Of a stretch of DNA of 64,000 nucleotides, positions 1-64,000 are shown piece after piece. A model generated the notes under the pieces. The model ran no database searches and had not been told where the DNA came from. It worked only from the letters and a program-made list of their open reading frames with translations. The stretch covers positions 224,001 to 288,000 of the forward strand of contig OY969934.1 in NCBI GenBank assembly GCA_963704725.1, in the 5' to 3' direction. The position numbers and the translations under genes were made by a program. The first letter of the stretch is position 1. The number at the start of each line of letters is the position of its first letter. This DNA comes from an uncultured Actinomycetes bacterium (GTDB taxonomy: Bacteria > Actinomycetota > UBA4738 > HRBIN12).

Positions 1-378
1 GTGGGCATCGAGGAGGAGATCGTCTCGAGCCTGGAGCTCCCGTACCGGGTCGTGAACGTCGCCGCCGGCGACCTCGGCGGGAGCGCCGCGAAGAAGCTCG
101 ACATCGAGGTCTGGCTTCCCGGGCAGGGAAGGTACCGGGAGCTGACCTCGTGCTCGAACTGCACCGACTACCAGGCGCGCCGGCTGCAGGCGCGGCTCCG
201 CCGAGCCTCGGGCGAGATCGAGGTCCTGCACACCCTGAATGGGACGGCTACGGCTGTGGGTCGCACGCTGATCGCGATCCTGGAGAACCACCAGCAGGCA
301 GACGGCGCGGTGGAGCTCCCGAAGGCCCTCCACGCCTACCTCCCCGAGCGCCTGCGGGAGCTTCGTCCTCGCTCGTAG
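1..378 (+). CDS. serS: Seryl-tRNA synthetase, C-terminal part (5' truncated by window)
   Basis: [16 protein letters not shown] and [12 protein letters not shown] motifs of class II SerRS. Confidence 0.97.
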
Positions 379-424
379 GAGCTTCCGTCTTGCTCACCCG
401 GGCCGCCCGCCATAGCGTGGCGGC

Positions 425-1849
425 TTGAACGCGGAGCGGGAACCGTTCGTCGACCCGGCCGCCCTCCGGCGGATCTTCGACCAGTTGCCCGTGGTGACCT
501 TCGAGCTGCGCCGGGGCGGCCGGCCCGAGGACATGTACTTCACCTACCTGAGCCGCCAGGTCGAGCAGATCACCGGCTATCGCTCCGAGGACGTGATGGG
601 CGACGTCGAGATGTTCTCCCGCGCCGTCCACCCCGAGGATCGAGCCCGCGTGGTGGCCGAGGTGCTGCGGGCCTCCGGCGAGATCGACCGCTTCGACTCC
701 GTGTTCCGGATCGTGGGCCCAGACGGGCGGCTGACCTGGCTCCACGCCCGCGCCACGCCGGCCACCAGCGAGGAGGGCGAGCTTCGATGGTTGGGGGTCG
801 CCCTGGACGTGACCGAGCAGAAGCAGGCCGAGGAGGCGCTCCGTGCCGCCGAGGAGCGGTACCGGGCCGTCGTGCAGAACTCGTGGGACCTCATCGTGCT
901 CGCCGATCGCCAGGGCACGATCGTGTACGCCTCACCCTCCCATCGCGCCGTGCTGGGAGTCGATCCGACGGCGCTCGTCGGCCGCGACGCTCACGAGCGG
1001 GTCGGACCCGCGGACGTGGTCAACTCACGGGACACGTTCGAGGAGGCCCTGCAAGGGATCCGGGGAGCGCCGGTCCGGTACTCGATGCGGCGGGAGGACG
1101 GTCACGAGATCGTGCTCGAGGGCTCGGGATGGCAGCCCGTGTTCGACGACGCCGGCGGCGTCAAGCTGGTCCTGGGGATCGCCCGGGACGTCACGGCGCG
1201 CGTCCGGGCCGAGCGCGAACGGGCCGAGCTGTTCGCCAAGATCGTCGCAGCGCAGGAGCAGGAACGCTCGCGCATCGCCACCGACCTGCACGACGATCAT
1301 GTGCAGGCGATGACGGCGCTGGGACTCCAGATCGGCACGCTCGCGCACGGGATCACCGACCCGGCGACGCGGGATCGGCTGGCGGACCTCGGGAACTCGG
1401 TCGAGGAGGCCGTGGGACGGCTGCGGCACCTCATGTTCCAGCTGTGGCCGCCGGCGCTCGAGAGCGGTGGGCTCGCCGCGGCGATCGACGAGTACCTGGC
1501 GCGGGAGTTCGGGAACACCTTGGCCTACGACGTGCGGAGCTCGCTGGCGCAGGAGCCGCCGCTCCCGACGCGCATCGTCGCGTACCGGATCATCCAGGAG
1601 GCGCTCCAGAACGTCCGCAAGCACGCTCGAGCCTCCAACGTGCTGGTCCTGCTGACGCTCGATCGTGGCCACCTCGTCGTGCGGGTCGAGGACGACGGCG
1701 TGGGGTTCGCGCCGGGCGAGGATCCGGACCCCAAGCACATCGGCCTGCGTTCGATGCGGGAGCGCGCGGAGCTGGGCGGGGGGTCGTTCCACGTCGGGCC
1801 GCGGTCGCCGGCGGGGACCGCTGTGGGGTTCCGGCTCCCGATCTCCTAA
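425..1849 (+). CDS. Cytoplasmic sensor histidine kinase (2 PAS + HisKA_3 + HATPase), NarX/DosS-like class
   Basis: PAS/PAC motifs, ERSRIATDLHDD H-box, QEALQNVRKHA N-box, VEDDGVGF G-box; TAGCGT -10-like hexamer 6 nt before the TTG start. Confidence 0.92.
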   Translation: MNAEREPFVDPAALRRIFDQLPVVTFELRRGGRPEDMYFTYLSRQVEQITGYRSEDVMGDVEMFSRAVHPEDRARVVAEVLRASGEIDRFDSVFRIVGPDGRLTWLHARATPATSEEGELRWLGVALDVTEQKQAEEALRAAEERYRAVVQNSWDLIVLADRQGTIVYASPSHRAVLGVDPTALVGRDAHERVGPADVVNSRDTFEEALQGIRGAPVRYSMRREDGHEIVLEGSGWQPVFDDAGGVKLVLGIARDVTARVRAERERAELFAKIVAAQEQERSRIATDLHDDHVQAMTALGLQIGTLAHGITDPATRDRLADLGNSVEEAVGRLRHLMFQLWPPALESGGLAAAIDEYLAREFGNTLAYDVRSSLAQEPPLPTRIVAYRIIQEALQNVRKHARASNVLVLLTLDRGHLVVRVEDDGVGFAPGEDPDPKHIGLRSMRERAELGGGSFHVGPRSPAGTAVGFRLPIS

Positions 1850-3660
1850 TGGCTCTCCGGGTCGCGCTCGAGCCGGACGACCGTGTCATCCGCCGGCGCC
1901 GCGTGCCGCGCTCGCGACGGCGCCGTCCGCCCGCGCCCTTCGTCGGAGTGCCGGGCGGAGGTCACGTCGACGATGATGCCCTGCACCTCGCGGGGCGCGC
2001 CGCCCGGCAGCCGTGAGACGACGACACCCTGATCGCGCACCCAGCGGACCCGGCCGTCCCGACGCACGACGCGGTACTCCATCGCGAACGGCTCGCCCGT
2101 CTCGCGGATCTTGGACGCGATCCGGAAGACGCGCTCACGGTCGCCCTCGTGCACGGTCGAACGCCACGCGCTCGCCGTCCGGACGTCGCCGGGCTGGTAG
2201 CCGAGCATCGCCGTGATCTGGGGGCTCACGTAGGTGAGGTCGCCGGTTCGAGCGTCGAGGACGTAGATGATCCCGGGGACCTGCTCGGCGAGCCCACGGA
2301 AGCGGGCCTCGTTCTCCCGGGCGCTCGCCTCCGCCTCCTTCCGCCCCGTGATGTCGATGGCCACGCCCTGGAACAGGTGCGGCCGCCCCCCGTCGTCCCG
2401 CGAGATCAGCACCGCTTCGTCCAGCACCCACACGATCCGCCCGTCCTTACGCAGGTAGCGGTACTCCATGGAGAAGGGCTCGCCGGTGGTCTCGGAGCGC
2501 ATGGTGGCGGCGAGCACGGCGGTCCGGTCGTCGGGGTGCAGCCGCGACATCCAGAAGTCCGGTGTGCGGCACCACTCCTCGGCGGTGAAGCCGAGCATCT
2601 CCTCGACGCGCGGGCTCATGTAGTCCCGGCGTTCGACGTCCTGCGATCCGTCCGTCTGCCAGACGTAGGTGACCGCCGGGATCTGCTCGGCGAGGAGGCG
2701 ATAGCGGTGCTCGGCGGCGCGGAGGTCCTCCTCCACTCGCCGGCGCTCGGAGATCTCGAGCATCAGGAGCTCGTTCGCCTCCTCGAGCTCCGCGGTGCGC
2801 TCCAGGACGCGATGCTCGAGGTCGTCTCGCGCCGCCCGCAGGTCCTCCTGCGCGAACTGGAGCTGGGTGACGTCGAGCTGCACGCCGAGCCAGTAGAGCG
2901 GCTTCCCGGCCTCGTCGCGGACGAGATTGGCGACGTCCCGGAACCAGACGGCGCGGCCGTCGCTGGCGATGAGGCGATACTCCTGGCTCCACGGCTTCCC
3001 GGTGTCGTTGTGGTCGTCGTGGTCGGCGAGCGTGATCTCGCGGTCGTCCGGGTGCAGGAGCTCCATCCAGATGTCAGGCTGGTCGAGCCATTCGTCCCTC
3101 GTGTACCCGAGCGCCCGCTCCACTTGGGGGCTCACGTAGAGGGTCCGGCGGTCGTCGTCGTTCGCCACCAGGTAGACCACGGCGGGGATGTTCTCGACCA
3201 GGAACCGGTACCGCTCCATCGACTCCTTCAGCGCCTGCTCGATGGACTTGGAGATGCTGATGTCCTCCAGCAGGCCGTGTCGGAAGAGCGGCTGGCCGGA
3301 GTCGGTGCGCACGAGCGCGCAGCGATCGCGCACCCAACGTACCTCGCCGTCGGTGGCGAGCCACCGGTACTCGGCCTCGAACGGCTCCTCGCGGTCGACG
3401 GCTCCGTCCCGCGCCCGCAGCACCCATTCGCGGTCGTCCGGATGGATGCAGCGCCCCCACAACTCGCGATCGGCGAGGAAGTCCGCCTGCGTGTGGCCGA
3501 ACATCTCGAGGCACTGCGGGCTCACGTAGAGCGACCGCGGATGGTGCTCGTTGGAGTGGATGTAGACGACCGCCGGGACCTGCTCGACGAGGCTGCGATA
3601 CAGCAGCGTGTCGCTGGCCGCGCGGAGCGCGTCCAGGGTGTGCTTCGCCGGGTCGTCCAT
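1846..3660 (-). CDS. Four-PAS-domain protein with central coiled coil and no output domain
   Basis: Four YR.L.EQ.P...Y.SP....HPDDR...EYR...W.RD-type repeats; VLERTAELEEAN helix; start set at ATG 3660 because the longer ORF runs antisense through the tRNA. Confidence 0.85.
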   Translation of the reverse strand: MDDPAKHTLDALRAASDTLLYRSLVEQVPAVVYIHSNEHHPRSLYVSPQCLEMFGHTQADFLADRELWGRCIHPDDREWVLRARDGAVDREEPFEAEYRWLATDGEVRWVRDRCALVRTDSGQPLFRHGLLEDISISKSIEQALKESMERYRFLVENIPAVVYLVANDDDRRTLYVSPQVERALGYTRDEWLDQPDIWMELLHPDDREITLADHDDHNDTGKPWSQEYRLIASDGRAVWFRDVANLVRDEAGKPLYWLGVQLDVTQLQFAQEDLRAARDDLEHRVLERTAELEEANELLMLEISERRRVEEDLRAAEHRYRLLAEQIPAVTYVWQTDGSQDVERRDYMSPRVEEMLGFTAEEWCRTPDFWMSRLHPDDRTAVLAATMRSETTGEPFSMEYRYLRKDGRIVWVLDEAVLISRDDGGRPHLFQGVAIDITGRKEAEASARENEARFRGLAEQVPGIIYVLDARTGDLTYVSPQITAMLGYQPGDVRTASAWRSTVHEGDRERVFRIASKIRETGEPFAMEYRVVRRDGRVRWVRDQGVVVSRLPGGAPREVQGIIVDVTSARHSDEGRGRTAPSRARHAAPADDTVVRLERDPESH

Positions 3661-3721
3661 CGCCCGCCAATGGTGCCAGAATCCGCGCTTGGAGTGAAGC
3701 GCCGCTGCTACGCTCGCCCCC

Positions 3722-3811
3722 GGGAGGGTGGCCGAGCGGACGAAGGCGGCGGTCTTGAAAACCGCTAGCGGGGCAACTCGCTCCCGGGTTCGAATCCCGG
3801 CCCTCCCGCCA
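3722..3811 (+). tRNA. tRNA-Ser(TGA)
   Basis: GGGAGGG/CCCTCCC acceptor stem, CT-TGA-AA anticodon loop, long variable arm, GGTTCGAATCC T-arm, encoded CCA. Confidence 0.97.
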
Positions 3812-3957
3812 TCCACCTGCGGTGCTGCGTGACCCTCCGGCCGTGGAGTTGAGAGTCGCAGGATCGACCCGACCCGGGATACCCGAGAACGACCGGCGCC
3901 CGCTCGGGGCTCGCCACGTCGGTCCAGGCGGGAGCCCTGTCGCCGGGAGATGACGGC

Positions 3958-6219
3958 TCACAACTCACACTGGTTGACCTGCTCCCCGGCCACGTTGTCG
4001 CAGGTGTCCGTCCCCTTCCCACCATCGAACGTGTCGACGCCGTCGCCACCGACCAGCGTGTCGTCGCCACCTCGTCCCACCAGATCGTCGTCCCCGCCCA
4101 GGCCGGAGAGCACGTCGTCGTCCGGCGAGCCCGTGAGCGAATCGGCGAACGCGGACCCCCCCACCGCCTCGAACCCGGTGAGGACGTCACCGGTCGCGTC
4201 GCCACCCGAGTAGGTCTGCGTGTCGAGGTTGATCGTGACACCGGCGCTCGAGAACACGTAGTTCACGAGGTCGATGCCTGCTCCACCGCGAAGGTCGTCG
4301 GCCCCGGCCATCCCGATGAACGTGTTGTCCTGGGCGTCGCCCGTCAGCGAGTCCGCGAACGCGGAGCCGATGACCCCCTCCACCTCGGACACGATGTCGC
4401 CGGTGGCGTCGCCGCCGCTGAACGACGAGGTGACGAGGTCCACCGTGATCGCCGCCGGAGATTCCTCGTACGCCACGAGGTCGGTCCCGGCGCCCCCTTC
4501 CAGCACGTCGCCACCGCCGCCGCCGGTGAGCACGTCCTCGCCGTCCAGGCCGGTGAGCACGTTCGCGTTGGCGTCACCGGTGAGCCAGTCGCCGAAGGCG
4601 CTTCCCCGGAGGTTCTCGACCTTGACGAACTCGTCGCCATCCGCGTCTCCGCCCGAGGCGCTCCCGGCGGCGAGGTCGACCACGATCCCGTCGCCGGAAC
4701 CCTCGTAGTCCAGGGTGTCGACGTCGCCACCTCCCCGCAGGTCGTCGGCTCCCGGTCCACCAACCAGGGTGTCGTCGCCGCCCTCCCCGTAGACGACGTC
4801 GTCGCCCGCTCCGGCGTCGATGAAATCGTCCCCTCCCCGGCCACAGATGACGTCCCTTCCGGACGTTCCCTGGAGGACGTCGTCGCCGACCGTCCCGACG
4901 ATCGTGCATCCCGTCGGATCCTTGACGAACACGTCGAGGATCGTGTCGCCGTCGTCGGGATGCAGGTTCGTGGCCTCCGACTGGAAGGCCACGTGCTCGC
5001 CTCGCCCCGAGATGCTCGGCTGGTAGCTGCGGCCGTTCCCCTTGGCACCCTCGCCGGACGTCGAGACCAGGACGAGGTTCCCCGTCCGCAGGTCCTTGGC
5101 GTAGATGTCCAGGTCCGGATCGGTGTCGCCGGGATCCAGATTGGTCGCGGAGGAGGTGAACGCCACCCATCGGCCGCTGCCCGAGATCTGCGGGTTGAAG
5201 CTGTTCCCGTTCCCCTTCACGCCGTCGTCGGACGTGGACGCGAGCTGGATGTCGCCGGTGAGGATGTCCTTCACGAACACGTCCTCGATCTGGTCCGTGT
5301 CCTCCGGGACCAGGTTGTGCGAGAGCGAGGAGAAGGCGACGGTGGTGCCGTTGCCCGAGAGGGTCGGGTCCGCGCTGTTTCCCAGGCCCTTGACTCCGGT
5401 GTCCGACGTCGAGACCAGGAAGAGGGAACCATCGGAGAGGCGCTTGACGTAGACGTCGGTCAGGAGGTCGGTGTCCGTCGGAGAGAGGTTCGTCGCGCTG
5501 GTTGCGAACGCCACGTACTTGCCCGATCGAGCGATCGAGGGAGTCCCGAAGATGACCCCGTTGGCCTCCACTCCGGCGAGGGACGTCGACGCAAGGACGA
5601 GGGTACCGCTCGAAAGGTCCTTCACGTAGAGGTCTGCCTGCACGTCGGCCGCAAGGGGATCGAGGTTCGTCGAGACGGAGAGGAACGAGACCCGGTCGCC
5701 CCCACCGGAAACGTCCGGATCGAAGGAGTTCCCGTCTCCCTTGACCCCCCCACCCGAGATCGACGCCAGAACGACGTCTCCGGTGGCGAGGTCCTTCACG
5801 TACACGTCCGAGGTGATGTCGGTATCGCCGGGGTCGAGGTTCGTGGCGTTCGACACGAAGGCGACGAACCCGCCGTCTCCCGACATGGCGGGAGAAACGC
5901 TCAGGCCGTTGGCCTTGATCTCGGAGTCCGAGGTCGAGGCCAGGATGAGGTCGCCGCTCGCCAGGTCCTTCACGTAGACGTCGCTGACGGCATCTCCATC
6001 CGCAGGATCGAGGTTCGTCGAGAGTGAGCTGAAGGCGATGGCGGTGCCGGATGCGGCGAGGTCTGGGTAGGAGCCGCCGTCGTTCCCCTTGACTCCTGCA
6101 TCCGACGTGGAGGCGAGATTCGGGGCTTCCTCGAGCGCGACGGCGGACGCGATGGCGGGTGGCAGCAGCAACGACGCGCCGAGCGCGATCACGACGAACG
6201 GCACGGAGTGCTTCCTCAT
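3958..6219 (-). CDS. Secreted TolB-like beta-propeller protein with hemolysin-type Ca-binding (GGxGxD) repeats
   Basis: Signal peptide; ~62-aa repeats F.S.ATNL...DTD...DVYVKDL; many GGxGDD nonapeptides. Confidence 0.88.
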   Translation of the reverse strand: MRKHSVPFVVIALGASLLLPPAIASAVALEEAPNLASTSDAGVKGNDGGSYPDLAASGTAIAFSSLSTNLDPADGDAVSDVYVKDLASGDLILASTSDSEIKANGLSVSPAMSGDGGFVAFVSNATNLDPGDTDITSDVYVKDLATGDVVLASISGGGVKGDGNSFDPDVSGGGDRVSFLSVSTNLDPLAADVQADLYVKDLSSGTLVLASTSLAGVEANGVIFGTPSIARSGKYVAFATSATNLSPTDTDLLTDVYVKRLSDGSLFLVSTSDTGVKGLGNSADPTLSGNGTTVAFSSLSHNLVPEDTDQIEDVFVKDILTGDIQLASTSDDGVKGNGNSFNPQISGSGRWVAFTSSATNLDPGDTDPDLDIYAKDLRTGNLVLVSTSGEGAKGNGRSYQPSISGRGEHVAFQSEATNLHPDDGDTILDVFVKDPTGCTIVGTVGDDVLQGTSGRDVICGRGGDDFIDAGAGDDVVYGEGGDDTLVGGPGADDLRGGGDVDTLDYEGSGDGIVVDLAAGSASGGDADGDEFVKVENLRGSAFGDWLTGDANANVLTGLDGEDVLTGGGGGDVLEGGAGTDLVAYEESPAAITVDLVTSSFSGGDATGDIVSEVEGVIGSAFADSLTGDAQDNTFIGMAGADDLRGGAGIDLVNYVFSSAGVTINLDTQTYSGGDATGDVLTGFEAVGGSAFADSLTGSPDDDVLSGLGGDDDLVGRGGDDTLVGGDGVDTFDGGKGTDTCDNVAGEQVNQCEL

Positions 6220-6391
6220 GGTGTCCCCTCTCGACCGGGCCTTGCGGACCAGCCGAGGCTAGGGACCCCTCGCGCCCGTGACGAGAGGGTTTCCCCTACG
6301 GTCTTCGCGCTCACCCCCCTGGGTGGTCGCCCGACCCCGGCGCCCACTCGATCGGACGGACACGAAGCGCAGGACCCCCCAGCGGGCTGAT

Positions 6392-7735
6392 TCAGGACGA
6401 GGAGGGCATGCCCGGCACGAGTACGACCACCGCGGCAAGGAGGCACCACGCCGTCGCCAGGCCGCTCGCAGCCCGGGCGCCCGCCACCCCCCCGGGGACC
6501 CGGAAGGGGCGCGGCACGTCCGGCATCGATCGCCGAAGGCGCACCAACGCCGGGAAGACCGCGACGTTTGCCAGCGCGAGGAGCGCGATCGACAGGGCGA
6601 GGACGATCCCGAAGTAGCGATCGCCGTCGTCACCGGTGATCGCGAAGGCCGTTGCCGAGGTCACCGTCGCGACCACGCCGGAGAGCAGCAGCATCGCCAC
6701 CGGAGTGCCGGTGCGAGGTGAGAAGCGGCCCAGCCGTTGCGGACCCGCGCCATCCAGGCACGCGACCGCTTGACTCCTCGCCGAGCTCATCACCCAGGCC
6801 AGCCCGTTGGTGAGCAGGACCAGCAGGAAGCTCGCTGCTGCGAGGGTGCCGAGGATGCTGCCCGCGCCCGTGAGAACGTGCCGCCCGTCGGCCGTCTCAT
6901 AGCCGCCGTACACCGTGAACACCGCCTTCATCGCGTCGATGAAGCCTCCGAGCCCGGTGATGCGCCCCGTCGGCAGGACGACGAGGATCGCGAGCGTCGG
7001 CACGCCGTACATGAGGACGGTGAGGATCCCCGCGCGCCAGATCGCCGCCGGAACATCACGCCGCGCGTCGCGCATCTCCCCGGCGGCGGAGGAGGGCAGC
7101 TCGAAGCCGAGGAAGCAGTACACGAGCACCGGCGCCACGACGACCAAGCCGCCCCAGGCGGGCATGAACCCCGTCGCGCTCACGCCGTGCAGGCCGTGGG
7201 CGAGGGCGTAGACGACGACGGTCCCGGTGAAGAGCCCGAGCAGCGCGAATTGCGTGATCGCGCCCGTCGCCGTGACCCACCTCCCCTTCGAGATGGGCAT
7301 CACGGCGGCGAGGATGGCGGTCCAGACGAATGCGAGCGCGACCTCGACGCGAACGGCACCGTGCAGCGGCACCACGAACTCGTTCGTGACGGTGACGGCC
7401 GTGATGGCCAGGGAGCCGCCGAGCCAGACGGGAGCCTCGATCCAGTAGCAGAAGGAGCTCAGGGCGCCGACGAGGCGGCCGAAGGCGAGCGCCACCCAGA
7501 CGTACGGGGCACCCTCCATCGGGAACGCCGACCCGAGCTCGGCCACGACGAGGGCGGCGGGGACGAAGAACAGCGCGGCGACGACCGCCAGCCAGGTCAG
7601 GGCCTCCGCACCGCCGCTGGCGACGGCGCCGATCGTGTCGATGGCGACGATCCCGGTGACGAGGAGCCAGACGGCGTCGAAGCGGCCGAGCTCGCGCCGG
7701 AGCCGGAGCCCGCCCGTCCACGCGATCGTCTCCAC
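6392..7735 (-). CDS. APC-family amino acid/polyamine permease
   Basis: LRRELG N-terminus, FLGFELPSSAAGEM motif, about 12 hydrophobic segments. Confidence 0.9.
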   Translation of the reverse strand: METIAWTGGLRLRRELGRFDAVWLLVTGIVAIDTIGAVASGGAEALTWLAVVAALFFVPAALVVAELGSAFPMEGAPYVWVALAFGRLVGALSSFCYWIEAPVWLGGSLAITAVTVTNEFVVPLHGAVRVEVALAFVWTAILAAVMPISKGRWVTATGAITQFALLGLFTGTVVVYALAHGLHGVSATGFMPAWGGLVVVAPVLVYCFLGFELPSSAAGEMRDARRDVPAAIWRAGILTVLMYGVPTLAILVVLPTGRITGLGGFIDAMKAVFTVYGGYETADGRHVLTGAGSILGTLAAASFLLVLLTNGLAWVMSSARSQAVACLDGAGPQRLGRFSPRTGTPVAMLLLSGVVATVTSATAFAITGDDGDRYFGIVLALSIALLALANVAVFPALVRLRRSMPDVPRPFRVPGGVAGARAASGLATAWCLLAAVVVLVPGMPSSS

Positions 7736-7911
7736 CGGCCGGACGGTATGGTCCGGCGACGAGTGGTAGCGACGGGGATTCCCCTAGAGTTGACCCGCGA
7801 ACCCCTACCATCGATCCGGGCCGATCCGGGGCGGGGCTGTTGGCCGGATCCCTCACGCACGGCGACGGTTCCGTCGGCATCCAGGCCGAGCGGCAGCGGG
7901 GACGGCCAGCT

Positions 7912-8427
7912 TCACTCGTCGGGCAGCCAGGCCTGTTCGTACGTCATCGCCGATCCCAGCTCGTTCCTCGCCTCTTGGTGGAGCAGGGTCCCGGTCCACG
8001 AGCGCCATGTTCGTGGCGACAGTTCCAGCGCCACGTCGTCGAGCTTCGACCATGCCCGCTCGATCGCCTCGGTGGCGCCCGGTACGAGGTATTTCGCGCG
8101 CAGGCGTCGATTGAGCTCCTGGGCATCAGCGCCGTCGATGACCCTCGCGACGCCCTCCCCGGCGACCATGAGGGTCCGACCGGTGGAGGCGCGGGCCTGC
8201 ACGAGGAAGGTGGTGGTGGGACGCGCACGGACGTTCCGGGCCTTCCGCGTCACCGACGATGTCTCGACGTACACGCGCCCCTGATCGTGGAGGAACAGGA
8301 CGTACGTGAGGTGGATCGAGCCGTCCTCGTTCAGCGTCCCCATCGTCGCCGCGACACGCTTCGACAGGACGTCCTCGATCTCCTCAGGGCTCGGATGAAG
8401 CCGATAGACCTCCGTCGCCGTTGCCAG
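7912..8427 (-). CDS. Pyridoxamine 5'-phosphate oxidase-like (split-barrel, FMN/F420-binding) protein
   Basis: GTLNEDGSIH...TRKARNVRARP motif; probable CTG start at 8427 after GGGAGG (first ATG 8343). Confidence 0.8.
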   Translation of the reverse strand: MATATEVYRLHPSPEEIEDVLSKRVAATMGTLNEDGSIHLTYVLFLHDQGRVYVETSSVTRKARNVRARPTTTFLVQARASTGRTLMVAGEGVARVIDGADAQELNRRLRAKYLVPGATEAIERAWSKLDDVALELSPRTWRSWTGTLLHQEARNELGSAMTYEQAWLPDE

Positions 8428-8546
8428 GTCTTCACCTCCCCGTGTCGTGGTCGCCCAACCTAGCCCATCGATCCGCGGATCCGCGCGGGCAACGGAGTCC
8501 CATCTCCTCTGCCGTCCTCCCTCAGGAGGTCAGGATGCTACGATGG

Positions 8547-8564
8547 AAACTGACCAGTCGGTTT
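8547..8564. promoter_or_regulatory. Putative TetR operator AAACTGAC-CA-GTCGGTTT just downstream of a TACGAT -10 box
   Basis: Imperfect 18-bp palindrome between divergent genes, upstream of tetR. Confidence 0.6.
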
Positions 8565-8614
8565 GCAAGTCGCTCTGACCGTGGGATTCGGCCACCAGGC
8601 CGGGAGGCGATGCG

Positions 8615-9211
8615 GTGCCACGCTTGGCTCCATCCGTCCGAAACGAGCGTCGTCAGCAGCTGATCGATGCCGCGTGGCGGTGTGCCTCGCGGCGGGGTTT
8701 CCAGTCGCTCACGGTGGACGAGGTCTGCGAGGAGGCGGGGGTCTCCAAGGGCTCCTTCTACGGCTACTTCGATCAGAAGCAGGACCTGCTCCTCGCGCTC
8801 CTGGAGGACGACGCCGCGGGCGTCGACGCGATCATGCAGGACGTTCGCCGATCCGACGCCACGGGCGTCGAGCGACTGCGTCGACTGGTCCGAGCGATGC
8901 TCGAGCGTGGCGAGGATCCAGCGCGGCTGCAGGTTCGCGCCGACCTGTGGGCGGAGATGTCCGCGAACCTTGCGGTTCGTGAACGGTTCGCCGAGGTGGT
9001 CCGCGATCGCCGTATCGCGCTGAGATCCTGGATCGAGGAGAGCATCGAACGTGACGAGCTGGCCGCGATCCCGGCGAACGCGCTCGCGGCCATCCTGCTG
9101 GCTCTCGGCGACGGCTTGATGCTCCACGCGGGGTTGGACCCCGCGGGGTTCCGATGGGCGAACGTCCAACGAGCCCTCGCCGCCCTTCTCGACGGTCTCG
9201 CACAGCCGTGA
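8615..9211 (+). CDS. TetR/AcrR family transcriptional regulator
   Basis: N-terminal HTH TVDEVCEEAGVSKGSFYGYF. Confidence 0.95.
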   Translation: MPRLAPSVRNERRQQLIDAAWRCASRRGFQSLTVDEVCEEAGVSKGSFYGYFDQKQDLLLALLEDDAAGVDAIMQDVRRSDATGVERLRRLVRAMLERGEDPARLQVRADLWAEMSANLAVRERFAEVVRDRRIALRSWIEESIERDELAAIPANALAAILLALGDGLMLHAGLDPAGFRWANVQRALAALLDGLAQP

Positions 9212-9245
9212 GCATCCTGCGGAACCCGATCCAGGTGCGGGACGC

Positions 9246-11306
9246 GTGAACCTGTCGGGGTTCGGGTCTCGAGCTCTGGGCGGTGCTTCGGCTCGCCTGC
9301 GGCGGACCGGCTACCTCCGCAAATGGATCATCTTGGGGTTCCTGATCGGGATCGTGGCCGGGCTGGGGGCCATCCTGTTCACGACGGCGCTCGACTGGGC
9401 GAGCCGGTTCTTCCTCGGGACCCTGGCCGGCTACACACCGCCCTCGCCGTTCGGGGAGGGGCACTCCTTCGGGTCCGGGTCCCACTTCGCGCGTCCCTGG
9501 GTGATCCCGCTCGTCGTCGCGCTCGGAGGTTTGATCTCGGGGGTCCTCGTCTTCTCGCTGGCGCCCGAGGCCGAGGGACACGGGACCGATGCGGCGATCG
9601 CGGCCGTCCACCACGGTCCGCGCGGCATCCGAGCGCGCGTCTCGGCGCTCAAGATCGTGGCGTCGGCGATCACGATCGGCTCGGGAGGATCGGGCGGGCG
9701 GGAAGGACCCACAGCGCAGATCAGCGCGGGGTTCGGGTCCATGTTGTCCCGGTGGCTCGACCTCACGCCGGCCGACGCGCGGATCGCCGTGACCGTGGGC
9801 ATCGGCTCCGGGATCGGGGCGATCTTCCGGGCGCCGCTCGGCGGCGCGATCCTGGGAGCCGAGGTGCTGTACCGCGACGACGTCGAGGTCGAGGCGCTGA
9901 TCCCCTCGATCGTCGCGTCGATCATCGGCTTCGCCACGTTCGGGGCCGTCGAGGGGTTCACGCCGATCTTCGGGGTGCTCCGCGGCTACCGGTTCGACCA
10001 CCCACTGCAGCTCGTCTACTTCGGGGCGATCGGGGTCGCGGCGGGGCTCGTCGGCCGTCTGTATGCAGGATCGTTCTACGGCATCACCCGGCTCGCCCGG
10101 CGGGTCCCGGGCAGCCGGATGCTGAAGCCCGCGGCGGCCGGGTTGCTCGTCGGCCTGATGGCCCTTGCGGTGCCGCAGATCCTCGGCACCGGGTACGGAT
10201 GGGTACAAGCGGCGATGGGGCCGCGACTTCTCACGCTGCCGTTGTGGATCGTGATCGCGCTGCCGTTCGCCAAGATCCTCGCGACCTCGCTCTCGATCGG
10301 GTCGGGCGGCTCGGGCGGCATCTTCGGACCGGGGATGGTCATCGGCGGCTTCCTCGGCGCGGGAGCGTGGCGGCTGCTGTCCGACCTGCCGGGGGTCCCT
10401 GCCACCCCGGCGCCGTTCGTGGTCGTCGGCATGATCGCCTGCTTCGGCAGCATCGCGCATGCGCCGATCGCGGTGATGCTGATGGTCGCGGAGATGACGG
10501 GGAGCCTTCAGCTCCTCGCGCCGGCCATGGTCGCCGTAGGGCTGGCCGCACTCGCCGTCGGCGACGCCACGATCTACACGAGCCAGATCAAGAACCGAAC
10601 GGAATCCGGGGCCCACGGCTTCCGCTTCGGTCTTCCCCTACTCGCCGCGGTTCCCGTGTCGGAGGCGATGCGAACGCCCCGGCTCGTGCTCGACGACGAG
10701 TCCTCCGTTCGCGAGGCCTTCGATGCCCTCGCCGCGCTCGGAATGGCGGGTGCTCCGGTCCGGGATGGGGGAGGCAGATTCAGGGGCTCGGTCGAGATCC
10801 AGCGTCTGGCCGACCGCGATCCCGGGGAGGCGGTGGGACGCGCCTGCGATCCGAGAGGTCCGACGGTACCGCTCGACGCGAACCTGGACGCCGTCGTGGA
10901 GATCCTGGCCGTCGACCACGTGGCCCGGGTCACGGTCCTGGACGTTGACCGCCGGATCGTGGGAGTGGTGGCGGCGTCCGACGTCGTGCGCGCGTACCGG
11001 GGGTGGTTGGAGCAGAGCCTCCGGCGCCTGGGCTCGACCTTCCGAGGGGCGACCCTGCTCGAGGAGGAGGTGCGGGAGGGCAGCGAGTCGGACGGTCGAG
11101 CCGTCTCGGACGGCGCGTGGCCTGCGGGGACCTTGATCATCGCCATCCAACGGGGCGAGCAGCTCGTCTTCCCCGAGTCCGGAACGACGCTCCATGCGGG
11201 CGATGTCGTGAGCATCCTCGCTCCGGCCGGCAAGGAGGACGCGCTCCGACTCATGACCGGCCGCGACGGCGCGGACGAGAGCACCGACGATGAGGCGATG
11301 ATCTAG
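9246..11306 (+). CDS. ClC chloride channel/H+:Cl- antiporter with CBS pair and TrkA-C domain
   Basis: GSGGREGPT and GGSGGIFGP motifs, CBS region, C-terminal IQRGEQLVFP...LHAGD. Confidence 0.93.
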   Translation: MNLSGFGSRALGGASARLRRTGYLRKWIILGFLIGIVAGLGAILFTTALDWASRFFLGTLAGYTPPSPFGEGHSFGSGSHFARPWVIPLVVALGGLISGVLVFSLAPEAEGHGTDAAIAAVHHGPRGIRARVSALKIVASAITIGSGGSGGREGPTAQISAGFGSMLSRWLDLTPADARIAVTVGIGSGIGAIFRAPLGGAILGAEVLYRDDVEVEALIPSIVASIIGFATFGAVEGFTPIFGVLRGYRFDHPLQLVYFGAIGVAAGLVGRLYAGSFYGITRLARRVPGSRMLKPAAAGLLVGLMALAVPQILGTGYGWVQAAMGPRLLTLPLWIVIALPFAKILATSLSIGSGGSGGIFGPGMVIGGFLGAGAWRLLSDLPGVPATPAPFVVVGMIACFGSIAHAPIAVMLMVAEMTGSLQLLAPAMVAVGLAALAVGDATIYTSQIKNRTESGAHGFRFGLPLLAAVPVSEAMRTPRLVLDDESSVREAFDALAALGMAGAPVRDGGGRFRGSVEIQRLADRDPGEAVGRACDPRGPTVPLDANLDAVVEILAVDHVARVTVLDVDRRIVGVVAASDVVRAYRGWLEQSLRRLGSTFRGATLLEEEVREGSESDGRAVSDGAWPAGTLIIAIQRGEQLVFPESGTTLHAGDVVSILAPAGKEDALRLMTGRDGADESTDDEAMI

Positions 11307-11497
11307 GCGGCTCTGCGACCCGCTCCGCTCCGTAGGATGGATGGCGGATCTGCCCGGGGACAAGAGGGGGTCCCGCATGGTTCGAAAGAGGCCATACCGC
11401 CGCGATGGTGGCCGTCCTACGATCGGGCTGCCCGGAGCCGGGCGGCATGCTCGCCTGCTCCGGCGTTGGCTGATCTGCCGAGGGGAGTGAGACACCG

Positions 11498-11899
11498 GTG
11501 ACGATCGGTGAGGCTGCCATCCTTGCGATCGGCTCGATCGCGCTCGTCGTGAACCTCGCGGCGTTCCGCGATGCGAGGCGGATGGACCGCTGGGTCCGAA
11601 GGGTCGGGGGGGTCCGAGCCGCGCGCATCGCTCGATCACCGGTCCGGCGTTCGGCGCTACGGATCCTGGCCTCCCTTGGTGCCGTCCTGGTCGGGGGTCT
11701 GGCGTCCCTGACACCTGGGAGGTTCTCCGGAACGGGTTGGGGCCTCGGGGTCGGGATCGTGGCCGGCATCGCGGGGTTCTGCGCCGTCCTTGCGGCCTCG
11801 GTCCTGGACTACTGGGACAGATACGACGTCCGACGCGGCGTCATCCGTGAGCTCATGGCGGAGCAGGGCGAGCGAGTCGCCGGCACCTCCCCCTCCTAG
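11498..11899 (+). CDS. Hypothetical membrane protein
   Basis: Three hydrophobic segments, GAGGGGAG RBS upstream. Confidence 0.55.
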   Translation: MTIGEAAILAIGSIALVVNLAAFRDARRMDRWVRRVGGVRAARIARSPVRRSALRILASLGAVLVGGLASLTPGRFSGTGWGLGVGIVAGIAGFCAVLAASVLDYWDRYDVRRGVIRELMAEQGERVAGTSPS

Positions 11900-11993
11900 C
11901 GCCGGGCGTAGTTCACCGCGGTGATGCGCTCAGCCAGCACGGGAACGAGCTGGGAGACGGGCGGCGCCCGGGAGGCCGGCGGGCTTCGGGCCG

Positions 11994-12698
11994 CTACCCC
12001 TTCGTGAAGTTGAGCGCGAACTCGAGCACGCCGTGGTCCTCGGTGGTGACGGGCCCGAAGCTCGGGTTCGAGATGCCCCAATCCGCGAACGTGATCGGGA
12101 CCTGGCCGGCGATCCGGACCACGGATCCCGAGTATCGGCCGCTGATCTCGAACATCGTCGTCTTCGTGACGCCGTGCAGCGTCAGCTCACCCGTTGCCCG
12201 GACCGTGCGCTCCTCGTTCTGGGCGGGGATCGATCCGAGCTCGATCGGATCTGTGAGCTCGAACGTCGCGGTCGGAAACGTGGCCGTCTCCATGATGCGT
12301 CCGTCGAACTGGGCGTCCCGGCGGGACTCGTCGCTCGTCACGGTGGTCATGTCGACGGTGAACGCGGCCTCCGTGATCGTCGTCCCGCTGATCGTGATCG
12401 AGCCCGTGACCGCGTCGGTCCGCCCGACGGCTTCGTTCGATTGACCGAAGAGCACCTCCTCGACGCGGTAGCCCACAACAGATCCGTCCATGACGCGCCA
12501 CGTGCCGTCCGCGGCCGCCCCGCCCTCGGTGGCCGACCCCGTCCCGCCCGAGGCGTCCGCGGAAGGCGTGTCGAGTGACAGCGGATCCGGCGCGGGGCCC
12601 TCGATGACGTGGATATAGACCCATGGGCCGCCGACGAACACGACGACCGCGATCCCCAGGCCGATCGCGAGCCAACGCCTCCAACTCCAAGACCGCAT
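11994..12698 (-). CDS. YceI-family protein with N-terminal membrane anchor
   Basis: SVVGYRVEE, SDESRRD, GELTLHGVTK motifs. Confidence 0.92.
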   Translation of the reverse strand: MRSWSWRRWLAIGLGIAVVVFVGGPWVYIHVIEGPAPDPLSLDTPSADASGGTGSATEGGAAADGTWRVMDGSVVGYRVEEVLFGQSNEAVGRTDAVTGSITISGTTITEAAFTVDMTTVTSDESRRDAQFDGRIMETATFPTATFELTDPIELGSIPAQNEERTVRATGELTLHGVTKTTMFEISGRYSGSVVRIAGQVPITFADWGISNPSFGPVTTEDHGVLEFALNFTKG

Positions 12699-12820
12699 CG
12701 CATGCCCTCCCTGTCCGCGGTTCGATCACGTCCGCTCGCGGATTCCGAGCGGGAAGTCAATCGCGGGATGCTGAGAGCGACCTGTGAGGCCGAGAGCTGC
12801 CGATGATACCCAGGGACCCC

Positions 12821-13165
12821 TCAGCCGAGGTCGTCGTACGCTGCCGCGACGCGCTTGGGGACGACCATGCGCCAGGCCTCGACGACGAGCTCGCGCATCT
12901 CGGACTCATCGATGGCGGCGAGGCGCACCACGAGCCACCGGTACCGGAGGTCGCCGCGGTCGGGCATCACGAACTTCTCCGGCTCCGAACGCACCATGGC
13001 CTCACGCTCCTCCTTCGGGAACGCGAACCCCATCTCCGTCTCGTCGCGTGAGAACGCCAGGTAGACGATCCGGCCGACGCGGAACTTCACCCGGTCACGC
13101 ACCAGCGCCTCCGTGGTCCGCGGCAGCGTCAGAGCCAGGACGCGAACGTCCTCGATCGTCACCAC
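12821..13165 (-). CDS. MmcQ/YjbR family DNA-binding protein
   Basis: ALTLPRTTE...KFRVG...ELVVEAWRMVVPKR pattern. Confidence 0.85.
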   Translation of the reverse strand: MVTIEDVRVLALTLPRTTEALVRDRVKFRVGRIVYLAFSRDETEMGFAFPKEEREAMVRSEPEKFVMPDRGDLRYRWLVVRLAAIDESEMRELVVEAWRMVVPKRVAAAYDDLG

Positions 13166-13209
13166 GACGGACGAGCCTAGCCCGCCCCGCCGACGAGGCC
13201 GGGTGGCAG

Positions 13210-14022
13210 CTACCCGAGCGGTCGCCGTCCGGCCGAGACCTCGGACTGGCACGACGGACAGAGCCACGTCGTTCGCCCCGCCGCCGTGAGGCGCTCCAGG
13301 GGCGTTCCGCACCGGGGGCACCGCGCGTCGGGGAGCCCGCGAACGGGGAACAGCCACGATCGCTTGCGGGGCACGGAGTCGTAGCGGTCGACAGACTCCT
13401 TCAGCACGGCGTGCAGCACGCGGAACAGCTCACGGCGATCGTCCTCGGCCAGCGTGTCGATCAGGCGGCGCGGGTGCAGCCTCGCCTGCCACAGGATCTC
13501 GTCGGCGAGCAGGTTCCCCACCCCGGCCACGAACGTCTGGTCCATCAACGCCGCCTTGACCCCTCCCCGCCGCCCGGCGAGACGTTCCAGGAACGCGGTC
13601 CGTCGGATCGCGAGCGCGTCCGGGCCGAGGTGCCCGACCACGGCTCGAGCCCCCTCGTCGTTCAGCGCGAGCCACACGCCGCCCAGCTTGCGCATGTTCC
13701 GGTACCGGATCTCGGTCCCGTCGTCGAGCTCGACGATCACGCGGTCCCATCGATGGCGCGACGGGACGTCGACGCTCGAGTTGAGCTCGCCGGTCATCCC
13801 GAGGTGCAGGAGGAGCCCCGGCCCGTCGGTCCAGCACAGGAGCCACTTGCCGATCCGATCCGGCTCCAGGAAGGTCCGGCCCCGCAGGGCGCCGGCCAGG
13901 TCCCGCGGCTCCGCGTTCCGCACGATCGAGGCGTCCGTGACCTCGATCCGCACGACGCGACGGCCGGCGGCGTGGCGAGCGAGGTACCGGCGCGCGCTCT
14001 CGACGTCGGGGAGCTCGGGCAT
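13210..14022 (-). CDS. Fpg/Nei family DNA glycosylase (MutM-like)
   Basis: MPELPDVE N-terminus, HLGMTG, GVGNLLADE H2TH, CPRC...CPSCQ zinc finger. Confidence 0.93.
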   Translation of the reverse strand: MPELPDVESARRYLARHAAGRRVVRIEVTDASIVRNAEPRDLAGALRGRTFLEPDRIGKWLLCWTDGPGLLLHLGMTGELNSSVDVPSRHRWDRVIVELDDGTEIRYRNMRKLGGVWLALNDEGARAVVGHLGPDALAIRRTAFLERLAGRRGGVKAALMDQTFVAGVGNLLADEILWQARLHPRRLIDTLAEDDRRELFRVLHAVLKESVDRYDSVPRKRSWLFPVRGLPDARCPRCGTPLERLTAAGRTTWLCPSCQSEVSAGRRPLG

Positions 14023-14088
14023 CGACACAGTGTGCTCGATGCCGCCGACCCTCACCTGCCCTTCGCGGCCGAGCGGGTGGTCCTGGGC

Positions 14089-14523
14089 TCAGTCCGTCGA
14101 CGGCTCCCGCCACGGCCCCTGGCCGTAGATCCGGTTCACCGTGACGTGGACGACGACGCCGTCGGGAACGTCGCGCATCGGGTACCGCTGGCCCGGGCCG
14201 AGGTAGGCGGCGGCCAGTCGGTCCATCACCGCGAGCGCGCCGCCCTCGGTGATCCGCGCGGTCCCTTCGACGACGAGGTAGGGATGGAGTCCCTCCCCCG
14301 TGTACTCCTTCGCCATGAAGGACATGACGATGCGCGGGTCTCGGCTGAGGTTCCGGAGCTTGGCCTGGTCCAGCGCGTAGAAGGTGGCGCACACGATCTC
14401 GTCCCCGTCGAACCCGGCCCACGCCAGCGTGACGTGCGGGGTCCCGTCCGGGCCGAGCGTGACCACGTGAGCGTACGGACCGGTGGCGAGGAGGTCGCGG
14501 ACCGACGGCGGGATCGATGTCAC
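14089..14523 (-). CDS. PPOX-class (probably F420-dependent) oxidoreductase
   Basis: AHVVTLGPDGTPH, KLRNLSRDPRI motifs. Confidence 0.88.
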   Translation of the reverse strand: MTSIPPSVRDLLATGPYAHVVTLGPDGTPHVTLAWAGFDGDEIVCATFYALDQAKLRNLSRDPRIVMSFMAKEYTGEGLHPYLVVEGTARITEGGALAVMDRLAAAYLGPGQRYPMRDVPDGVVVHVTVNRIYGQGPWREPSTD

Positions 14524-15638
14524 GGCCCAGGGATTCTAGGCAGCCCCCCCGAACTCGCGGCCCCGGGTTGGGGCCCGTCGCGCTGGGTCTCGTCCTCCGG
14601 CGCGACCCAGGGCCGGTCCGGCAGGATCATCGCGCTGCTCGTGGCCATGGCCACCGTCCGACCGTCGGCGTCGTCCACGGTCGCGGTGGTGACGGCCACG
14701 GTTCGGCCGCGGCGGGCCACGGCCGCTCGCGCCAAGAGCTCCCGGTCGTCCGGCGTCACGGGCCGGAGGAAGTCGACCTTGAGGTCGAGCGTGCCGAACG
14801 ACGTTCCCGCGGGCAGCGTGGTCGTGATGGCCACTCCGATCGCCGCGTCGGCCAGGAGCGCGAGCGCGCCGCCGTAGAAGGTGCCGAGCGCCGTCGAGAA
14901 CCACGGGGAGGCGGGCATGGAGCACGCGGCGGTCCCGTCGCCCGTGTCGCGCAGGCGCCACCCGGTCAGGTGGCAGACCGGCGGCCGTTCCAGCTCGTGG
15001 TCGAGCAGCATCCGCGCCAGCTCCCGGCCCGGCGTGTCGTTCCATCGCGCCTGAGGGATCGGGCCGCCCTCCACCGGACGGCGGAACGGATCGGAGCCCT
15101 CGTCATCGGATGCCACGACCGGGAAGTCCCCGGGAGGAGGCGGCGGCTCGAACGGGATGGGTCGAAGCAGACACCGGGACGTCGCGTGCGCGAGCAGACT
15201 CCCGCCGTCGTCCTCGACGAGCACCTCCGACAGGCCCTGCTGACGGCCGACGTGGATCGTGCTCCCGCGAGCGCGGATGCGTTCGCTCGCGGGTGTCGCG
15301 GGCCGAACGAAGCTCATCGAGATCGACGACGTGACGACGGCGACGCCCGCCGGAACGGCCGAGTAGATCGCGCAGGCCAGGGCGCCGTCGGACGCGAACG
15401 CGAGGGCGCCGCCCGGGAACAGGCCGGTGGCGGTCAGCCACCACGGGCTGGCGGGCATCTCCCACGTCGAGCTGCCGAGGCCCACATCGACGATGCTCAG
15501 CCCCGTCAGTCGCTGCACGGGCGGAGCGGGCACGCGGGCTTCGACGAAGGCTCGGAGCTGATCCAGTCCGGAGAGCGCGAACAGGCCTGGCTGCTCGAGG
15601 TACGCGTGCCGGCCCCGGACGACCTCGGTCGAGATCAC
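14520..15638 (-). CDS. Double hot-dog PaaI family thioesterase
   Basis: Two repeats of MPASPW...G...GGAL...D and ..F.RP.TP. Confidence 0.85.
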   Translation of the reverse strand: MISTEVVRGRHAYLEQPGLFALSGLDQLRAFVEARVPAPPVQRLTGLSIVDVGLGSSTWEMPASPWWLTATGLFPGGALAFASDGALACAIYSAVPAGVAVVTSSISMSFVRPATPASERIRARGSTIHVGRQQGLSEVLVEDDGGSLLAHATSRCLLRPIPFEPPPPPGDFPVVASDDEGSDPFRRPVEGGPIPQARWNDTPGRELARMLLDHELERPPVCHLTGWRLRDTGDGTAACSMPASPWFSTALGTFYGGALALLADAAIGVAITTTLPAGTSFGTLDLKVDFLRPVTPDDRELLARAAVARRGRTVAVTTATVDDADGRTVAMATSSAMILPDRPWVAPEDETQRDGPQPGAASSGGLPRIPGP

Positions 15639-15758
15639 CCGCCGATGGTACCGAGGGTCGAGCGCGTGAACCCGGTGCGCTCGGCCGCGGCGGGCCGGCT
15701 CGAATGGCCCCGGACGGCTCGCCCCGCTCCTCGGCGCGCCCGTCCGTATCCTGAGAGC

Positions 15759-16781
15759 GTGAACGACCGCCTCCTGCGCGCGCTCCGCCGTGAGCCCGTC
15801 GATCGCACGCCCGTGTGGTTCATGCGGCAGGCGGGCCGCTATCTGCCCGAGTACCGCGAGCTGCGGGGCGACCGAGACGTCCTCGAGACGTGCCGCCGGC
15901 CGGATCTCGCGGTGGCGGTCACCCTCCAGCCGCTACGACGGATGCCGCTCGACGCGGCGATCGTGTTCGGCGACATCATGGTCCCGCTGGCCGCGATCGG
16001 CGTGGGCGTGCGGATCGAGCCGGGGCAGGGGCCGGTCGTCGACGACCCCGTCCGGGCCCAGGGTGACCTGGAGCGACTGCGGCCGCTCGAGGCCGAGATC
16101 GACGAGCCCTACGTGGCCGAGACGATCCGGCTGCTCCGCAAGGAGCTCGAGGTGCCGCTGATCGCGTTCGCCGGCGCGCCGTTCACGCTCGCCAGCTATC
16201 TCGTCGAGGGCGGGCCCTCGCGCGACCTCGCCCGAACGAAGGCGCTGATGCACGCCGAACCGGTGGTGTGGGGCGCGCTGATGGAGCGTCTCGCGGCGAT
16301 CGTGCACGCCCACCTGCTCGCGCAGGTCGAGGCCGGGGCCCAGGCCGTCCAACTGTTCGACTCGTGGGTGGGCGCCCTCGACGCCGACGATTACGGGCGT
16401 TCCGTGCTGCCGTTCGTCCGCCCCATCCTGGCCGGGCTCGGCGTGCCCACGATCCATTTCGGCGTGGGGACCGGCCACCTCCTCCCGCTGATGCGCGAGG
16501 CCGGTGGGGACGCGATCGGCGTCGACTGGCGCGAGCCGCTCGACGCCGTCTGGGCGCGGATCGGCCACGACCGCGCGATCCAGGGGAACCTCGACCCTGC
16601 GGTCTGCCTGGCTTCGTGGGACGCCGTGCGGCGCAAGGCCCTCGACGTGCTCGACCGCGCCGAGGGGCGCGACGGGCACGTGTTCAACCTCGGCCACGGA
16701 GTCCTGCCCGAGACGCCGGTCGAGCACCTGCAGCGCCTCGTGGACCTCGTGCACGAACGGACGGAGCGGAGGCCGGCGTGA
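15759..16781 (+). CDS. hemE: Uroporphyrinogen decarboxylase
   Basis: PVWFMRQAGRYLPEY, QLFDSW, FNLGHG motifs. Confidence 0.97.
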   Translation: MNDRLLRALRREPVDRTPVWFMRQAGRYLPEYRELRGDRDVLETCRRPDLAVAVTLQPLRRMPLDAAIVFGDIMVPLAAIGVGVRIEPGQGPVVDDPVRAQGDLERLRPLEAEIDEPYVAETIRLLRKELEVPLIAFAGAPFTLASYLVEGGPSRDLARTKALMHAEPVVWGALMERLAAIVHAHLLAQVEAGAQAVQLFDSWVGALDADDYGRSVLPFVRPILAGLGVPTIHFGVGTGHLLPLMREAGGDAIGVDWREPLDAVWARIGHDRAIQGNLDPAVCLASWDAVRRKALDVLDRAEGRDGHVFNLGHGVLPETPVEHLQRLVDLVHERTERRPA

Positions 16782-17749
16782 GCGAGGCGCCGATCGGCGT
16801 GCTGGTGATGGCGTACGGCACCGCGAGCGGACCCGAGGACATCGAGCGCTACTACACGGACATCCGCGGGGGGCGGCCGCCGAGCGCCGAGCACCTCGCG
16901 GAGCTCACCGAGCGGTACGCGGCGATCGGCAACCGGTTCCCGCTTCTCGACATCACGCGAGCGCAGGCGACCCGGCTCGAGCTCGCGCTCAATGCCGCGG
17001 GCGCGGGGACGTTCCGGTCGTACCTCGGGATGAAGCACTCGCCGCCGTTCGTCGCCGAGGCGGTCGAGGCGATGCGCGCCGACGGGATCGAGCGCGCGGT
17101 CGGCATCGTGATGGCCCCGCACTGGTCCGGCATGTCGGTGGAGACCTACGTCGACCGGGTGCGCGAGGCGGCCGGCGACGGCCCGCCGGCGTTCGCGTTC
17201 GTGCGTGACTACCACGCCCATCCGGCGTTCGTGCAGCTGTTGTCCGGCCGCGTGGCCCACGCCCTGGGGATGCTGGGGCCGTCCGAGCGCGAGAAGGCCG
17301 CCGTCGTGTTCTCGGCGCACAGCCTGCCGGTGCGGACGCTCGACGACGGCACGATGCGCTGCAAGCACTGCGCGGCGTGCGAGACATCGTGCCGGTACGC
17401 GGACGGGCTGCGCGAGACGGCGGACCTCGTCGCGGGCGAGCTCGGGCTGGCGCACGTGTCGATCGCGTGGCAGAGCGCGGGGCGCACGCCCGACCCGTGG
17501 TGGGGCCCTCCGATCGAGGACGTGATCGTCGAACTGGCCGATCGCGGCCACCCGGCCGTCGTCGTCTGCTCGGCCGGGTTCGTCGCCGACCATCTCGAGA
17601 TCCTGTACGACCTCGACGTCGAGGCGAGACGGATCGGGGAGGAGGCGGGGATCCGCGTGGTCCGGACCGAGATGCCGAACGCGGACCCGGCGTTCGTCGA
17701 GCTGCTCGCCGCGGTCGTCCGCGACGAGCTGGCCGCGGCCTCGGCATGA
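16778..17749 (+). CDS. hemH: Coproporphyrin ferrochelatase (CpfC) with Cys-rich insertion
   Basis: VMAYGT, FSAHSLP, WQSAG..P.PW.GP, GFVADHLEILYDLD motifs. Confidence 0.95.
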   Translation: MSEAPIGVLVMAYGTASGPEDIERYYTDIRGGRPPSAEHLAELTERYAAIGNRFPLLDITRAQATRLELALNAAGAGTFRSYLGMKHSPPFVAEAVEAMRADGIERAVGIVMAPHWSGMSVETYVDRVREAAGDGPPAFAFVRDYHAHPAFVQLLSGRVAHALGMLGPSEREKAAVVFSAHSLPVRTLDDGTMRCKHCAACETSCRYADGLRETADLVAGELGLAHVSIAWQSAGRTPDPWWGPPIEDVIVELADRGHPAVVVCSAGFVADHLEILYDLDVEARRIGEEAGIRVVRTEMPNADPAFVELLAAVVRDELAAASA

Positions 17750-19137
17750 CCGATCGCGTCGTCGTCGTCGGGGCGGGCGTGGCCGGACTCACCGTGGCCC
17801 ACCGCCTGCTCCATGAAGAACCCGGGCTCGACCTGACGGTCCTCGAGGCCGGCGAGCGTCCCGGCGGTCGCCTCCGCGCCGCCGCCGCCGGCGATCTCGA
17901 GCTCGAGGCGGGGCCGGACTCGTTCGTGGCTCGCAAGCCGTGGGCCGCGGAGCTGTGCGCGGAGCTGGGCGTGGAGCTCGCCGAGCCGGCCGCGGGCGGC
18001 GCCTACGCCTGGACGCCGCGGGGGCTCGTGCCGCTGCCGGCCACGGCGCTCGGCGTGCCGGCCTCGATCCGCGAGCTCGCCCGGTGGCCCGGGCTCTCGC
18101 GCGGCGGGCGGGCCCGGGCGCTCCTCGACCTGGTGCGGCGCGCCCGCCCTCGCGACGAGGACGAGGCCCTCGGAGCGCTCCTGCGCCGGCGGCTCGGCGA
18201 CGAGGCCACGGACTCGCTCGTCGCGCCCCTGTTGGCCGGTCTGTTCGCCGGCGACGTCGACGGGCTCGGCGTCCTGGCGACGTTCCCCGAGCTGGCGCGA
18301 TGGGAGTCCGAGATGGGCAGCCTGATCCGGGGCGCGAGGGCCGCGCTCGGCGCCTCGAAAGGGGCCGGCCCGATGTTCCTCCGACCGGCCGAGGGGATGG
18401 CCGAGCTGCCGAACGCCCTCCTCGAGTCGGTGGGCCCCGACCACGTGTGGACGTCGGCCGTCGCCACGCGGGTCTCGGCCGAGGGCTCGGGGTTCGTCGT
18501 CCACGCCGCGGGCGGGGAGCGCTCCGCGTCGGCGGTCGTCGTGACGACGCCGGCCGACGTGGCCGCCGCGCTCCTGGCGGAGGTGGCGCCCCTCTCCGCC
18601 GCGCGCCTGGCCGAGATCGAGCTCGTCTCGACCGCCGTCGTGCTGCTCGTGTACGAGGAGGGGACCGCCGACGTGCTCCCGGAGGCGAGCGGCTTCGTCG
18701 TCCCGAGCGGCCGGGCCCCGATGACGGCCGCAACGTTCCTGTCGCGCAAGTGGCCGGACCCGGCGTTCGGCTCGCGCGCCGTGCTGCGGTGCTTCGTCGG
18801 CGCCGCGGGTTCGGACGACGTGCTCGACGCCGCCGACGACGAGATCGTGGAGGCCGTCTGCCGTCACCTGGCGGCGCTGCTCCCGCTGCCCGATCGGCCC
18901 GGGTCGTCCGCGGTGGTGCGTTGGCCGCGGTCGATGCCGCAGTACGCGGTCGGGCACCAGGAGCACGTCGCGGCGATGACCGACGCGTTGCCTCCCGGTA
19001 TCGTCGTGGCCGGAAACGCGTACGGCGGCGTCGGCGTCGCCGACACGGTCCGCTCGGCCGGCGGGGCCGCCGAGGCCGTGCTCGCGCACCTCCGAGGCCG
19101 TTCCACCGAGACCCGACGAACGGAGCGAGTGCCATGA
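17746..19137 (+). CDS. hemY: Coproporphyrinogen/protoporphyrinogen oxidase (HemY/CgoX)
   Basis: VVGAGVAGL FAD motif, EAGPDSF, RWPRSMPQYAVGH. Confidence 0.93.
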   Translation: MTDRVVVVGAGVAGLTVAHRLLHEEPGLDLTVLEAGERPGGRLRAAAAGDLELEAGPDSFVARKPWAAELCAELGVELAEPAAGGAYAWTPRGLVPLPATALGVPASIRELARWPGLSRGGRARALLDLVRRARPRDEDEALGALLRRRLGDEATDSLVAPLLAGLFAGDVDGLGVLATFPELARWESEMGSLIRGARAALGASKGAGPMFLRPAEGMAELPNALLESVGPDHVWTSAVATRVSAEGSGFVVHAAGGERSASAVVVTTPADVAAALLAEVAPLSAARLAEIELVSTAVVLLVYEEGTADVLPEASGFVVPSGRAPMTAATFLSRKWPDPAFGSRAVLRCFVGAAGSDDVLDAADDEIVEAVCRHLAALLPLPDRPGSSAVVRWPRSMPQYAVGHQEHVAAMTDALPPGIVVAGNAYGGVGVADTVRSAGGAAEAVLAHLRGRSTETRRTERVP

Positions 19138-19798
19138 ACGAGACGATCTACGCGATGTACCCGTGCTTCCACGCCACGGCAGCGTTCCGCGACCTCGACC
19201 GCGACGACGCCGCCCAGGAGGTGGAGAACCTGTTCAAGTCGTGGGACGGCACCGTGAGCGTTCGCGGCGTCTACTCGACGCGGGGGTTCCGGGCCGACAC
19301 CGACCTGATGCTGTGGCTCGTCGGGCCGTCACCCGACGCCGTCCAGGACGCTCTCGTCGCGTTCGGCAGGACCGAGGCCGGGCGGCGGCTCGAGCTCTCG
19401 TGGACGTTCATGGGGGTCGTGAAGCCGGCGGAGTTCACGGCCGACCACGCGCCGGCGTTCGTGAAGGGCGAGGCGCCGAGGCGGTACGCATGCGTTTACC
19501 CCTTCGTCCGCACGCCCGAGTGGTACCTCCTGCCGCGGGAGGAACGCTCGTCGCTGCTGCGCGATCACGGCGAGATCGGGCGGGAGTTCCCCGACGTCCT
19601 GGCCAACACCACGAGCGCGTTCGCCATCAACGACTGGGAGTGGATCCTCGCGTTCGAGGCCGACGAGCTCGACCGGATCGTGGACTGCATCCGCCGAGAT
19701 TGCGAGAGGCCGAGGCCCGCCGGTTCACCAAGGTCGAGATCCCGTTCGTGACCGGGATCCGCAAGGACGTCCGTTCCGCGTTCGCCGACCTCGGCTAG
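19134..19798 (+). CDS. hemQ: Coproheme decarboxylase (HemQ/ChdC); apparent frameshift near 19695
   Basis: GFRADTDLMLW, EFTADHAPAF, VYPFVRTPEWYLLP, DWEWILAFE; C-terminus LREAEARRFTKVEIPFVTG lies in another frame. Confidence 0.92.
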
Positions 19799-19959
19799 CG
19801 CTGCTCGCCGAGCCGGGTCTGCCAGAGACGGGCCTCGGCCTCCTTGGCCTCCGGGCTGGTGGCCGCGGGCTGCTTCCACCTTCGGAGGGATCGGAACAGC
19901 ACGAACAGGCCGAACGCAGCCACGACGACGATCACCGCGAACGCGATCCAGGACCCCAC
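19795..19959 (-). CDS. Small single-pass membrane protein (54 aa)
   Basis: Hydrophobic N-terminal helix followed by basic residues; TACGCT -10-like hexamer upstream. Confidence 0.5.
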   Translation of the reverse strand: MGSWIAFAVIVVVAAFGLFVLFRSLRRWKQPAATSPEAKEAEARLWQTRLGEQR

Positions 19960-20028
19960 GCCTTCGAGCGTACACCCGGCGCTCCCGAGCGATAATGGAA
20001 GCGTCGGCACCATGAACGGAGGTCTCCC

Positions 20029-20160
20029 GTGGCGCACGCGAAGGACAAGGGCGCGAAGAACGTCAGGAAGGTCGCGCAGAAATCCGTCAAGGAGAAGCGC
20101 GCCGTCAAGAAGGCCAAGAAGCAGACGGCCACCGCGGCGGCGACCCGGCTCGCCGAATAG
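20029..20160 (+). CDS. 43-aa Lys-rich microprotein MAHAKDKGAKNVRKVAQKSVKEKRAVKKAKKQTATAAATRLAE
   Basis: GGAGG RBS before GTG, AAG-rich codons, paralog at 35540-35671. Confidence 0.75.
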   Translation: MAHAKDKGAKNVRKVAQKSVKEKRAVKKAKKQTATAAATRLAE

Positions 20161-20167
20161 GCGGTCC

Positions 20168-21224
20168 GTGTTCGAGGACCTGCTGCCCGACTGGGACGGC
20201 GAGGAGATCGCCGTCGGGTTCGACGCGCCAGCGGCGGCCTGGATGTTCGTGTGCGTGCACTCCACGGTGCTCGGTCCGGCCGCGGGCGGGACGCGCATGA
20301 AGAGCTACGCCTCGGCCCACGACGGCGCTCCGCGACGGCCTGCGGCTGGCCGGCGCGATGACCCGCAAGGACGCCGTCGCCGGGCTACCGCTCGGCGGGG
20401 GCAAGGGCGTGATGGCGGTGCCGGAGATCCCCAGCGGACCTGCGCGCCGAGCGATCCTGCTCCGGCTACGCGGAGCTGGTGGAGTCCCTCCACGGCACGT
20501 ACTGGACGGCGTGCGACATGAACACGGCCTCCGCCGACATGGACATCGTCGCCGAGCGCTGCTCGTCGGTGTTCGGCCGGACCGAGGCGAACGGCGGGTC
20601 CGGGACCTCCGCTCCGGCGACGGCGGACGGCGTCTTCGCGGGGATCCGCGCGAGCGTCGGCCACGCCCTCGGCTCGCCGGACCTCGCCGGACGGTCCGTC
20701 GTCGTGCAGGGCGTCGGGGCGGTCGGCGGTCCGCTCGCCCGGCGGCTCCGGCAGGCGGGCGCGGAGCCCATCCTGTCCGACGTCGACGACGTGCGCGCGA
20801 AGGAGCTGGCCGCCGAGCTCGACGCCGAGGTCGTCGCGCCCGAGGGAGCGATCGAGACGCCGTGCGACGTCTTCTCGCCGTGCGCGACGGGCGGCGTGCT
20901 CTCGGCCGAGTCGATCCCCCGGTTGCGGTGCCGGGTCGTCGCGGGCGCGGCCAACAACCAGCTCGCCGAGGCCGCCGACGCCGAGCGCCTGAACGAGCGC
21001 GGGATCCTGTACGCGCCCGACTACGTGGTCAACGCCGGCGGGATCATCCACCTGGCGTCGCTCGAGATGCTGGGCGAGGACGAGCGCCGACGCGACGAGC
21101 GGTCGAGGCGATCGGCGACACGCTGACCGAGCTCTACGAGCTCGCCGAGGCCGAGGGCATCTCGACGGGGGCCGCGGCCGAGCGCATCGTGGAGCGCCGG
21201 CTCGAGGAGGGGAGACGCAGGTGA
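20168..21224 (+). CDS. Leu/Phe/Val dehydrogenase, split by about 3 frameshifts
   Basis: HSTVLGPAAGGTRM, MTRK...LGGGKGV, VQGVGAVG, GAANNQL, YAPDYVVNAGG spread across frames (shifts near 20325, 20466, 21100). Confidence 0.88.
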
Positions 21225-21554
21225 GCCGCGATCTCGCGTCGATGGTGTGCGTGCCGTGCAAGGGCGGCGTCCCGCCGCTGACCCACGAGGAGATCGAGCC
21301 CTACCTGTCCGATCTCGGCGGGCGAGTGGGAGGCGGCCGGCGATCACCATCTGGAGAAGACCTACCGGTTCAAGAACTTCCGGGAGGCGCTCGAGTTCAC
21401 GAACCGGGTCGGCGAGCTCGCCGAGGAGGTGGGCCACCATCCCGACATCGAGCTGTCGTGGGGGCGCGTGAAGCTCACGGTCTTCACCCACAAGATCGGC
21501 GGCCTGCACGAGGCGGACTTCGTCTTCGCCGCCAAGGCCGACCGCGTCCGGTGA
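21221..21554 (+). CDS. Pterin-4-alpha-carbinolamine dehydratase; frameshift near 21320
   Basis: [12 protein letters not shown]-terminus, then EEVGHHPDI and [13 protein letters not shown] in the shifted frame. Confidence 0.88.
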
Positions 21555-21907
21555 CCGTCACCTTCCGCGAGGTCGTGATCGACTGCGCCGATCCCGGCGC
21601 CCTGGCGCGCTTCTGGGCCGAGGCCACCGGGTACGAGCTCGTGAGCGAGCTCGACGACTGGGCCACCGTGCTCGGCGAGGGCGAGCGCCGGATCCGCATC
21701 GCGTTCCAGAAGGTCCCCGAGGGCAGGGTCGCCAAGAACCGGGTGCACGTCGATCTTGCCGCCCCCGACGAGGAGGACGAGGCCCGGCGCATCGAAGCCC
21801 TCGGAGCGACGAGGCTGTGGGTCTCGGACGATCCCGAGGACCCCTTCATCGTGCTCGCCGACCCCGAGGGCAACGAGTTCTGCGTCGTCCGGGCGCCGGA
21901 CGACTAG
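21551..21907 (+). CDS. VOC/glyoxalase family protein
   Basis: [32 protein letters not shown]. Confidence 0.92.
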
Positions 21908-22425
21908 GTCGAGGCGCTCACCAGGCCGAGCTCGCGGAGCGTGCCCCACGGGATCACGTGGCAGTACGGCTCGTGGCCGTTCTTGTCGTAGTAGCGCTGG
22001 TGGTAGTCCTCGGCCGGCCAGAACGCCGGCGCGGGAGCGATCTCGGTGGCGATCGGCCGGTCGAACCGCGCCTGTGCTCGGTCCCGCGACGCTTCGGCGA
22101 GGCGCTGCTGCTCCTCGGAGGATGTGAAGATCGCGCTCCGGTACTGGTCGCCGACGTCGGGCCCCTGGCGGTTCACCTGCGTTGGGTCGTGCATCGCCCA
22201 GAACACCTCGAGGAGCTGCTCGTAGGTCACGACCGCGGGGTCGAACTCGACCTGCAGGACCTCGGCGTGGCCGGTGGTGTGGGAACAGACGTCGCGATAC
22301 GTGGGGCGCTCCGTGTGCCCGCCGGCGTACCCGACCTGCGTCGCGACGACGCCCGGGACGCGCTCGAACACGTACTCGACACCCCAGAAGCAGCCGGCCC
22401 CGAACGTGGCGATCTCGGTCGACAT
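21904..22425 (-). CDS. msrA: Peptide-methionine (S)-S-oxide reductase
   Basis: GAGCFWGVE active site, [20 protein letters not shown]. Confidence 0.97.
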
Positions 22426-22490
22426 GTGGAGCATCCCTCCTTCGGATGGATTCATCTCCATCGTCCCACGGGAGCGCGGAACGTTACGCC

Positions 22491-23765
22491 TCAGCCCTCG
22501 AACGCCGCCGCCGCAGCCAGGATCCGCTCCACCTCGGGTTGACCGTGCTCGGTGCCGAGCGTCCACATCTCGTAGCCGGACGGCGGCAGCCAGACTCCGC
22601 GCGCGAGCATGTGGTGGAAGAACCGCGCGTACCGCTCGTGATCCGCCGCCCGCGCGCCCTCGAGGTCCCGAACGGGTCCCTCGGCGAAGAACACGCCGAA
22701 CATCGAGGCGGCGCGGTTGACGGTCGCGACGATGCCTCGGTCGGCGAAGGCCTTCGCCAGGCCATCCGCGAGCTCCTCGGCGGTCACCGCGAGCGCCGCG
22801 TACGGATCGAGATCGCGGGCCAGGTCGACCGCGGCGATCCCGGCCGCCATCGCCACCGGGTTCCCCGAGAGCGTGCCGGCCTGGTACACGGGGCCGACCG
22901 GGGCGAGGTGCTCCATCACCTCGCGACGGCCCCCGAAGGCCGCGCACGGGAACCCGCCGCCCATCACCTTCCCCAGCACCGTGAGGTCCGGCGCGATCGC
23001 GTAGACGGACTGCGCCCCACCGAACGCGATTCGGAACCCCGTGATGACCTCGTCGAACACGAGCAGCGCGCCGTGATCGGAGCACAGCGCCCGGAGCCGT
23101 TCGAGGAACCCGGGCTCGGGCGGGACGACGCCCATGTTCGCCGCGACCGGCTCGACGATCGCCGCCGCGATCCGATCGCCGCGCTCGTCGAACTCGTGCT
23201 GCAGCGCCGCGAGGTCGTTGAACGGGACGGTGAGCGTGTCCTTCGCGGCGCCCTCGGTGACGCCGGGAGAGCCCGGGATGCCGAGCGTCGCGACGCCGGA
23301 GCCGGCGCCCTTGGCCAGCAGCGCGTCCGAGTGCCCGTGGTAGCAGCCGTCGAACTTGAGGACGAGATCGCGGCCGGTGTACCCCCGCGCCAGCCGCACG
23401 GCGCTCATCGCCGCCTCGGTCCCAGAGGAGAGGAGCCGGACCATCTCGACGGCGGGCATCGCCTCCGTGATGCGCTCGGCGAGCCGGATCTCGAGCTCGG
23501 TGGGCGCGCCGAACGTCGTCCCGCTCTCCGCGGCGGCCACCGCCGCCTCCACGATCTCGCGCCGCGCGTGGCCGAACAGCAGCGCGCCCCACGACTGCAC
23601 CACGTCCACGTAGCGGTTGCCGTCGGCGTCGATGACGTACGCGCCCTCGCCTCGCACGGCGAACCGTGGCACGCCCCCCACCGCTCCGAACGCCCGCACC
23701 GGCGAGTCGACGCCGCCCGGGATCACGCGACGCGCCCGCTCGAACAGCTCCTCGGATCGCGCCAT
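22491..23765 (-). CDS. hemL: Glutamate-1-semialdehyde 2,1-aminomutase
   Basis: [39 protein letters not shown]. Confidence 0.97.
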
Positions 23766-23775
23766 GCGTTGCAGG

Positions 23776-24912
23776 CTATCGGAGCGCGTCGAGGAGCAAC
23801 CCGGCCACGGTACCGGCCACGATGAGCCACAGCGTGTTCGGCTTCCACAGGAACAGGACAGCCCCGGCGAGCACCGCGATCGCCGCGGTGGGAACGTCGA
23901 CGATCGCGTCGAGGCCGAGCTGCCACGTCACGCCCACCATGAGCGCTACCGCTGCGGCGGTGACGCCGTCGAGCGCCGCGCCCAGCCAGCGCGACCGGCG
24001 CAGGCGCCCGATGGCGGGCGCGGTGACCGCGACGAACCCGAACGACGGCAGGAAGATCGCGAGCGTGGCGACGAGCGCGCCCGGCACGCCGAGCACGAGG
24101 TACCCGACGAACGTTGCCGTCGTGAAGACGGGTCCCGGGGTCACCTGGCCGATCGCCACCGCGTCGAGCAGCTGCCGGTGCGTCAGCCATCCGAGCTGAT
24201 CGACGAAGTCGGCACGCAGGAACGCGAGCAGCACGTACCCGCTCCCGAACAGGACCGCGCCGATCTTGAGGAACGTGAGGAACAAACGCCCGTACGAAAC
24301 GGCGACCTCGTGGGTCGCGGCGACGAGGAGCGGCACGGGCGCGAGCCAGGGAACGAGGCCGCGGATCGGTTGAGCGGTGAGGTTTCGGGCGAGCATCACG
24401 ACGAGCCCGGTCCCGAAGATCAGGATCACCGCGTTCACTCCGACGAAGTACAGGGCGAGCGCCGCCGCGCCGGCCAGCGCGACGCCGACGCCCTTGATCG
24501 CGACCGAACCCAGCTTCCAGATCGCGTGCACCACGATCGCGATCACGACCGGCGCGACGCCTTCCATGATGGCCCGGGCCTCACGGGTGGTCCCGTACCT
24601 CTCGTACCCCCAGGCGATCGCGAGCACGATCAGCACGGCCGGGACGATGAAGCAGACGCCGCCGAGCAGCAGGCCCGCCCAACCCGCCCGTCGACGTCCG
24701 AGATGGATGGCGAGCTCGGTCGAGCTCGGCCCGGGGATCATGTTCGCCGCGCCGACGAGGTCGAGGAACTCCTGCTGGCTTACCCACCCCCGCCGGGTGA
24801 CGACCTCGTCCTGCATCATCGCGATGTGCACGGCGGGTCCGCCGAACGCCGTGAACCCCAGCCTGGTGAAGAAGCGGGCGACCTCGAGCAGCCGCCCGCC
24901 GCGTTCGGTCAC
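23776..24912 (-). CDS. chrA: Chromate efflux transporter (long-chain CHR)
   Basis: TAFGGPAVH, PGPSSTEL, FGSGYVL, GQVTPGPVF motifs; start at GTG 24912. Confidence 0.92.
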   Translation of the reverse strand: MTERGGRLLEVARFFTRLGFTAFGGPAVHIAMMQDEVVTRRGWVSQQEFLDLVGAANMIPGPSSTELAIHLGRRRAGWAGLLLGGVCFIVPAVLIVLAIAWGYERYGTTREARAIMEGVAPVVIAIVVHAIWKLGSVAIKGVGVALAGAAALALYFVGVNAVILIFGTGLVVMLARNLTAQPIRGLVPWLAPVPLLVAATHEVAVSYGRLFLTFLKIGAVLFGSGYVLLAFLRADFVDQLGWLTHRQLLDAVAIGQVTPGPVFTTATFVGYLVLGVPGALVATLAIFLPSFGFVAVTAPAIGRLRRSRWLGAALDGVTAAAVALMVGVTWQLGLDAIVDVPTAAIAVLAGAVLFLWKPNTLWLIVAGTVAGLLLDALR

Positions 24913-24916
24913 GGAA

Positions 24917-25318
24917 CTACTCGCCGACCGGCCAGTGCTCGACGATGAAGTCCCTTCATCGGGAAGTCCTTCGGGATTGCCGGTGGCCAATCGGGCGCCG
25001 ATCCCGACGGCCGCAGCCGCGATCAGCATGTCGGACGGCGAGAGGGTCCGACCCTTCTCCCGGTAGGATCCGCCGCCACCAACCCGCGAGCCTGCCCTCA
25101 GCGATACCGAGCGGGGCGACCGAGAGGCCCTCGAACAGCTCGCTGCCGTCTCGCGCTCGTGCGCCGAAGTCCGCGCGTCACTTCCTCGACCGTGACCGCG
25201 CAGACATAGGGATATCGCCCGTCGAGGCTGGAGCGCGAGCGAACCGCGCCGAGGCGCCTCGGAGCCCCTCGAAGGATGTCGATCGACCGACGGTCGAATC
25301 GAGGAGGATCGCCGCCAT
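24917..25318 (-). pseudogene. VapC-like PIN-domain toxin with multiple frameshifts
   Basis: MAAILLDSTV...IDILRG, VTVEEVTRG, DMLIAAAA...LATGN pieces in different frames. Confidence 0.75.
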
Positions 25319-25561
25319 CAGCCGACGCGGCGCGGGTCCTCGCGGCGGGAGTCGTGGACCCAGCGGGCAACGTCCGGGTCCCACGGGTGGCCTTCGTCGG
25401 AGATGGACCCGTATCGCGGAACGCATGAGTCTGCCATCGCCGATCCTGCTCCAGCGGCCTTCCGCACGGCCTCGGCGATGAACGGAGCTTCGGCCTCGCG
25501 CGGTCCGAGGTCGGTCGAGCTCGCGGACCAGCGACTCTTCGATGCTGACATGGATCCGCAT
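25318..25561 (-). pseudogene. Ribbon-helix-helix antitoxin (VapB-like), frameshifted
   Basis: MRIHVSIEESLVRELDR...FIAEAVR...HPWDPDVARWV; immediately upstream of the PIN gene. Confidence 0.7.
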
Positions 25562-25569
25562 GGGTGCCG

Positions 25570-25592
25570 AGCTTAGCACACAGCTCAGCACA
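25570..25592 (-). promoter_or_regulatory. Direct repeat AGCT(T/C)AGCACA overlapping the TAAGCT -10 box of the TA operon (putative autorepression site)
   Basis: Two 11-bp copies at 25570-25580 and 25582-25592, 8 nt upstream of the antitoxin ATG. Confidence 0.55.
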
Positions 25593-25594
25593 AG

Positions 25595-26575
25595 CTAGGC
25601 CGAGAGCCACTCGGCCGCGTCCTTGGCGTGGTACGTCAGCACCAGGTCGGCGCCGGCCCGGCGGATCGAGGTGAGGACCTCGAGGACGGCCTTGCGCTCG
25701 TCGAGCCAGCCGTTCTGCGCGGCGGCCTTGAGCATCGCGTACTCGCCGCTCACGTTGTACGCGGCCATCGGGAAGTGGGTGGCGTCCTTGGCGCGGCGGA
25801 TCACGTCGAGGTAGGGGAGCGCGGGCTTGACCATCACGACGTCGGCTCCCTCCTCGATATCGGCGATCACCTCCCGAACGGCCTCGTCGGCGTTGGGCGG
25901 GTCCATCTGATACCCGGTCCGGTCTCCGAACCGCGGCGCGCACTCGGCGGCCTCGCGGAACGGGCCGTAGAACGAGGAGGCGAACTTCGCCGCGTATGCC
26001 AGGATCCCCACGCGGTCGTAGCCGTTGCCGTCGAGCGCATCGCGGATCGCGGCGACCTGGCCGTCCATCATGCCGCTCGGTCCAACCATGTGCGCGCCCG
26101 CCTCGGCCTGCGCGATGGCGATCCGCCGGTAGCGCTCGAGCGTCGCGTCGTTGTCGACGTGCCCGTCGTCGTCGAGCACGCCGCAGTGGCCGTGGTCCGT
26201 GTATTCGTCGAGGCACAGGTCGGCGATCAGGACGTGCTCGTCGCCGAGGTCCTCGCGGAGCTCGCGGAGGGCGCGCTGCGCGATCCCGTCCGGGTTCCAC
26301 GCCTCCGAGCCCTCGGCGTCCTTGCGCTCGGGGACGCCGAAGAGCATGAACGCGAGCACGCCGCGGCTCGCGATCTCGGCGGCCTCCTTGCGGAGCGACT
26401 CGACCGTGTGCTGGAGCTGGCCGGGCATGGAGCCGATCGGCACCGGCTCGGACACGCCCTCCTTCACGAAGAGCGGCGCGATGAGGTGTCGCGGCGAGAG
26501 CTCGGTTTCGCGAACGAGCGCGCGGAGCGCCGGCGTGCGTCGCATCCGCCTCGGGCGCTGCTGTGGGTACGGCAT
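25595..26575 (-). CDS. hemB: Porphobilinogen synthase
   Basis: DLCLDEYTDHGHCG, PSGMMDGQ, SSFYGPFR, MVKPALPYLD. Confidence 0.97.
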   Translation of the reverse strand: MPYPQQRPRRMRRTPALRALVRETELSPRHLIAPLFVKEGVSEPVPIGSMPGQLQHTVESLRKEAAEIASRGVLAFMLFGVPERKDAEGSEAWNPDGIAQRALRELREDLGDEHVLIADLCLDEYTDHGHCGVLDDDGHVDNDATLERYRRIAIAQAEAGAHMVGPSGMMDGQVAAIRDALDGNGYDRVGILAYAAKFASSFYGPFREAAECAPRFGDRTGYQMDPPNADEAVREVIADIEEGADVVMVKPALPYLDVIRRAKDATHFPMAAYNVSGEYAMLKAAAQNGWLDERKAVLEVLTSIRRAGADLVLTYHAKDAAEWLSA

Positions 26576-26628
26576 GTCGAGGATTCTAGGGGGCCTCGCG
26601 TGGAGCGAGATCGCTGCAGCTCGAGAGG

Positions 26629-27375
26629 TCAGCGCGTGGGGCCGAGGACGCGCCCGAGCGCCTGGACCAGGCCCTCGACGGTGTGCGGCCGGGCCACCCC
26701 GTGGACCGGGAGGCCGTGGGCGCGCGCCTCGCGAGCCGTCACCGGGCCGATGCAGACGACCTTCGGCGAGCCCTTCAGCGATCCGAGCAGCCGGACGAAC
26801 CCCCGGACGGTCGAGGCGCTCGTGAACGCCACGGCGTCGACGTCCCCGCGGCGAAGCGCGGCGCGCGCCGGCGTCGGCAGGGACCGGGGCACCCGGGTTC
26901 GGTAGGCGTCCACCCGGATCGGGTTCCACCCCTTCGCGGCGAGGGCATCCTCCAGACCCTCCGGCGCCACGTCGGCCCGGGGACACAGGACATCGCCCGA
27001 CCCTCGGGGGAACGCTCGCGCCAGGGCCGCCGTGGTGAAGGTCCGCGGCATCAGGTCGGGATCGCGCCGCGACCATCGGCGGAACGCCTCGCGTGTCCCC
27101 TCGCCGATCGCCGCCACCTTCGCGTGGACCTCGCGGGGTTGCAGCCGATCGGCCAGCACGTCGACGGTCCGCGGGCTCGTCAGGGTGACCCAGGCGAACC
27201 GGCCGGCCTCGAGCTCCCGAAGCGCCTTCGACAGGGCGGCGCTCCGGACGGGGACGATCTCGATCGCGGGGGCCACGATCGCGATCGCCCCTCGCCGCTC
27301 GAGCGCCCGCACGAGCTCGCCGGCCTGTTCGAGAGGCCGTGTGACCAGGACGGTCTGTCCCGCCAGGGGCTTCAC
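26629..27375 (-). CDS. hemD: Uroporphyrinogen-III synthase
   Basis: VLVTRP, AFTSASTV, CIGPVTA motifs. Confidence 0.93.
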   Translation of the reverse strand: MKPLAGQTVLVTRPLEQAGELVRALERRGAIAIVAPAIEIVPVRSAALSKALRELEAGRFAWVTLTSPRTVDVLADRLQPREVHAKVAAIGEGTREAFRRWSRRDPDLMPRTFTTAALARAFPRGSGDVLCPRADVAPEGLEDALAAKGWNPIRVDAYRTRVPRSLPTPARAALRRGDVDAVAFTSASTVRGFVRLLGSLKGSPKVVCIGPVTAREARAHGLPVHGVARPHTVEGLVQALGRVLGPTR

Positions 27376-28265
27376 GGCCGGACCATCGACAGGATCCCCT
27401 CGGCTCCGCCGGCCACGAGCTCGGACCGGGCGAGCTCGGCCGCCACCTCGGGGGTCGCCCCCTCGACCTCGGCTCGCGCCGTGCGTCCGCCCTCGGGCGT
27501 GAGCACGATCGCGACCATGTGCATGCCCGCCGCGGACCGCTCGGCGAGCGCACCGAGCGGGAGCGCGCACCCGCCTCCGAGCGACCGCATGAGTGTCCGT
27601 TCGGCGACGAGCGCGTCGCGGCTGGGCGCGTGATCGAGACCCGCGACCGACGCGAGCGTGGGCGCGTCGTCGGCTCGCGCCTGCACGGCGAGGGTTCCCT
27701 GCCCCGGCGCGGGGACCATCTCGGCAGCGGACATGGGCGCGACGTGTTCGGGCACGATGCCGAGACGCACGAGGCCGGCCGCGGCGAGCACGATGGCCTC
27801 GACGTCCCCGTCGGCGAGCCTGCGCAGGCGCGTGTCGACGTTGCCCCGCAGGTCTTTCAGCAGCACGTCCGGGCGCCATCGGAAGACCTGCGCCTGCCGG
27901 CGGAGGCTCGAGGTGCCGACCCTGGCCCCCGGGCGAAGCTCGCCGTCGCGCGTGACGAGCACGTCGAGTGGCGAGGCGCGCTCGGGGACCGCGGCGATCG
28001 TCAGGTCGTCCTCGTCCTCGGCGGGCAGGTCCTTCGCGGAGTGCACGGCCAGGTCGACCTCGCCCGCGCGCAGCGCCTGGACGATCTCGGCCACGAACAG
28101 CCCCTTCAGCCCGGCCGGGTCCGACGAGACGCCGGCGCCGCGGTCGCCGGAGGTGGTCATCGGCACGAGCTCGGTCTCGACACCCAAGCGCCGAAGCGCC
28201 CCGGCGACCTCCTCGGCCTGCGCGAGGGCGAGCCGCGAGCGGCGGGTCCCGATCCGGAGCGTCAC
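27372..28265 (-). CDS. hemC: Hydroxymethylbilane synthase
   Basis: IGTRRSRLALAQ, VHSAKDLP, GTSSLRR, LRGNVDTRL, GGCALP. Confidence 0.96.
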   Translation of the reverse strand: MTLRIGTRRSRLALAQAEEVAGALRRLGVETELVPMTTSGDRGAGVSSDPAGLKGLFVAEIVQALRAGEVDLAVHSAKDLPAEDEDDLTIAAVPERASPLDVLVTRDGELRPGARVGTSSLRRQAQVFRWRPDVLLKDLRGNVDTRLRRLADGDVEAIVLAAAGLVRLGIVPEHVAPMSAAEMVPAPGQGTLAVQARADDAPTLASVAGLDHAPSRDALVAERTLMRSLGGGCALPLGALAERSAAGMHMVAIVLTPEGGRTARAEVEGATPEVAAELARSELVAGGAEGILSMVRP

Positions 28266-29518
28266 TCGCCGGCCGGGTCGATGCCGAACAGCTCGGCGAG
28301 CAGCGTCGCGTGGCGATCCTGCTGGGCGGCGGGAGCGTCCTTCAGCCGGACGATCGGCTCGTGCAGGAGCTTGGCCACGATGCCCCGGGCCAACGCCTCC
28401 ACCGTCTGGCGCTGCTCGGTGGTCATCCCGCCGAGCTCCGAGCGGAACCGACGGAGCTCCGCCGCGACCGCGCGATCGCCACGCTCGCTGAGAGCGCGGA
28501 TCAGCGGCGCCAGCCGTTCGGCGCGGCGCCGCGACGCGAACCGCCGCACCTCCTCGGCCACGATCGCGTGTGCGCGCTCGATGTCGGCCGCCGTCTCGGC
28601 GGCGCGAACCGCGAGCGTCGCGCGGAGCCCCTCGAGGTCCACGAGGGTCACGTTCGGGAGGTCGCGCGCGGAGGGCTCGACGTCCCTCGGCACGGCGAGA
28701 TCGAGCACGAACAGCGGCCGGGCCCGGTTCGCGAGCACGGACGCCTGCACGACGACGCCGGCGGCGCCGGTGGCCGAGACGAGGAGGTCGGCGTCGGCGA
28801 TCGAGTTCGGCAGCTCCGCGAGCTCGCCGGGCTCGGCGTTCGTCCTGGCCGCGAGCGCCCGGGCGCGCTCCAGCGATCGGTTCAGGATGCGGACCGTTCC
28901 CACCCCACGTCCGCGCAGGTGCCTCACGGCGAGCGCCGGCATCTGGCCCGCCCCGACGACGACGGCGTGCCGTCCACGGAGCGAGCCGATCGCCTCCTCG
29001 GCCAGGTCGGCCCCGGCGGCCACGAACGCGTCGGGCGCGGCGCCGACCGACGTCTCCGCCCGCACGCGGCGCCCGGCCCGAGCGGCCGCGTGGAACAGGT
29101 CCGCGAGCGCCCGTCCCGCGGCGCCTTCGGACTCGGCGTGACGGAGGGCGTCTCGGACCTGGGAATGGACCTGCGGCTCCCCGAGCACCATCGAGTCGAG
29201 GCCGGCATCCACCGAGAACGCGTGCTCCGCGGCCTCGAGCTCGTAGTGGGAGTAGAGGGGCTCCGCGATCTCGTCGGGATCGATCTCCCGGGTCTCGCAG
29301 AGCAGGCGCTTCAGCGCCTGGAACCCGGCGTGGTACGAGGGGACGTCGCCGAACACCTCCACCCGGTTGCACGTCGACAGGATCACCGCCCCCTCGACGG
29401 CGGGATCGTCTGCGGCGCGCCGGTACGCCTTGGCCAGGTCGTCGTCGGTGAACGCGAGGCGCTCGAGCAGCTCCACGGTGGCGTGGCGGTGCGAGACGCC
29501 GAGGGCGAGGATGGCCAT
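28262..29518 (-). CDS. hemA: Glutamyl-tRNA reductase
   Basis: LSTCNRVE, GLDSMVLGEPQ, DLAVPRDV, KLLHEP. Confidence 0.97.
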   Translation of the reverse strand: MAILALGVSHRHATVELLERLAFTDDDLAKAYRRAADDPAVEGAVILSTCNRVEVFGDVPSYHAGFQALKRLLCETREIDPDEIAEPLYSHYELEAAEHAFSVDAGLDSMVLGEPQVHSQVRDALRHAESEGAAGRALADLFHAAARAGRRVRAETSVGAAPDAFVAAGADLAEEAIGSLRGRHAVVVGAGQMPALAVRHLRGRGVGTVRILNRSLERARALAARTNAEPGELAELPNSIADADLLVSATGAAGVVVQASVLANRARPLFVLDLAVPRDVEPSARDLPNVTLVDLEGLRATLAVRAAETAADIERAHAIVAEEVRRFASRRRAERLAPLIRALSERGDRAVAAELRRFRSELGGMTTEQRQTVEALARGIVAKLLHEPIVRLKDAPAAQQDRHATLLAELFGIDPAGE

Positions 29519-29599
29519 GGGTGACCACGAGTCTAGCGGCGAGCCCGGATCGGCCGGGCGCCGCGGATAGCATCGGGCGCCGATCGAGAGCGAGGTGGG

Positions 29600-30703
29600 A
29601 TGGACCGAGGCAGGGCGCGGGACCTTGGGGTCGTGATCGGGACGATCCCCACGGGGCCCCGCAACGCGATCACCGACGTCGTCGGCGTCCGGGTTGGGCA
29701 CGCCACGGTCGTTCGCGAGCCGGTCCCGGGCGGCCCGGGCGCCGTTCGCACCGGCGTGACGGCGGTGTTCCCGCACGAGGGCCTTCCCTGGGTCGAGCGC
29801 GTCTACGCCGGCACGCACGTGCTGAACGGCTACGGCGAGATGATCGGCATCAACCAGGTGAACGAGTGGGGGCTCCTCCACTCGCCGATCGTGCTCACCA
29901 GCTCGCTGGCGATCGGCCGCGCGTACGACGCGACGGTGCGCTGGCGGTCGGAGCGATTCGCCACGACGACGAGCGAGGGCGGCGACATGCCGTTCGTGTC
30001 CGAGTGCGACGACTCGTTCCTGAACGACGTCACGTCGTTCCCCCTCTCGGATCGCGACGTCTTCGAGGCGCTCGACGCCGCTGCCGACGGCGACGTCGCC
30101 GAAGGATGTGTCGGCGCCGGCACCGGGATGCAATGCATGGACTTCAAGGGCGGGATCGGCACGGCCTCGCGGGTCGTCCCCTCTGGGTTCACCGTGGGCG
30201 CGCTCGTCCTGACGAACTTCGGCGAGCGCGAGCTGCTCCGGATCGACGGCGTCCCCGTGGGCCGCGAGATCACCGACCTGATGCCCGAGGAGCACGTCGA
30301 GGGCTCGTGCGTGGTCGTCGTGGCGACGGACGCGCCGATGATCCCGCATCAGATCCGCCGCCTCGCGATGCGCGGCGCGCTGGGCCTGGCGCGGTGTGGC
30401 TCGACCGCCCACAACGGCTCGGGAGAGCTGATGGTCGCGTTCTCGACGGCGAACCGGATCCCTCTGGAGACGCCCGACGGGCTGCTCGACGTGCGGGCGA
30501 TCCTCGACGGCGCGTCGGGGTCGGGCCCGGCGCCGATGAACGACCTCTTCGCTGCCACCGTCGAGGCCGTCGAGGAGGCGGTCCTGAACGCGCTGTTCGT
30601 CGCGACGACCACCACGGGGCGCGACGGCCACGTGCTCCACGCGCTCCCGCTCGAGCGGACGCTCGGAGTCCTCGCCCGCCACGGGCGACCCATCTCACCG
30701 TAG
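29600..30703 (+). CDS. DmpA/P1 family peptidase (S58)
   Basis: NAITDVVGVRVGH, ECDDSFLND, GAGTGM...KGGIGTASR, GSGEL autoprocessing site. Confidence 0.93.
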   Translation: MDRGRARDLGVVIGTIPTGPRNAITDVVGVRVGHATVVREPVPGGPGAVRTGVTAVFPHEGLPWVERVYAGTHVLNGYGEMIGINQVNEWGLLHSPIVLTSSLAIGRAYDATVRWRSERFATTTSEGGDMPFVSECDDSFLNDVTSFPLSDRDVFEALDAAADGDVAEGCVGAGTGMQCMDFKGGIGTASRVVPSGFTVGALVLTNFGERELLRIDGVPVGREITDLMPEEHVEGSCVVVVATDAPMIPHQIRRLAMRGALGLARCGSTAHNGSGELMVAFSTANRIPLETPDGLLDVRAILDGASGSGPAPMNDLFAATVEAVEEAVLNALFVATTTTGRDGHVLHALPLERTLGVLARHGRPISP

Positions 30704-30813
30704 GGAGAAGGTCCCGGGTCCTGGGGGTTCCACAACTGCGGAACGGGGCCCTTCGGCTCCCTTCTCGCGACGCTTCCGTGCCGAACCTGAACGCGAGAGG
30801 GGGTCGCGTTCAG

Positions 30814-32079
30814 ATGAAGACGTTCAGAGCGTTCGTCGCCGCCACGATCCTGCTGTCGGTGACCTGGGTATCGCAGGGAGTTGCAGGCGCGAAGGGAGGG
30901 CCACCACCACCACCACCACCACCGGCCGGGTCCGTGGAGATCGTGTTCGCGACCGGCCTTGACCACGGACCCGTCCAATCCACGGTTCCGGGGCTCCACC
31001 AGACCGATGCGCCCGGCGCGGTCATGGAGTGGCAGACGTCGGTGACCAGGACCGGAGCCGGCGGCTACCACGCGGTGGGCGGCAACGTGCAGGGCGACCA
31101 CACCATCGACAACCTCACCAGGGCCTTGCCGCTCGGCGGACTCGAGGTGTGGGCGGGTGGGGCCTACCGCTTCCGTTCGTTCCCCTCCACGAGCGCACAG
31201 GTGTGGCTCCTGGCCGCCGTGCCCACCGACGGCGTGCTCGGCGCGGACGACAAGCCGGTCATCACGATCGGCTCCTCCGGACGTCTCCGCCTGTCCGGGA
31301 GCAACTCTGCTTCGACGAACTTCGTGCAGAGCCAGACCGTGCTCGCCAGGGACCACTGGTACGACCTGGTGCTCCACGGGAAGAACGGCGTCTCGCAGAC
31401 GCAGCAGCTCTACATCTACGACGGGCAGACGGACGCGCTGCTGGAGCGGCTGGACCTCACCCTCACGGTCGCCGGTTCCTTCCGCAATCGCCTGACCAAG
31501 TGGGGGTTCGGAACCTCGCAGGACTCGACCGGGCTCGAGTACTACCTCGACGACATCTTCCACGCTCGTGGTGCCGTGAACCCCGGGCCGGTGCGGGTGT
31601 TCACCAGGACGCCCACGGGCACGACGACGACGGGGTTCGCCTCGGTCGGGACGGCGACCGGCAACGACGCGGTCGATGACTGCGCCCCGGACGCCGACTC
31701 CACCTACATCGCGAGCGCGGCGGACGCAGGATCCCACGCCGCGACGTTCGCGCTGGCTCAGGTCCCGCTCAGCGCGGGGAGCGGCGTCTACACGGTCCAG
31801 GTGTTCTCGGTCGGTCGCAGCGCCGCGAGCCGTTCGCTGAGCGCTCAGGTCGGGGTGTCGATCGGCGGTGTGGACTCGACGACCCCCGTCCTGCTGGGCA
31901 GCCAGTACGAGGTGCGACGGACCGTCTTCTCCGCCAACCCGGTGAGCGGGCAGTCCTGGACCATCGCGGTCGCCAACGCGTTCTCGGGCGTCGTCAAGGA
32001 CGCCGACGCCGCCGCCGACCAGATGCGCTTCACCACGCTGTGGTGGGAGGTCGTCGCCGGGAGGCCCTCCGCGGCCTGA
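30814..32079 (+). CDS. Secreted hypothetical beta-rich protein (signal peptide, poly-Pro linker, two probable jelly-roll-like domains)
   Basis: MKTFRAF... signal peptide, GGPPPPPPPPAG, high-GC3 codon usage, GAGGGGG RBS. Confidence 0.75.
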   Translation: MKTFRAFVAATILLSVTWVSQGVAGAKGGPPPPPPPPAGSVEIVFATGLDHGPVQSTVPGLHQTDAPGAVMEWQTSVTRTGAGGYHAVGGNVQGDHTIDNLTRALPLGGLEVWAGGAYRFRSFPSTSAQVWLLAAVPTDGVLGADDKPVITIGSSGRLRLSGSNSASTNFVQSQTVLARDHWYDLVLHGKNGVSQTQQLYIYDGQTDALLERLDLTLTVAGSFRNRLTKWGFGTSQDSTGLEYYLDDIFHARGAVNPGPVRVFTRTPTGTTTTGFASVGTATGNDAVDDCAPDADSTYIASAADAGSHAATFALAQVPLSAGSGVYTVQVFSVGRSAASRSLSAQVGVSIGGVDSTTPVLLGSQYEVRRTVFSANPVSGQSWTIAVANAFSGVVKDADAAADQMRFTTLWWEVVAGRPSAA

Positions 32080-32113
32080 CGAGCGGTGATCTCGAGGATG
32101 ACGGTCCGATCCA

Positions 32114-33304
32114 TCACGGCCGCTCGAATCGGAGCGGATCGAACGGTGAGGGGTCGAACGGTGGAGCCTCGCCCAGAACGATCGATCGGACGAGCTGCGC
32201 GGTGCCCGCTCCGAGGATGACGCCCTCGGAGCCGTGACCGCTCGCGAGGACCAGGCCGTCGGTGACGCGACCGATCAGGGGGCGCTCGTCGGGCGAAAGC
32301 GGGCGGACGCCCGACCACGTCGCGACGATCGGCGCGTCGGCGAGGGCGGGGACCAGACGGATCGCCTGGCGCGCCACCGACCGCGGCACGTCGAGCCCGA
32401 AGGCATCGGCGGCGAGCGCCGGCTCTCGCGAGGAGCCCGCGACGACGGAGCCGTCCGGGGCGGGCTGGATCATGGGCGACAGGTCCCGGGTCTCCGCGGC
32501 CTCGACGAACGCTCCCATCGCGACCGTGTTCGGCGGGGGCTCCCGGGCGGCGACCGCCTCGTTCCCCGCGAGCAGCCGGCGCGCGCCGCTCTGGATCCAG
32601 TGCCGGACCAGCGGCCGCCCCGGCATCGCCTGCACGAGCCAGCCGCGCGCCCCGGTGATCGGCAGCGCGAGCCCCAGCGGCCGGACGAGGGCCGCCGACC
32701 ACGGGCCGGCGGCCAACACGACGATGTCGCCCGGGACGGGTCCGTCGTCGGTCATGACGCCCACGACGCGGTCGTCGCGCGCGATGAGCCGCCGAGCCGG
32801 CGTGTGGTGCCGGACCGAGGCGCCGTTCCTCCCGGCCTCGGCGGCGAGGCACACGGTGAGGGCCGTGGGGTCCACGCGCCTCCCCTCGTGGAGCAGCCAC
32901 GCCTCGAGCACGCCGGGTGAGAGCTCGGGCTCAAGCTCGCGCAGCGCTGGGCCCTCGACGGCCTCGACCTCGACCCCCACCGCCGTCGCGGAGGCCACCC
33001 ACGCCGCGAGGTCATCGACCTCGTCCTCGTCGAGGGTCACCGCGAGCGTGCCGAGCGGTGCGCCATCGAGGAAGACCGGGAACGGCGCCCGGTCGACGGC
33101 TTCCCCGTACACGGCGAGGCCGGCCCGGGCGAGCGGGGCGAGGACGGGATCCTTGGAGGTGTCGAGATAGCCGAGGTTCCGGCCCGACGCGCCGGCCGCG
33201 AGCTCGTCCTTCTCCAGGAGCGTGACCGAGGCCCCGGCGCCCGCGAGCTCCCGCGCGCAGGCGGCGCCGATGATCCCTCCGCCCACCACGATCACGTCCG
33301 GCAT
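32114..33304 (-). CDS. FAD-dependent oxidoreductase, DAO/glycine oxidase family
   Basis: VVGGGIIG, GASGRN, WSGVRPLSPD, GHGSEG. Confidence 0.92.
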   Translation of the reverse strand: MPDVIVVGGGIIGAACARELAGAGASVTLLEKDELAAGASGRNLGYLDTSKDPVLAPLARAGLAVYGEAVDRAPFPVFLDGAPLGTLAVTLDEDEVDDLAAWVASATAVGVEVEAVEGPALRELEPELSPGVLEAWLLHEGRRVDPTALTVCLAAEAGRNGASVRHHTPARRLIARDDRVVGVMTDDGPVPGDIVVLAAGPWSAALVRPLGLALPITGARGWLVQAMPGRPLVRHWIQSGARRLLAGNEAVAAREPPPNTVAMGAFVEAAETRDLSPMIQPAPDGSVVAGSSREPALAADAFGLDVPRSVARQAIRLVPALADAPIVATWSGVRPLSPDERPLIGRVTDGLVLASGHGSEGVILGAGTAQLVRSIVLGEAPPFDPSPFDPLRFERP

Positions 33305-33347
33305 CGCCCGAAGACTACCGGCGGGCGCGTTCCGTAGAATCGCTCCC

Positions 33348-33439
33348 GGAGACGTGGCTGAGTGGCCGAAAGCAGCCGCCTGCTAAGCGGTTAGGGGGAT
33401 AACACTCCCTCACAGGTTCGAATCCTGTCGTCTCCGCCA
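33348..33439 (+). tRNA. tRNA-Ser(GCT)
   Basis: GGAGACG/CGTCTCC acceptor stem, CT-GCT-AA loop, long variable arm, CCA; TAGAAT -10 at 33335. Confidence 0.97.
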
Positions 33440-33480
33440 CAGCTCCCGGCCGTTCCCGTCTTGTGCTGAAATGGGGTGCG

Positions 33481-34095
33481 ATGGGGGCTTCGAAAGCGTC
33501 GTTGAGGGTCCTCGTCGCGGACGGGCGGCCGGAACGGATGGACGAGGTCGGCCGCACCGTGGCGAGCCTCGGACACGAGGTGATCGCCCGGCAGGGCGAC
33601 CTGGCCGAGATCCGGCGGGCCACGGCGGTCGAGCGTCCGGACCTGGCCGTGGTGATCGTGGGCGAGAGCTCCGACGACGCGCTCCGGGCGATCGACCGGA
33701 TCGTGCAGGAAGCGGCGTGTCCCGTGATCGCGGTGCTTGACGTGCAGGACCGGGCGTTCGTCGAGCAGGCGGCGCGGCGAGGCATCTTCGCCTACATCAG
33801 TGGCGGGCAGGACCCGGTCGAGCTGCAGAGCTCGATCGACGTGACCCTGCAGCGGTTCGCGGAGTATCAGAACCTCGAGGGCGCCTTCGGCCGCCGGGCC
33901 ATCACCGAGCGGGCCAAGGGCATCCTGATGGAGCGGCACGGGATCGACGAGCACGCGGCGTTCGAGATGCTCCGCGACCACGCGCGCCGCAACGGGAAGA
34001 AGGTCGTCGACGTGGCCGAGGCCGTCGTCGCGAGCTTCCGGCTCCTGCCGGCCGGGGAGGCGGAGGGCGCCGGTCCCGGCGAGCCGTCGATCTAA
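33481..34095 (+). CDS. ANTAR-domain protein with (pseudo)receiver domain
   Basis: RRAITERAKGILMERHGIDEHAAFEMLRDHAR ANTAR motif; N-terminal receiver-like fold. Confidence 0.92.
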   Translation: MGASKASLRVLVADGRPERMDEVGRTVASLGHEVIARQGDLAEIRRATAVERPDLAVVIVGESSDDALRAIDRIVQEAACPVIAVLDVQDRAFVEQAARRGIFAYISGGQDPVELQSSIDVTLQRFAEYQNLEGAFGRRAITERAKGILMERHGIDEHAAFEMLRDHARRNGKKVVDVAEAVVASFRLLPAGEAEGAGPGEPSI

Positions 34096-35021
34096 CCCGA
34101 CCCGCGCGCGGCGCGACGCTCTTCGTAGTGCGTGGCCATGGCGTCGAGCATCGTCAGGTAGGTGGCGATCCCGTCGCGCGCCTGCTCGGCCTCTTCGGAC
34201 AGGCCGGTCAGCTCGTCGATCTTCCAGTGCGTGAACAGGATCGGCAGGACGACCTCGTCGTGGTGGATGCGGAGGTCGTAGATCCCCGCCTTGGCGATCT
34301 CGATCGCCTTCTGCTTGAACTCGGGGATGTCGAGTCCCGGCATGGCGAACCCCGTGACCTGGCGGTTGATCGCCAGCAGCATCTCCGACGGCGCGATCTC
34401 CAGGGCGGCCTTGCCGAGCTCCCGGTAGAAGACGTAGTGGAGGTTCTCGTCGGTGGCGATCCGGGCGGTCAGCTTCTCGATCAGGGGGTCCTGCGTGAAC
34501 GTGCCGGTGTTGCGATGCGCGATCCGCGTGGCGAGCTCCTGCAGCGTGGTGTACACGACGCCGTCGAGCGGGTCGAAGGACCCCTCGTGGCCGTCCGGGT
34601 AGTAGCCGCGCGAGACCTGGTCCATCCGACCGCGCTCCAGCACGACCGGGTCGGCGCCTCGCGTGACCGTCAGGTAGTCGCGCAGGACGATGGCGTGCCG
34701 GCCCTCCTCGGCCGTCCACCGCCGGACCCACTCACCCCACGGCCCGCCGCGCCCGAACATCTCCCACAGCGCGAGGTGGTAGTAGGGCAGGTTGTCCTCG
34801 GTCAGCAGGTTCACCTCGAGCGCGGTTCGGGAGACGATGCCGAGCGCGCTGTCGGTCTCCTCCCAGGGCTCGTCCTGGTAGTTGCGGCCGACCTCGTACG
34901 GGACGTACTCGTGCGGGAACCACTCGGTGGCGGCCGACAGGTGCCGCTGCAGGCCGCGGAGCATGGTCGGCTCGAGCAGCTTCAGCATCTCGGCGGGCGG
35001 GGTCGGTCGGGGGTTCGTCAT
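34092..35021 (-). CDS. Soluble acyl-ACP desaturase (DesA-like di-iron protein)
   Basis: NLLTEDNLPYY, WTAEEGRH, QELATRIAH, DENLHYVFY. Confidence 0.93.
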   Translation of the reverse strand: MTNPRPTPPAEMLKLLEPTMLRGLQRHLSAATEWFPHEYVPYEVGRNYQDEPWEETDSALGIVSRTALEVNLLTEDNLPYYHLALWEMFGRGGPWGEWVRRWTAEEGRHAIVLRDYLTVTRGADPVVLERGRMDQVSRGYYPDGHEGSFDPLDGVVYTTLQELATRIAHRNTGTFTQDPLIEKLTARIATDENLHYVFYRELGKAALEIAPSEMLLAINRQVTGFAMPGLDIPEFKQKAIEIAKAGIYDLRIHHDEVVLPILFTHWKIDELTGLSEEAEQARDGIATYLTMLDAMATHYEERRAARGSG

Positions 35022-35380
35022 CGGGGATCCCCTTCGTCGGGATCGGCGTCCCCGCGGCGAGGATCCGCGCGCAGGGCCATCCGCCTGCCGTCGGCGAGGA
35101 ACTTCTCCACCACGGCGAACCGACCGTTCTCCGAGATCAGCCGGTCGATCTCGGGGTTCTCGTGGTCGAGCGCGATGGCGAAGTGCGTCCCGACGGTGCG
35201 AACCTGCTCGTACTCGTTCCGCGTGAGCTCCAGCAGGGACGGACAGCCGGGGAAGCTGCATTCACAGACGTAGCTGTGTGCCGGATGGTCGTCGCCGAAC
35301 TCGTCGTTGGCTCGTTCGATCCACTCGTTGCGGTCGCGCGAGCGCAACTCATACGCCACCGCCTGCTCGCGCCAGTCCAT
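35018..35380 (-). CDS. Hypothetical protein with CECxxxxC...HE motif
   Basis: Overlaps the desaturase start by 4 nt (ATGA); YVCECSFPGC and FAIALDHE. Confidence 0.75.
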   Translation of the reverse strand: MDWREQAVAYELRSRDRNEWIERANDEFGDDHPAHSYVCECSFPGCPSLLELTRNEYEQVRTVGTHFAIALDHENPEIDRLISENGRFAVVEKFLADGRRMALRADPRRGDADPDEGDPR

Positions 35381-35539
35381 GGGTGCCCTTCAACATCGAA
35401 CGTTCAGCCGAGTGTTGGGGCTGATCCGATGCGGCCGGTGGCTGGGGCCGTGGATCCGCTCACGGTACGTGAGCACCTCGAGTATACGAGGACCGTGGTA
35501 CGTTGCATAGACGGTCTACCTCTTCGAAAGGGGCCGGCG

Positions 35540-35671
35540 ATGGCCAACAAGGACAAGGGCGGCTCGAAGAGCTCGAAGACCGCGGCGAGCAAGTCGCTGA
35601 AGGAGAAGCGCCAGGCCAAGAAGGACAAGGCCGCCCGGGCTTCCTCCTCGCACCTCTCGACCGGCAAGTAG
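35540..35671 (+). CDS. 43-aa Lys/Ser-rich microprotein MANKDKGGSKSSKTAASKSLKEKRQAKKDKAARASSSHLSTGK
   Basis: AAAGGGG RBS, AAG-rich codons, paralog at 20029-20160. Confidence 0.8.
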   Translation: MANKDKGGSKSSKTAASKSLKEKRQAKKDKAARASSSHLSTGK

Positions 35672-35681
35672 CCCGGTCGTG

Positions 35682-35987
35682 CTACGTGATCGGCGTCGCG
35701 ACCTGTGTGGCGTCCACGAACGTGATCGTGAACGGGGGCAGTCCGAGCTTGGTCCACAGCCCCTGGGCGCGGTCCCGCAGGGCCCGTTCGGCCTCGGAGC
35801 GCGCGGCCATGTCGGTCGTCCCTCCCACGGTCACCTGAACGAGGACGTTCCCTCCATCCCCGCGGGTGAGGACGGGGAGCACGCCGCCCGACGTCAGCAG
35901 ATCGGTGAGCTCGCGGATGCCGTCGTCGCTCAGAGCGCCGCCGTCGTCACGAGCGATCTCCAGGCGAACCACCCACGTTCTGCGCAT
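35682..35987 (-). CDS. Hypothetical protein
   Basis: Good codon bias; TAGAAT 7 nt upstream of ATG. Confidence 0.65.
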   Translation of the reverse strand: MRRTWVVRLEIARDDGGALSDDGIRELTDLLTSGGVLPVLTRGDGGNVLVQVTVGGTTDMAARSEAERALRDRAQGLWTKLGLPPFTITFVDATQVATPIT

Positions 35988-36037
35988 CGAGGCGATTCTA
36001 GCCGGGGTGCCGCAGCCACAGACCGGAAGGCGGACCG

Positions 36038-36691
36038 ATGAGCGGAACCTCCAGGATCCCGATGCGGAACTACCTCGTCCCCGTGGTCGTCGAGCAGACC
36101 TCGCGTGGGGAGCGCTCGTTCGATATCTACTCCCGCCTGCTGAAGGACCGGATCGTGTTCCTCGGCACGCCGATCGACGACAACGTGGGCAACCTCATCA
36201 TGGCCCAGCTCCTGCATCTGGAATCCGAGGACCCCGACAAGGACGTGAACCTCTACATCAACTCACCGGGCGGGGACATCACCGCGCTGTTCGCGATCTA
36301 CGACACGATGCAGTACATCCGCTGTGACGTCTCGACCACCGTGATGGGTCAGGCGGCGTCCGCCGCCGCCGTGCTCGCGCTCTCCGGGACCAAGGGCAAG
36401 CGCTTCGCGCTGCCGCACTCCCGCATCCTGCTGCACCAGCCGCATGGCGGAGCGGAGGGCCAGGCCGTCGACATCGAGATCCAGGCGAGGGAGATGACCC
36501 GCTACCGCAAGCTGCTCGAGCAGCTGATCTCTGAGCACACGGGCCAGCCCCTCGAGATCGTGGCCAGGGACACGGACCGCGACTTCATCCTCACCGCCGA
36601 GGCCGCCGTCGAGTACGGCGTCGTCGACGAGATCATCACGTCCCGCGGTCTGGCGCCCGAGCTCGCCTCGGTGGCCGGCGCGAGCCCGTAG
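36038..36691 (+). CDS. clpP: ATP-dependent Clp protease proteolytic subunit
   Basis: [24 protein letters not shown] catalytic Ser, LHQP. Confidence 0.97.
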
Positions 36692-36761
36692 CCACCCCCC
36701 GAGGACCGAGGCCGGGTCGGGTCGCTAGACTGGTGAGCTGCTCGCGTTCTCGCGAGCGCGG

Positions 36762-36834
36762 GCGCCGGTAGCTCAATGGATAGAGCATCTGACTACGGAT
36801 CAGAAGGTTGGGGGTTCGACTCCCTCCCGGCGCG
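36762..36834 (+). tRNA. tRNA-Arg(ACG), CCA not encoded
   Basis: GCGCCGG/CCGGCGC stem, CT-ACG-GA loop, GGTTCGACTCC. Confidence 0.96.
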
Positions 36835-36876
36835 CTGAACGGGCCCCAGGTCGATCGATCGGACAATCTCGCCGAC

Positions 36877-37920
36877 TCAGGCCGCCCCTGCCACAGCGGT
36901 CGGAGCCGGGCGGACCTGGTTGCGACCGTTCCGCTTCGCCGCATACAGGCGAGCGTCCGCATCTCGGAACACCGCGTCGTAGACGAAGGGCGCTCCGGGC
37001 GCGGAGGCAGCCACGCCGAAGCTCATCGTCACGCGGTGTCCTCCGAGGGGGCCGGCCGCGACCGCCGCGCGCAGGCGCTCTGCCACGAGCACGGACCCCT
37101 CGAGGTCGGCGCCCGGAAGCAGCACGAGGAACTCCTCTCCACCGAGGCGATAGGACAGGTCGAACGCTCGGAGCTGCTTGCGCATCTCGTAGGCGACGTC
37201 CTTGAGGACGGCGTCACCGACGGCGTGCCCGTACGTGTCGTTGATCCGCTTGAAGCGATCGAGGTCTCCCACGATCAACCCGATCGGCTGCGCAGTGATC
37301 CTCGACTGCTGCTCGAGCTCGGCCTGTCGACGCGCGAGCGCGGTCCGGTTGAGCATCCCGGTCAGCGAGTCGAGCACCGCTTCCGCTCGGTACTTGACCT
37401 CGGACCGCATCAGGACCATCTGGAACAGGGCCACGCACGCGATGAGGGCGACGGGCGCGATCAGCAGCGGGGGGTCGTCGAGCACCGCCTGGGCGTTCAC
37501 CCCGAAGGCGACGGCGGTGATCAGGGCGACCGAGATGCCCACTCCGAGCACGATGCCGCGCTCGGAGAACCGGGCACCGAGCGTCAGGACCGGAACCGCG
37601 AACCACGCCATCGTCGGCACCAGCGGCCCTCCGGAGATCGCGACGCTGATCGCCATGATCACCTGCGACGTCGTCCACGCGGCGAACAGGGCGTATTCAG
37701 GTCGCTTCGAGTGCTCGATCCTGGTCTCGGCCAGGCGGAACGCGATCGCCGCCAGAACCAGCGGCACGATCGTCCACCAGCCGAGCCACGGACCCGAGGC
37801 AAGGAGGGCGAGGCCGAGGACGCCGATCGAGGCTCGTCGGACGGGTTGGAGCAGGCGGTCCATCTCGAGCATGCGTTCGCGGTCCGCGTCCCGTGGGACC
37901 AGCCAGGATCCGTCGCCCAT
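36877..37920 (-). CDS. Membrane-bound diguanylate cyclase
   Basis: TM region, DLDRFKRINDTYGH, RLGGEEF with RAFD I-site. Confidence 0.94.
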   Translation of the reverse strand: MGDGSWLVPRDADRERMLEMDRLLQPVRRASIGVLGLALLASGPWLGWWTIVPLVLAAIAFRLAETRIEHSKRPEYALFAAWTTSQVIMAISVAISGGPLVPTMAWFAVPVLTLGARFSERGIVLGVGISVALITAVAFGVNAQAVLDDPPLLIAPVALIACVALFQMVLMRSEVKYRAEAVLDSLTGMLNRTALARRQAELEQQSRITAQPIGLIVGDLDRFKRINDTYGHAVGDAVLKDVAYEMRKQLRAFDLSYRLGGEEFLVLLPGADLEGSVLVAERLRAAVAAGPLGGHRVTMSFGVAASAPGAPFVYDAVFRDADARLYAAKRNGRNQVRPAPTAVAGAA

Positions 37921-38022
37921 ACCCGCGACGTCGGCCTCCAGACGACGGCCTTAAGTCCTGGCAGGGGGCCGGCCGCGCCCGCCCGTGCCTGCCGTGGACC
38001 GGGATCCGTCCGACGGCCGGGG

Positions 38023-38361
38023 CTATTCCAGCTTGAAGTCGCCTGGGGCGGCCTCGGATGCCGAACCGGTGGCCGGCTCCGGCGCCTCGCTCGCGGCGGG
38101 GGCCTCCGAGGCGGCCGGTGTCTCGCTGGTCTCCTCGGCGATCTTGGCCTCGAGGTCCTTGATCTCGGCGACGAGGGCGTCCGCCTCCGCACCGCCCCCG
38201 GTGCCCTCCCTGACGACGAGGTAGCCGAGCCGCTTGGCGGCGTCGTCGGCCTTCCGCCGGAGCTGGGCGTCCCCGACCTTCTCCTTGATCTGCGCCGTGC
38301 CCTTCTTGGCCTCGGTCGCGGCCTTCTCGGCCGCCGCCTTGACCTTGTCCATCAGTCCCAT
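38023..38361 (-). CDS. Hypothetical helical/coiled-coil protein with acidic Ala/Pro tail
   Basis: GGAGGAGG RBS, strong codon bias. Confidence 0.75.
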   Translation of the reverse strand: MGLMDKVKAAAEKAATEAKKGTAQIKEKVGDAQLRRKADDAAKRLGYLVVREGTGGGAEADALVAEIKDLEAKIAEETSETPAASEAPAASEAPEPATGSASEAAPGDFKLE

Positions 38362-38388
38362 GGCGCCTCCTCCTCCGCTCTCGCCGTC

Positions 38389-39192
38389 CTAGTCCGTGCT
38401 CCCGCCGAGCAGCCCCCGGATCGAGCCGGCCGTCCCCTCCGTCGAGGCCTGGCCACCGGCGTGGGCCAGGGTCCTGGCGAGAGCCACCATCGACACCGAC
38501 TGCAGCACCACCTTGCCGTCGCCCTCCAGCGTCGCGAGGGTCATCCCCTCACCGCCGAAGAACGCCGTCTTCAGACCCTTGGCGTCGAACTTGCCGATCC
38601 GCTCGACCCCGTACGTGATGCCATCCTCGAACGCCACGAGGCATCCCGTGTCCACCTGGATCTTCCCACCGTACTGCGAGGGGTTCAGCTCGATGAAGTT
38701 CCCCCCGCCGGCGATGAACAGCGACCCCTCGCCGGTGAAGCGCTCCAGGATGAAGCCCTCGCCGCCCTTGCGGCCGACGGAGAAGCCGGCCCACTTGATG
38801 TCGAACCGCACCGAGCCCTCGGCGGCGACGAAGGCGTCCTTCTCCGCCGTCCACCCCTTGGCCCCGTCGAGCTGGATCTCGCGCATCTCACCCGGGAGGT
38901 TGCCCGCGAACGCGATCAGCCCGGAGCCACCGACCGGCGTGAAGTACTGGAAGGCCAGCGACTCGCCGGCGAGCGCGCGCTTGCCCATCTCCTTGGCGGC
39001 GCCCGCGGCCTTGGCGAGCAGGCCCTTGCTCGCCTCGCCGTCACCGCCGTCGGGAGTGGAGAAACGCGTCTCCACCTCGACGTTGGCCGTCTTCCACAGG
39101 AACTTGCCGGCCTCGCAGTACATCGTCTGATCGGCGTCGAGCTGGCAGACGGCCATCTGGCTGGCCGTGCCCTTGATCTGATGCTTGATCAC
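38389..39192 (-). CDS. AIM24 family protein
   Basis: KRALAGESL, GGEGFILERFTGEG, VDTGCLVAF, FFGGEG..LATLEG.G.V.LQS. Confidence 0.9.
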   Translation of the reverse strand: MIKHQIKGTASQMAVCQLDADQTMYCEAGKFLWKTANVEVETRFSTPDGGDGEASKGLLAKAAGAAKEMGKRALAGESLAFQYFTPVGGSGLIAFAGNLPGEMREIQLDGAKGWTAEKDAFVAAEGSVRFDIKWAGFSVGRKGGEGFILERFTGEGSLFIAGGGNFIELNPSQYGGKIQVDTGCLVAFEDGITYGVERIGKFDAKGLKTAFFGGEGMTLATLEGDGKVVLQSVSMVALARTLAHAGGQASTEGTAGSIRGLLGGSTD

Positions 39193-39283
39193 CGCGTCCT
39201 CCTGCCCTCGGCGGCCCTGCGACCAGCATGCACCGTTCCGCGAGGGGGCGCCGGGCGGTCGGCGGGTCGCGCAGGCGGCTCGT

Positions 39284-39487
39284 TCAGCTCCAGGGGAGTC
39301 GTCGCAGCTGGCCCGCGATGTGACCGGCGCGGCCTTCGTGCAGGGAGCAGAGCGATGAGGGGTTGTAGATCGAGAGCACCGTGGTGCACCCCTCGGCCTG
39401 GCAGACACGACCGGGCCGGTAGCTGCGGCACTCGATCTTCGACCCGACGACGGGGCGGGCGTGCAGGGGCATGCGCGACTCGTTCAT
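39284..39487 (-). CDS. Small Cys/His-rich protein (putative Zn finger)
   Basis: RVCQAEGCTTVLSIYNPSSLCSLH; TACCGT hexamer 6 nt upstream of ATG. Confidence 0.65.
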   Translation of the reverse strand: MNESRMPLHARPVVGSKIECRSYRPGRVCQAEGCTTVLSIYNPSSLCSLHEGRAGHIAGQLRRLPWS

Positions 39488-39692
39488 TCGAGCACGGTAC
39501 CCCCGCCCCCGAGCGCGCCGTGAGGGCCGACGGTCCCGGCGAAGGGTGGGCGGGAGGTCCCGGGAGTGGCGGCCGTTCGGCCTCCTCCGTCCGTCGCCGG
39601 CGGCGGGGTCGGCGGGCGCGCTCCGCAGCGGGTTGCCGAACCGACACTCCCGCGGGTCCAATGGAACGGTTCCCGCCGGCGAGGAGCGTTGG

Positions 39693-40664
39693 ATGGACTA
39701 CCGTCATCTGGGCCGCTTCGGCCTCACCGTCAGCCCTCTGTGCCTCGGGACGATGAACTTCGGGCCCGAGACCCCCCAGGCCGACGGCCACGCGATCATG
39801 GATCGGGCGCTCGAGCTCGGCATCAACTTCTTCGACACGGCGAACGTCTACGGCCGCAGCAAGGGGGTCGGGGCGACCGAGACCATCGTGGGGAAGTGGC
39901 TGGCGCAGGGGGGCGGCCGGCGTGAGCGGGTGGTCCTGGCCACCAAGGTCTACGGCCAGATGGGGAAGTGGCCGAACGAGTCCCGGCTCTCCGCGCTCGG
40001 CATCCGTCGCGCCTGCGAGGAGTCGCTTCGGCGCCTGCAGACCGACCATGTCGACCTGTACCAGATGCACCACATCGATCGGGGGGCGCCGCTCGACGAG
40101 CTCTGGCAGGCGTTCGAGCTGCTGGTGCAGCAGGGCAAGGTCCTCTACGTGGGCTCGAGCAACTTCGCCGGCTGGCACATCGCCCGCGCGAACGAGGCGG
40201 CGAGGGCTAAGCACCTCCTGGGCCTCGTCTCCGAGCAGTGTCTCTACAACCTCGCGGAGCGCTCGAGCGAGCTCGAGGTGCTTCCCGCCTGCGAGGCCTA
40301 CGGCATGGGCGTGTTGCCGTACAGCCCGCTCGCCGGCGGCCTGCTGGGCGGCGTCCTGACCGAGACCGAGCGCGGCCGGCGGGCCGGCCGGGGCATCCAG
40401 GGGGAGCTCGCCGAGCGCCGGGAGCAGATCGAGGCGTACGAGAGGCTCTGCGCCGACCTGGGGGAGCCCCCCGCCGCCGTTGCGCTCGCGTGGGTCCTCG
40501 CCAACCCCGTCGTGACGGCGCCGATCCTAGGGCCTCGAACGCTCGACCAGCTCGAGGGCGCGATGCGGTCCTTGGAGGTGACGCTCGACCGGGACACGAT
40601 GAAGCGCCTCGATCGACTGTTCCCGGGCCCGGGCGGGGCGGCGCCGGAGGCCTACGCCTGGTAG
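39693..40664 (+). CDS. Aldo/keto reductase
   Basis: LGTMNFG, FFDTANVYG, LATKV, DLYQMH, YSPLAGG. Confidence 0.95.
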   Translation: MDYRHLGRFGLTVSPLCLGTMNFGPETPQADGHAIMDRALELGINFFDTANVYGRSKGVGATETIVGKWLAQGGGRRERVVLATKVYGQMGKWPNESRLSALGIRRACEESLRRLQTDHVDLYQMHHIDRGAPLDELWQAFELLVQQGKVLYVGSSNFAGWHIARANEAARAKHLLGLVSEQCLYNLAERSSELEVLPACEAYGMGVLPYSPLAGGLLGGVLTETERGRRAGRGIQGELAERREQIEAYERLCADLGEPPAAVALAWVLANPVVTAPILGPRTLDQLEGAMRSLEVTLDRDTMKRLDRLFPGPGGAAPEAYAW

Positions 40665-40697
40665 GGAGGCGACTCGACCCAGGTGTATGGTCGGCCG

Positions 40698-40883
40698 GTG
40701 GCCGAGGACGAGGCGCGGCAGCCCACGGGTTCCGAGTTCGCGGCGCTTTCGCAGGAGGAACGCGCCGTGCTGCTGAAGGTCGTCGACGTCCTGCGGAAGA
40801 TCAACTTCGGGACCGTTCTCCTGGTGGTTCAGGACGGCAAGGTCGTGCAGATCGAGATGGCGGAGAAGATCCGTCTCCGCTGA
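40698..40883 (+). CDS. DUF2292 (YezD/OscA-like) small protein, copy 1
   Basis: LRKINFGTVLLVVQDGKVVQIEMAEKIRL signature; upstream of sbp. Confidence 0.85.
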   Translation: MAEDEARQPTGSEFAALSQEERAVLLKVVDVLRKINFGTVLLVVQDGKVVQIEMAEKIRLR

Positions 40884-40920
40884 ATCACCGAAACACCACG
40901 AAGTGTGGCCCTTCGGGTCG

Positions 40921-40950
40921 TTGACACGCCGTTCGTTCTCCTGATATCCC
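40921..40950 (+). promoter_or_regulatory. Putative sigma-A promoter of the sulfate operon (TTGACA -35, weak TGATATCC -10)
   Basis: Perfect TTGACA at 40921-40926 in a lower-GC intergenic region. Confidence 0.5.
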
Positions 40951-40958
40951 TGACCTGT

Positions 40959-41037
40959 TCGGCCGACCGGACCACCGGAGGCCGACGTCCCACCGGCCCA
41001 CGAAGCCCTTTCGATTGACCGGTCAACCGGAGATCGA
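40959..41037 (+). promoter_or_regulatory. Tandem 27-nt hairpin element in the sbp leader (candidate cis-regulatory RNA)
   Basis: TCGGCC-GA-CCGG-ACCA-CCGG-A-GGCCGA (40959-40985) and TCGATT-GA-CCGG-TCAA-CCGG-A-GATCGA (41011-41037). Confidence 0.65.
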
Positions 41038-41080
41038 GGACCAGCTCGAACTCCATCCGGCTCTCGAAAGGAGCGCTCCC

Positions 41081-42184
41081 GTGCGGTTCCGCCTCACCTT
41101 CCGGCTGCTCTCGGTGATCGCCGTGCTCGGCGTCGTCGCCGCCGCCTGCAGCAGCGACTCCGGCGACGGGTCCACCGACCCCAACGGCTCGCCCGTCGGC
41201 TCCGTCGGCCCCGCGTGCACGCCTTCGGACTCTCCCGTCGTCACGCTCGCCGCGTACAGCAACGTCTACGACACCTACGGCAAGCTCATCTCGAACTTCC
41301 AGAGCGACTGGAAGGAGTCGCACGACGGGCAGCTGGTCCAGTTCCTCACGTCGTTCGGCGGAAGCACCACCCAGGCCCAGAGCGTGATCGGCGGGCTCGA
41401 TGCCGACATCGTCGCCCTGTCGCTCGCTCCCGACGTCGGCCTGATCCAGGACGCCGGGCTCATCACCCACGACTGGATGCAGGGAACCGAGGACGGCATC
41501 GTGGCGTCCTCGGCCGTCGTGTTCGACGTGCGCCCCGGCAACCCGAAGGGCATCCACAACTGGAGCGACCTGACGCAGCCCGGCCTGCAGATCCTGACCC
41601 CCGACCCGGCGGCGAGCGGCGGTGCGCGCTGGAACATCGTGGCCGCGTACGGCGCCGCCATGCGGGGAGAGGTTCCGGGCTACGCGGCGAACGACCCGGC
41701 CGCCGCGCAGCAGCTCCTGACGGACATCTTCAGGAACGTGACCGTCATGGACAAGAGCGCCAACGACTCGATCAAGAACTTCCAGGCCGGCAACGGCGAC
41801 GTCGCGATCACGTACGAGTACTCGGTCCTGACCGCGCAGGCGGCGGGACTCCCGGACGAGATGGTGATCCCGCCGTCGACGCTCTCGATCCGGACGCCGG
41901 TGGCGGTCGTGGACGCGAACGCCGAGCAGCACTGCGTCGAGGACATCGCGAACGCGTTCGTCGACTACCTGCACACGCAGGACGCCAAGGACGTCTACGC
42001 GAGCGTGGGGTTCGAGCGGCCGGTCGACCTGGCGGCGGCGCAGTCGGGGGACGACGGCGCCTACCAGCCGATCGACGACCTGTTCACCACCGACGACCTC
42101 GGCGGCTGGGACCAGCTCCAGAGCGACACGGTGTTCGGGCCGGACGGCGCGTTCACCAAGGCCCTGGCCGCGGCCCAGGGATAG
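41081..42184 (+). CDS. sbp: Sulfate/thiosulfate ABC transporter substrate-binding lipoprotein
   Basis: VAAAC lipobox, SFGGSTTQA, GNPKGIHNWSDL, PAASGGARWN. Confidence 0.93.
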   Translation: MRFRLTFRLLSVIAVLGVVAAACSSDSGDGSTDPNGSPVGSVGPACTPSDSPVVTLAAYSNVYDTYGKLISNFQSDWKESHDGQLVQFLTSFGGSTTQAQSVIGGLDADIVALSLAPDVGLIQDAGLITHDWMQGTEDGIVASSAVVFDVRPGNPKGIHNWSDLTQPGLQILTPDPAASGGARWNIVAAYGAAMRGEVPGYAANDPAAAQQLLTDIFRNVTVMDKSANDSIKNFQAGNGDVAITYEYSVLTAQAAGLPDEMVIPPSTLSIRTPVAVVDANAEQHCVEDIANAFVDYLHTQDAKDVYASVGFERPVDLAAAQSGDDGAYQPIDDLFTTDDLGGWDQLQSDTVFGPDGAFTKALAAAQG

Positions 42185-42185
42185 C

Positions 42186-43076
42186 GTGAGCACGCAGACG
42201 CTCGTTCGGACGCCGGTCCCGTCCCCGTCTCCCGCGGGGGCGGGGCGGCGCGTCTCGGTTCGGGTGCGATCCGCCCTGGCGCGATGGGGCCTGCGCGGAT
42301 CCGCCCTGTTGTACCTGGGCCTGCTGATCGCGCTTCCGACGGCGGCCGTCATCTGGCGCGGGTTCCAACACGGTCTGGGGGCGTTCCGCAGCGCCTTCCA
42401 GGTCCCCGGCGCCGCGGAGGCGGTCGGGCTCACCATCGTCCTCGCGGTCGTCACCGCGGTCATCAACGTCGTCTTCGGCACGCTCATCGCGTACGTGCTC
42501 GTCCGCTACGAGTTCCCGGGCCGACGGGTCCTGTCGACCGTCGTCGACATCCCGTTCGCCATCCCGACGCTCGTCACCGGCGTCATGCTCCGGGCGCTCT
42601 ACGGGCCCAACGCGCTCGTCGGAGGGTTCCTCGAGCGTCACGGCGTCCACATCGTCTTCGCGCAGGCCGGGATCCTGCTCGCGCTCCTGTTCGTGACGCT
42701 GCCGCTGGTGGTCAGGACCGTGCAGCCGGTGCTCCTCGAGCTCGACGAGACCGAGGAGGAGGCGGCCAGGGTCTTGGGCGCGACGCGGTGGGCGACGTTC
42801 CGTCGGGTGGTCCTGCCCAAGCTCCGCCCCGGGATCGTCGCCGGCGGGCTGCTCGCGTTCGCCCGGGCGCTCGGGGAGTTCGGGGCCGTCGTCATCATCT
42901 CGGGCAACATCATCGGCAAGACCCTCACGGCCCCCTACCTGATCTTCCAGCTCGCGAGTCAGTTCAAGATCGAGGAGGCGGCGGCGGTCTCCACGCTGCT
43001 GTTCGCGATCGCGTTCGGCGTCGTGCTGCTCACGGAGCGGCTCGTCGGAGTGCGCCGTTCGGAGCGTCGGTCGTGA
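42186..43076 (+). CDS. cysT: Sulfate ABC transporter permease CysT
   Basis: VLVRYEFPG, DIPFAIPT, VRTVQPVL, EEAA loop, RALGEFG. Confidence 0.92.
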   Translation: MSTQTLVRTPVPSPSPAGAGRRVSVRVRSALARWGLRGSALLYLGLLIALPTAAVIWRGFQHGLGAFRSAFQVPGAAEAVGLTIVLAVVTAVINVVFGTLIAYVLVRYEFPGRRVLSTVVDIPFAIPTLVTGVMLRALYGPNALVGGFLERHGVHIVFAQAGILLALLFVTLPLVVRTVQPVLLELDETEEEAARVLGATRWATFRRVVLPKLRPGIVAGGLLAFARALGEFGAVVIISGNIIGKTLTAPYLIFQLASQFKIEEAAAVSTLLFAIAFGVVLLTERLVGVRRSERRS

Positions 43077-43945
43077 GCGCCCCCGGGACCGTGCAGATCC
43101 CCGAGGCCCGCGCGCCCAGGCTCGCCACGAAGTCGCGGCGTCGGCTCGTGCACGGCGGGCTCATCGCCGCCGCGCTCGTCTACGTCGGCGTGCTGGTGAT
43201 CGCGCCGCTCGTCGGGATCGCCTGGGCGGCGCTCAAGCCGGGGTGGTCCCTCATCGCCGAGACGCTCACGGCGCCGGACGTCCTGCACGCCTACCAGCTG
43301 ACCATCGTGATCACGCTCGTGACGCTCGTCACGACGAGCGTCTGCGGCGTGCTCGTCGCGCTGGTGGTCGCCAGGGACCGGTTCCGGCTGCGCCCCTTCA
43401 TGAGCGCGCTCGTCAACCTGCCGATCGCCGTGTCGCCGGTGATCGTCGGCGTGATGGCGGTGCTGCTGTTCGGCACGGGAGGGTGGTTCGAGCCCTGGTT
43501 CAGCGCCCGTGGCATCGAGGTCCTGTACGCGGTCCCGTCCATGGTCCTGGTCACGATCTTCATCTGCATCCCGTTCGTGATCCGCGAGGTCGTGCCGGTG
43601 CTGCAGGAGCTCGGCGTGTCCGAGGAGGAGGCGGCGCGGACGCTCGGGGCCTCGTCGCTGCAGACCTTCTTCCGCGTCACGCTGAAGAACATCCGGTGGG
43701 GGTTGCTCTACGGCATCGCCTTGTCGACGGCGCGAGCGATCGGCGAGATCGGCGCGGTCGCCATCGTGAGCGGTGGCTTCAACGGCCGGACCGAGACGGC
43801 CACGCTCTACATCATGCGGGAGTTCGATCAGTTCCACGATGCCCAGGGCTACGTCGTCGCGTTGACGCTGGCCCTGGCGTCGATCGTGCTCCTGGTCGCG
43901 ATCGAGATGTTCAAACGCCGGCAGGAGAGGACGCAGGAGACATGA
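43073..43945 (+). CDS. cysW: Sulfate ABC transporter permease CysW
   Basis: LPIAVSPVI, PFVIREVVP, NIRWGLLYG, ARAIGEIGA. Confidence 0.92.
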   Translation: MSAPGTVQIPEARAPRLATKSRRRLVHGGLIAAALVYVGVLVIAPLVGIAWAALKPGWSLIAETLTAPDVLHAYQLTIVITLVTLVTTSVCGVLVALVVARDRFRLRPFMSALVNLPIAVSPVIVGVMAVLLFGTGGWFEPWFSARGIEVLYAVPSMVLVTIFICIPFVIREVVPVLQELGVSEEEAARTLGASSLQTFFRVTLKNIRWGLLYGIALSTARAIGEIGAVAIVSGGFNGRTETATLYIMREFDQFHDAQGYVVALTLALASIVLLVAIEMFKRRQERTQET

Positions 43946-45033
43946 CGAAGCCGATGCAGATGACGGGCACGCCCATCCGGGTCGAGGGCCTGTGGAAGCG
44001 ATTCGGGGACTTCGAGGCCGTGCGCGACGTCACGTTCACGGCCGAGGCGGGCAGCATCACCGCGCTCCTGGGTCCGAGCGGCTCCGGCAAGAGCACGGTG
44101 CTTCGGATGATCGCCGGGCTGGAGGAGCCGACGGCGGGACGGATCTGGATGGAGGGGGAGGAGCAGACCCTCAAGTCCGTCCAGGAGCGCCGCATCGGGT
44201 TCGTGTTCCAGCACTTCGCCCTGTTCCGCCACATGACGGTCACGCAGAACGTGGCGTTCGGCCTCTCGGTACGCAAGATCCCGAAGGCCCGCCAGCGCGA
44301 GCGCGTGAACGAGCTGCTCGAGCTCGTCCAGCTCACCGGGTTCCGGGACCGCTACCCCGACCAGCTCTCGGGCGGCCAGCGCCAGCGGGTCGCCCTCGCC
44401 CGGGCGCTCGCGCCCCGGCCGAAGGTGCTCCTGCTGGACGAGCCCTTCGGTGCGCTCGACGCCCGGGTGAGGCAGGAGCTCCGGCGATGGCTCGACGAGC
44501 TCCATCGCGAGCTCGGAGTCACGAGCCTTCTCGTCACCCACGATCAGGACGAGGCACTCGAGCTCGCCAACCGGGTCGTCGTGATGCACGAGGGCGGCGT
44601 GCAGCAGGTGGGGACGCCGCACGAGGTCTACAACGAGCCGGCCACGCCGTTCGTGGCCGGGTTCGTGGGCACCGCGAACGTCCTGCACGGCCGAGTCATG
44701 GACGGGCACGTCCAGGTCGGCGACCATCGGGTGGCCGGCGCGGACCATCTGGAGGACGGGATCGCCGCGCGGGCCTTCGTTCGCCCGCACGACGTCCTCG
44801 TCTCGACGGTCGCGCACAACGGCGGTTCGGTCGTCGCCGTGGCCGAGCGGGTCGTGACGATGGGATGGCTCTCCCGCGTGAGCCTGCGCCTGCCCGACGA
44901 CCAGGTGCTGATCGCCGAGCTCCCCAACGACGAGCTCGGATCCGTCGAGGAGGGCTCGCGGGTCTGGGTCGACCTGCGGCGGGCGAAGGCGTTCGAGACC
45001 CCGGAGCCCGTGGGGGCGATCGCTTCGCCGTGA
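43942..45033 (+). CDS. cysA: Sulfate ABC transporter ATPase CysA
   Basis: GPSGSGKS, FVFQHFALFRHMTV, LSGGQRQR, TOBE-like C-terminus. Confidence 0.93.
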   Translation: MTKPMQMTGTPIRVEGLWKRFGDFEAVRDVTFTAEAGSITALLGPSGSGKSTVLRMIAGLEEPTAGRIWMEGEEQTLKSVQERRIGFVFQHFALFRHMTVTQNVAFGLSVRKIPKARQRERVNELLELVQLTGFRDRYPDQLSGGQRQRVALARALAPRPKVLLLDEPFGALDARVRQELRRWLDELHRELGVTSLLVTHDQDEALELANRVVVMHEGGVQQVGTPHEVYNEPATPFVAGFVGTANVLHGRVMDGHVQVGDHRVAGADHLEDGIAARAFVRPHDVLVSTVAHNGGSVVAVAERVVTMGWLSRVSLRLPDDQVLIAELPNDELGSVEEGSRVWVDLRRAKAFETPEPVGAIASP

Positions 45034-45046
45034 GCGCCCCGAAGCC

Positions 45047-45092
45047 TGAGCGGCCTGCCGAGCGGGTGCCCTCCTCCTCGGCGGGCCGCTCA
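45047..45092 (+). terminator. 16-bp stem-loop after cysA (terminator/stabiliser candidate)
   Basis: TGAGCGGCCTGCCGAG / CTCGGCGGGCCGCTCA inverted repeat with one G-U pair; no U-tract. Confidence 0.45.
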
Positions 45093-45122
45093 CCACCCGC
45101 GCTCCCGGATGCCGGCCCGTCG

Positions 45123-45254
45123 ATGGACGAGCTCGAGGTCCTGCTCCGGGTGGCCGACCTCCTGCGGAAGGTCAGGTTCGGAAGCGTGCTGATCGTGGTG
45201 CAGGATGGCAAGGTGGTGCAGATCGAGATGGCAGAGAAGATCCGGCTGCGATGA
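45123..45254 (+). CDS. DUF2292 (YezD/OscA-like) small protein, copy 2 (alternative start GTG 45030)
   Basis: LRKVRFGSVLIVVQDGKVVQIEMAEKIRLR; stop overlaps the next ATG. Confidence 0.8.
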   Translation: MDELEVLLRVADLLRKVRFGSVLIVVQDGKVVQIEMAEKIRLR

Positions 45255-46285
45255 GTCGCGCACGGGTGGTCGCCGGGCTCTCGGCGCTGGTGCTGCTCTC
45301 CGCCTGCGCCAGTCCCGAGTCGCGGGCGCGCGGGACCGCGGGCGTGATCCGGCTCGGGGTCTTCGCGGCGCTCACCCACGCCCCGGCTCTCGTCGGGATC
45401 GGCGGCGGGATCTTCGACCGGGTGCTTGGCGGCACGCGCGTCGAGGTGACGACCTTCGACTCGGGGACCGACGCCGGCGTCGCCCTGCTCTCGGGCTCGA
45501 TCGACGCGGCCTACATGGGGCCCTTCCCCGCGGAGCTCCTGTACCTGCGCTCGGGGCGTGTGGCGATCGTCAGCGGGGCCTCCTCCGGCGGGGCGTCGTT
45601 CGTGGTGCGGTCCGGCGAGGGCATCGCAGGCCCCGCCGACCTGCACGACACGCGGATCGGCGTGCCGGGGATCAACAACACCCAGGACATCGCCCTCCGT
45701 TCATGGCTGCACCGCAACGGCCTGCAAGCACGTGACGAAGGCGGAGACGTGGCCGTGGTGGAGGTGGGAGGCTCCGAGCTCCTGCCGCTGTTGCAGCGCG
45801 ACCAGCTCGACGGAGCGCTCGTCCCCGAGCCGTACCCGACGTACCTGGTGGACCGGGGCGTCGCCGACCGGCTGGTGGACGCGGCCGCGCTCTCCCCGCA
45901 GGGCGGGCTCCTCGCGACCGACCTGGTCGTCTCGACGGCCTTCATGGATGCCCACCCCGACGTGGTTCGAGCGCTCGTCGAGGCCAACGTGGAGGCGATC
46001 CGCCTGTGCCGGGAGCAACCCGATCGCGCCGAGGAGATCGCCCGGCGGGAGCTCGCCGCCCGTGGCGGGCCGGTCATGGATCGGGCGGTGTTCGACGTTG
46101 CGTGGGCCGAGCTGGCCTTCTCGTGGGATCCCATGATCGCGTCGTTCGAGCGGGTTGCCGCGGAGACCCTTCGGGCCGGGTTCCTGCCGGAGCCGTCCGT
46201 CGAGGTGGCCGGTCTCTTCCGGCTTGACGACCTCGACGACGTCCTGAACGATGAGGGTCTTCCGCCGGTGGGGGTAGCCGCGTGA
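45251..46285 (+). CDS. Sulfonate/nitrate-type ABC substrate-binding lipoprotein (SsuA-like)
   Basis: LSAC lipobox, THAPALVG, YMGP.PA, NTQDIALR, VPEP. Confidence 0.88.
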   Translation: MSRARVVAGLSALVLLSACASPESRARGTAGVIRLGVFAALTHAPALVGIGGGIFDRVLGGTRVEVTTFDSGTDAGVALLSGSIDAAYMGPFPAELLYLRSGRVAIVSGASSGGASFVVRSGEGIAGPADLHDTRIGVPGINNTQDIALRSWLHRNGLQARDEGGDVAVVEVGGSELLPLLQRDQLDGALVPEPYPTYLVDRGVADRLVDAAALSPQGGLLATDLVVSTAFMDAHPDVVRALVEANVEAIRLCREQPDRAEEIARRELAARGGPVMDRAVFDVAWAELAFSWDPMIASFERVAAETLRAGFLPEPSVEVAGLFRLDDLDDVLNDEGLPPVGVAA

Positions 46286-47121
46286 CCACGTCCCGAGCGC
46301 TCTCGGTCGTCCCGCGCCTGGATTCCCCGCCCAAGCTCTCCCTCGCCGAGGTGGACAAGTCCTTCCGCACGGGGAGCGGAGAGGTGGTTCGCGCCCTCCA
46401 GCACGTGACCTTCGACGTCGGCGTGGGCGAGTTCGTCTGCCTGATCGGGCCCTCCGGCTGCGGCAAGTCGACGATCCTGAACCTGCTGGCCGGCCTGGAC
46501 CGGCCGGACGGGGGTTCGATCCTGCTCGACGGCGAGCCGATCCAGGGCCCGGGGCCGGAGCGAGCGGTCCTGTTCCAGGAGCCGGCGTTGTTCCCCTGGA
46601 TGAGCGTGCGGGCCAACGTCGAGTACGGCCTCCGGGTGCGGGGTCTGCCCAGGGCGTTGGTGCGTTCCCGCGCCGCCGCGTGGCTGGACAAGGTCCAGCT
46701 CACAGCGTTCGCAGAGGTCCAGCCGCACGAGCTGTCGGGCGGGATGCGACAGCGCGCCGCGCTCGCTCGCGCCCTCGTCTGCACGCCGGACGTGCTGCTG
46801 GCCGACGAGCCGTTCGGCTCGCTCGACGCCCAGTCGCGGGAGATCCTCCAGAAGGAGCTCCAGACCGTGTGGGCGGAGCTCCGCAACACCTTCGTCTTCG
46901 TCACGCACAACGTCCGCGAGGCCGTGTTCCTGGCCGATCGCGTCATCGTGCTCTCGGCCCGGCCGGGAACCCCGATCGAGGAGTACCGGATCACGACGCC
47001 CCGGCCGCGTCATTTCGAGGACGTCCTGCTGAGCAAGGTCGTCCTGGACATCCACGAGCATCTGCTGAGGGAGGTGGAACGCGCTGCGCGCGAGGAGGGT
47101 CCTCGACAGGATCTGGCCTAG
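46282..47121 (+). CDS. NitT/TauT family ABC ATPase (SsuB-like)
   Basis: GPSGCGKS, FQEPALFPW, LSGGMRQR. Confidence 0.92.
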   Translation: MTTSRALSVVPRLDSPPKLSLAEVDKSFRTGSGEVVRALQHVTFDVGVGEFVCLIGPSGCGKSTILNLLAGLDRPDGGSILLDGEPIQGPGPERAVLFQEPALFPWMSVRANVEYGLRVRGLPRALVRSRAAAWLDKVQLTAFAEVQPHELSGGMRQRAALARALVCTPDVLLADEPFGSLDAQSREILQKELQTVWAELRNTFVFVTHNVREAVFLADRVIVLSARPGTPIEEYRITTPRPRHFEDVLLSKVVLDIHEHLLREVERAAREEGPRQDLA

Positions 47122-47866
47122 GCTCGCCCTCGTCGCGGCGATCCTGCTGATCTGGTGGGCGATCTCGGCCTCCGGGTGGTTCGCGGACTACCTCCTGCCG
47201 ACCCCGGCGGAGGTCTGGCGCGCCATCCGGACGAACTTCTCCGGCGACAGCGGCCTGCTCGTCGCGGCCGAGCGCAGCCTGCTCCGGCTGGCGTTCGGGA
47301 TGGGCGCCGCCGTGGTGGTCGGGACGTTGCTCGGCCTGGCGATGGCGTCCTCGAGCATCGTGCAGCGCAGCATCGGAACCCTCATGACGGGGCTGCAGGC
47401 CCTGCCGTCGATCGCCTGGCTGCCGCTCGCCGTCATCTGGCTCGGCCTCACGGAGCGGGCCATCCTCTTCGTCGTCGTGATCGGCGCCGTGCCGGCCATC
47501 GCCATCGCCACCGCGGCCAGCGTCCGGGTGGTGCCGCCGATCCTGGTGCGGGCGGGGCGAACGCTCGGCGCGCGAGGCTGGAGGCTCTATCGGGACATCG
47601 TGCTGCCGGCGGCGATCCCCGGCTACTGGTCGGGGCTCCAGCAGGGGTGGGCCATCGCGTGGCGGGCGCTGATGGCCGGCGAGCTGATCCAGACCGGCGC
47701 CCGGGGGCTCGGCCACCTGCTCGGCCGGGCGCAGAGCGCCTTCGACACCTCGCTCATCCTCGGCGCGATGGCGATCATCGTGATCATCGGCGTGGCGGTG
47801 GACTATCTGTTCGCGGTCGTGGACCGCAGGATCCGCCGCCGCCGCGGACTGCTCGCCGCCGCGTAG
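47084..47866 (+). CDS. NitT/TauT family ABC permease (SsuC-like)
   Basis: LQALPSIAWLPLA, WRALMAGEL; N-terminal TM helix needs a start upstream of ATG 47300, probably CTG 47084 after GGGAGG. Confidence 0.88.
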   Translation: MRARRVLDRIWPRLALVAAILLIWWAISASGWFADYLLPTPAEVWRAIRTNFSGDSGLLVAAERSLLRLAFGMGAAVVVGTLLGLAMASSSIVQRSIGTLMTGLQALPSIAWLPLAVIWLGLTERAILFVVVIGAVPAIAIATAASVRVVPPILVRAGRTLGARGWRLYRDIVLPAAIPGYWSGLQQGWAIAWRALMAGELIQTGARGLGHLLGRAQSAFDTSLILGAMAIIVIIGVAVDYLFAVVDRRIRRRRGLLAAA

Positions 47867-47897
47867 CCGCTCGAGGTCGGGCGCTATCGTTCCCCCG

Positions 47898-48839
47898 ATG
47901 GATCGGAACCACACCCTGCCGTTCGCGTTGCTCCTGATCGGCGTGGGGGTGCTGCTCCTCCTGCGGCAGGCCGACGTCATCTCCGAGGACGTGAGCCTGC
48001 TGCCCATCGTGCTGATGGGCGTCGGGGGCTACCTGCTGATCGAACGGGTCGTCGCCGGCGGGCGAGGCGGGGCGGGGTTCGTCGTCCCGCTCGTCCTCGT
48101 CGCGATCGGTCTCGGCGCGCTGCTGCGGGACACCGGCACGATCGACGACGACGACGCGGTGGTCGCGATGGTTGCCATCGCGATCGGGGTTGGGCTCATC
48201 CTCGGGGCGTTCCCGTCGCGACACCGGGGCGCTCAGGAGCGGGCGGAGGTCGCGCTCGCCGGCGCGACCCGCGCCCGCGTGGAGATCGACCACGGCGCCG
48301 GCGAGCTTCGGATCCGGTCCCATCCGGGCGCCGGGAATCTCGTCGAGGGGACGTTCCTCGGCGGTGTCGACGTCCGCCAGCAGCGCGAAGGCGACCTGCT
48401 CGACGTCACGCTGCGGGCGAGGCCCTGGGGGATCCCGTGGTCGCGCCCCGGCCGGCTCGACTGGTCGGTCACGTTCGCGCGGCAGGTGCCCCTCGACCTG
48501 ACCTTGAAGACCGGCGCCAGCAGGACCGAGGCCGACCTGTCGGACATGCTCGTGGAGGCGCTGAGGATCGACACCGGGGCGAGCAGCACGCGTGTGACGA
48601 TCCCGGGCAGCGGCCGGCCGCAGGTGCGGATCCACGGTGGCGCCGCGGAGATCCGGGTGCGGGTTCCCGACCGGATGGCCGCCGAGATCGAGGTTCGGGG
48701 TGGTCTGTCGAGCGTCCGGGTCGACGAGGTCCGGTTCCCCCGATCCGGCGGCGTGTACCGCTCGGCCGACTACGACGAGGCGCCCGGCCGCGCCGACATC
48801 GTGATCGAGGCCGGCGCGGCGAACATCGAGGTTTCCTAG
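47898..48839 (+). CDS. Membrane protein with LiaF/LiaI-like TM region and beta-helix (toast-rack-like) C-terminal domain
   Basis: 4 TM segments followed by repeated I..GA motifs. Confidence 0.7.
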   Translation: MDRNHTLPFALLLIGVGVLLLLRQADVISEDVSLLPIVLMGVGGYLLIERVVAGGRGGAGFVVPLVLVAIGLGALLRDTGTIDDDDAVVAMVAIAIGVGLILGAFPSRHRGAQERAEVALAGATRARVEIDHGAGELRIRSHPGAGNLVEGTFLGGVDVRQQREGDLLDVTLRARPWGIPWSRPGRLDWSVTFARQVPLDLTLKTGASRTEADLSDMLVEALRIDTGASSTRVTIPGSGRPQVRIHGGAAEIRVRVPDRMAAEIEVRGGLSSVRVDEVRFPRSGGVYRSADYDEAPGRADIVIEAGAANIEVS

Positions 48840-48849
48840 CCCTCCGCGG

Positions 48850-50181
48850 TCAGGCGACGCCGGCGCGGCGCAGGGCGTCCGTGCGGGCCCGCTCGGTGAG
48901 CTCGGCGAGGCCGTCGGAGACCCGCGGGACCAGCGGCTCCGGGTCGAGGACCCGTCTCGAGGGCTCGGGGAGGCGCTCGAGGTCGGCCCGGAACAGGGCC
49001 CGAGCCGTCTCGAGGGGACGGTGTGGCCCGGTTCGCTCCCCCGCCCGCATCACCGGCACGAGCAGCGGCTCGTGGCCCGCCGGCAGGGGCTCCTCGCGCA
49101 GGCCGATCGTGTCGGCGTCGGGCCCCCGGAACACCTGTTTGCGTCCCGGGACCGAGGTCTTGTTCGGCGAGAGCTTCATCATCGGGCGGCCGTCGTACTC
49201 GACGAGCTTGTAGGCCGAGTCGAGGTAGGGCGCGTCGGCCGAGACCCCGATCCGCGTCCCAACGCCGAACGCGTCGATCGGCGCGCCGGCGCGGACGAGC
49301 CGGTCGACCTCGAACTCGTCCAGGCCGCCGCTGGCGAAGATCCGCACCGACGACAGGCCGGCTTCGTCCAGGATGGCCCGGCTCTCGTGCGCCAACGCCT
49401 CGAGGTCGCCGCTGTCCAGGCGGACGCCCAGGTTGCCGTCGAGGCCGAGCTCGCGGATGACTTCGACGGCCGTCCGCACCCCGTTCAGCGTGTCGAACGT
49501 GTCCACCAGGAACGTGGTGCGTCCCGGGAAGTCGCGGGCGAACGTGCGGAAGGCCTCGGCCTCGCTGTCGAAGGACGCGATGTAGGAGTGCGCCATCGTC
49601 CCGGCCACGCGCAGGCCGAAGCTCCGCGCGGCCTCCACGTTGCTCGTCGCCGCGAACCCGACGATCGAGCTCACCCGGGCGACGTTCATGGCCGCGTCGA
49701 GACCCTGGGTCCGCCGGAGCGAGAAGTCCACGACGTCGCGGCCGTCCGCCGCGATCACGCATCGCGCGGCCTTGGACGCGATCGTCGTCTGGAACGTGAT
49801 CTGGTTCAGCAGGTAGGGCTCGACGAGCTGGGCGACCGCGATCGGGGCGGTGATCTCGAGCAGGGGCTCGCCGGCGTGGACGATCCGACCCTCCGGGACC
49901 GCCCACACGTCACCCTCGAACCGCAGGCCGGCGAACGCATCGAGCACGTCGGGGGGGAACTCCAGCTCCCGGCCCAGGTAGTCCAGATCCGACTCGGCGA
50001 ACCCGAACCCGTCCAGGAACTCGAGACAGGGGTCGAGACCGGCGGCGACGAGGAACCCTCGCCCCGGCGGCAGGTCGCGGACGAAAAGGCTGAAGGTGGC
50101 CTCCTGCCGCATGCCGCGTCGGAGGTAGCTCGCGGCCATGTTGAGCTCGTACAGGTCGGTGAGCAGGCCCCCCGGCGGCAT
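48850..50181 (-). CDS. pncB: Nicotinate phosphoribosyltransferase
   Basis: LLTDLYELNM, GTMAHS, LVDTFD, GVRLDSGD, AYKLVEY. Confidence 0.95.
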   Translation of the reverse strand: MPPGGLLTDLYELNMAASYLRRGMRQEATFSLFVRDLPPGRGFLVAAGLDPCLEFLDGFGFAESDLDYLGRELEFPPDVLDAFAGLRFEGDVWAVPEGRIVHAGEPLLEITAPIAVAQLVEPYLLNQITFQTTIASKAARCVIAADGRDVVDFSLRRTQGLDAAMNVARVSSIVGFAATSNVEAARSFGLRVAGTMAHSYIASFDSEAEAFRTFARDFPGRTTFLVDTFDTLNGVRTAVEVIRELGLDGNLGVRLDSGDLEALAHESRAILDEAGLSSVRIFASGGLDEFEVDRLVRAGAPIDAFGVGTRIGVSADAPYLDSAYKLVEYDGRPMMKLSPNKTSVPGRKQVFRGPDADTIGLREEPLPAGHEPLLVPVMRAGERTGPHRPLETARALFRADLERLPEPSRRVLDPEPLVPRVSDGLAELTERARTDALRRAGVA

Positions 50182-50343
50182 GGCGCCAGCGTACGCGAAC
50201 CGGATGCCGGGCAGGGCGCGCCTCCGTCCCGTCGAACCGACGCGCCGGGCGCTGGACGGGCCGGCAACGTCGTAGGTCCCCTCGTTCGCCCGCCCTTGGG
50301 CCCGGGGGGTACGGTTGCCGGACGTGGAAACTTCCGTGCGGAG

Positions 50344-51456
50344 GTGACCGGCTTGAGGTACCTCGACCGAACCGGGCTCGACGGGCTCCTGCGCGCGCTC
50401 GTCGACGCCGGCTACGACCTGATCGGCCCGACCGTCCGGGACGGCGCGATCGTGCTCGACCACCTCGACGGCGCCTCGGACCTGCCGGCCGGCGTCGGCG
50501 AGGAGCAGGCGCCCGGCAGGTACCGGCTCACGAGCCGCGACGACGACCGGATGTTCGGATGGGCCCACGGGCCCGATGCCGGCAAGCGTTTCCTGTTCCC
50601 CCCGCGAGAGCTGCTCGCGACGGTGGCGCGCTCGAACGGCTCGATGCAGGTCGAATCCCCGCCGGAGGACCCCAGGCCCTTCGCGTTCGTGGGGCTTCGC
50701 TCATGCGACCTGCACGCCATCGCCGTGCAGGATCGGGTCTTCATGGACCTCGACCCCGCCTACCGGCGACGCCGGGAGGGAGCGGTCTTCGTCGGCGTCA
50801 ACTGCGAGGAACCCGGGTCGACGTGCTTCTGCGTCTCGATGAACACGGGACCGCGGTGCACGGCCGGCTTCGACCTCGCGCTCACCGAGCTCGACGACGG
50901 CTTCGTCGTCGAGGTGGGCACCCCCCGCGGGGAGGAGCTGCTCGCCTCCGTCCCCACGCGCGAGACCTCGTCGGAGGAGTCGGCGGCGCCCGAACGGGTG
51001 GCGGCCGTCGCCTCGACCCGGATGGGACGTGAGCTCGAGACCTCCGACATGCCGAACCTGCTCTACCGCAACCGGACCCACCCGCGGTGGGACGACGTGG
51101 CGGCCCGGTGCCTGGCCTGCGGGAACTGCACGAACGTCTGCCCCACGTGCTTCTGCCACGACGTCGTCGACGGCGTGTCGCTCTCCGGCGACGTCGCCAC
51201 GAGGACCCGGGAATGGGCGACCTGCTTCAGCGCCGAGTACTCGTGGACGGCCGGCGAGGTCGTCCGTCACACGCACGTCGGGCGGTACCGGCAGTGGCTC
51301 ACGCACAAGTTCGCCTCCTGGATCGACCAGTACGGCACGAGCGGCTGCGTCGGTTGCGGGCGCTGCATCACCTGGTGCCCGGTCGGGATCGACGTGACCG
51401 AGGAGATCGCGGCGATCCGAGCCACCGACGGCGAGGTCAAGGCGGTGAGCGCATGA
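50344..51456 (+). CDS. Group 3b [NiFe]-hydrogenase beta (Fe-S) subunit
   Basis: CLACGNCTNVCPTCFC, YRQWLTHK, CVGCGRCITWCPVGID. Confidence 0.92.
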   Translation: MTGLRYLDRTGLDGLLRALVDAGYDLIGPTVRDGAIVLDHLDGASDLPAGVGEEQAPGRYRLTSRDDDRMFGWAHGPDAGKRFLFPPRELLATVARSNGSMQVESPPEDPRPFAFVGLRSCDLHAIAVQDRVFMDLDPAYRRRREGAVFVGVNCEEPGSTCFCVSMNTGPRCTAGFDLALTELDDGFVVEVGTPRGEELLASVPTRETSSEESAAPERVAAVASTRMGRELETSDMPNLLYRNRTHPRWDDVAARCLACGNCTNVCPTCFCHDVVDGVSLSGDVATRTREWATCFSAEYSWTAGEVVRHTHVGRYRQWLTHKFASWIDQYGTSGCVGCGRCITWCPVGIDVTEEIAAIRATDGEVKAVSA

Positions 51457-52328
51457 GCGCGACCGACGTTCGCGACGTCCGTTCGACCCAGCCCGAGGGC
51501 GGCCCCACCCGGATCGCGGTGATCAACCGCGTCGTGCAGGAGACGCCGGAGTCGGCCACCTACTGGTGCAACTTCCGCGGCCGCGAGGGCGACGGGTACG
51601 AGTTCCAGCCGGGGCAGTTCAACATGGTCTACCTGTTCGGCGTGGGCGAGGTCGCCATCTCGATCTCATCCGACCCCGCGCATCCCCAGCGCCTCGGCCA
51701 CACGATCCGAGCCGCCGGGAGGGTCACCGACGCGCTCTCGCAGGTCAAGCCCGGCGACGAGATCGGGATCCGCGGCCCGTTCGGCCGCCCGTGGCCGCTG
51801 CGCGAGGCCGAGGGCGAGGACCTCCTCGTGATCGCCGGCGGCGTCGGCGTGTGTCCGGTGCGACCCGCGATCGAGTACGCGATGCGGCACCGCGACCGCT
51901 ACCGGCGGCTGATCCTGCTGATGGGGGCGCGGACGCCCGACCTGCTGCCCTATCGCATCGAGCTCGACACGTGGGAGGCCGTGATGGAGCACCTCCGCGT
52001 CGAGCTGCACCTCACCGTCGACCAGAAGGACGACACCTGGCCGTACCAGGAGGGCGTGGTCACGACGCTGTTCCCCAAGGCGAACATCGACCCGGAGCAC
52101 ACCACCGCGATGGTGTGCGGCCCCGAGATCATGATGCGATTCGCCGGCAGGGGACTGCTCGAGCTCGGCATGCCGCAGGAGCGGATCTGGATCTCGATGG
52201 AGCGCCACATGCAGTGCGGGATCCAGCTCTGCGGGCACTGTCAGCTCGGCCCCTGGTTCGTGTGCTCGGACGGGCCGGTCTTCCGATACGACACGATCCG
52301 CGAGCTGATGGAGGTGCGCGAGCTGTGA
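51453..52328 (+). CDS. Group 3b hydrogenase gamma (FAD/NAD(P)-binding) subunit
   Basis: PGQFNM, RGPFG, AGGVG, CGPEIMM, CGIQLCGHC...CSDGPV. Confidence 0.92.
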   Translation: MSATDVRDVRSTQPEGGPTRIAVINRVVQETPESATYWCNFRGREGDGYEFQPGQFNMVYLFGVGEVAISISSDPAHPQRLGHTIRAAGRVTDALSQVKPGDEIGIRGPFGRPWPLREAEGEDLLVIAGGVGVCPVRPAIEYAMRHRDRYRRLILLMGARTPDLLPYRIELDTWEAVMEHLRVELHLTVDQKDDTWPYQEGVVTTLFPKANIDPEHTTAMVCGPEIMMRFAGRGLLELGMPQERIWISMERHMQCGIQLCGHCQLGPWFVCSDGPVFRYDTIRELMEVREL

Positions 52329-53119
52329 GCGAAAACGGCAAGCCGCGCGTCGCGGTCTTCAAGATGGCCTCGTGCGACGGGTGCCAGCTCCAGCTCCTCG
52401 ACGCCGAGGAGGCCCTGCTCGAGCTGGCCGGCGCGATCGACATCGTCAACTTCGCGGAGGCCTCGAGCCACATCGAGCCCGGCCCGTACGACGTGACGCT
52501 CGTGGAGGGGTCCGTCTCGACGCCCGAGCTCGTCGAGCAGATCCGCGAGATCCGCGAGCAGTCCAAGGTCCTGATCACGATCGGGGCCTGCGCCACGAGC
52601 GGCGGCGTCCAGGCGCTGCGAAACGCCACCGGCAAGCACGAGGAGTTCATCCGGACGGTCTACCCGACGCCCGAGTACATCCACTCGCTCGAGGACTCGC
52701 ACCCGATCTCGGACTACGTGAAGGTCGATCTGCAGCTCACCGGCTGTCCCGTGGATCGTGGCGAGCTGCTGGGCGCGATCTCGTTCCTGCTCCGGGGCGC
52801 GATGCCGCGCGTGTCCACGTCGCCGGTGTGCGTCGAGTGCAAGCGGCGCGGCTACGTGTGCGTGGTCGTGGCCAAGGGCGAGCCGTGCCTGGGGCCGGTC
52901 ACGAGGACCGGGTGCGGGGCGCTCTGCCCCGGATTCGGCCGGGGGTGCTACGGGTGCTTCGGCCCGGCGCAGGAGCCCGGGAACACGGACGCGCTGGGCC
53001 GCCGGTTCATCGACCTCGGGCTGACGCCGAAGGATGCGTCCGACCGGTTCCGGTTCATCACCGGGTGGGCCCCGCCGTTCCGCGAGGCCGCCGATCATCT
53101 CGAGGAGGCGGCCCGATGA
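52325..53119 (+). CDS. Group 3b hydrogenase small (delta) subunit
   Basis: ASCDGCQ, VEGS, GACATSGG, GCP, CLGPVT..GCGALCP...GCYGC. Confidence 0.93.
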   Translation: MSENGKPRVAVFKMASCDGCQLQLLDAEEALLELAGAIDIVNFAEASSHIEPGPYDVTLVEGSVSTPELVEQIREIREQSKVLITIGACATSGGVQALRNATGKHEEFIRTVYPTPEYIHSLEDSHPISDYVKVDLQLTGCPVDRGELLGAISFLLRGAMPRVSTSPVCVECKRRGYVCVVVAKGEPCLGPVTRTGCGALCPGFGRGCYGCFGPAQEPGNTDALGRRFIDLGLTPKDASDRFRFITGWAPPFREAADHLEEAAR

Positions 53120-54408
53120 CGCACCGGTCGGTGGAGGTTCCCGTCATCGCGCGGGTCGAGGGCGAGGGCGCGCTGCACATCGCCGTGGACGACGGCCAGA
53201 TCACCGATCTGCGCCTGGAGATCTACGAGCCGCCGCGGTTCTTCGAGGCGTTCCTTGCGGGACGGCACTTCTCGGAGGTCCCGGACATCGTGCCGCGCAT
53301 CTGCGGCATCTGCCCGGTGGCCTACCAGATGAGCGCGGTCCACGGGCTGGAGCGGCTGTTCGGCACGCAGGTCCCCGAGGGCACCCACGAGCTCCGGCGG
53401 CTCCTGTACTGCGGCGAGTGGATCGAGAGCCACGTCCTCCACATCTTCCTGCTGGCGGCGCCGGACTTCCTCGGGCTCCCCAACGCGATCGAGCTGGCCA
53501 AGACCCAGCCCGATCTTGTGAAGATGGCGCTCGACATCAAGCGGGTCGGCAACGACCTCATGGCGGCCATCGGCGGCCGCGAGATCCACCCGGTCTCGCC
53601 CCGCGTGGGCGGCTTCTCCCGGGCCCCGCGCAAGCGCGACCTCGCGCCGTTCGTCCCGCGCCTGGAGTGGGCGCTCGAGCAGATGCCCGCCATCGCCGAC
53701 GTCATCGCCTCGCTGCCGGCGCCCTCGTTCCCCAGGCCGGCCGAGATGGTCTCGATGGTGAACGAGACCGAGTACCCGATCAACGTCGGCGGCATGGGCT
53801 CGACGAACGGCCGTTCGTGGGACGCGACCACGCACGAGCAGGTGACGAACGAGGTGCACGTCGAGCACTCGAACGCGCTGCACTCGCTCATGACGGACAC
53901 CCAGACCCCGTACTTCCTCGGCCCGCTGGCGCGCGTGAACCTGAACGCATCGCTCCTCACGCCCGTGGCCCGCGAGGTCGCCGAGCGGGCCGGCCTGCGC
54001 GTCCCGGAGAGCGACCCGTTCTTCTCGATGGCGGCTCGGGCCGCCGAGACGACGTTGGCGATCGAGGAGTCGATCCGGATCATCACCGCGTACGAGCCGC
54101 CCGAGCCGCCGATGGTGCAGCCGGAGCCCGTGGCGGGGCGGGCGATGTGGTCGACGGAGGCCCCGCGCGGAACGCTCTACCACCGCTACGACGTCGCCTC
54201 CGACGGCACGATCCTGGCCGCGAAGATCGTCCCGCCCACCTCTCAGAACCTCCGCCACATGGAGGAGGACCTGCGGGCGTTCCTGCCGGGCGTGCTCGAT
54301 CTCCCGGACGAGGACCTCACGCGGCAGTGCGAGATGGTCGTGCGCAACTACGACCCGTGCATCAGCTGCGCCACGCACTTCCTCCGTCTCGACATCCAGC
54401 GCTCGTAG
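53116..54408 (+). CDS. Group 3b [NiFe]-hydrogenase large (alpha) subunit
   Basis: RVEGEG, L1 RICGICPVAY, L2 DPCISCATH plus short cleavable tail. Confidence 0.95.
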   Translation: MTHRSVEVPVIARVEGEGALHIAVDDGQITDLRLEIYEPPRFFEAFLAGRHFSEVPDIVPRICGICPVAYQMSAVHGLERLFGTQVPEGTHELRRLLYCGEWIESHVLHIFLLAAPDFLGLPNAIELAKTQPDLVKMALDIKRVGNDLMAAIGGREIHPVSPRVGGFSRAPRKRDLAPFVPRLEWALEQMPAIADVIASLPAPSFPRPAEMVSMVNETEYPINVGGMGSTNGRSWDATTHEQVTNEVHVEHSNALHSLMTDTQTPYFLGPLARVNLNASLLTPVAREVAERAGLRVPESDPFFSMAARAAETTLAIEESIRIITAYEPPEPPMVQPEPVAGRAMWSTEAPRGTLYHRYDVASDGTILAAKIVPPTSQNLRHMEEDLRAFLPGVLDLPDEDLTRQCEMVVRNYDPCISCATHFLRLDIQRS

Positions 54409-54418
54409 CCTGGCCGGG

Positions 54419-54967
54419 ATGGCCCTCGTCCGCGTGATCGGTTGTGGCAATCCCGACGCCGGCGACGACGCCGTCGGGATCCTGGCGGTCGGCCGGGCGC
54501 GTGCGGCGCTCGAGGCGCTGGCCGGGGTCGAGGTGGTCGCCCGCGCCGAGCCGCTCGCGGTCGTCCATCTCCTGGAGGGGGTCGACGCGGTGCTCGTCGT
54601 CGACGCCATCCGCTCGCCGGGCTCGGGCCGGCCGGTCGGCGCGCTCGTGCGGGCCGAGTCGGGGCCGGAGGGCCTGCCCGCCGAGCTCCGCTCCTCGCTC
54701 TCCACGCACGGCCTGGGGGTGGTCGAGGCGGTTGGGCTGGCGGCCGCGATCGGCGCCGCCCCCCGCGTCGTGGTGCTCGGCGTCGAGGCCGGGGAGACGG
54801 GCGTGGGCAGGCCCCTGTCGGAAGCGGTCGAGCAGGGCCTTCCCCGGCTCACCGAGCGGATCGTGGCCGAGGCGACCTCCCTGGCGGGGTCCCTCCATGA
54901 GGTCGAACGCTCCCCCGCAGAGGGGTCGACCGGCCCGGGCCGGTCCGACGGGCTGGAACGACCATGA
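54419..54967 (+). CDS. Hydrogenase maturation protease
   Basis: GCGNPDAGDDAVG, VVDA, STHGLG. Confidence 0.92.
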   Translation: MALVRVIGCGNPDAGDDAVGILAVGRARAALEALAGVEVVARAEPLAVVHLLEGVDAVLVVDAIRSPGSGRPVGALVRAESGPEGLPAELRSSLSTHGLGVVEAVGLAAAIGAAPRVVVLGVEAGETGVGRPLSEAVEQGLPRLTERIVAEATSLAGSLHEVERSPAEGSTGPGRSDGLERP

Positions 54968-57283
54968 ACCCGGAACCGACCAGCGGAGGTCACTCGGTGG
55001 CACCGAAGACCACGTCGAAGCCGCACGACGGCTCCGACCTCGCGCGCGAGGTCGAGGTCATCGGCGTGGTGCAGGGCGTGGGGTTCCGGCCGTTCGTCTG
55101 GCGCCTCGCCACCCGAGGGGGCCTGACGGGGCGCGTCCGGAACAAGAGCGGGGTGGTCGAGATCCTCGTGGAGGGCTCGCGAGGTTCGGTCGAGGAGTTC
55201 TGCAACTCGCTCGAGACCGAGGCGCCCGCGCTGGCCAACATCGAGGCGGTCTGCTGGCGGGAGGTCTCGCCCGTCGGGTTCACGAGCTTCGAGGTGGAGG
55301 ACAGCGTGGCCCGTCCCGGGGGGGAGCGGCTCATCTCGCCGGACGTCGCCACGTGCGACAACTGCCTGCGCGAGCTGCTCGACCCCAAGGACCGCCGCTA
55401 CCGGTACCCGTTCATCAACTGCACCGACTGCGGACCACGCTTCACGATCATCGAGTCGCTGCCCTACGACCGTGAGCGCACGAGCATGCGGACCTTCCCG
55501 CTGTGCCAGACCTGCGCGAGCGAGTACCTCGACCCGAGCGACCGCCGGTTCCACGCCGAGCCGATCGCCTGCCGCGAGTGCGGACCGACGCTGGAGCTGG
55601 TCGACGCGCGGGGCAAGCCGGTCGAGGGCGATCCGATCGAGGAGGCCGCCCGGTTGATCTCGCAGGGGCGGATCGTCGCGCTGAAGGGGCTCGGCGGGTT
55701 CCACCTGGCCTGCGACGCCACGAACGAGACCGCGGTGGCCACGCTGCGCGAGCGCAAGCGCCGGCCCCACAAGCCCTTCGCCGTCATGGTGACCGATCTC
55801 GCCGAGGCCAAGGCGAGGTTCGATCCCACCTCCGACGAGGAGGTCGCGCTGTCCTCGTCGCACGCCCCGATCGTGCTCGTCAAGGACCGGGGAACGCTCG
55901 CCCCGTCGGTCGCGCCGAAGCATCGCCGCCAGGGCGCCATGCTGCCCTCGACGCCGCTGCACCACCTGCTGCTCCGCGCCGTGTCCCGCCCCCTCGTGAT
56001 GACGAGCGGGAACCGGAGCGAGGAGCCGATCTGCATCACGAACGACGAGGCGCTGCAGCAGCTCGAGGGGATCGCGGACGCGTTCCTCGTCCACGATCGC
56101 GAGATCGTGGCGCGCTACGACGACAGCGTGGTGCGGGTGTGGCGCTCCGACACCGTGGCGATGCGGCGGGCTCGGAGCCTGGCGCCCTCGCCGCTCAAGC
56201 TCGGCGTCGACGTCGTCCCGACGCTCGGCACCGGCGCCGAGCTCCACGGTGCGTTCTGCCTCGCCGCCGGGACCAGGGCGTATCTCTCGCAGCACATCGG
56301 CGACCTCGAGACCGAGGAGGCGATGGCGGCGTACCGCGACGCGCTCGAGCGGTACGAGCGCCTGTTCGGCGTCGAGCCCGAGGTCGTCGCCCACGACCTC
56401 CACCCGGACTTCCTGACCACGCGCTTCGCCGAGGAGCTCGGCATCCCGACCGTCGGGGTCCAGCACCACCACGCGCACGTCGCCTCGGTGATGGCCGAGC
56501 ACCAGCTCGAGGGCCGTGTGATCGGGGTCGCCTTCGACGGGTTCGGGCTGGGGACCGACGGGAGCGCCTGGGGCGGCGAGTTCTTCGCCTGCGACGCCGC
56601 CTCGGCGGACCGGATCGGCCACCTGCGCGCGGTCCCGCTTCCGGGCGGCGACGCCGCGGTTCGCAACCCCTGGCGGATGGCGCTGGCACACGCGGAGGAC
56701 GCCGGCGTCGCCGACAAGGCGATGGCCCTGCTCGCGCCGCACGAGGAGGAGGCAGAGCTCGTCCTGCAGCAGCTGCGCTCGGGGACGGCGGTGCCGATGA
56801 CGTCGTCCGCGCGGGCGGCTCTTCGACGCGGTGGCCGCGCTGGCCGGGCTGGCCGACGTCGCCACGTACGAGGGGCACCCGGCGATGCTTCTGGAGGAGG
56901 CCGCCGAGTGCGGCGCGACCCGCGAGTACGGGTTCGAGGTCGTCGCCGGAAACGGCGGGCTGATCCTCGATACCCGGCCCATCGTGGTCGCGGTAGTGAA
57001 GGACCTCCGACGGGGCCGGCCCGCCGGCGAGGTCGCCGGCCGCTTCCACCGGACGATGACGGCCGCGATCCTGGAGGTCTGCCGGGCGATCCGGGGGATG
57101 ACCGGGCTGGGCCGCGTGTGCCTGTCCGGGGGCGTGTTCAACAACGACCTGCTGACCTCGGATCTGGTGGCCCGCCTCGAGACCGTCGGCCTCGAGGTCT
57201 TCCTTCCTCGGCACGCGCCCACGGGCGACGGGGGCATCGCCCTCGGCCAGGTGCTCGTCGCCGACGCGACCGTGGCACACTAG
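54964..57283 (+). CDS. hypF: Carbamoyltransferase HypF; apparent +1 frameshift near 56812
   Basis: [11 protein letters not shown], zinc fingers, QHHHAH; TSSA/GRLFDA motif broken by one extra base; GDGGIALGQ at the end of the second frame. Confidence 0.93.
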
Positions 57284-57291
57284 GGCAACCC

Positions 57292-57597
57292 ATGTGCCTC
57301 GGCGTTCCCGGCAAAGTCGTCGACATCTTCCAGCAGGACGGCATCCGCATGGGCACCGTGGACTTCGGCGGCATCACGCGGAGCGCGTGCCTGGAGTACG
57401 CGCCCGAGGTCGACCTCGGCAGCTACGTGGTGATCCATGTGGGGTTCGCCATCTCAGTCGTCGACGAGGAGGAGGCGGCCCGCTCCTACGAGCTCCTGGC
57501 GGAGATGGGCAACCTGGAGGACATCGACCTGCCCCAGACCGCCGAGGGCGTCCCGGCCGAGCACTACCGGCCGACCGGAGGGACCGCCGGCCGGTGA
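57292..57597 (+). CDS. hypC: Hydrogenase assembly chaperone HypC
   Basis: MCLGVPG N-terminus, IHVGFAI. Confidence 0.96.
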
Positions 57598-58700
57598 GGT
57601 ACCTGGACGAGTACCGGGACGACCGGATCGCCCGGGGGCTCCTGGACGAGATCGCCCACATCGTCACCAAGCCGTGGACGCTGATGGAGGTGTGCGGCGG
57701 CCAGACACACACCCTGATCCGCCAGGGCATCGACCAGCTCCTGCCGCCGGGCCTCGAGCTCGTGCACGGGCCGGGATGCCCGGTCTGTGTGACGCCGCTC
57801 GCGATGATCGACGAGGCCATCGCCATCGCGAAGCGCCCCGACACGATCGTGTGCTCGTTCGGCGACATGCTCCGGGTGCCGGGGTCCCAGGAGGACCTGT
57901 TCATGGCGCGGTCGGTGGGCGGCGACGTGCGCGTCGTCTACTCGCCGCTCGACGCGCTCGAGGTGGCCCGGCGCAACCCGGACAAGACCGTGGTGTTCTT
58001 CGCCGTGGGCTTCGAGACGACCGCGCCGGCCAACGCCATGGCGGTCAAGCAGGCCAAGCTGCTCGGGATCGAGAACTTCGCGCTGCTCGTCGCCCATGTG
58101 CTGGTGCCCCCGGCGATCATGGCGATCCTGGTCTCGCCGGGGAACCGCGTGCAGGGGTTCCTGGCGCCCGGGCACGTCTGCGCCATCCAGGGCTGGACCG
58201 AGTACGAGCCGATCGCGCGCGACTACGGCGTCCCCCTCGTCGTCACGGGGTTCGAGCCCCTCGACCTCCTCGAGGGCATCCGGATGCTCGTCGTCCAGCT
58301 CGAGGAGGGCCGGCACGAGGTCGAGAACCAGTACGTGCGGACCGTGGTGCGTGAGGGGAACAAGCCCGCGCTCGCCGTCGTGAGCGAGGTCTTCGAGACC
58401 TGCGATCGCGCGTGGCGGGGGATCGGCGTCATCCCCAAGAGCGGGCTCCGCCTCCGCGAGGCCTACCGGATGCACGACGCCGAGGTGCGCTTCCCGCGCC
58501 TCGAGGGGACACCCGCCTCGGAGTCCGAGATCTGCATCGCCGGCGAGGTGTTGATCGGCCGGGCCAAGCCGCACGACTGCCCGGCGTTCGGCACGCTCTG
58601 CACCCCCGAGTCGCCGCTCGGCGCGCCGATGGTCTCGAGCGAGGGCGCGTGCGCAGCCTACTTCCTCGCCGGTCGCCGCCGCGAGGACGCGGTGACATGA
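57594..58700 (+). CDS. hypD: Hydrogenase formation protein HypD
   Basis: [29 protein letters not shown]. Confidence 0.96.
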
Positions 58701-59749
58701 ACGACGAGGTCCGCGAGTTCGCCCTGAGCTGTCCGGTCCCGCTCCCGCCCGGTGAACGCATCACGCTCGGCCACGGCAGCGGTGGCAAGCTCAGCGCGCA
58801 GCTCATCAAGGATCTGTTCGTGCCGGTGTTCGGCGACAAGGAGCTGGGCCGGCTCGGGGACGCCGCCGTCGTCGAGGTGAACGGGACGCGACTGGCGTTC
58901 TCCACCGACTCGTTCGTCGTCACGCCGAAGTTCTTCCCCGGCTCCAACATCGGCGAGCTCGCCGTGAACGGGACCGTGAACGACGTCGCGATGATGGGGG
59001 CCCGACCGCTGTTCCTGTCGGCCGCGCTGATCATCGAGGAGGGTCTCGAGATGGAGGTCCTCGGCGCGATCGTCGCCTCGATGGCCGACGCGTGCGAGCG
59101 GGCGGGCGTCGCGCTCGTCGCCGGCGACACCAAGGTGGTCGAGAAGGGAAGCGCCGACGGCCTGTTCGTCACGACGGCGGGGTTCGGCGTGGTGCCCGAG
59201 GGCGTCGAGGTCGGGCCTGAGCGGGCACGCCCCGGCGACCGCGTGATCGTGACCGGGCCGGTCGGGTCGCACGGCGTGGCCGTGATGTCGAGGCGCCAGG
59301 GGATCTCGTTCGAGGGCGAGCTCGCGAGCGACAGCGCGCCGCTCACCGAGCTGGTCCAGGCCATGCTCGCGGCGGGCGACGTCCGGTGTCTGCGCGACGC
59401 CACCCGCGGAGGCCTCGCCACGGTGTTGAACGAGCTCGCCGAGGCCTCCGGCGTGGCGATCGCGGCGGAGGAGTCGTCGATCCCGGTGCTCGGGCCGGTC
59501 AAAGCCGCGTGCGAGATGCTCGGCCTCGACCCGCTGTACGTGGCGAACGAGGGCGTCGCGGTCGCGATCGTCGCCGCCGAGGACGCCGACGCGGTGCTCG
59601 CGGCGGCCCGCGCGAACGACCTGGGGGCCCACGCCTCGCTGATCGGGACCGTCGAGGAGGGCGCGCCCCGCGTGGGCCTGAGGACGGGTCTCGGCGCCAC
59701 CCGGCCGCTGATCATGCTCGCCGGCGATCAGCTCCCGAGGATCTGCTGA
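58697..59749 (+). CDS. hypE: Carbamoyl dehydratase HypE
   Basis: [21 protein letters not shown]-terminal LPRIC. Confidence 0.96.
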
Positions 59750-59752
59750 GCC

Positions 59753-60157
59753 CTACTCGCCGAACAGGACGAACGCCCGGACCACATCGCTCTGACCATG
59801 CCCGGGTATCCGGAACCTCATCTGATACGGCCGGCGCTGGTTGCCGTCCGGCCGGTGCGTGTGCCACCGGAACGTCATCAGGCCCTCGTCGGAGATCGCC
59901 ACCCGCTCCCACCGCTCCCACCGATCCGTGTGCGGAGCCTTCACGAGCACGAGCGCGTACGCGTGGTCCGGCGAGACCGTCCCCCGCAGGACGACCGTGT
60001 CCCCGATGAGGTAGCTGAAGATGTCGTCGCAGAAGTCGACATCGGAGCGGGTGAGGCACGCGTCGAACTGCTCCGTCGGATGGGCTCCGGCGACGGCGGG
60101 GACGGTGCTGAGCGCGATCGCGAAGACTATGGCCAAGAACCGGCGAGTCTTGAGCAT
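59753..60157 (-). CDS. Secreted hypothetical protein
   Basis: Signal peptide MLKTRRFLAIVFAIALSTVPAVA, Cys pair, beta-rich body. Confidence 0.65.
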   Translation of the reverse strand: MLKTRRFLAIVFAIALSTVPAVAGAHPTEQFDACLTRSDVDFCDDIFSYLIGDTVVLRGTVSPDHAYALVLVKAPHTDRWERWERVAISDEGLMTFRWHTHRPDGNQRRPYQMRFRIPGHGQSDVVRAFVLFGE

Positions 60158-60240
60158 CAGGCCCACCCCCCTTGCGTCCGGTTCCGCCGACTCTACCCTG
60201 CACGTGACGACGCCGTGATGCGCGGGTAGCGTGCGCCCGG

Positions 60241-61278
60241 ATGGCCGACCGCCCCGACTTCCGGCTGGAGAACAGCGAGCTCCGCGGGGAGGACGAGTTC
60301 GCGGAGTTCGCGGACGAGGACCTCCCGTACTTCACAGCCTGGAGCGGCTCGTTCGACAAGCTCCCGTGGGCGAAGGACGAGCAGACCTTGCTCGATCTCG
60401 CCCCCGACGTGGCGATCGTCGGCGCTCCGTTCGACGAGGGCACGTCGTCGAGGCCGGGCGCGCGGTTCGGGCCCCGCGCGATCCGGATGGCGCCGAGGGC
60501 GTACGAGGCATCCGGGGCCTGGTCGATCCAGCTCGACGTCGAGCCGTTCGCGAAGGTCAAGGTCGTCGACGCCGGCGATGCCCCGATCGCGCCGACGCGG
60601 TTCGAGCGCGCCCTCCGGGTGATCCACGAGAAAGTCTTCCGGGTCGCGAGCGCCGGGCCGATCCCCATCGTGCTTGGCGGCGACCATTCGATCACCTACC
60701 CGAGCGCCGCCGCCGTGGCCAGGCACCGGTGGCCGCGGACGGTGGGGGTCGTGCACTTCGATGCCCACGCGGACACGGGGGCCGACCAGTGGGGCAACCT
60801 CTACGCGCACGGCGAGCCGATGCGCCGGCTGATCGAGGAGGGATGGGTCGCCGGCCGGAACTTCGTCCAGGTCGGCCTCCGCGGGTACTGGCCGGGCGCC
60901 GAGACCTTCGGCTGGATGCGCGAGCAGGGCTTCCGCTGGCACACGATGGTCGAGATCGAGGAGCGCGGCGCGGAGGCGGTCGTGGCCGACGCGATCGCGG
61001 AGGCGCTCGACGGCCCGGACTGCGTGTACCTGTCCGTCGACATCGACGTCGTCGACCCCGGCATGGCTCCGGGCACGGGGACGCCCGAGCCGGGCGGCAT
61101 CCTGGCGCGCGAGATGCTGCGGGCCGTCCGCCAGATCGTGGGAGCCGTCGAGCTGGCGGGCATGGACGTCGTCGAGGTCTCCCCGCCGTACGACCAGAGC
61201 GAGATCACGGCGATGCTCGCGCACCGGATCGTGGTCGAGGCGATCAGCGCCCTCGCGGCCCGCAGGGAGCCGGGGTGA
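60241..61278 (+). CDS. speB: Agmatinase / ureohydrolase
   Basis: GARFGPRAIR, GGDHS, DAHAD, DIDVVDP..APGTGTP. Confidence 0.9.
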   Translation: MADRPDFRLENSELRGEDEFAEFADEDLPYFTAWSGSFDKLPWAKDEQTLLDLAPDVAIVGAPFDEGTSSRPGARFGPRAIRMAPRAYEASGAWSIQLDVEPFAKVKVVDAGDAPIAPTRFERALRVIHEKVFRVASAGPIPIVLGGDHSITYPSAAAVARHRWPRTVGVVHFDAHADTGADQWGNLYAHGEPMRRLIEEGWVAGRNFVQVGLRGYWPGAETFGWMREQGFRWHTMVEIEERGAEAVVADAIAEALDGPDCVYLSVDIDVVDPGMAPGTGTPEPGGILAREMLRAVRQIVGAVELAGMDVVEVSPPYDQSEITAMLAHRIVVEAISALAARREPG

Positions 61279-61616
61279 TCGCCCGGCCGCGGTTCGAGGA
61301 GCTCGTCGCCGACGCGCTCGACTCGTTGCCGCAGTGGGTGCTCGACCGGCTGGAGAACGTTGAGGTCATCGTGGAGGACCGGCCCCCGCGCGGCGAGCCG
61401 AACCTGCTGGGCCGGTACCACGGGATCCCGCTGACGCGGCGCCACAACTACGCCGGCGTGCTGCCCGACACGATCACCCTCTACATGCGGACGATCGAGC
61501 GCGAGGCGCGGGACGAGGAGGACGTGCGCCGGGTCGTGGCGCACACGGTCGTCCACGAGGTCGCCCACTTCTTCGGGATCTCGGACGAGCGGCTCCGCGA
61601 TCTCGACGCGTACTGA
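61275..61616 (+). CDS. Minimal zincin metallopeptidase (Zincin_1)
   Basis: LLGRYHGIPL, PDTITLY, HEVAHFFG. Confidence 0.92.
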   Translation: MIARPRFEELVADALDSLPQWVLDRLENVEVIVEDRPPRGEPNLLGRYHGIPLTRRHNYAGVLPDTITLYMRTIEREARDEEDVRRVVAHTVVHEVAHFFGISDERLRDLDAY

Positions 61617-61617
61617 G

Positions 61618-62091
61618 ATGGCCGACGAGCGCGACGAGGAGCTGATGCGGCTCGCGCTCGTGGAGGCCGAGCGCGCCGCCATCGGGGGGGACGTCCCCGT
61701 CGGCGCCATCGTCGCCCGCGGCTCCGAGGTGCTCGGCCGCGCCGGCAACGCGCGGGAGGAGCGGCAGGACCCCACCGCCCACGCCGAGATCCTCGCGCTG
61801 CGCGAAGCCGCGGGGGTCGCCGCGACCTGGCGCCTCGAGGGTTGCACGATGTACGTGACGCTCGAGCCCTGCGCGATGTGCGCCGGCGCGCTCGTCCTGG
61901 CGAGGATCGACCGGCTGGTGTTCGGCGCGGCGGACCCGAAGGCGGGATTCGTCGGCTCGCTCGGCGATCTCGTGCGCGATCCGCGGTTGAACCACGCGGT
62001 CGAGGTCGAGTCCGGCGTGCTCGAGGACGAGGCCGGGGCGCTGCTCCGCGGGTTCTTCCGCGACCGGCGCGAGCGAACCGACCGGGCCTGA
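61618..62091 (+). CDS. tadA: tRNA adenosine(34) deaminase
   Basis: DVPVGA, HAE, TLEPCAMCAG, DPKAG. Confidence 0.95.
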   Translation: MADERDEELMRLALVEAERAAIGGDVPVGAIVARGSEVLGRAGNAREERQDPTAHAEILALREAAGVAATWRLEGCTMYVTLEPCAMCAGALVLARIDRLVFGAADPKAGFVGSLGDLVRDPRLNHAVEVESGVLEDEAGALLRGFFRDRRERTDRA

Positions 62092-62154
62092 GACCCGCCG
62101 ATTCGGGGACGCAGGTCCTCGCGCAGACGCGCCCCTGCGCCTACCGTCGGGATC

Positions 62155-63645
62155 GTGCGCCGGGTCCTGCTCGTGCTCGTTCTCGTGGGGGCGTGCTCGG
62201 GGCCGTCCACGCAGCCCGGAGCGGATCGCGGTCCGGAGAGGGCGCGGAGCGCGCACGGCGCCGTCCGGCTGCTGTTCGCCGGCGACGTCATGCTCGGCCG
62301 GGGCGTCGCGGCGGCCGGGGCGCACGACCCCTCGGGGCTGCTCGCGGGCGTCCGTCCGGAGATCGCGGCGGCCGATCTCGCGGTCGCCAACCTCGAGTCT
62401 CCCCTGACGGACCGGCCGCACGACCCGGCCGCCGGCCCGAACGCTCTCGAGGCATCCCCCGGCTCGGCGGAGCTCCTGCGCGCGGCGGGCTTCGACGCGA
62501 TGGGCGTGGCCAACAACCACGCCGGCGATGCGGGACCCTCGACCGTCGGCGACACGCTCGCGGCCCTCGACGTTGCGGGGGTCGCGGCGATCGGCGGCGG
62601 TGCGAGCGCGTCCGCGGCGTTCGAGCCGGTGGTCCTCGAGGCCGGCGGGCTGCGCGTCGCGTTCCTCGCCGTCGACGCGACAGGGCAGGGTCCGCGAGCC
62701 GGCCCGAGCTCGAGCGGCGTGGCGTGGTGGGACGAGGACCTCGTGCGCGCGGCGGTCGACCGGGCGCGTGCCGAGGCCGACGTCGTCGCCGTGGGGATCC
62801 ACGGCGGCATCGAGTACGTGCCGACGACCGACCCGTTCCTGTTCCACGTCGCCGAGCTGCTCGGCACGTGGGGGGTCGACGTGGTCTGGGGTCAGGGTCC
62901 GCACGTCGTCCAGCCGATCCGCGCCATCGATCCCGACGGCGACGGCCGCGCCACCGTGGTCGCGACGAGCCTCGGCAACCTGCTGTTCGACCAGCACATC
63001 CCCCGGACGCGCCGCGGCGCGCTCCTCGAGGTCCTGGCCACGCCCGACGGCGTGCGGGCGTATCGGGTCGGGACGACGGAGCAAGCGGATGTCCCCGTGA
63101 CGTTCAGCGGATGGCCCCCGCCGCGCGGCGACGCGGTGGCGCTCGACGGCGGCTGGTGGCGGCCCGCGGTCGATCTCGTCCCCGTGCCGATCTCCCGGCC
63201 GGGTTCGCTCGCCGGGTTCGAGGGCGACGTGCTCGACGCGGCCGTCGGCGATGCCGACGGCGACGGCCGGCCCGATCTCGCCGTGGCCTTCCGCCGGCCG
63301 TACCGCGCAACGGCCGTGAACGCGCTCTACCCGCGCCGCCGCCTGGTCGACGCCGAAGGGCGGACGGCCCACGTCGGCCTGTACCGGCCGGAGGACCTGC
63401 GGCCGCGCTGGGTCGCCGGGACGCTGCTGCGGCCCGTCGGTGCCCTCGCGGCCTGCGACGGATCCCTCGCCGTCGCCTACACCACCCTCGAGGACCCCGA
63501 GATCGTCGCGGCCGGCGCCTGGCGCTGGGGCGGCTTCGGGTTCCTGCCGCTCCCCGACCTGCCCGGCTTCGGCACCCCCGGCTGCGCCGACGTGGACGGC
63601 GACGGCACTCTCGATCCCATCGTGCTCGGAAGGAGCTCGCGATGA
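62155..63645 (+). CDS. CapA (PGA_cap) metallophosphoesterase-family lipoprotein with C-terminal DxDxDG repeat domain
   Basis: GDVMLGR, NLESPL, ANNHAGD, HGGIEY, SLGNLLFDQ; GDADGDG and ADVDGDG motifs. Confidence 0.88.
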   Translation: MRRVLLVLVLVGACSGPSTQPGADRGPERARSAHGAVRLLFAGDVMLGRGVAAAGAHDPSGLLAGVRPEIAAADLAVANLESPLTDRPHDPAAGPNALEASPGSAELLRAAGFDAMGVANNHAGDAGPSTVGDTLAALDVAGVAAIGGGASASAAFEPVVLEAGGLRVAFLAVDATGQGPRAGPSSSGVAWWDEDLVRAAVDRARAEADVVAVGIHGGIEYVPTTDPFLFHVAELLGTWGVDVVWGQGPHVVQPIRAIDPDGDGRATVVATSLGNLLFDQHIPRTRRGALLEVLATPDGVRAYRVGTTEQADVPVTFSGWPPPRGDAVALDGGWWRPAVDLVPVPISRPGSLAGFEGDVLDAAVGDADGDGRPDLAVAFRRPYRATAVNALYPRRRLVDAEGRTAHVGLYRPEDLRPRWVAGTLLRPVGALAACDGSLAVAYTTLEDPEIVAAGAWRWGGFGFLPLPDLPGFGTPGCADVDGDGTLDPIVLGRSSR

Positions 63646-64000
63646 TGAAGCGCTCGATCCTGCTCGTGTCCGTGGTCGCGCTCGTGGCGGCGGCCTGCAC
63701 GTCCGGCGGCGAGGAGGAGCCTTCGCCCACGGGCAACCCGCCGCCGTCGGTCACCGAGTCCCCCACGACGGCGTCGCCGTCGCCGCCGGCCGAGCTCGAC
63801 GCGCTCCCCGTCTCGCTCGTGCGCTTCGCCGAGTACTCCGACGTGCCGCTGCTCGATCCCGAACACACCCGCCTACGCGGGGCCGGACACGCCGACGTCG
63901 CTGGACGGCGTGCGGATCGTCCAGTCGGTGCGCCGCGCCATCTCGGACCCGGCCATCGAGCAGACCCTCGCCGACCAGGGGTTCGTCGTCGTGCCGGCGG
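63642..64000 (+). CDS. Lipoprotein N-terminus (possibly DUF3160 family), 3' truncated; probable frameshift near 63859
   Basis: VAAAC lipobox, Pro/Ser/Thr linker, LADQGFVVVP in the shifted frame; coupled to capA by ATGA overlap. Confidence 0.6.
   Translation, partial: MMKRSILLVSVVALVAAACTSGGEEEPSPTGNPPPSVTESPTTASPSPPAELDALPVSLVRFAEYSDVPLLDPEHTRLRGAGHADVAGRRADRPVGAPRHLGPGHRADPRRPGVRRRAG

Follow-up and report, generated by a model that had tools for sequence, protein, structure and literature searches.

The region between a DUF2292/YezD-family gene and the sulfate ABC transporter operon sbp-cysT-cysW-cysA carries two copies of a short element able to fold into an RNA hairpin, and the question raised by this locus is what the element is, what it does to the genes behind it and which factor acts on it. 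For the window analysed here (the whole 64-kb stretch of DNA), the favoured answer is that the hairpins form the ON state of a leader switch for the sulfate importer and that the DUF2292 protein is probably the factor, a reading to which a probability of about 0.55 is assigned.

The features of the locus are collected in Table 1. DUF2292 gene 1 begins 18 nt 3' of a gene that Pfam confirms as an aldo/keto reductase gene, an adjacency that is kept in relatives, and its homologues carry the name 'YezD family protein'. Against PF10055, whose cut-off is 22 bits, the two DUF2292 genes of the window score 55.5 and 58.9 bits. Before DUF2292 gene 2, neither a promoter nor a hairpin was found by motif search and the covariance model. 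DUF2292 gene 1 itself stands upstream of the putative promoter, without obvious sulfur-responsive control. The host genome comprises 3.45 Mb with 71% G+C and is 95% complete.

Table 1. Position, strand and supporting basis of the features discussed, in coordinates of the 64-kb window.
Feature	Position	Strand	Basis and remarks
ANTAR gene	33442-34050		PF03861; single copy in host genome
DUF2292/YezD-family gene 1, 66 aa	40683..40883	+	Pfam PF10055, E=4e-15; candidate trans-acting factor
Putative promoter	40921..40950	+	-35 TTGACA 40921-40926; extended -10 TG-n-TATCCC 40942-40950
Hairpin 1	40959..40985	+	TCGGCC-GA-CCGG-ACCA-CCGG-A-GGCCGA; sequence; R1 E=1.9e-8
Switching strand	41005..41022	+	GCCCUUUCGAUUGACCGG; 5' half of hairpin 2 or strand of the predicted OFF helix
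Hairpin 2	41011..41037	+	TCGATT-GA-CCGG-TCAA-CCGG-A-GATCGA; sequence; R1 E=2.4e-8
Conserved box	41057..41075	+	CCGGCUCUCGAAAGGAGC; contains the GGAG; sequestered in the predicted OFF helix
sbp Shine-Dalgarno GGAG	41070-41073	+	sequence
Operon sbp-cysT-cysW-cysA	41081..45033	+	Pfam; predicted to be regulated by the hairpin leader
sbp	41081-42184	+	Pfam SBP_bac_11; GTG start at 41081
cysT	42186-43076	+	Pfam BPD_transp_1
cysW	43076-43945	+	Pfam BPD_transp_1
cysA	about 43957-45033	+	Pfam ABC_tran and CysA_C_terminal
DUF2292 gene 2, 43 aa	45123..45254	+	Pfam PF10055, E=3.7e-16; end of the hairpin-preceded operon
ssuA-like binding-protein gene	45251-46285	+	Pfam NMT1_2; start overlaps the stop of DUF2292 gene 2

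A preliminary description of this DNA had reported twin 27-nt hairpins of one architecture, and the sequence is exactly as described there, with the two copies starting 52 nt apart. Hairpin 1 consists of a 6-bp lower stem, a GA/A internal loop, a CCGG:CCGG upper stem and an ACCA loop, and hairpin 2 has the same internal loop and upper stem together with a lower stem of up to 8 bp that includes U.G pairs and a TCAA loop. Three lower-stem pairs differ between the copies and all three stay paired, the last as U.G, again as had been stated. Within the window, the exact 16-mer core GACCGG-N4-CCGGAG matched only at these two hairpins; with up to 2 mismatches allowed, 51 matches were obtained against 46.7 expected, which is not above chance. 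In the complete 3.45-Mb assembly, GACCGG-N4-CCGGA occurs at 28 sites, and at least 6 consecutive lower-stem pairs were present at three of them, namely both window hairpins and a third copy at C1:2487482, the other 25 sites having 4 pairs or fewer. The same three sites were recovered from the genome by the covariance model at E<=5e-7, with the next best match at E=0.065. The third copy precedes a hydrogenase maturation protease gene, not a sulfur gene.

In a first alignment, 33 instances from relatives were brought together. Of its cells 93.9% were paired, whereas shuffling gave 83.7% and sliding the partner columns gave 23-51%. Four of ten pairs change on both sides, the inner pairs being biased in these figures since the instances had been chosen by regular expression and partial pairing. 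The covariance model R1 was built from these 33 instances and applied to a public set of 80 loci with DUF2292, all from Actinomycetota MAGs, in which 95 further instances were found across 68 loci. In an alignment fitted to R1, these 95 instances were 91.9% paired versus 81.8%, and six of ten pairs had changed on both sides. The upper stem occurs as CCGG:CCGG, CCAG:CUGG, CCUG:CAGG, CUGG:CCAG, CUCG:CGAG and CCCG:CGGG. Its third pair is G-C, A-U, U-A or G.U, and different variants are present together within single genomes. The loop ranges from 3 to 8 nt among relatives and varies in sequence (ACCA, UCAA, ACAU, AAUGA, and ACGA in some), and the GA/A internal loop is the conserved feature of the hairpin family.

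The motif with its compensatory changes recurs in relatives on the sense strand only, and its instances lie on the same strand as the downstream gene, 12-150 nt before the start of that gene. Three pairs in the lower stem of hairpin 2 are U.G, and read from the opposite strand they would become C-A mismatches. The pattern of selection at the RNA level, which had been proposed from the two window copies, was also found as covariation in the relatives and in the public instances. In Rfam 15, nothing overlapped 40959-41037 at E<=10 when 40000-46000 was searched, and 20 motif-bearing loci of several lineages gave 0 matches at E<=1, so the novelty implied by the earlier account held in this search. 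The element is very likely an undescribed cis-regulatory RNA.

The earlier placement of the hairpins behind a TTGACA promoter and before the sbp ribosome-binding site stood as far as the TTGACA and the GGAG are concerned, whereas no promoter was called when 40600-41200 was scanned for sigma-70 promoters and terminators. The scan missed it because the -10 element (TG-n-TATCCC) is off consensus. A promoter was inferred nevertheless, because the pair of TTGAC(A) and -10 element is conserved in relatives, where TTGAC(A) stands at equal distance in the leaders. With a strict regular expression, which undercounts, the pair was found in 33 of 76 leaders, and in most of these 33 the first hairpin follows the -10 element after 4-10 nt. 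Transcription is predicted from the sequence to start near 40957, 2 nt before hairpin 1.

In a survey of the 300 nt downstream of DUF2292 genes (30 loci, 61 related genomes), two types of leader were observed. Type A, as in the window, precedes sbp and consists of TTGAC(A), the -10 element, a first hairpin, a second hairpin with the 5' arm CCUUUCGRUY, and a strikingly conserved box, ...(CCGGUC)(G)AUCGAAAGGAG, within which the ribosome-binding site lies. Type B precedes ssuA-like, TauE/SafE, Na_Pi_cotrans-type membrane protein and DUF2292 genes, and has a single hairpin, usually CCAG:CUGG, that runs straight into a strong stem-loop. This stem-loop is a hairpin of 10-14 bp whose first base coincides, in 24 of 24 leaders, with that of the motif's 3' arm (GGCCGCG...), and in 22 of the 24 at least 4 U occur within the next 9 nt after it. 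By these sequence features, the type B stem-loops are predicted intrinsic terminators.

In type A leaders, the competing structure involves the ribosome-binding site. The minimum-energy fold of 40945-41085 (z = -2.9) retains hairpin 1 and lacks hairpin 2, and the switching strand pairs instead with the conserved box, burying the GGAG. A weak stem at 40980-40998 overlaps the 3' arm of hairpin 1. Among the sbp leaders, this OFF helix reaches up to 16 bp between CCUUUCGRUUGACCGG and CCGGUC(G)AUCGAAAGG. This same alternative, which in its longest form joins CCUUUCGGUUGACCGG to CCGGUCGAUCGAAAGG over 16 bp, exists in 23 type A leaders, 4 of which come from genomes flagged as unpublished; at least 3 of the 4 Shine-Dalgarno bases are paired in the minimum-energy fold of 17 of the 23, and at least 2 in 22 of the 23. 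The consensus structure obtained with RNAalifold from 8 leaders is that of the two hairpins.

In type B leaders the antiterminator and predicted terminator helices are mutually exclusive and share a strand, as is generic for attenuators, and the window uses the translational version of this arrangement. Since hairpin and OFF structure exclude each other in both leader types, in vivo the hairpin would be the ON state. Of the two, the OFF structures are by far the more stable, so a factor must hold the hairpin closed, and such a factor would be an activator. An activator also fits genes that are needed only under sulfur scarcity. The post-transcriptional control suggested in the preliminary description gains strong support from these exclusive pairings with the ribosome-binding site or an intrinsic terminator.

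In the proposed mechanism, the 5' half of hairpin 2 would by default pair with the ribosome-binding-site box and block translation of sbp, and in the single-hairpin form the intrinsic terminator would swallow the 3' arm of the hairpin. A trans-acting factor would clamp the hairpin at the GA/A internal loop and both stems, and the clamped hairpin would free the ribosome-binding site or prevent termination, so that the sulfur-uptake genes are turned on. The most likely factor would be the neighbouring small DUF2292/YezD/OscA protein, acting as a dimer. The second DUF2292 copy inside the regulated operon could provide positive feedback.

To relate the hairpin to this candidate, the occurrence of both was compared across genomes. 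Among 61 relatives, DUF2292 was present in 34 and the hairpin (R1, E<=0.001) in 35, and all 34 DUF2292 genomes had the hairpin, an agreement that is partly built in, as R1 was trained beside DUF2292 genes and related genomes are not independent. The one extra hairpin genome, G050, is marginal (E=5e-4). When four genomes flagged as unpublished were left out, 30 of 30 DUF2292 genomes carried the hairpin. Among the DUF2292-negative genomes, sbp is kept in G052 and G055 and the TauE orthologue in G023, G030 and G055; in these four genomes no hairpin was found with R1 genome-wide or upstream of their sbp or TauE genes. Upstream of the target gene in G055, a gene for an Rrf2-type regulator and AT-rich repeats were observed instead of the hairpin. 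In the public Actinomycetota set, an R1 match lay within 1.5 kb of DUF2292 in 68 of 80 loci and none in the remaining 12. A phylum-wide sample of 151 genomes gave R1 matches in 6, all of the order of the window, and PF10055 in the same 6 and in two genomes of another family. Both of the latter have a single hairpin of like design between DUF2292 and sbp, which lies below the R1 threshold and was found by eye.

A more distant comparison was performed with 80 metagenome loci, each centred on a divergent DUF2292 gene. One source gives the lead query the name Planctomycetaceae, and the taxonomy of these contigs was taken from this one named homologue and from typical neighbour genes. R1 gave 58 matches at E<=1 in these loci, 56 of them on the strand of DUF2292 and mostly just downstream of it. 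In a sequence-anchored search, GAC..G-N3-8-C..GAG was fixed and the two middle positions of the upper stem were left free. Within 450 nt downstream of DUF2292 (33 kb in total), 63 of 70 anchored matches had both free positions paired, while the rest of the loci together with the opposite strand (319 kb) gave 47 anchored matches with 7 paired, which is the chance rate. The motif is thus enriched about 90-fold downstream of divergent metagenome DUF2292 genes. A paired match was present downstream in 55 of the 80 loci, with eight pair combinations, and none was found downstream in the other 25; some contigs among these and among the 12 public loci without a match end early. The enrichment and covariation near DUF2292 genes expected at the outset therefore extend from the order of the window to divergent metagenome loci.

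The genes behind the element vary. In relatives they are sbp, ssuA-like, TauE, Na_Pi_cotrans-type membrane protein genes and DUF2292 itself, and in loci assigned by the above reasoning to other phyla they encode Porin_O_P, PAPS reductase and DUF1559 proteins. Of 21 downstream genes in the metagenome loci, 4 encode DUF1559 with an N-methyl motif, 2 Porin_O_P, 1 an ssuA-like protein and 1 PAPS reductase, 3 were below the Pfam cut-off and 10 had no family. The constant part of the arrangement, DUF2292 followed by the hairpin and then by variable genes, is what is expected of a regulator gene with its site, not of a riboswitch with its target. Judged by phyletic co-occurrence and gene order, DUF2292 is somewhat favoured as the binding partner of the hairpin.

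The alternative that survives best, though it is considered unlikely, is a very small riboswitch, in which a sulfur-related metabolite or ion would bind the GA/A loop and DUF2292 would be a co-regulated neighbour only. The two-state architecture, with a terminator or an anti-ribosome-binding-site helix as the expression platform, would suit a riboswitch, the tandem small hairpins resemble guanidine-II, and the predicted protein fold gives no pointer to RNA binding. However, the conserved unpaired part consists of 3 nt and a variable loop of 3-8 nt, which offers little for a specific pocket, and the metagenome element lies downstream of DUF2292 (63 paired matches against 7 in all the rest) in the manner of a regulator's site. 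The four genomes that keep target genes and lack both hairpin and DUF2292 also speak against a riboswitch. A literature search for a sulfate riboswitch candidate in Actinobacteria returned nothing relevant.

Whether the DUF2292 protein could serve as the activator was considered from its sequence and predicted structure. Close homologues hardly differ in the core (...FGTVLLVVQDGKVVQIEMAEKIRLR), several positions of which are conserved family-wide. The core is only mildly basic, having 8 K/R and 6 D/E, with invariant acidic residues among the latter. In the AlphaFold2 model of the single domain (pLDDT 75), the N-terminus is disordered and the ordered part comprises a single helix and a beta-hairpin. 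Some DUF2292 proteins consist of two fused domains; 25 of these, including one from Methylomusa anaerophila, were aligned, and the two domains are modelled with confidence as a pseudo-dimer (pLDDT 83, pTM 0.72). Because the fused forms are predicted to fold in this way, the models suggest that single-domain DUF2292 works as a dimer. A Foldseek search with the single- and the two-domain model returned no structure at E<=0.001, and among 48,161 chains compared with VIA-align the best Z was 4.7, so that neither model could be matched to a solved fold. A PDB sequence search with DUF2292 yielded chance matches only and no relative, and the ESM Atlas search gave no usable match. The predicted structure of DUF2292 neither supports nor contradicts RNA binding.

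Two papers (PMC2996968, PMC12892942) describe oscA as a small gene of unknown function clustered with sulfate ABC transporter genes, and report strong induction of the oscA-sbp unit by chromate, a response that they link to sulfate starvation. The 2010 paper (PMC2996968) still calls OscA a small protein without known function, citing a 2009 study that links it to sulfur starvation and chromate resistance. The literature searched gave no mechanism for oscA or yezD; DUF2292 was mentioned, in no case with regard to function, and yezD only in passing.

That a different RNA-binding protein recognises the hairpin, with DUF2292 playing another role in sulfur scavenging such as that of a transporter accessory, is distinctly unlikely. 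The searched literature, which gives no function for DUF2292, and the frequent position of DUF2292 as the first gene of ABC operons are compatible with such a role. Nevertheless, DUF2292 is consistently adjacent to the element and no other gene is, and the known candidates fared poorly. The ANTAR domain (PF03861) occurs in 23 of the 61 relatives, in 15 of the 35 with the hairpin versus 8 of the 26 without it, and was rejected as the factor. HutP (PF09021) had no match in the host genome, the control search having found the B. subtilis protein, and CAT_RBD (PF03123) likewise had no match in this 95% complete genome, the control having found the domain in 4 known genomes.

There is a slim chance that the role of the hairpins is confined to stabilising the mRNA at its 5' end or to marking a site of processing, with no switching. 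Hairpin 1 does stand at the very 5' terminus of the predicted transcript, but the invariant GA/A loop, the conserved competing helices and the tie to DUF2292 across lineages are all left unexplained by such a function. The weakest alternative is that the inverted repeats are operators in double-stranded DNA, occupied by a dimeric repressor at positions +1 and +53 relative to the sbp promoter. This alternative has on its side the distance of 4-10 nt between the -10 element and the first hairpin in most of the 33 promoter-bearing leaders, the 52-bp spacing of about 5 helical turns and weak, non-significant fold matches that include the DNA binders MazE and SRF/MADS. It is nevertheless very unlikely for several reasons. 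A spacer of 3-8 nt and an outer repeat offset by one base across the asymmetric GA/A loop do not fit a dimeric operator, and the middle bases of the half-sites vary yet stay complementary, even within one genome and although the candidate protein hardly varies. U.G pairs are confined to the sense strand, terminators and anti-ribosome-binding-site helices are fused to the sites, and the site of other lineages lies between cistrons and has no promoter close by.

In the leader-switch reading with DUF2292 as activator, the implications reach beyond this locus. A search among representatives returned 2,860 DUF2292 cluster representatives at E<=0.001. In the most far-reaching reading, DUF2292/YezD/OscA would found an undescribed family of tiny dimeric RNA-binding activators, whose target would be the hairpin with the GA/A internal loop and whose effect would be antitermination or exposure of the ribosome-binding site. 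Protein and RNA site would be conserved together from Actinomycetota to Planctomycetota-like and other lineages, and they would form a relay in which an upstream nutrient sensor sets the level of the protein and the protein opens sets of scavenging operons. This reading as a whole is given even odds. If true, it would supply a mechanism for a protein family with thousands of members, and the few protein-dependent antitermination systems would gain a new RNA motif and probably also a new fold for RNA binding. It would also explain control of sulfur uptake without CysB- or CymR-type repressors in largely uncultured Actinomycetota and other phyla. As the hairpin is short, modular and would act at both the transcriptional and the translational level, the hypothesis is directly testable, and the hairpin could serve as a genetic part.

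Among known systems, the one described here is closest in logic to HutP, to the CAT/RAT pair and to ANTAR, and it fails the defining features of each that were tested. HutP is a hexamer of subunits of about 150 aa that binds spaced UAG triplets and needs histidine; in the Bacillus subtilis hutP-hutH region, an intercistronic terminator is prevented from forming by HutP binding, which makes HutP an activator. As with HutP, the order here is the regulator gene, the RNA target immediately behind it and then the structural genes. Unlike HutP, the candidate protein has a core of 40 aa and would act on a structured hairpin.

In the antiterminators BglG, LicT and SacY, RAT is a hairpin of about 29 nt that shares bases with the 5' arm of a terminator and is bound by CAT, a small beta-rich dimeric domain. 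The element described here shares with RAT the form of an imperfect hairpin with an asymmetric internal loop that overlaps a terminator, but the RAT sequence differs from it, and DUF2292, predicted as a helix and a beta-hairpin, has neither the four-stranded CAT fold nor PRD sensor domains. ANTAR regulators (AmiR, NasR, EutV) bind dual hexaloop hairpins in leaders. Like these targets, the window has tandem small leader hairpins of which one competes with a terminator in the corresponding leaders of ANTAR systems and with the ribosome-binding-site box here; unlike them, the loops are 4-5 nt (range 3-8), not hexaloops, and the conserved feature is the internal loop. The analogy with ANTAR and boxB hairpins drawn in the preliminary description is sound in logic only; the loops and stems fit neither family.

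Two RNA classes were compared and rejected. Guanidine-II (mini-ykkC) consists of paired hairpins with conserved ACGR tetraloops closed by C-G. Two small tandem hairpins upstream of a ribosome-binding site are common to both, and the loops of some relatives are ACGA, but the window loops are ACCA and UCAA in place of the conserved ACGR, no Rfam match was obtained and single-hairpin forms are common. In a kink-turn, tandem sheared G.A pairs involving both strands come after a bulge of 3 nt; the loop here is GA opposite A, with Watson-Crick or U.G flanks, and allows at most one G.A pair. On the protein side, OscA of Pseudomonas corrugata and YezD of B. subtilis belong to the same family, PF10055, as the window genes, and, as in the window, oscA is clustered with sulfate ABC transporter genes (PMC2996968).

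Outside the window, a third strong copy of the hairpin was found in the same genome (contig C1), with a lower stem of 7 bp and the loop ACAA. It lies downstream of a malic-enzyme-like gene and is followed after 3 nt by a GGAGGGA ribosome-binding site, then by a 28-codon ORF and the gene encoding the HycI hydrogenase maturation protease. A terminator was absent at this locus, and the copy had no obvious link to sulfur.

Positions of the features described in this part
Feature	Coordinates	Location
Third strong hairpin copy in the genome (G000)	C1:2487474-2487504 (= extracted locus L009:5475-5505)	outside the window
Long G+C-rich hairpin, ~20 bp	window 45047-45092	after the cysA stop codon, before DUF2292 gene 2
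Aldo/keto reductase gene and DUF2292 gene 1	window 39693-40883	reductase directly upstream
Sole ANTAR-domain gene of the genome	window 33442-34050	7 kb upstream of the hairpins
TTGACA promoter of the DUF2292 gene itself and overlapping direct repeat	L120:1340-1385; L121:1380-1420

In the Planctomycetota-like metagenome contigs L217, L232, L243, L244, L252 and L272, the genes lying 3' of the hairpin encode DUF1559/prepilin-type proteins, small lipoproteins and OprO/P-type porins. That the hairpin precedes these abundant gene pairs, whose function is obscure, hints that they are part of a sulfur-scavenging regulon. Some leaders carry three hairpins in tandem (loci L081 in G045:C59, L082 in G058:C6, and L074/L102 in G057), and in the sbp leaders of one family the upper stem of the middle hairpin is CCUG:CAGG.

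The aldo/keto reductase gene keeps its position directly 5' of DUF2292 in about 20 related loci, where this gene order precedes sbp-type and ssuA-type leaders alike; the conserved adjacency suggests that the reductase and DUF2292 gene 1 share a transcript. The G+C-rich hairpin 5' of the second DUF2292 gene may act as an intercistronic stabiliser or may terminate transcription in part; in the Rfam scan it showed up solely as a mir-3158 match, which was rejected as spurious. The distribution of ANTAR-domain genes among the relatives does not track the hairpin.

The two-domain DUF2292 proteins (alignment A5, P0216 and 24 others) are about 110-125 aa long, and most of them end in a conserved C-terminal tail, G-x-x-G-[DE]-G-I, which is missing from the single-domain forms.

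In two genomes of another family (loci L120 and L121), the direct repeat CACTCCT-ATA-(A/G)CACTCCTG overlaps the DUF2292 gene's own promoter and resembles an operator for an upstream sensor. In relatives lacking DUF2292 (G052 and G055; loci L107, L108 and L287), AT-rich repeated boxes were observed 5' of sbp and TauE, and in G055 a gene encoding an Rrf2-family regulator adjoins TauE; in these two genomes, the hairpin system looks to have been replaced by repressor-based control.
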